Shown here piece after piece: positions 1 to 27,946 of a stretch of DNA of 27,946 nt (the stretch's first letter is position 1; the number at the start of each line of letters is the position of its first letter). The notes beneath the pieces are model-generated. The model was not told where the DNA came from and searched no databases. It worked only from the letters and a program-made list of their open reading frames with translations. Made by a program: the position numbers and the translations under genes. Origin of the DNA: Anaerolineales bacterium. GTDB taxonomy: Bacteria > Chloroflexota > Anaerolineae > Anaerolineales > E44-bin32. The DNA lies in assembly GCA_030673085.1 (NCBI GenBank), contig DAOVFE010000001.1:1-27946 (forward strand), in the 5' to 3' direction.

Positions 1-525
1 CACGCCCATGAAATCAGCCTCTACTCCGATAGGCATCTGTATTGCAATTGGATTCGCCGCCAAACGATCGCGGATCATTGCTATTGAGTGATTGAAAGAT
101 GCTCCGACTCGATCCATCTTATTAATGAAGCAGATTCGGGGCACATTGTATCGATTCGCTTGACGCCAGACTGTTTCAGACTGTGGTTCAACTCCCTGAA
201 CGGCATCAAATACGACTACACCACCATCCAGAACCCTTAATGAACGCTGAACCTCAGCAGTGAAATCAATGTGACCAGGTGTATCGATGATGTTAATAAC
301 ATGATCGTGCCACATCGCAGTTACTGCGGCTGATACAATCGTGATCCCTCGCTCGCGCTCCTGAGCCATCCAGTCGGTGACAGTAGTTCCATCATCTACC
401 GAGCCAAGGCGATGCGTCCGACCGGTATAGAAGAGTACCCGCTCAGTCGTGGTAGTCTTACCAGCATCAATATGAGCAATAATTCCAATATTGCGATAGC
501 GCTCAAGCGGATATTCACGAGCCAT
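1..525 (-). CDS. fusA: Elongation factor G, N-terminal 175 codons (runs off the window)
   Basis: Manual translation from ATG at 525: [35 protein letters not shown]...ERERGITI...[21 protein letters not shown]...NKMDR (GTPase G1-G4 motifs). Follows rpsG as in the str operon. Confidence 0.98.
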
Positions 526-567
526 TATGATCCTTAACCAACTGAAAATTTCAATCCGTCAATGGAA

Positions 568-1035
568 TTACAATCGATAATTAGCAAATGCACGGTTCGC
601 CTCAGCCATCCGGTGGGTTTCTTCCCGCTTCTTTATCGCTGCACCGGTTTTCTTGGCAGCATCCATAATTTCCATTGCCAGCTTTTCAGACATCGACTTG
701 CCAGGGCGGGAATGCGCCGCCTGTAGAATCCAGCGCATAGCTAGCGTCATCCGTCGATTCGACGTGACCTCAACCGGCACCTGATAGGTTGCGCCGCCAA
801 TTCGCCGGGGCTTAACTTCTAAAGCCGGCCCTACATTCCCAATAGCCTGCTCAAAGGTCTCCAGCGGGTCATGCTTAACCCGCGATTCAACCATATCGAG
901 AGCGGTATAGACAATCCGCGCGGCTGTGCTCTTCTTACCGTTTTTCAATAAACGGTTGATGAAGTGCTGTAATAATACGCTGTTATATTTCACGTCCGGT
1001 GAAACTTTTCGCCTTTCAGGCTTGGTACGTCGCAT
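568..1035 (-). CDS. rpsG: 30S ribosomal protein S7
   Basis: Contains PALEVKPRRIGGATYQVPVEV and HRMAEANRAFA; lies between rpsL and fusA. Confidence 0.99.
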   Translation of the reverse strand: MRRTKPERRKVSPDVKYNSVLLQHFINRLLKNGKKSTAARIVYTALDMVESRVKHDPLETFEQAIGNVGPALEVKPRRIGGATYQVPVEVTSNRRMTLAMRWILQAAHSRPGKSMSEKLAMEIMDAAKKTGAAIKKREETHRMAEANRAFANYRL

Positions 1036-1100
1036 CTGCCTGCTCCATCACTTCAAATAATATCGGCCGCTATATTTGCTGCAGCCGATTAACTAGCGAT

Positions 1101-1520
1101 CTACTCTTTCGGCCGCTTCCCACCGTACTTCGAGCGGCCTTGCTTGCGTCCCTCGACACCCATAGTATCCAGCGTCCCTCGAATGATATGATAGCGCACG
1201 CCAGGCAAGTCCTTCACACGTCCGCCGCGAATCAATACAACCGAGTGCTCCTGAAGAGTATGCCCTTCGCCTGGAATATAGGCTGTAACCTCGATGCCAT
1301 TCGTCAGTCGAACCCGAGCGACTTTCCGCAGTGCGGAATTCGGCTTCTTAGGAGTCTGTGTGCGAACCTGGGTGCATACGCCCCTTTTTTGCGGCGCACC
1401 CTTAGGTTGCCGAAGCCGCCTTTGCTTCTGTGAATTGAAGATGTACTGCAGCGCCGGCGCTTTGGTTTTCGAGCGTTTGACCTTACGGCCTTTTCTTGCC
1501 AATTGATTAATTGTCGGCAC
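1101..1520 (-). CDS. rpsL: 30S ribosomal protein S12 (long form with insertion)
   Basis: PTINQL...[20 protein letters not shown]...[15 protein letters not shown]. The real start is probably GTG at 1520, with GAGGAG Shine-Dalgarno at 1525-1530, not the ORF-track ATG at 1616. Confidence 0.98.
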
Positions 1521-1679
1521 GCTACTCCTCCACATAAATCTGGGGCCTAGGCCCCAGTCTCCACCCCACAAGGAAGGCCACCGATTGTTCACGATGGCCT
1601 CCATGATGGACATCACTATTCAGTTCGGGCAGGCTTATTTTCTACTCCTGCCCATCCTAGATTCGGGCAATGGAACGAA

Positions 1680-1708
1680 ATTTTACCATGCACACTCATG
1701 ACCGTCAA
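1680..1708 (-). promoter_or_regulatory. Sigma70-type promoter for the rpsL-rpsG-fusA operon
   Basis: Minus strand reads TTGACG-N17-TAAAAT, with a TG extended -10 motif. Confidence 0.75.
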
Positions 1709-1768
1709 GGAAAGAAGTATTCTTATCTAGATCCTGCTCTCCTTGAGCATTGTGTTATGCCTGCCTTT

Positions 1769-4700
1769 CTAATAATTAGGCAGTTTCATATCGAGCAACC
1801 CTAAACCCAGTCGCGGCTTTTTCATGCGCTCATCTTCTCTGCCAAAGCGGATAATTTCGCCATCCGCATTAACAGCTTCCACATCAAGCCCCAGACTCTG
1901 CAACTCTTTAATTAACACGCGGAATGAAGCCGGAACGCCGGGCTCTTCAATTCGATCGCCCTTAACCACCGCCTCATAAGTCTTGACGCGCCCTTGCACA
2001 TCATCAGATTTGATTGTGAGCATCTCCTGTAAAGTATGAGCCGCACCATACGCTTCAAGTGCCCACACTTCCATTTCGCCAAAGCGCTGCCCGCCAAATT
2101 GTGCCTTGCCGCCTAGCGGCTGTTGAGTAACCAATGAATATGGACCTGTCGAACGGGCATGAACCTTATCCTCAACTAAGTGATGCAGCTTCATCATCTC
2201 AACCATGCCTACCATAACCGGTTGATCATACGGCTTGCCTGTTTTTCCGTCAAATAAGATTTGCTTCCCGACAATCGGCATCGGCCGTCCGGTCTTAGAC
2301 ATGATCTTCATCGCTAACGCCCGCAGTTTATCGGTCTCTATATCGGGATCGAATTTCGAACCCATCTTACTAATCCATATCCGAAGACAGCTATCTATCG
2401 CTGCTTTATCATGCTCCTCTCTCTCAGAGATCGGCATCTTATTATCCGTAAAGATTATAATCTTATCGGGATCGAAGCCTTGCTTAACCAACCATTCACG
2501 AAGCGCTGAACGGCGAGCATATATAGGGTCAGTTTTCAGGCGGTCAAAGTCATACTCGTTTTTATTAAGCCAGTTCTGTAGATAAAGCCGCCGGACTTCA
2601 TCGTCATTTTCAAAACCATCTTCTTCATAATAGCCGGATTCCTTGATCCATGCCCATGCCCATTGGCCGATTTCCTTCCACGCAGTATCAATCATCCAGG
2701 CCCGGGCTAGCTCAGCCTCAATCTCCGGCTCATCTGCGCCGTCAAACACGGGTGTGATGGCTCGGAAACCAAGACGGTCGGCGGCCCATCCAAGGTGGGC
2801 CTCCAGGATTTGTCCGATATTCATACGACCAGGAACACCCAACGGGTTGAGGATCAAATCGATCGGTCTGCCATCTTCAAGGAACGGCATGTCCTCTATA
2901 GGGACGACTTTGGAGATTACACCCTTATTCCCGTGACGTCCAGCCATCTTATCGCCTTCGGTTGCCTTCCTTTTCTGGGCTACCGCAACACGCACCATCT
3001 TGTCCACACCCGCTGGCAGATCACGGTGCTCTTCACGAGTAAAGACCTTCACGTCAACTACTTTCCCCCGTTCACCATGGGGCATCCGCAGCGATGTATC
3101 TTTCACTTCACGCGCTTTTTCACCAAAAATAGCCCGCAAGAGCTTTTCTTCCGGCGTAAGTTCCTTCTCTCCCTTTGGAGTTATCTTTCCAACCAAGATG
3201 TCATTCGGCCCAACTTCCGCCCCAACCCGAATGATTCCATCCTCATTCAAATCACGTAGCGCATCTTCACCAACATTGGGGATGTCGCATGTGATCTCTT
3301 CTGGACCGAGTTTTGTGTCGCGCGCTTCAACCTCATGCTTCTCAATATGTACCGAGGTGAATAGATCTTCCTGTACCAAGCGCTCAGAGATCAGAATGGC
3401 ATCCTCATAATTGCCGCCTTCCCACGAAAGGAAAGCGCAAAGAACATTTTGCCCTAGAGCCAGTTCGCCATTTTCAGTGGATGAGGAGTCGGCAATGACA
3501 TCACCAACCCGAATTCGTTGTCCTTTAAAAACCGCTGGCCGCTGGTCAATGCAAGTGCTCTGATTCGAGCGATTGTACTTTCGCAGCCTATAAACTCGGT
3601 TGCCTTCGCTGGAACACACAACAACTCGTTGACCAGTTACAGATTCCACTTCACCTTCAACATCGGCGATAATAACCTGCCCCGAATCGATTGCGGCCGG
3701 TTTCTCCATTCCAGTAGACACAATCGGCACTTGAGGCCGAATAAGCGGCACTGCCTGGGTTTGCATATTCGAGCCCATCAAGGCGCGGTTAGCATCATTG
3801 TGCTCCAGGAAAGGTATCAAAGATGCGCTCACTCCAACGATCTGCCTTGGGGCTACGTCCATAAATTCAATTTCCCCTGGACGAGCGAATTGAAACTCTC
3901 CTCGATACCTGCATGAGACATTCGGCCGCATATATTCGGAAGACGCGCTTAGCGGCGCATTCGCCTGTGCAACTCGGTGACGATCTTCAATGTCTGCTGT
4001 CAGGTAATTAATTTCATTCGAGACATAGGCGACGACTGGAATTGGTCCATCAAGCTTGGCGAGCTGTTTGGCTAGCTTAGGTGTGATTTCGGCGCCGTCT
4101 TGCGCCAGTGCCTTACTCCCTTTTGGATTCTTAACGTCGCCGCGAAGATGACGTCCAATTAAATTAGGGTCACCGGGCTCCATCTCATGCATCACTACGC
4201 GGTATGGCGTCTCGATAAATCCATAGGGATTTACCCTGGCATAGGATGCCAGACGGCCGATCAAACCGATATTGGGTCCCTCAGGCGTTTCAATTGGACA
4301 GATTCGCCCATAGTGGGAGTGGTGTACATCTCGCACGTCAAAGCCTGCCCGTTCGCGTCGGAGGCCGCCCGGACCGAGCGCAGATAATGTCCTCTTGTGA
4401 CGTAATTCTGCCAACGGATTCGTCTGATCCATGAATTGAGATAGTTGGCTTGAGCCAAAAAATTCACGGATAGATGCTACTACGGGTCTGATATTAATCA
4501 GCGACACAGGAACTAGTTTATCTTGTTCTCCGATTGACATTCGCTCCAGAATTACTCGTTCCATTCGCCGCAAGCCAACCCGCATCTTTGCCTGGATGAG
4601 TTCACCAACCGTCTTCACCCGGCGATTGCCGAGGTGATCAATATCATCAGGCCCTTCTTCCTGATTATTGATTAAAATCAATCGCTCAATAAGACGGATG

Positions 4701-5680
4701 ATATCCCAACTTGTCACCGTCCGGTGATCAAGAGGAACAATATCATTTAAATCCAGCTTCCGGTTGAGCTTATAGCGTCCAACACGCTCAAGGTTATAGC
4801 GTCTCTGATCGAAAAGCTGGTCGAAAACATAACTGCGAGCATTATCAAACGTCGGCGGATCGCCAGGGCGCATACGCCTATAGAACTCAAGCAGCGCTTC
4901 ATCCGCGATCGTATGCCCATCTTTAATTTCCCAGGTTGGCTCCTGTTGGATCGTCGCCTGAATATAGGGATGATCGGGATTATTATCTGCCTCTTTAAAA
5001 AGCTCAAGTAACTCGTCGTCTGTTCCTTCCTTTATCGGCGAGCTGCCGAGGCCATCATCAATAGCTGCCAAAGCGCGCAGCATTATTGTTATTGGCACAG
5101 TCCGTTTGCGATTGAATTTGAGAGTTAAATAATCACTTTTGCGGGTTTCAAACTCCATCCAGGCTCCGCGGTCTGGAATAAGCTTGGCAGATGCTAACTT
5201 GCGGCCCGAGGCTCGGTCTTCACTCGTTTCGAAATAGACTCCCGGGGAACGAATCAGCTGCGATACCACTACCCTCTCAGTACCATTAATGATGAATGTC
5301 CCCTTCTCAGTCATCATGGGGAAATCACCAATAAAGATATCTTGTTTAATCGGTTCGGGAATACCGGCCCCAACAAGCAATACCGACACATTCAAGGGAA
5401 CCGAATACGTCAGATCACGCTCAACGCATTCATCTAGATCATGCTTTGGTTCGCCGAACCAATAACGTAAATCAAACTCATCACTCTCAGGCGTTTTGCT
5501 TGGGAAGAAGAGTTTCATATTATGGCTATAGGATTCGATCGGCGTTATTTCATTGAAAAGCTCCGCTATCCCCTCATTCTTTAGCCAATCAAAGGAAGTC
5601 AATTGAACTTGAATCATCCTTGGAAGAGGAAATAAATCCGGAATCCTAGAATACCATTTCTTATCTACATATGACGCCAT
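1769..5680 (-). CDS. rpoB: RNA polymerase beta subunit (about 1303 aa)
   Basis: Contains [39 protein letters not shown] and [19 protein letters not shown]. Likely start is ATG at 5680 (MASYVDKK) preceded by AGGAG. Confidence 0.99.
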
Positions 5681-5998
5681 GCGGCCACTCCTATTTGTAG
5701 AATTGCAAATAAGGCGTTCGGCGTGCACCAAAATACCGAAAAGCGCCGGCTTTTGGCCAGCTATCTGGTAAATTTGACAATTTATTCAGGCCGAAGAGAC
5801 TATTTGAATATTGCGTCAATTTTATTGTATGCCTGTACTATCACTATGCACTTGTAGTCTAATAGATACTCTATGAACGATAATCCTAGCCTGCACATGC
5901 AGGCAAACACCAACCTCGCCGAGCTTTCTCTGGCCAAACAAGCTCGGCGCGATCGATATGGAGTTCAATCTGTATTTATATATAGATTGCAAATGATT

Positions 5999-6007
5999 AT
6001 TATAACA
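5999..6007 (-). promoter_or_regulatory. Candidate extended -10 promoter upstream of rpoB
   Basis: Minus strand TGTTATAAT about 320 nt upstream of the rpoB start; no good -35 element. Confidence 0.35.
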
Positions 6008-6500
6008 TGGTTTCTACATTAATTACGCAGAATATTGAAAAATATTTGAAAATAAGATGATAGATATAGAGTGGAAGCAGAACTTACACCCCATATCTAC
6101 CACGCTTTCTTACAGGCAAGTATGTTCTTCAAAACCCTCGGATGAGGTATCCGATGCTGCATAAACATTTGTTTCCGCCATTGGCATATCGAAGCAGACT
6201 CCCGCTGGGGGGCCTAAAACTCCGAAAGATCATCACACGCTCCCTCAAGCCGATAACTTGCACTTTCGTCAATCCATCTTAGCCTAAATGGTCCAACGTT
6301 CGCTGCTTGAGCAACTCCCGGATCAAAGCCCAACCTTCTATCTGCTACTACCCCTCCAAAGGAACAGCCATATCCTCATGCAATATGGAGAATATTCTGG
6401 CATTAATGCTTGGACGTTCAATCGCAGAAATATCACCTTACGGAATAAGCATGCACATATCCGTACCCGGCTTTGATCGGCAAGTTGCAGCCAGCAATTA

Positions 6501-6626
6501 GTGAAGAACCCCGCAGCAAGCTGCGGGGCATCTTCTAAGGAAAAAGCCAATATGGGGGCAGCAGCCCCCAAACCCCCGCTTGCCATTCATCCCCACAGCA
6601 AGCTGCGGGGTATTCTGGCTTTTTCC
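6501..6626. repeat. Palindromic miniature element with two CCCC(G/A)CAGC-AA-GCTGCGGGG hairpins
   Basis: Hairpins at 6509-6528 and 6591-6610, internal GGGGGCAGCAGCCCCC hairpin, and an inverted pair GGAAAAAGCCA / TGGCTTTTTCC. A related shorter copy lies at 27647-27690. Confidence 0.7.
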
Positions 6627-6743
6627 AATAAAGCAAGACAAAATGCTAAAAACACTGAACATTTTAAAAGGATTTATCGAGTCGCATCGTTGCCTCCTAA
6701 ATTTGCTGGGCTGCGTTTTTAGAAAGACTGGGATAGGTTATAT

Positions 6744-7331
6744 TCATTTAACTCTATCTTTATTAGATGCCACTATTTCAGCTATAAAGTCCTCTAATTC
6801 AATCCGGGTTTTAGATAAGTCGATAATTCGATCAATTTTCCAACGATTCCGAGCAAAATGCACCAATCCTGGCCGAATAACCACAATAGCCTGCCGGAAA
6901 CAGTTTTCATCAAGCAATTTAAAACCGGCTATGAATCCTTGGCCCCTTTGGAATTCAAGCAAGCCAAGTTCATCAATAAAGATGAGATCGTATGAACCTG
7001 AAGTGCTCAATACTTCATTGCCCCAGGCAACAACCGCTGGGTCAAATACCCATCGCTGGGTCGCTAATTCTAAAGTGTCTCCATCCAATAAAAGATCCCG
7101 TTCAGTGGCTAGCCGGCGGCGATTACCTTCGTCAAGATTGATTAGGTCAATGCCTATCTTGCGCCCGTCCTTAAAAACCGGCGGCGATAAGATGCCACCG
7201 ACTATAAGACCCTTTTCCCTCGCCAGCTCAGCAAGCTGCATACACCAGGTCGTTTTTCCAATGCCTATTGGGCCGGTAACCACCCAAAAAAGGTGGCGGT
7301 TATCAGTTATCGCTTTTTCATCCTTTTTCAT
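6744..7331 (-). CDS. P-loop nucleoside-triphosphatase, THEP1/NTPase_1 (DUF2478-like) family
   Basis: Walker A TGPIGIGKTT, GGILSPPVF...KIGIDL motif, Walker B LIFIDELG. Confidence 0.8.
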   Translation of the reverse strand: MKKDEKAITDNRHLFWVVTGPIGIGKTTWCMQLAELAREKGLIVGGILSPPVFKDGRKIGIDLINLDEGNRRRLATERDLLLDGDTLELATQRWVFDPAVVAWGNEVLSTSGSYDLIFIDELGLLEFQRGQGFIAGFKLLDENCFRQAIVVIRPGLVHFARNRWKIDRIIDLSKTRIELEDFIAEIVASNKDRVK

Positions 7332-7347
7332 GTCAAATTACCCGGTG

Positions 7348-7421
7348 GAGAGTGTTGAAAAACATATTTGCCCATAAAAGAGTGCGGTATATATAAGCAA
7401 AGTATAATTTTCAATATCCTC
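7348..7421. repeat. Miniature inverted-repeat element, copy A
   Basis: GAGAGTGTTGAAAAA (7348-7362) ... TTTTCAATATCCTC (7408-7421), 11/14 inverted match. The left end is the exact reverse complement of 23691-23705. Confidence 0.55.
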
Positions 7422-7456
7422 CGCGATGATTATTTTTGGTTTAAGTAATGCGGATA

Positions 7457-9907
7457 TCATCCCTCGGGGTTACTATACAGATCATTATAGATAGCAAAAG
7501 CCTCATAGATCGTTTGAACATAGAGATATGGCTGGTCCATGCGAATTACTTCCAGAAATAGATCGGGGTCATCTGGAGCCAATTCTTTCCAAACCAATGC
7601 ATTACCGGGACCGGCATTATACGCCGCTAAGGCAGCGAATAGATCTCCATCAAAGAGGTCCCGCTGTTGTGCAAGGTAGAATGACCCAAAACGCACACTA
7701 ACTACCGGACGATAAAGGTCATCCGTGGTATATCCGGGTGGCCAACCCAATTTGCTTGCGATCTCCTGTCCTGTACTCGGGATAACTTGCATTAAGCCCC
7801 GTGCAGCCGCATATGATGTCGCAAATCCCTCAAAAAGGCTTTCTTGTCTGACAAGGGAAAGCAGGAAAAGCCCATCCAAATTATAACTAACCGCCTCAGG
7901 CAAGATTAGCTCGCCGAAATAAGGACTGAATCGAATGCGGTTAAAGTAGATTGGCGCTGACATTGTGGCTGCATCATCCATACCAGCCAGAGATAAAATC
8001 TGCCGGCTGGCGAGAATCGCTGACCGGTATAGACCCACATCCAGTAGTTTATGCATAAGGCGATAAGTCGCCTCAGGATCATTTTCAACTTCCTTGCGGA
8101 CAGCTTCAAACTCGGCTCTCGCTTCATTATTAAGGCCAAGCTGCCAAAATTCATCGCCGCGGATGATCCTTTCGTCATTCGCAAGAACCAGATCAAGTTC
8201 GAAAAGCGGCTCTGGGCCAGTGATCACGAATAAACTCCGCATCCAGGCCTCGGCTTCGCTGCGCTCTCTTTCTATATCAGATGAAAAATCAAACAAGCCT
8301 AAAGGCTGAAACGGCTCCCGGTCTGCCAGCAGATCAGCTGCTCGCACGGAGTAGTATCCGGTTGGATCGGCTTTTTCGGCAGTTTCCCAGGCTGCAATAG
8401 CCATATCGCGATTGCCCTCTACTGCGTAAGTCTTGCCAATCCATAAATTCGCCTTGGCGCGCTGACCGGAGCTCAAAGCAAGCGTAAGCGCCATATCAAA
8501 TGTTTCCCTGGCGGCGGTGTAATCTTGTATACGGTAGCGTACGATCCCGGTCTCAAAAGAACCGTGATATGCAAGCGGATCATCCGAATATTCGGTTGGT
8601 ATACGAGCCCAGATTTCTCCTGCCTGAGCCAGATCGCCGGTTATCTCCGCTATCCTACCAGCTTTATATAGAGCATCGGCGCCTAAATGCTGCTCGGGAA
8701 AAGATTGCGCCAGGAAAAGATAGGTATCAATCGCAGCCGCATGTTGATCAAGATAAACCCATTCGGTGCGCGCCTTTTCCAACAGAGCGTTCGCCCACTG
8801 AGCATCATAAGGGTAAACATTAATGACCTGCTCAAAATCAGAAAGCGCTCCAATAGCATCTCCTAGCTTGCGGCGCGTGAGACCCCGATAATAGAAAGCC
8901 GTTCCTGTTGGCGACGCCGTCAGATAGCGGTTGAACGCCGCCAGCGCCGGTTCATAGGCGCCGGATGAATAATCGATATATCCCCGTAGGAATTCATCCA
9001 CTGGAACACCGACATCTACCAGCCGGATCAAGCCGATGTAGGTATCGTAGGCTTCCGGATACTGCTCAACCGATTCCAGATAGCGCGCATAGGCATCATC
9101 GAAATTACCCATACTTTCCAATATCTGGCCCGCAATGAGGTTCATACTCGCCTTAGTCACTCCGTCTGGCGCTTGCTGCTTAACACCATCAAATGTCTCC
9201 AGCGCGGTCGATAAATCGCCAGCCTCAAAATATGCGTGGCCGATCTTAATTTGCAACATGAGAGTGCCGCTCAATCGCGGATTAGTGGCTGCATCCTGAT
9301 AGCGATCGATCGCATCCATTGGACGTCCCAGCTCACGCAATAGATCTCCCATTCGCTCATAAACAAAGGAATCGATTCTCCCCGACCGTTGCACCAAATA
9401 TTGGTCATAATCTGCAAGAGCGCCGTCCAATTCTCCAATGGCTTGCCTGGCCATTCCACGCAAGAAATAAGCTTGACCAATCCGATCATGCTCAGGAAAG
9501 TCACTAAGATATGTGTCCAAAGCCTGGATCGCTTCCGTATAACGCTCCAACTGGAGCAGCACAGTTCCAATACCGATTTGCGCGTCACCTTTGACTCCTG
9601 GATCGGATGCTTCAGCCAACGCTGCCTGGTAGGCATCTAGAGCGGCAGTCCAATCCCCATCGCAAAGCGCTATATCACCAGCGTCCAAATAAACAGTCGG
9701 AACCGGCGTCGGAGTAGCCGTAGGGGTTGCAGTTGGACTTGGCGTAAATGTCGGCTGTAAAGTCGCAGTAGGTTGTGGATTGATCCCTGGAACGCTGGAA
9801 AAACTACAAGCTAAAGTAAGAAATAGCGTAGTGATAAAAGGAGCAATCCGGCAAATAGATACCGGGTACATGATCGTCATCATAAAAGAGGTATGCACCG
9901 ATGTCAA
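7457..9907 (-). CDS. TPR-repeat lipoprotein with a C-terminal soluble lytic transglycosylase (SLT) domain
   Basis: Hydrophobic signal ending in a LACS lipobox, P/T-rich linker and many TPR-like helical repeats. SLT motifs RQES (catalytic Glu), GLMQVIP and AAYNAG are present. The start may be the ATG at 9871. Confidence 0.88.
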   Translation of the reverse strand: MTSVHTSFMMTIMYPVSICRIAPFITTLFLTLACSFSSVPGINPQPTATLQPTFTPSPTATPTATPTPVPTVYLDAGDIALCDGDWTAALDAYQAALAEASDPGVKGDAQIGIGTVLLQLERYTEAIQALDTYLSDFPEHDRIGQAYFLRGMARQAIGELDGALADYDQYLVQRSGRIDSFVYERMGDLLRELGRPMDAIDRYQDAATNPRLSGTLMLQIKIGHAYFEAGDLSTALETFDGVKQQAPDGVTKASMNLIAGQILESMGNFDDAYARYLESVEQYPEAYDTYIGLIRLVDVGVPVDEFLRGYIDYSSGAYEPALAAFNRYLTASPTGTAFYYRGLTRRKLGDAIGALSDFEQVINVYPYDAQWANALLEKARTEWVYLDQHAAAIDTYLFLAQSFPEQHLGADALYKAGRIAEITGDLAQAGEIWARIPTEYSDDPLAYHGSFETGIVRYRIQDYTAARETFDMALTLALSSGQRAKANLWIGKTYAVEGNRDMAIAAWETAEKADPTGYYSVRAADLLADREPFQPLGLFDFSSDIERERSEAEAWMRSLFVITGPEPLFELDLVLANDERIIRGDEFWQLGLNNEARAEFEAVRKEVENDPEATYRLMHKLLDVGLYRSAILASRQILSLAGMDDAATMSAPIYFNRIRFSPYFGELILPEAVSYNLDGLFLLSLVRQESLFEGFATSYAAARGLMQVIPSTGQEIASKLGWPPGYTTDDLYRPVVSVRFGSFYLAQQRDLFDGDLFAALAAYNAGPGNALVWKELAPDDPDLFLEVIRMDQPYLYVQTIYEAFAIYNDLYSNPEG

Positions 9908-10189
9908 ATCGAATTGGGCAGTTTGCCATTATGTTGCTGCCATTCACCAACCCATCTTTAGATGCAGAAGGGCTCCAAGCAATTCAAATTACGATGAAGG
10001 GCCGACGATGAAGGTCATACCAAGAAAACGCACCTTCCACGCAATATGGGGGATTATGCCTGCAGCTTTCCATTGAAAGATATTATGGCTGGACTATTGA
10101 GGGGTTGCATTGATATTAGGCCGGTATAACATGAAGCATTTCATCAGTACTGTGCTATCGTCTTGCTGTCGTTATGTTAGGCCGTATGC

Positions 10190-10218
10190 TTGCATCAAAT
10201 GACTCTCCATGTTAAACT
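10190..10218 (+). promoter_or_regulatory. Candidate sigma70 promoter of the mtnA operon
   Basis: TTGCAT (10190-10195), N17, TAAACT (10213-10218), with TG at 10210-10211. Confidence 0.5.
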
Positions 10219-10236
10219 TTCATAGCTCTGCAATAT

Positions 10237-10261
10237 GCGCTCTCCATGAGAGCGCCTTTTT
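10237..10261 (+). terminator. Terminator-like hairpin in the mtnA leader
   Basis: GCGCTCTC-CAT-GAGAGCGC, a perfect 8-bp stem, followed by CTTTTT. Confidence 0.45.
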
Positions 10262-10272
10262 GTGTGATGAAG

Positions 10273-11322
10273 ATGCGAACTATAAGCTGGAATCCCAAAT
10301 CGCCATCGCTACAAGTGATTGATCAAAGGCTCCTTCCCGCCGAATTTAAGATCATAGAGCTTCATCAACCCGAAGAAGTTGCTGCCGCAATTCATAACAT
10401 GACCGTACGAGGCGCTCCAGCTATTGGAGTAACCGCCGCCTTCGGGCTTGCATTGGCCGGTATGCTCTCACCCGCCAAGACCGTAAAACATTTATGGGTT
10501 GATCTTGAAGCTGCAGCTACACTTCTGCGATCTGCACGGCCAACCGCTATTAACCTGAGTTGGGGACTAGATAGAGTCCTGCAGACTGCTCACGAAGCAG
10601 CCGATAATGGTCTTTCAGCCATTCGCCAACGATTGGTCGATGAGGCTCAAAGAATGGCAGACGATGATATAGCCATCAATCGAAGCATGGGAAAGCATGG
10701 GGCAGCGCTTATTGCCAATGGCGATACCTTGATCCATCATTGCAACACCGGCGCCCTGGCAACTGTCGATTATGGAACTGCTCTCGGAGTTATCCGAACG
10801 GCCCATGAACAGGGAAAAGAAATCCATGTTCTCGTCGACGAGACCCGTCCACGACTTCAGGGCGCACGCCTTACGGCATGGGAGCTGGATCAGTACAATA
10901 TCGATCACGATATAATTACCGATAACGCTGCCGGTTATTTCCTATCTCAAGGGAATATTAATTCGGTCTTTGTTGGAGCGGATCGCATCGCCGCTAATGG
11001 CGATATTGCAAACAAAATCGGAACTTATATGCTAGCCTTAGCAGCCAATGACAACCGGGTTCCCTTCTATTGCGTAGCGCCCACCTCAACCATAGATCTT
11101 TCCTTACAATCAGGTAAGCAGATACCAATTGAGGAGCGCGATCCATCCGAGGTTCTCAATCTTCAATGTAATGGCAAACCGATTGCGCCCTCAAACAGCA
11201 CGGCACGTAATCCGGCTTTTGATATCACTTCTCACACACTCGTCACCGCTATTATCACCGAAGCCGGCATATCACGGCCGCCTTATTTGCAATCTCTCGC
11301 CAAGGCGGTTGAAAAGGCTTAA
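10273..11322 (+). CDS. mtnA: S-methyl-5-thioribose-1-phosphate isomerase
   Basis: Motifs VRGAPAIG, HCNTGALAT, YGTALG, DETRPRLQGARLTAWEL and VGADRIAANGDIANKIGTY. Start placed at MRTISWN (10273). Confidence 0.95.
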   Translation: MRTISWNPKSPSLQVIDQRLLPAEFKIIELHQPEEVAAAIHNMTVRGAPAIGVTAAFGLALAGMLSPAKTVKHLWVDLEAAATLLRSARPTAINLSWGLDRVLQTAHEAADNGLSAIRQRLVDEAQRMADDDIAINRSMGKHGAALIANGDTLIHHCNTGALATVDYGTALGVIRTAHEQGKEIHVLVDETRPRLQGARLTAWELDQYNIDHDIITDNAAGYFLSQGNINSVFVGADRIAANGDIANKIGTYMLALAANDNRVPFYCVAPTSTIDLSLQSGKQIPIEERDPSEVLNLQCNGKPIAPSNSTARNPAFDITSHTLVTAIITEAGISRPPYLQSLAKAVEKA

Positions 11323-11324
11323 TA

Positions 11325-12281
11325 ATGAAGAAACTTATCCTCACCGGATCCATTGCCTACGACTACTTGATGCAGTTTCCGGGGCGCTTTCGAGATCACA
11401 TCTTACCCGATCATCTTGACCACATCAGTCTATCGTTCCTTGTTGATACGATGATTCGCCGGCGAGGTGGAGTTGCAGCCAATATCGCATACACCCTTGC
11501 CCTGCTCAGCGAACATCCAACCATTATGGCCACGGTTGGCGAAGACTTCGATGAATATCAAAACTGGCTGAACCAACATGGGGTTGACACCTCTGCCATC
11601 CAGACGATCAATGGCCTGAATACGGCGTCATTTTTTGTCAATACCGACCTGACGAACGCCCAAATCGCCAGCTTCTATCCCGGAGCAATGGCACGGGCGA
11701 ATGAATTACACTTTTCCGATTTACAAGAGAAACCCGATCTTGCCATGATCTCACCAAACGATCCGGATGCAATGAACGCCTATGTGGAAGAATGCCGCAG
11801 GCTCAAGATTCCATTTATCTACGATCCGAGCCAACAGATCGTTCGGCTTGCGCCAGACGATCTACGGACAGGCATTGAGGGCTGTAAGGCGCTATTTACC
11901 AATGATTATGAATTTGAATTGATCAAAGATAAAACCGGACTTGATCTAGAAGCTATCCGCGATAAGGCCGAGTTTGTTGTCATAACCCGCGGCGAAGAGG
12001 GCGCGGATATCTATACCCGCGATAGCGATAGCCACATCCCATCAATTCCCCCCAAGGAAATAGTTGAACCCACTGGCGTTGGGGATGCATTCCGAGCCGG
12101 CTTCCTAAAGGGTTATCTTCACAATCTGAGCTATGAACGCTGCGGTCAAATAGGCGCTTTAGCAGCCACATATTGTCTTGAACATGATGGGCCCCAGGGA
12201 CATCAGTTTAATCTGACGAACTTTATCAACCGCTTTCGTGAACATTTCGACGATCAATGCGAACTGGATCAGCTTCTATGA
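11325..12281 (+). CDS. adoK: PfkB-family carbohydrate kinase, adenosine kinase (mycobacterial AdoK-like)
   Basis: TGSIAYDYLMQFPGRF, SLSFLVD, GGVAANIAY, QIASFYPGAM, DPSQQ, and the PfkB signature EPTGVGDAFRAG. Sits in an operon with ahcY. Confidence 0.8.
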   Translation: MKKLILTGSIAYDYLMQFPGRFRDHILPDHLDHISLSFLVDTMIRRRGGVAANIAYTLALLSEHPTIMATVGEDFDEYQNWLNQHGVDTSAIQTINGLNTASFFVNTDLTNAQIASFYPGAMARANELHFSDLQEKPDLAMISPNDPDAMNAYVEECRRLKIPFIYDPSQQIVRLAPDDLRTGIEGCKALFTNDYEFELIKDKTGLDLEAIRDKAEFVVITRGEEGADIYTRDSDSHIPSIPPKEIVEPTGVGDAFRAGFLKGYLHNLSYERCGQIGALAATYCLEHDGPQGHQFNLTNFINRFREHFDDQCELDQLL

Positions 12282-13033
12282 ATCCCCTTGTCGATCCCGA
12301 GAGCATCCGCTCTTTATTGGAAACCAATCGTATCTGGTGCGCCTATGCACTAGCCGACCTCGATCCGGAGTATTTTGATCAAACCCGCTGGCTGCTCAGC
12401 GAATCGGCTGTTATGATGATCTATGCAGGACTAGAACCGCCGGTTCTTTTCGCTTATGGCGATTCCAGCGAGTTGGAGAAGCTGTTTAAAGAAGTACCTT
12501 CAGGAATTTACCAATATAGCTTTATGAAAGATTTTCGAGCCATCATAGCCAATCGACTGCAGCCATCGGTGGAAACAATAATGTTGCGAATGAGCCTGAA
12601 GCCAAACGAATTCTCGCCCGATTCGGCTCAGGACGCATTCCGGCTCGATGCGTCAGACCTGCCAGCGGTGCGCTCTCTCTTTGCTCATTATCAGGATCGG
12701 CCGGATGCCTTTCATGAAAGCCAATTGCAGTCGGGCATTTTTTTCGGCGTTTGGGAAGGCCAAAACCTGATTAGCATTGCAGGCACGCATGTGGTATCAA
12801 CTAATATAGGAGTCGCTGCCGTTGGCAACGTTTTCACCAGGCCAGACCAGCGCGCGAGCGGTCAAGCAACTCGATCCACAGCCGGCGTCGTAAATGCACT
12901 CCTCGAAGCCGGCATCCGTACTATTGTCTTAAATGTCGCCAAAGATAACCTCTCGGCTATCCGCTGTTATCGCCGGCTCGGTTTCCAGTCTTCTTATGAA
13001 TATCTTGAAGGCATTGGCGAAATCATAAATTAA
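12278..13033 (+). CDS. GNAT-family N-acetyltransferase (C-terminal FR47-like domain)
   Basis: C-terminal VGNVFTRPDQRASG...LNVAKDNLSAIRCYRRLGF. The ATG at 12278 overlaps the upstream TGA (ATGA). Confidence 0.85.
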   Translation: MNPLVDPESIRSLLETNRIWCAYALADLDPEYFDQTRWLLSESAVMMIYAGLEPPVLFAYGDSSELEKLFKEVPSGIYQYSFMKDFRAIIANRLQPSVETIMLRMSLKPNEFSPDSAQDAFRLDASDLPAVRSLFAHYQDRPDAFHESQLQSGIFFGVWEGQNLISIAGTHVVSTNIGVAAVGNVFTRPDQRASGQATRSTAGVVNALLEAGIRTIVLNVAKDNLSAIRCYRRLGFQSSYEYLEGIGEIIN

Positions 13034-14320
<1,287 letters not shown>

Positions 14321-14328
14321 TCCCGTTG

Positions 14329-14412
14329 GGAAGCTGCTGAAAAAGAGAAGCAATTTGCTAATGAGGTGTGGTATACATAGGGTGGGAGCGGATCTTCCCC
14401 CCATGTATACCA
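14329..14412. repeat. Miniature element copy B with a long hairpin; may also terminate the ahcY operon
   Basis: TGAAAAAGAGAAGCAATTTGCTAATG matches the reverse complement of the right end of copy E at 21/26 nt. Hairpin TGGTATACAT...ATGTATACCA at 14369-14412. Confidence 0.5.
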
Positions 14413-14503
14413 TAATCTTTTAATCCAGGTCCTTTTTTTCTCCTGTTCGACTTGGCAACTATCAAGACATAAAGCAGATAATTAAAGATTATTTAAATGA
14501 CTA

Positions 14504-14615
14504 CACTGAAAAAAGCCAATATGCGATAAAGAGAACGGCATATGCAGGGGACGGACATCACTCGCTCCCCTCATATGCATCCTTCATTCCCGTTGGCGGC
14601 CCCTTTTTTAAGTAG
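14504..14615. repeat. Miniature element copy C
   Basis: CACTGAAAAAAGCCAATATGCGATAAAG is 24/28 identical to 14647-14674. Internal hairpin GCATATG(C)AGGGGA...TCCCCTCATATGC at 14538-14578. Degenerate right end CCTTTTTTAAGTAG. Confidence 0.55.
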
Positions 14616-14645
14616 ATTCATTTATTGAGAGTAATATCTTTGAAC

Positions 14646-14711
14646 GCACTGAAAAAAGCCCGAATGCGAGAAAGGTATTTCGCTACTGGTGGATGCTTGT
14701 TTCAGTGGACT
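14646..14711. repeat. Miniature inverted-repeat element copy D
   Basis: CACTGAAAAAAGC ... GCTTGTTTCAGTG (12/13 inverted match). Its reverse complement matches 23621-23650 at 26/30 and both ends of 24309-24358. Confidence 0.65.
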
Positions 14712-14834
14712 TATCTGTAATTAGTGAAGGAGAATTCATATTCTGGCAATCTTATTGTGGTCGTAATAACATCCTGAATAAGCTTTCTAATCAATGGTCA
14801 CAGATTACATTAGACTCGCGAAGGAGAAGATGCA

Positions 14835-15704
14835 ATGCAAATCGTAACCGATAGTGGAACTGATACATGCCTATCCGCAGAGCAGGCGGCGGAACTGCAC
14901 ATCCACATTGTTCCCCTCATTGTCACCCTAGAAGGCAAGTCGTACCGCGACGGAGTGGATATTCAGCCGGATGAGTTTTATCGCTTGCTAGCGGCAGCCG
15001 ATAGCCTTCCGGTCACGTCGCAGCCGTCAGCGGCAGATTTCGCCTCGCTCTACCGCCGCTTATCGGCAACCGATCCCGACATCTTGTCCATTCACATGTC
15101 TTCGGGATTGAGCGGCACAGTTAATGCGGCGAAAGCAGGTGCAGAACATGTACCGGAAGCCAACATCACCATCATTGATACTAAAACCTTATCCGCCGCC
15201 GCCGGATGGCAGGTAAAGGCAGCCGCCCGAGCTTTGAAAGCCGGCTGGCCGAAGGAAAAGGCTCTAGCCTTAATGAATCGTATCGGCGCTGCCAGCGATA
15301 GCATATACACTCTTAAAGAACTCAAGTATCTGATTCATGGCGGACGAATCGGCCATATGAAAGGTCTTATCGCATCGGTGCTGAATATTAAGCCCTTGAT
15401 CGGCGTGGAAAAAGAGGGCGGAACCTATGTGGCGCTTGGCCAAAAGCGTTCTTTCAAGAAAGCAGTTCAAGGCCTGGTTGATCTTATAGCCAAACAGCAC
15501 GCTCCCGGCAGCGCCCTGCGGGTGCAGGTACTACACTCGTATAATCCTGAAGGCGCGGCCATGCTGCAGGAGCAGCTGAAACAACATTTCAATTGCACTT
15601 TGTTGCCGATAGGGCCAATGTCTCTAGTGTTAGGCGCCCATACCGGCTCAAGCATGATAGGTGTTGCCTATGCGCCTCTGGCAACATTCGCAGACATTCC
15701 ATAA
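14835..15704 (+). CDS. DegV family fatty-acid-binding protein
   Basis: IVTDSG, TSQPS, SIHMSSGLSGT, IDTKTLS, LIHGGRIG and VLGAHTG motifs; AAGGAG Shine-Dalgarno. Confidence 0.95.
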   Translation: MQIVTDSGTDTCLSAEQAAELHIHIVPLIVTLEGKSYRDGVDIQPDEFYRLLAAADSLPVTSQPSAADFASLYRRLSATDPDILSIHMSSGLSGTVNAAKAGAEHVPEANITIIDTKTLSAAAGWQVKAAARALKAGWPKEKALALMNRIGAASDSIYTLKELKYLIHGGRIGHMKGLIASVLNIKPLIGVEKEGGTYVALGQKRSFKKAVQGLVDLIAKQHAPGSALRVQVLHSYNPEGAAMLQEQLKQHFNCTLLPIGPMSLVLGAHTGSSMIGVAYAPLATFADIP

Positions 15705-16391
15705 CACTGCGCTTTTGGGCAATAGTCTATCCATTTCATCGATGGATTAAATGTAACCCTGGTTGTCGAGAAGCGTATGCGACTGAGACTCCCAGCTGCC
15801 ATCCATCATTGTCGCATTTAATTTCCCAGACAGGAAAACCTGGGCACGGTCGGAATTTCCTCCCTACCGATTGTCTTCAGTACAAGTCTCCAGCCATCAT
15901 CTCGCAACTGGCAGTGAGCAGTCTTTGGATTACGCTATTTAGTGAAGAAGTCTTCATGCGACTATTGTCCTGTAGCTGCAAGACCCTTTCCACGGTTCCT
16001 TTTCACGGTACAATTTGAGCGATGTCTGTATCAGGGAACAATTCTGTTAGTCGTCCATCGCAATCCAACAAAGGGATTCATCAGAATAGTCTCTTATTTT
16101 GGAAAGATAATCAGCAGCTGCTTATTTGCCATTAGGCTATAAAAGGAATCGAGCTTGATTGTGGACTATACTTCTTCGATTACTGCATTCTTTCTTTATT
16201 CACACTACTTAGGCGTTGCCTTGCAGCCGCATACCCTTGCCGGCAACCGCGATTTGTACTGGGTCAGGTCTATCCCACGGATCGCCCACGCCGGCTTGCT
16301 TCCGAATAACCCTGCGCTCATCGAGCGGATAATCCATCAATCCTCTAAAGGATCCCTAAATGACTAAAAATACAAACGCTGAGGCGAAGAA

Positions 16392-17963
16392 ATGATCTAC
16401 CGGAGCCCCTGGCCTTCCGTTTCCATTCCGCAGATGTCGCTGCCTGCCTTTATTCTTCAGCAGGCAGACAAATTCGGCGATAAGCCGGCATTGATCGAAG
16501 GCTCCAGCGCCCGGGTAATCACCTACCGGCAATTGAAGTCAGCCATAAATTCTTGCGCCGCCGGGCTTGCAGAGCGCGGTTTTGGTAAGGGCGATATATT
16601 CGCAATAGCCAGCCCTAATTCGCCTGAATTTGCCATTGCCTTCTATGCTGTGGCTTTGTTGGGCGGCATTGCGACTCCGATCAATCCGATGGCCACATCG
16701 ACCGAAATGACCGGCCAGCTCGTCGATTCTGGCGCCAAATATCTGATGACAACGCCTGAAACATCAGAAAAGGCTCTTAAAGCATCCGAAGGCGCCCGCG
16801 TGGAAATGATTTTCGCCGCTGGAGATGTGCCGGGGATATCGCCATTATCTAGCCTGGCTAGCAATAAACAGCCGCCGCAAGTCCAGATTCATCCAGATAA
16901 AGACATCGTCGCCCTTCCCTACTCAAGTGGTACAACCGGCCTACCCAAAGGCGTCAAGCTTAGCCACTTTAACCTGGTTGCTAATCTTTGCCAGTTGGAG
17001 TCGTTGGAGCGTATTACTGCGGACGATACATTAATCGGCCTGCTTCCGTTCTTCCATATCTATGGAATGACGGTTGTGCTCAACTCCGGTTTGTATCGCG
17101 GCGCGACTATCGTAACCATGTCCCGTTTCGACCTGCCTGGCTTTCTCCATATCCTGCAAACATATAGTGTGACCCGAGCGCATCTGGTGCCGCCTACGCT
17201 ACTTGCTCTAGCGAAACAGCCGATCGTGGGAGAATATGACCTCTCACACCTGAAGATAATTGTCTCCGGCGCGGCGCCGCTAGATAAATCTATCGCTAAA
17301 GCTTGCGCTGATCGGCTTGGATGCGTAATAAAACAGGGCTATGGTCTCACCGAATCAAGCCCAGTGACCCATATAAACCCCGATCCACCTGACCTGATCA
17401 AGCCCGGAGCAGTCGGACCATCACTGCCCAATACGGAGTACCAAATAGTGGACCCCCAAACCAGGGCGTCGTTCGGTCCGCAAAAACAGGGGGAGGTGCT
17501 CGTCCGCGGTCCTCAGGTTATGAAAGGTTATTGGCATCGCCCAGACGCCACAAATGAAGTACTCGATAACGCCGGTTGGCTTCGCACCGGTGACATTGGC
17601 TATGCAGATGAGGATGGTTATCTATATATTGTCGATAGGATTAAGGAGCTAATCAAATATAAAGGCTATCATGTGGCACCCGCCGAACTCGAAGCTGTCC
17701 TATTAACTCACCCAGCCATCGCCGATGCAGCCGTTATACCCAGCCAAGATGAACAAGCTGGCGAGGTCCCAAAGGCTTACATCGTGCTGAAAGAGGACAT
17801 AAACAAAAATGCCATTATGGCATACGTGGCCGAGCGGGTGGCGTCTTATAAGAAAGTACGGCAGGTTGAGTTCGTTAATCAGATTCCCCGATCTTCATCC
17901 GGGAAGATTCTGCGCCGAGTGCTAATCGATCATGAACGCCAACAGTCCAAGAAATCGACCTAG
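16392..17963 (+). CDS. 4-coumarate--CoA ligase-like AMP-dependent acyl-CoA synthetase
   Basis: PYSSGTTGLPKGV, PFFHIYG, QGYGLTES, GWLRTGD, DRIKELIKYKG and SGKILRR. Substrate unknown. Confidence 0.9.
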   Translation: MIYRSPWPSVSIPQMSLPAFILQQADKFGDKPALIEGSSARVITYRQLKSAINSCAAGLAERGFGKGDIFAIASPNSPEFAIAFYAVALLGGIATPINPMATSTEMTGQLVDSGAKYLMTTPETSEKALKASEGARVEMIFAAGDVPGISPLSSLASNKQPPQVQIHPDKDIVALPYSSGTTGLPKGVKLSHFNLVANLCQLESLERITADDTLIGLLPFFHIYGMTVVLNSGLYRGATIVTMSRFDLPGFLHILQTYSVTRAHLVPPTLLALAKQPIVGEYDLSHLKIIVSGAAPLDKSIAKACADRLGCVIKQGYGLTESSPVTHINPDPPDLIKPGAVGPSLPNTEYQIVDPQTRASFGPQKQGEVLVRGPQVMKGYWHRPDATNEVLDNAGWLRTGDIGYADEDGYLYIVDRIKELIKYKGYHVAPAELEAVLLTHPAIADAAVIPSQDEQAGEVPKAYIVLKEDINKNAIMAYVAERVASYKKVRQVEFVNQIPRSSSGKILRRVLIDHERQQSKKST

Positions 17964-18073
17964 CCCTTCAAGTCACTCTTTAAATAACTACAACCGGTCC
18001 TCAAGCGCTCCATTTAATCGCACATGAACGCTGAGAATACACCATCTATTGCCAAGCAAAAAAGTCCTTCCGA

Positions 18074-20881
18074 TCAATCACTACGCCGGTTGATGGCTGA
18101 TTGAATCGCATCGGTCACACACTGCAACCGAGCCGGTTTGTCGAGAAAGATCCCATAGGCGCGCCGGCCGAGGGATTGCAGGGCTTTCAAGTCCCCAATC
18201 GCTTGAGCGCGCTCGAAGACGCCAAAGCTCAGCCCCTGTCCTTCAATTGCGACATCCCTCTTACAATCTGCCGTGATGATCCAGCAAACAATTCCTTCCG
18301 CCCCCCCCTTATGTATCTGGCCGGTGGAATGCAAGTAGCGAGGGCCAAATCCCATAGTGCTTACAATGCCCAGGTCATCCCTAAGCATACGTCTTATTCG
18401 AGAGAACCGGCGCTTGGTTGAGCTTTGCATAGGAAGAAATAGCAGGAATGCCAAGGAAGTCTCATGCTCGTCAGGCAGCATGGAGTCGAGGATTTCATCC
18501 AGCCGAGGTTCATCCAAAAGAGGAGTCGAACGACCAGCATCCCAGATAGTCACTCCTTCTCCCTGCCAAAAAGCTTTTGATTCGGGCAGAACCCCATCTC
18601 TACGATAACGGTTTAAGAGTGCAATGGTCCGATCTTTCGTTCGTTGGACATCCGGCTGATTGAATGCATTTACGCCGATTAGATGGCAGGCGGTAGTAAT
18701 GGCTATCTCCCAACGAAAGAATTCAGCACCGATTCCAGCGGCATCTAACTGCACATCTTGTATCACATATGGAACGCCCGCCCGCTCCCAGCCACGCAAT
18801 TTTTGATCATACGCACCGCTATTTCGTAAATAGACCAACATACGTTCCGCACCATAAGAAGTCCCAGAGCCAGGTGGTTCTCCAACAACCGGCAACAGCC
18901 CCTTACCATCCTTTCCGCTGCTCTCGGCGATCAATTGCTCGATCCAATCGCCTAAAGGACTTAAAGCAGGATCCAGGACCAACGTAATCATCCTTCGGCC
19001 TTGTTGCGCCGCCGCACCCAGCATTGCTCCCAAGAAGAGCCCTGGATTGCGTATAGGTTCAACATTCGGTCCGCAGGCACGCGCCATTCGAGCGGCTCCG
19101 GTTAGCATTTCAATCCCATCAACGCCCATCAAGGCCGCCGGCAATAAGCCAAAAACTGAAAGCGCCGAGTAACGCCCGCCTATATCTGTAGGACCGCTAA
19201 AAACTCGAAGGAACTCTCGCTCATGTGCCATAGATTCAAGCGGAGTTGCTGGATCAGTCACTACAGCGAAATGCTCTCCGGCATGAGGGCCGAGTTTTTT
19301 CTTCGCTAGCGCCCAAAAGTGTTCGAGCAGATTCAGCGGTTCCGCCGTTGTGCCCGACTTGCTGGCAGTTATGAAGAAAGTGCTTTCTATTGACGCTTGA
19401 CGAGTTACTTTCCGAACCATAGCCGGATCGGTAGAATCTAAAATGATAAAATCCAAGCCGGTTTCTTCTGCAAGCATTCGCCGCAGCACATTCGCCGTCA
19501 TTGAAGACCCGCCCATCCCCATCCAAACGACGCGTTCTATGCCGCTAGCTTGTATTTTCTGGCCGAATTTTTCCAGCTCGCCTATTCTTCCCCGCATAGT
19601 CTCCGGCAGCGTCAGCCATCCCATGCGCCGGCTTACCTCTTCGGCCTGCTTATGATCGGCAGTCCAAAGCGATGTATCCCTAAGCCATAAGCGGCGACCA
19701 ACATCGTCGTGTTTTAAATTCGCAAGAATTGCTTCCAAGTTATCTAGTAAGGGACTTGTCTCTCGGCGTAAATCTCCTGCTTTAGCATTCAGAGACTCCA
19801 TCAGCAATCGATAAGAACGGATGAATTTATCCACACCTTCACGCTCAAGCTGATCGCTGACCTTTGTTAGCGAGATGCCAAGCTGCTGAAGCGCTTCTAT
19901 ACAGGCCCGCAGGTGAGACAAATCGGTCTCAATCGTCAGTTCCGCATGTCCATGATCCCGGAAAGCAGCTAATGTTTGGGGAGGAACCGTATTCACGGTA
20001 TGCGGACCAATTAGGTTATCGACGTAGTAGGTATCTGGATAATCAGGATTCTTTGTGCTTGTCGACGCCCATAGCGGACGCTGAACCCGGGCCCCGTGTC
20101 TATGAAGTAAAGCAAATCTCTCGCTGGCAAATGCCGCCTGGAATTGTGCATAGGCTATTTTCGCATTGGCAATAGCCGCCTTCCCTAGTAAAGACGCCGA
20201 CCGTTCTGCCTTAGGTCCTTTTTGGTTAATTATGTCATTCAATAGCTTATCCACAGCAGTATCCATGCGCGAAACAAAAAAGGACGCAACTGAAGCGATG
20301 TGACCAAGGGCTTCTCCACACTGTAACCGACTCTCTAAGCCTTTAAGGTAAGCCTCCATTACTTCATTGTAGCGTTCAAGGCTAAATATCAGAGTTACAT
20401 TGACATTTATTCCTTCAGAAATCGCTTGCTCTATCGCTGGGATGCCAGCCTTTGTGGCTGGGATTTTAATCATCACATTTGGCCGGTTAACAGTCTTCCA
20501 TAATCGGCGGGTTTCACTAATAGTCGCTTCGGCATTATCCGCCAGTTCCGGATTTACCTCGATCGATACATACCCATCGCCGCCATTGGTTTGCTCATAC
20601 AATGCAAGAAATAGATCCGCCGCAGCCCGAATGTCCTCAATCGCCAATACATCAAAAATCTCTTCAGTACTCCACCCGGCTTGTGCAAGCGGGCGGATGC
20701 TTGCAGTATATTGATCGGATTCGACGATAGCTTTCTGAAAAATCGTTGGATTCGAAGTCACCCCACGGATTTCGCCGGCGGAGATTAAGCCGGCAAGCTC
20801 GCCCGATTCAATTAGATCGCGACGAATGTAATCCAGCCATAGGGACTGCCCAAGTTCGTTTAACTGTTCAATCGGCTTCAT
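18074..20881 (-). CDS. Bifunctional transaldolase / phosphoglucose isomerase fusion
   Basis: N-terminal half: [31 protein letters not shown]-terminal half: [42 protein letters not shown]. Confidence 0.93.
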
Positions 20882-21339
20882 GAATCGCTCTCGTATTCTG
20901 ATCGCTCAATTTCAAGCACTTTTTTCAGCCGGCGCATATGACGTGGCCCGCCGCTGAATTGGGCTCCGAGAAATGCCTTTACAATTTCTACCGCTAGCGC
21001 AGAGCCAATGACCCGCGCTCCAAGAGCCAGTATGTTTACATCATCATGCTCTACTGATTGATGCGCTGAGTAAGTATCATGACAAAGACCGGCGCGGATT
21101 CCATTCAGTTTGTTTGCCGCGACTGCGGCGCCTACCCCGGACCCGCAAACAATAATTCCTCGATCGGCTTCCTTTCTCTGCACCGCTCGTCCAACTTTTT
21201 CAGCATAATCAGGATAATCCACGGGTTCTTCTGAAAAAGTGCCTATATCCAGCACCTCGTGTCCGCTCTTTTGAATAGTCTCGATAATAATAGTCTTCAA
21301 AGGGAAACCGGCATGATCACACCCAATAGCAATCTTCAT
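20878..21339 (-). CDS. rpiB: Ribose-5-phosphate isomerase B
   Basis: [46 protein letters not shown] overlaps with both neighbours. Confidence 0.95.
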
Positions 21340-23366
21340 TCCAATCCTCCCAAAATAATTTTATCCTGCCAAAGTTGATGAGCTGCTTCGAGAATCTTAT
21401 TAACTGTCAGTCCAAAATGCTCATAGAGTTCCTGGTATGGAGCAGAAGCGCCAAAATGATCCAGCCCTATTACAGCGCCACGATCTCCAACCCAACGATG
21501 CCATCCCTGAGTCGAACCGGCTTCTATTGCTACTCGAGCGCTCACATCTGGCAGCAACACTTCGTCGCGATAAGATTCAGGCTGCTGTTCAAACAACCTC
21601 CAGCAAGGGAACGAAACCAATCGAACCGAGAGGCCTTCATCCGCCAATTTAGATCCAGCTTCTATGATAAGCTCAACTTCAGAGCCAGACGCCATTAGAA
21701 TAATCTCCGGCCTCTTCGAACCAAGATCAGCCAATACATAGGCCCCCCGGCGAAGACCTTCGGCAGATGCAAATCGGCTTCGATCCAGTGTAGGAACAGA
21801 CTGGCGGGTAAGCGCCAGAGCTGTTGGGCCATCCTTCCTCTCTAATGCTGTCAGCCAGGCTACAGCAACTTCGTTAGCGTCAGCCGGCCGGATAACGGCC
21901 AAGTCTGGAATTGAACGCAGAGCAGCAAGCTGCTCAATAGGCTGATGGGTTGGACCATCTTCACCAAGTCCAATCGAGTCATGGGTAAAAACATATATTA
22001 CTCGTTGCTTCATCATGGCCGCTAAACGAATCGCCGGGCGCAAGTAGTCTGAGAACACTAGAAACGTGCCGCCATATGGAATGATGCCGCCATGCAGCGC
22101 CATCCCATTCATCGCCGCACCCATTGCGTGCTCACGCACACCATAGTGCAGGTAACGGCTGCTTCGATCTTGAGCCGAAAAAGCGCCTTCACCGTGAATC
22201 TGGGTCTTATTTGACCCCATAAGATCGGCTGAGCCGCCCATTAATTCAGGCATAACCGGAGCAAACGCATTTATCACGGTGTTGGAAGAAACTCGGGTTG
22301 CCAGGCCTTTTTTATCTGCGGCAAATTGCGGCATTCGATCTGGCAATTCAACCGGCAATCGACCGGCATCTGTTCTTTCAAATTCGTCCGCTAGCTCGCC
22401 GTATTGTTTTCTATATCGCGCAAAGAGATCCAGCCAATCCTTTCGCTGCTTTTTGCCACGGCGTGCGATTTCCAAAAAATGCTCTCGTACATTATCGGGT
22501 ATTAAATATCGCGGCTCAAACGGCCAGCCAAGCTGCTCTTTAGCCCCGTTAAGTTCTTCTTCACCGGGGGGTTGGCCATGCGCGGCGGCTGTGTCCTGCC
22601 GGGTCGGCAGGCCATAGCCAATATGGGTTCGGCAAGCGATGAGTGATGGCCGCGGATCGCTTTTGGCGCGATGCAGCGCCTCGTCAACCGCATCCAGATC
22701 ATTGCCATCTTCAACCCTAAGAGCTTGCCATTTATATGCCCTGAAGCGCGCCAGACAATCTTCAGTGAAGGCCAGATCGGTGCTCCCGTCAATGGAAATC
22801 TGATTGTCGTCGTAGAGATAGATCAAACGCCCAAGCTTCATATGCCCCGCCAGCGATGCGGCCTCGGATGCAATCCCCTCCATAAGATCGCCATCGGAAA
22901 CGATGCCATAGATGTAATGATCTTGAATGCGAAAACCGGGGCGATTGTATCTTGCCGTTAGGTGATCGGCCGCGATGGCCATACCAACGCCAGAGGCAAA
23001 TCCCTGACCAAGCGGACCGGTGGTCATTTCGACGCCTGGCGTAAGCCCATACTCGGGATGGCCTGGCGTCTTGCTTTCCCACTGACGGAAACGCATAAGT
23101 TCTTCAAGGGATAAATCAAATCCCGAAAGATGAAGCAGCGCATATAACAGCATCGAACCATGGCCCGCAGAGAGAATAAAACGGTCTCGATCAGGCCATT
23201 TTGGGTCGGCCGGATCAATTTTCAGGTGACGGAGCCAAAGTACATAAGCCATTGCAGCGGCGCCCATGGGCAAACCGGGATGGCCTGAATTGGCTTGCTG
23301 TATTGCGTCGGCTGCCAGAAATCGGATAGTATTAATCGCTTGTGTATTTAGCTCATTATCAGACAT
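21336..23366 (-). CDS. tkt: Transketolase
   Basis: [52 protein letters not shown]. Start is probably ATG 23366 (GGAG upstream) rather than 23378. Confidence 0.98.
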
Positions 23367-23619
23367 CGTTTTCTCCATGCAAACTTCTATTTTGATTTGC
23401 CGCTAGCTTCTCTGGGTAATGATAAATGCCGTAAAACTGCCCGGCAATCATCGTTATGAACTAAAAACAATTTACGCAAATCTGATCTATCTTGAATGTT
23501 GACCGGCCCTAAATAGGGGCTGTATAAAGATTACCCCTGGCCAGTTTCACTAGCAAGGCTTCGCCCACGCTTTCCAGCGAATTAGCCCAAGGTCTATAAC
23601 TACATTAAATATCATGATT

Positions 23620-23705
23620 CCACTGAAAAAAGCAGCCACCATTAGGGAAAAATGGGTATATATGGCCATCCCGTTAGCAAATGATTTCTTTTTTTCAACA
23701 CTCTC
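23620..23705. repeat. Miniature element copy E (hybrid ends)
   Basis: Left end CACTGAAAAAAGCAGCCACC is shared with copies D and F. Right end TTTTTCAACACTCTC is the reverse complement of 7348-7362. Confidence 0.6.
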
Positions 23706-23885
23706 ATGGGTCTCTTTTGATTTTTTTACCTGGCGTTATCCTCAACCCGGGCCGAAAGTTATTCTCGCCCGGTATACTGCGTCAGAAAAGAATAGCTCAA
23801 TCTCTGTGCTTACTGATGGGCTTCTATAGAGTTAAGTCTGAACAAATGACTCGGAAAAGCATCTGCTCTCCGTCCGGCAGTCGAT

Positions 23886-24248
23886 CTATGTTTGGCCCGA
23901 TTCCAAGTCCTCTAATAAGGCATCAATTATCATTTGAGCGTCATCCAATGGATCTTGTGAGTGAGGAAGGTTGAAACTGTGATTTACTTTAACCGTCAAT
24001 CGCGCCGCAGCTTCCCGAAGCGATGGATCGACTATAGAAAGGTCGCGGAACCATTGCAGTAGATCATAGGCATTAGTCTTAGCTTTCGAACCCATTCGTT
24101 CCCGACCAAAAGCGTTGATCGCAAATCCGGCAGCTCGCCGCGCACAAACCCGCGCCCGGCCTTCTAGCCCTTCCTCCCGCGCAATCTGGGCGTGGTCCAT
24201 TTCAGCTTCGATTGCCTGATTCAATTCTTGCCAATTCATGCTTCCCAT
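23886..24248 (-). CDS. Hypothetical protein, all-helical appearance (about 117-120 aa)
   Basis: Protein-like ORF with the motif EGRARVCARRAAG and a plausible amphipathic helix pattern. The start may be ATG 24239. No family assigned with confidence. Confidence 0.65.
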   Translation of the reverse strand: MGSMNWQELNQAIEAEMDHAQIAREEGLEGRARVCARRAAGFAINAFGRERMGSKAKTNAYDLLQWFRDLSIVDPSLREAAARLTVKVNHSFNLPHSQDPLDDAQMIIDALLEDLESGQT

Positions 24249-24308
24249 GCTACCACAAACTCATCCGGTCAGTGGCTGGTTGCGATCAATTCCTTAGATC
24301 ATAATATC

Positions 24309-24358
24309 AGTCCACTGAAAAAACAGCTACTAGTAGAGATTTGAGCTTTTTCCAGTGC
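24309..24358. repeat. Miniature inverted-repeat element copy F
   Basis: AGTCCACTGAAAAAACAGC ... GCTTTTTCCAGTGC, a shortened homologue of the reverse complement of copy D. Confidence 0.6.
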
Positions 24359-24369
24359 AATCATAATAT

Positions 24370-24389
24370 AAAAAACGGCTTACGCCGTC
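24370..24389 (-). terminator. Intrinsic terminator after the sigma/anti-sigma/dockerin unit
   Basis: Minus strand GACGGC-GTAA-GCCGT-TTTTT: short GC stem, GNRA-type loop and U-tract, about 40 nt after the dockerin stop. Confidence 0.55.
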
Positions 24390-24430
24390 ATGCACAAAGC
24401 TATATATCCGTTTTTATAATTAGCTATAAC

Positions 24431-25000
24431 TCATTCTACTTCATGTGATATTTGAGAGTCTTCCGGGAGGACCGGCAGATGATACAAATCCCCCTCAACA
24501 TAACTTATGATATCATTCACATCATCTAAGTCGATGTCTCCATCCCAGACAACATCCGCCTCCGCTTCCTCTGCTGGGGAGAGATCCTCTAAAGCTGCAA
24601 GGAAACGAGACAGCTTAACTGCATCCTGTTGTGTAACCAAGCCATCCTTGTTGACATCACCCGAGGGCAACTCATATAGGGATAGCGGAAGTAGTCCCAG
24701 TTTTCCGTTCGTAAATAAGTCAATCGCCTGAGCGTCAAATCCATCGATCAAATAATCGGCCACGACATTCGCCCTTTCCTTTTGAGGAAGAGTTAACGGA
24801 TGCTGGCCGGCCAAATATTCGCGAATCCATTCAGCATCTAAATATGTTATTTGGCCATCGCCGTTCACATCTCCTATGGAGAGAGAAAGCACAGTCGCTG
24901 TAGCCGTCATCTCTGGGGTTGAAGATATATATGGGGTAGCAGTTCCGCTCGGTTCGGGTGATGGCCCCTCCATTGATGTAGCACTGGGTGGCGGGGTTAC
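24431..25000 (-). CDS. Pro/Thr linker plus two tandem dockerin modules; in-frame continuation of the upstream anti-sigma gene
   Basis: GDVNGDGQITYLDA...ANVVADYLIDGFDA and GDVNKDGLVTQQDA...ADVVWDGDIDLDDV are paired F-hand Ca-binding loops. The frame is open from 25000 (VTPPPSATS-M). No Shine-Dalgarno or signal peptide at the ATG at 24973. Confidence 0.8.
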   Translation of the reverse strand, partial: VTPPPSATSMEGPSPEPSGTATPYISSTPEMTATATVLSLSIGDVNGDGQITYLDAEWIREYLAGQHPLTLPQKERANVVADYLIDGFDAQAIDLFTNGKLGLLPLSLYELPSGDVNKDGLVTQQDAVKLSRFLAALEDLSPAEEAEADVVWDGDIDLDDVNDIISYVEGDLYHLPVLPEDSQISHEVE

Positions 25001-26113
25001 TTAAGGTGTATTTTCTGCAGGCAACGCCGAAGTGACTATGGCAGTTGCATTCTCTTCTGTCTCTTTAGGCGTCATTCCGGGTACAGTTGGTGTCGCTCGA
25101 TTGTTGGCCTGAGTGGAGCACCCTTCCTCAGTCGAATTAAGATCCTGGCTAAGGGATAACGCAGCACTAGCCGCCCGCTGGGTCATGAGAGTCCCATATA
25201 AAGTGGGCAATCCTATCGCACCGGATGGCACTGAAGATTCCCGTATTGCAATTCGCGGTGGTTCTCCTCCAGAAATGTTGCCGCCACTCGCTCTGGCAAT
25301 AGCAATGCTGGTGATATTCAGAACCTCTTGACCATTCTCTACGGTTGACGCAATGTGCTGAGCGCATTCAGGAGATGCTATTGATCGTAGTTTATACAAC
25401 GCCTCCAGATGGTGCTCAATATCCTTTCTCAATGCCAAAAGATCACGGTATTGCATATTTCCGGGCGCGAGCTCTGATGGCAATATAACCTTATCGGATT
25501 CAGATACCCATGAGAATGAGGACACCAACTTGATTAAACGATCAATCGAATGATCATAGTCCATAAGAACCTGATTAATATTTTCGATCCGCCCTGTCGC
25601 TAATAGAGATTGAGTTTCATCCAAACGACGATCGGCCGACTGCGCAAGTAGTTTCGCATCTGTAAATGGTTCCCAAGAGAACAATAGACGAATCTCCTCT
25701 ACGCCTCGCTTGAAAGCAAACAACCCATCGCCGGGCAATGTTTCCCCTGATGCACGAGCAATTTCCACGCATGTAAATATCGCACCTATGCTGGTCAGCA
25801 AGGCAGCGAAGGCATATGCGAAATATCGGATACTGCGACCTTTCGCAGAGCGCTGTTTATCCTTCATGCGCTGCTCCCAGATTACACGTACTCGCTTGAT
25901 GATCCACAGCTTAGCCTTCTTCCGAAAAATCTCGGTCGGAGATTCTGGCTTGAAGCTATTCGTCAATTCAATTGTCAACTTATAATTCAACAATAGATCT
26001 TGGGCATATTCGGGATAGCGCCGAAGGCACTCTTCTATAGTCGTCTGGCCTGATTGGATTTGACTCAGACAACAATCCAAGATTTTTGGCCATGAAGATT
26101 CGTTACTGGGCAT
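25001..26113 (-). CDS. Transmembrane anti-sigma factor, DUF5667-like (RsbN-like)
   Basis: N-terminal ILDCCL...CLRRYPEYAQDL, a basic patch, then TM helix YFAYAFAALLTSIGAIFTCV. This is followed by LPGDGLFAFKRGVEEIRL...ADRRLDE and a P/T-rich tail. ATG 26113 overlaps the sigma 3' end by 11 nt. Confidence 0.8.
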   Translation of the reverse strand: MPSNESSWPKILDCCLSQIQSGQTTIEECLRRYPEYAQDLLLNYKLTIELTNSFKPESPTEIFRKKAKLWIIKRVRVIWEQRMKDKQRSAKGRSIRYFAYAFAALLTSIGAIFTCVEIARASGETLPGDGLFAFKRGVEEIRLLFSWEPFTDAKLLAQSADRRLDETQSLLATGRIENINQVLMDYDHSIDRLIKLVSSFSWVSESDKVILPSELAPGNMQYRDLLALRKDIEHHLEALYKLRSIASPECAQHIASTVENGQEVLNITSIAIARASGGNISGGEPPRIAIRESSVPSGAIGLPTLYGTLMTQRAASAALSLSQDLNSTEEGCSTQANNRATPTVPGMTPKETEENATAIVTSALPAENTP

Positions 26114-26666
26114 CCTTTTTTCCAACCCTTTTTCGCAGGGCGTTTAGCGCGCGATGCAATAGAACCCTTGTTGCGCCCTGGCTTCGTCCCATCCATATTG
26201 CCACTGTTTCGGTTGGTAGTTCGAGAAGAATTCTCAATCTAATGACCTCCTGATAAACAGCCGACAACTCTGATAAAGCCTCCTCAAGCAATTGCATGCG
26301 CTCTGAGTGGATCAGTGTCTCATCTAATGTCCTGATCCGAGCTACTTGCCGATCCGCATCCTCTAGCGGCGCCGTCTTTTTGTACTGGCGATAGTAGTCA
26401 ATAACTGCATTCCGGGCCGACCGATAAAGATAGGCAGAAAAACGCCAGCCCTGATCCTGATATCGATCAAGTGCCTGGAAAACGCGCAAGAATACCTTCT
26501 CAGTCAAATCTTCAGCATCCTCTTCAATAGCGATACGTGATCGAATATAGCGATAAATCAATGCAAGATATCGCTCGTAGAGGTCGCCAAATGCATCGAG
26601 ATCGCCTGCAATTGCCCGTTGAATAAGGTCAATATCTTTCGGATCTTTTTGTTTTTTTTCACTCAT
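26103..26666 (-). CDS. ECF sigma factor, BldN-like
   Basis: Region 2 (GDLDAFGDLYERY...DAEDLTEKVFLR...FSAYLYRSARNAVIDYYR) and region 4 (YQEVIRLR...TVAIWMGRSQGATRVLLHRAL). Adjacent to an anti-sigma gene. Confidence 0.93.
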   Translation of the reverse strand: MSEKKQKDPKDIDLIQRAIAGDLDAFGDLYERYLALIYRYIRSRIAIEEDAEDLTEKVFLRVFQALDRYQDQGWRFSAYLYRSARNAVIDYYRQYKKTAPLEDADRQVARIRTLDETLIHSERMQLLEEALSELSAVYQEVIRLRILLELPTETVAIWMGRSQGATRVLLHRALNALRKRVGKKDAQ

Positions 26667-26667
26667 G

Positions 26668-26695
26668 ACAACGAATCAATGTGGCGAATGTTACG
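26668..26695 (-). promoter_or_regulatory. ECF-type promoter motif CGTAAC-N16-CGTTGT
   Basis: Directly abuts the sigma ATG. Fits the ECF pattern (AAC at -35, CGT at -10, 16-nt spacer). Confidence 0.6.
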
Positions 26696-26861
26696 GTCCC
26701 CCTTAAATCACCCTTACATGATCCCTATCATTCGCATAATCCCCCTGGTGGTGGCGTTTCCCCCTACAACCAAGATAGCATGATTTGGCTAGTTTGTGTA
26801 ATCCCACAATGGTAATATGGTATTAAAGTACCGGTATACAGACAGCTCAAAGGAGGTCGGG

Positions 26862-27638
26862 ATGAATTTGCTAGAAAAAACAGCCCTAGTTACTGGGTCC
26901 GGACGAGGTATCGGTCGAGCTATTGCGCTTCGATTGGCACAAGAAGGTGCCGATTTGATAATCAACTTCTTCCGCAATCGAGCCCCGGCTGAGGCCACCG
27001 CCGAGCAAATCCGGGCAATAGGACGGCGGGCTATCGTAGTTAAGGCGAATGTCGGCGAGATTGATGGAATCAATAGCCTTTTCAAAGCTGCTCGTGATGC
27101 TTATGGCAGACTGGATATTCTCGTCTGCAACGCCGCTTCTGGATATAACCGGCCGGCGCTCAAGCAAAAGCCCAAAGGGTGGGAGTGGACGATGAACATT
27201 AATGCCCGATCGGTCCTTTTTTGCGCTCAGCAGGCTGTTCCGCTAATGCAAGCCCAAGGCGGCGGTCATATCGTTAATATATCCAGTCCAGGATCTTTCC
27301 GCGTTCTTCCAGATTACATCGTAGTAGGCGCCAGCAAGGCTGCAATAGAATCCCTCACGCGTTACTTGGCTGTTGAGCTCGCACCACATAACATTGTCGT
27401 AAACGCCGTCTCACCCGGTATCGTTCAAACCGATGCCCTCAAACATTTTGACGTCCTCCGAGAGGGTAATGTCATTCCACATGCAATTGAGGCGACGCCG
27501 GCCGGAAGGCTAGTCTCTCCCGAAGATGTCGCTAATGTGGTGAATTTTCTCTGTTCTCCTGCAGCTTCAATGATCCGCGGACAGACTATTTTGGTTGATG
27601 GGGGTTATACGCTGCCGGTATTTGCAGTAACGCCCTGA
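26862..27638 (+). CDS. fabL: Enoyl-ACP reductase FabL-type short-chain dehydrogenase
   Basis: TGSGRGIG, NAASG, WTMNINARS, VGASKAAIESLTRYLAVELA, TDALKHF and MIRGQTILVDGG closely follow B. subtilis FabL as I recall it. Start ATG 26862 after AGGAGG. Confidence 0.8.
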   Translation: MNLLEKTALVTGSGRGIGRAIALRLAQEGADLIINFFRNRAPAEATAEQIRAIGRRAIVVKANVGEIDGINSLFKAARDAYGRLDILVCNAASGYNRPALKQKPKGWEWTMNINARSVLFCAQQAVPLMQAQGGGHIVNISSPGSFRVLPDYIVVGASKAAIESLTRYLAVELAPHNIVVNAVSPGIVQTDALKHFDVLREGNVIPHAIEATPAGRLVSPEDVANVVNFLCSPAASMIRGQTILVDGGYTLPVFAVTP

Positions 27639-27646
27639 AAGACGAA

Positions 27647-27690
27647 GTGAAGAACCCCGCAGCAAGCTGTGGGGGTTCCCGGCTTTTTCC
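27647..27690. repeat. Short copy of the 6501-6626 palindromic element
   Basis: GTGAAGAACCCCGCAGCAAGCTG is identical to 6501-6523. It ends in GGCTTTTTCC like 6617-6626. Confidence 0.7.
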
Positions 27691-27784
27691 CATGAGCGCG
27701 GCTTAGGAGCCCCGCACAGAAACCACTATTATCTAAATAGATAATCAACAGGGCTGAATCACGTTTCCAATACGGCTGACCATC

Positions 27785-27821
27785 AAGACCTCGGAGGTTT
27801 CCCTGAAACCTTCGAGGTCTT
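27785..27821. repeat. REP-like doublet palindrome
   Basis: AAGACCTCGGAGGTTTC-CCT-GAAACCTTCGAGGTCTT: 16/17 inverted match, each arm itself an imperfect palindrome, followed by a T-run. Confidence 0.6.
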
Positions 27822-27946
27822 TTTCTGTTTTCATTATCTATCGTCGATCAAGAATTAAATGCCATAGAGAAAGAGATCCCCCTTAATAGTACTGGAACAC
27901 GCCAGTCGGTTTGAGTAAATGACAAAACCCTCAAAATTCCTTTAGG

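Follow-up and report, generated by a model that had tools for sequence, protein, structure and literature searches.

A BldN-like ECF sigma factor paired with a DUF5667 membrane protein bearing a double dockerin tail: a possible link between surface docking and gene control in one Anaerolineales genus

The window, the whole 27,946-nt stretch of Anaerolineales (Chloroflexota) DNA analysed here, carries on its reverse strand an ECF sigma factor gene (26103–26666, 187 aa) whose end overlaps by 11 nt the start of a membrane-protein gene, in the position expected of a co-transcribed cognate regulator of an ECF sigma factor. Pfam identified sigma region 2 (Sigma70_r2, E 4.9e-17, residues 29–97) and region 4 (r4_2, E 4.1e-8, residues 125–177), and a score of 96 bits against TIGR02937 (cut-off 42.9) places the protein among the ECF (group IV) sigma factors. 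The closest NCBIfam family was BldN (TIGR02952), at 115.7 bits and below the cut-off of 206.45, and the closest solved relative was BldN itself (6dxo_A, E 5.6e-20). Judged by these scores, the sigma factor is nearest to the BldN family but not a member by the TIGR02952 cut-off. ECF121 sigma factors have an N-terminal pro-sequence extension ahead of region 2 (PMC7826278), whereas region 2 begins here at residue 29 of 187, with no such extension. A reading made from the sequence only had described a BldN-like ECF sigma gene overlapping its neighbour, and both the profile matches and the overlap bear it out.

The partner gene (protein P0001) starts at ATG 26113, with TTG 26125 as an alternative start. 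Residues 1–92 (25838–26113, reverse strand) form the presumed sigma-binding cytoplasmic domain, predicted to contain helices at residues 8–20, 26–53 and 61–89 (pLDDT 86); its 17 lysine and arginine residues are consistent with an N-in topology. A single transmembrane helix follows at residues 97–120 (25754–25825), with a Kyte–Doolittle maximum of 2.18 at residues 101–119 and a modelled helix at residues 94–122. Beyond it lies an extracytoplasmic helical bundle assigned to DUF5667 (residues 125–275, 25289–25741; PF18915, E 7.9e-11, 42.7 bits against a gathering cut-off of 27), which was also matched at genome level at 25385–25741 with 44.5 bits. The model of this region, with helices within residues 132–275, retrieved only generic helical-bundle folds, and a literature search for DUF5667 found no mention of it. 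The next 135 residues (276–410, 24884–25288) are a linker recognized by its composition (42% P+T+S), which is interrupted by an in-frame TAA and continues unbroken in composition across the stop. The cytoplasmic domain, single helix, DUF5667 domain and P/T/S linker of the sequence-only reading are therefore all present, at about the positions it had proposed.

Dockerins are protein-docking domains known from cellulosomes. Two of them follow the linker in the same frame as the anti-sigma-like gene: module 1 (residues 411–478, 24680–24883, reverse strand; PF00404 match at 24725–24874), with the first Ca loop DVNGDGQITYLD, and module 2 (residues 479–551, 24461–24679, reverse strand; PF00404 match at 24497–24661), with the first Ca loop DVNKDGLVTQQD. 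Dockerin_1 (PF00404) scored 54.3 bits over the two stretches (cut-off 22.9), or 31.3 and 27.1 bits for the single modules, and the profile search of the read-through product that had been proposed with the dockerin call placed both DUF5667 and Dockerin_1 above cut-off. The first Ca loop of each module is canonical (D/N at positions 1, 3, 5 and 12). Both second loops are degenerate, with V or I at position 3 and, in module 1, Y in place of G6. The pair was modelled with a pLDDT of 86.5, its top Foldseek matches being 8x39 and 8x3a, and solved single dockerins superposed on the model with TM-scores of 0.8–0.94 and an rmsd of 1.1–1.4 Å. By its model, the tail adopts the dockerin fold, and the original dockerin call holds for both the profiles and the predicted structure. 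After the dockerin ORF comes the terminator-like element that had also been pointed out (24364–24389, reverse strand), a consensus match in which the hairpin GACGGC-GTAA-GCCGTT (24389–24374) precedes a T-run. Further downstream, a conserved 120-aa gene (23886–24248, reverse strand) recurs next to the locus both in L001 and, with 117 aa, in the sister species (L003); it can be tied to the module only tentatively. The product had no Pfam match; by language-model features only, it is HEPN/PaREP1-like (0.87–0.89).

In the window, the frame leading to the dockerins is broken by a TAA codon at 25001–25003 (reverse strand), so that of the earlier claim of two dockerins in the same frame as the membrane protein, their presence stands and their continuity fails in this assembly. 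Locus L001 has TCA (Ser) at this codon, a single-base C>A difference, and the relative GCA_030606145.1 encodes an intact, 94%-identical 560-aa protein in the same gene order. Position 25002 was compared across four metagenome runs (X1, X2, X7 and X8), independent of one another and taken from sediments and cold seeps in four studies: the contigs of X2, X7 and X8 show only the letter of the TCA codon, and X1 carries both alleles, at depths of 5.7 and 5.6. Given that three of the four runs contain TCA alone and the fourth contains both forms, the stop is a segregating nonsense allele and the intact 560-aa fusion is the usual form in nature. Because the TAA interrupts the frame, the window allele yields a 370-aa product from ATG 26113 (374 aa from TTG 26125) lacking the dockerins. 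What is left is a 180-aa ORF as called here (24431–24973, reverse strand, from ATG 24973), with no signal peptide; representative proteins include it as an entry of its own (P0002, 180 aa). Downstream of the TAA, the frame shows no other stop and no frameshift. The nonsense allele makes up about half the depth in one population, and cells can therefore live without the tail.

The fusion is confined to one uncultured marine-sediment genus of the Anaerolineales, the dockerin tail being present in 2 of the 98 family genomes. In the sister species (G001), the transmembrane helix, DUF5667, linker and two dockerins are kept in one frame. The two proteins are 34% identical overall, with 42.6% identity and no gaps over the dockerins against 30.5% over the transmembrane helix and DUF5667; in this alignment, the dockerins are the best-conserved part between the two species. 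Between the window and L001, dN/dS over the dockerins was 0.40. The DUF5667-dockerin fusion proposed from the sequence is a conserved gene, recovered in the relative, the sister species and the metagenome populations, and it is highly likely that it is real and under selection. The search for such fusions in relatives, which had also been proposed, found the sigma-linked arrangement in GCA_030606145.1; in G001, linkage to the sigma gene is not checkable because the contig starts inside the fusion gene, and no orthologue of the sigma factor was found there, the best matches being paralogues of 35% identity. Among the best 150 matches from 1.84 billion representative proteins, this was the sole DUF5667-dockerin fusion, and Pfam detected no dockerin and no other additional domain in the 78 closest representatives. 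A literature search found no description of an anti-sigma factor with a dockerin, in agreement with the novelty first claimed for the architecture.

Ordinary DUF5667 partners, found in Chloroflexota and Patescibacteria, have the same N-terminal domain, transmembrane helix, ectodomain and overlap with a BldN-like sigma gene, but are mostly 280–360 aa long and end in a short proline-rich tail. DUF5667 was detected in all 79 proteins of our alignment (P0001 and its 78 closest representatives), and each of the six paralogous loci read shows an overlap of 8–17 nt between the sigma and DUF5667 genes. Neither sequence nor fold searches matched the N-terminal domain to a known anti-sigma domain; its model retrieved generic helical bundles only, and a fold-search Z below about 13 is uninformative for folds of this kind. 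Because there is no such match, the assignment of sigma binding to this domain rests on context. The gene overlap, the N-in single-pass topology and the conserved pairing make an anti-sigma role the most likely one, and we hold with good confidence that the DUF5667 protein acts as an anti-sigma factor.

An ECF-type promoter-like motif, CGTAAC-N16-CGTTGT (26668–26695, reverse strand), ends 1 nt before the ATG of the sigma gene, and we infer that it may serve as a promoter. In L001, and likewise in five paralogous loci (L004, L005, L006, L009 and L011), the ATG of the sigma gene directly follows the shorter form GTAAC-N16-CGTT, which also occurs divergently ahead of secreted-protein genes in L005, L006 and L009. 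The genome contains 8 such sites, where chance alone would give about 18. Apart from the site at the sigma gene, none precedes a gene that would make a convincing target, and the sites yielded no regulon. The motif was also absent upstream of the cohesin cassette of the sister species. The earlier suggestion that the system triggers envelope gene expression thus found no backing, in that we detected neither target genes nor a regulatory link to the cohesin cassette.

The closest known counterpart in sigma factor and layout is Sigma-BldN/RsbN (ECF121; PDB 6DXO). In RsbN of Streptomyces venezuelae, about 100 cytoplasmic residues are followed by one transmembrane helix and a large ectodomain whose function is not known (PMC6101532). 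Among solved structures and named families alike, BldN stands closest to the sigma factor, the partner has the same layout, and paralogous systems in relatives adjoin secreted-protein genes with the same promoter-like motif. The two systems differ in that our sigma factor falls below the family cut-off and lacks the pro-sequence, and in that RsbN has no dockerins and homologues reported only in Streptomyces. The modelled cytoplasmic part has three helices, the last of them long, as described for RsbN, with no match to the RsbN fold; neither the single protein (E up to 1) nor a family profile (E up to 10) matched RsbN (6dxo chain B) in sequence. Clostridial RsgI proteins are membrane anti-sigma factors in which an extracellular module couples outside binding to an alternative sigma factor (PMC3413522, PMC12484212). 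The SigI/RsgI systems of Clostridium thermocellum and other cellulolytic clostridia resemble the present pair in having a C-terminal extracellular module from the cellulosome toolbox. They differ in that the sigma factor here is of the ECF type and not SigI, the organism lacks a cellulosome, and the outer module is a double dockerin instead of a carbohydrate-binding module, PA14 or glycoside hydrolase; no RsgI family appeared among Pfam matches at E up to 1.

For the tail itself, the nearest counterpart is dDoc_0689, the double dockerin of the C. thermocellum S8 protease Clo1313_0689 (8X39, 8X3A). The two complete dockerins align with it as one 140-residue unit (E 3e-10), at about 26% identity. 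The module sits on a membrane regulator here and on a secreted protease there, and in the window dockerins the second Ca loops are degenerate. The predicted orientation between the two dockerins also differs (TM-score 0.40–0.46, rmsd 12 Å), a difference that may reflect the limits of modelling. According to a review (PMC12484212), dDoc_0689 favours the cohesin of a scaffoldin bound to the cell, and its role is seen in anchoring the protease to the cell surface, not in sensing. A cell-bound cohesin would be the likely partner of the tail as well.

The cohesin that the sequence-only reading had placed on a surface protein, and proposed to look for elsewhere in the genome, was found in the sister species and not in the window genome, where neither Pfam nor a family-specific profile built from relatives' cohesins detected one (assembly 75.8% complete). 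In G001, a cassette encodes two dockerin proteins followed by a secreted protein with a single cohesin and three SLH-like repeats as a putative anchor (P0152). Apparent in-frame stops inside SLH-like proteins are no more than the natural ends of the genes. In a set of 41 relatives, dockerins are encoded by every one of the 12 genomes that have a cohesin, and none of the 25 dockerin-less genomes has a cohesin; 4 of the 16 dockerin-bearing relatives show no cohesin. Cohesin and dockerin genes are adjacent in 12 relatives, the sister species included. Dockerins were present in at least 85 of the 201 Anaerolineae genomes searched. The only two dockerins of the window genome are those of the fusion gene and, with no cohesin found in this 75.8% complete assembly, the description of the organism as a non-cellulosomal member of the Chloroflexota is upheld, a cellulosome being built from a multi-cohesin scaffoldin and many enzymes that bear dockerins. 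On balance, we lean slightly towards the tail dockerins binding a cohesin.

The reading that we favour, with fair confidence, is a two-gene operon of a BldN-like ECF sigma factor and a DUF5667 membrane partner whose dockerin tail would link docking to sigma control. The cytoplasmic N-terminus of the partner would hold the sigma factor at the membrane. In one Anaerolineales genus, this partner has gained a double dockerin at its C-terminus, set on a long, flexible P/T/S linker of some 135 residues; the linker would carry the dockerins out through the wall, where, with calcium, they would bind a wall-anchored single-cohesin protein like P0152. Docking would tie the ectodomain to the surface layer, and docking or its loss could alter the stability or cleavage of the ectodomain and hence the release of the sigma factor. 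The topology, the linker and the predicted dockerin fold are the established steps of this mechanism. The dockerin fusion suggests that gene control is wired to cell-surface docking, and a sensor role of the dockerins is plausible. That cohesin binding gates sigma activity is a tentative proposal, and a shade more tentative is the version in which cohesin–dockerin engagement is the signal and a missing, damaged or unoccupied surface layer leads to release of the sigma factor.

The dockerins might instead be a tether or scaffold that takes no part in signalling. They would hold the membrane protein, or a surface protein with a cohesin, at its site; the membrane protein would act as an anchor linking membrane and wall, and sigma control would be left to the DUF5667 ectodomain. 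We give this some chance, on the low side: the 78 closest members, the relatives being about 310 aa long, carry no additional domain and presumably do without dockerins in signalling, dDoc_0689 is regarded as a protease anchor rather than a sensor (PMC12484212), and a natural population continues to carry the truncated allele. However, any membrane protein could serve as an anchor, and given that the fusion has been retained on a regulator in two species, with the dockerins as its best-conserved part, a link with regulation is indicated. It is less probable, and in our view unlikely, that the dockerin-like modules bind a partner other than a cohesin, or calcium only, as would suit the numerous dockerins outside cellulosomes for which no partner is known. 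The degenerate second Ca loops, the wide occurrence of dockerins in Anaerolineae and the lack of a detected cohesin in the window genome and in some dockerin-bearing relatives speak for such a role, but the fold and the first Ca loops are canonical, and the two gene types co-occur side by side in 12 relatives, among them the sister species.

The narrow distribution of the tail and the segregating nonsense allele would also fit a recent accretion already in decay, with the TAA as the first step of pseudogenization and the dockerins functionless. This is very improbable, as three of the four populations have an intact tail, and so does a species whose protein is only 34% identical overall, its dockerins are the best-conserved region, and nothing after the TAA has been disrupted. 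As for two separate genes or a programmed read-through of the TAA, an ATG does occur 9 codons past the stop, and gene callers do report P0002, but the site is a plain C/A polymorphism, which rules out read-through, recoding or two genes for practical purposes; the P/T/S linker spans the stop, and the downstream ORF has no signal peptide. We regard this as the remotest of the explanations.

The ligands of known anti-sigma sensors are small molecules, misfolded proteins, lysozyme or polysaccharides. If the dockerin is the sensor in the operon proposed here, the state of a specific protein–protein docking site at the cell surface would become an input to transcription, and cohesin–dockerin pairs would gain a regulatory role outside cellulosomes. 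The significance is limited by the narrow distribution, in one uncultured genus. Dockerin and cohesin modules are of small size and known from other systems to express well, and the pair is readily testable, with the sister-species cohesin as candidate partner and a natural, matched tail-less allele. If cohesin–dockerin engagement is itself the signal, the genus would possess a docking checkpoint for envelope assembly, of which the natural TAA allele would be a locked-state variant.

A minus-strand gene (26103-26666) encodes a 187-aa ECF sigma (Sigma70_r2 and r4_2) and shares 11 nt with the gene that follows it. The anti-sigma-like product of the latter begins with a basic cytoplasmic N-terminus, followed by a single hydrophobic helix (residues 97-120), a DUF5667 ectodomain (E 7.9e-11) and a 135-residue linker composed of 42% P+T+S. 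Two Dockerin_1 modules (24725-24874 and 24497-24661, minus strand; 54 bits against a cut-off of 22.9) lie in frame with this gene, and a terminator-like hairpin is located 42 nt past the stop of the dockerin ORF. Every element named in the sequence-only reading is present, with both dockerin and DUF5667 matched by HMM, but the frame is broken mid-linker by an in-frame TAA (25001-25003, minus strand). A genome-wide Dockerin_1 search detected no dockerins besides these two. The anti-sigma gene is followed by a 120-aa gene (23886-24248, minus strand), also present in the close relative GCA_030606145.1 and in the sister species G001 (117 aa). No Pfam family matches its product, whose resemblance to small HEPN/PaREP1-like proteins in language-model features, scoring below 0.9, is a lead only.

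The TAA of the window is a real, segregating truncation allele. The MAG GCA_030606145.1, whose gene shares 94% protein identity with that of the window, encodes an uninterrupted 560-aa protein (P0001) within the same gene order (SDR, sigma, fusion gene, 120-aa gene and transketolase). In place of the stop it has the Ser codon TCA, from which a single C>A change gives TAA. We checked the alleles in contigs covering the locus from four public metagenome runs belonging to four studies (marine sediment, sediment and two cold seeps). At position 25002, the TCA letter accounted for all the depth in three of the four runs (20.5/20.5, 3.08/3.08 and 8.37/8.37), and the fourth contained a bubble of two 61-nt contigs with depths of 5.7 (TAA) and 5.6 (TCA). 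Rare variants are dropped from contigs, and exact allele frequencies are a matter for the raw reads. Given that TCA is the sole allele in three runs and that both alleles occur in the fourth, the intact fusion is the common form. Assembly error, read-through and a pair of separate genes are all rejected as explanations of the TAA. In the TAA allele, the leftover ORF encodes 180 aa and lacks an export signal. Contigs from other runs carried one or three additional A in the T-run of the terminator-like hairpin (24369) and many substitutions in the spacer (24337-24430), the intergenic region being more variable between populations than the coding region.

The host belongs to Anaerolineales (RpoB approximately 70% identical to Anaerolineales and Anaerolinea MAGs), and its assembly is a 2.33 Mb MAG, 75.8% complete. 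A search among relatives found the DUF5667-dockerin fusion kept in G001 as well as in GCA_030606145.1. In the G001 orthologue, at the start of a contig, one open frame spans the TM helix, DUF5667, a T/S/P linker and the dockerin pair; a homologue of the 120-aa gene comes next. The fusions of the two species share 34% identity overall; conservation is highest in the dockerins (42.6% over 141 gap-free residues, against 30.5% for the TM helix and DUF5667). Between the window and its close relative, dN/dS was 0.33 for the part before the stop and 0.40 across the dockerins, values that derive from few substitutions. The fusion is conserved and under selection.

A survey of every species genome in the family (98, from 24 genera) found the dockerin tail in this genus alone, in both of its species. 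An exhaustive HMMER search with P0001 against 1.84 billion representative proteins returned 2584 matches, of which the best 150 were sorted. Within these 150, 78 matched the N-terminal 200 residues only; all contained DUF5667, most were 280-360 aa long, and no other Pfam domain was found in any of them. Another 71 matched the dockerin pair only, mostly with 3-10 tandem dockerins, and some carried Flg_new, PG_binding, SLH or S8 domains. Besides the query, P0006 was the only one of the 150 to match both parts, and this genus is the source of both proteins. A fusion that is more distant and has just one weak dockerin could rank below these 150. The closest relatives of the dockerin pair (P0003, P0011, P0029, P0042 and others) have 5-10 tandem dockerins, some together with Flg_new, PG_binding_1 or SLH.

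The predicted identity of the dockerins passes both HMM and fold tests. As one 140-residue unit (E 3e-10), the pair matches 8X39/8X3A, solved structures of the double dockerin of Clo1313_0689, an S8 protease from C. thermocellum, and both entries were the top Foldseek matches of a model built from 33 homologous segments (pLDDT 86.5). Each half of the predicted structure fits classical type I dockerins (TM 0.8-0.94, rmsd 1.1-1.4 A), and since the TM of the whole model to the double dockerin is only 0.40-0.46, the inter-module packing is uncertain. Each module has a canonical first Ca loop, and in both species position 3 of the second loop is neither N nor D.

Among solved structures, the sigma is closest to BldN as seen in complex with RsbN (6dxo_A, E 5.6e-20), and BldN is a member of ECF121 (PMC7826278). 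The BldN family is also the best named match of the sigma, at 115.7 bits against a cut-off of 206; unlike BldN, the sigma fails this family cut-off and lacks the pro-sequence. In the model of the N-terminal 290 residues of its partner (pLDDT 86.4), three helices on the cytoplasmic side lead into the TM helix, beyond which lies a long extracytoplasmic bundle of helices. Sequence profiles and fold searches gave no link from this region to RsbN or to any other anti-sigma domain, and thus the anti-sigma role rests on context. The sigma and DUF5667 genes overlap here and in all six paralogous loci read, and the partner is an N-in, single-pass protein with a layout matching that of RsbN (PMC6101532), features that make it a candidate anti-sigma.

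An ECF-type, promoter-like motif, CGTAAC-N16-CGTTGT, lies upstream of the sigma gene (26664-26695, minus strand). At seven loci, just 1-3 nt separate the end of (T/C)GTAAC-N16-CGTT from an ATG at the sigma gene: the window, the locus of the close relative (L001, 9420) and the paralogous loci L004 (899), L005 (2697), L006 (893), L009 (899) and L011 (2657). A transcript starting at the usual distance past the -10 element would miss that ATG. The sigma ORF of L005 begins at a GTG 13 nt beyond the ATG and in a different frame from it. In three of these loci, which belong to related genera, a second, oppositely pointing copy (L005, 2738, plus; L006, 750, minus; L009, 825, minus) lies 48-96 nt upstream of a related secreted-protein gene (signal peptide, conserved Cys-containing N-terminus), which is likely a direct target of these three sigmas. 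The window has no such neighbour. In its genome the motif occurs 8 times, fewer than the approximately 18 that chance would give, and these sites revealed no convincing target; the motif is also absent from the G001 cohesin cassette.

That cassette (G001:C198, 4666-8618) encodes two proteins with a C-terminal dockerin, one of them beta-helix-like by its repeats, and then the 363-aa P0152, with a signal peptide, a cohesin domain and three SLH-like repeats. The SLH match is sub-threshold (E 0.05), which leaves the anchor function of P0152 putative. The cohesin-bearing surface partner that had been postulated has a candidate counterpart in G001, but no cohesin was found in the genome of the window, of which a quarter is missing, with Pfam or a profile from the cohesins of relatives (best E 0.95). 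In 41 relatives, all 12 cohesin genomes also contained dockerins, usually adjacent, and none of the 25 dockerin-less genomes had a cohesin; dockerins occur in 85 of 201 genomes of the class. These co-occurrences indicate that a small non-cellulosomal cohesin-dockerin system exists in the lineage. Cassettes of one or two secreted C-terminal-dockerin proteins and a single-cohesin protein of about 360-440 aa recur in the Anaerolineales family (G001:C198, G003:C33, G012:C44, G015:C237 and C35, G016:C148, G018:C101, G005:C103 and G022:C78). At least six large proteins of the window's genome end in the repeat module, of approximately 200 residues, that P0152 also carries at its C-terminus (C24:2862-3440, C424:166-774, C267:1986-2564, C54:3908-4540, C450:9082-9696 and C474:1287-1826). 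It consists of three Cys-containing, weakly SLH-like repeats (F-x-D-V-P ... W-A ... Y-T-A-G-C ... C-P), is probably a shared cell-envelope anchor undetected by Pfam, and in one carrier accompanies a metallophosphoesterase domain.

In the mechanism that we propose, the N-terminus would sequester the sigma, the linker would carry the dockerins through the wall and these would bind a wall-anchored cohesin protein; occupancy of the cohesin site would alter the stability or cleavage of the anti-sigma, and hence sigma release. Cohesin binding by the tail is slightly favoured, and the C. thermocellum double dockerin is reported to prefer a cell-bound cohesin (PMC12484212); that docking gates sigma release is a tentative and rather doubtful step. 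As rivals, the tail may serve purely as a tether or scaffold, or the dockerins may bind a non-cohesin ligand. The window's interrupted frame could also be read as the decay of a recent accretion, or as two genes or a read-through product, and both readings are poorly supported, given that cross-species conservation and the read data stand against them.

Like SigI/RsgI, the fusion places a module of the cellulosome toolbox on the outer side of a membrane anti-sigma, here a candidate one. The pair falls outside the SigI/RsgI family, as its sigma is an ECF rather than SigI and the domain search detected no RsgI domain. Our full-text literature search found no anti-sigma with a dockerin, in agreement with the sequence-only reading; ECF classification supplements and the double-dockerin paper lay outside the search, and prior cataloguing is possible. 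The proposed arrangement is new in concept and lends itself readily to experiment, but its known range is a single uncultured genus.
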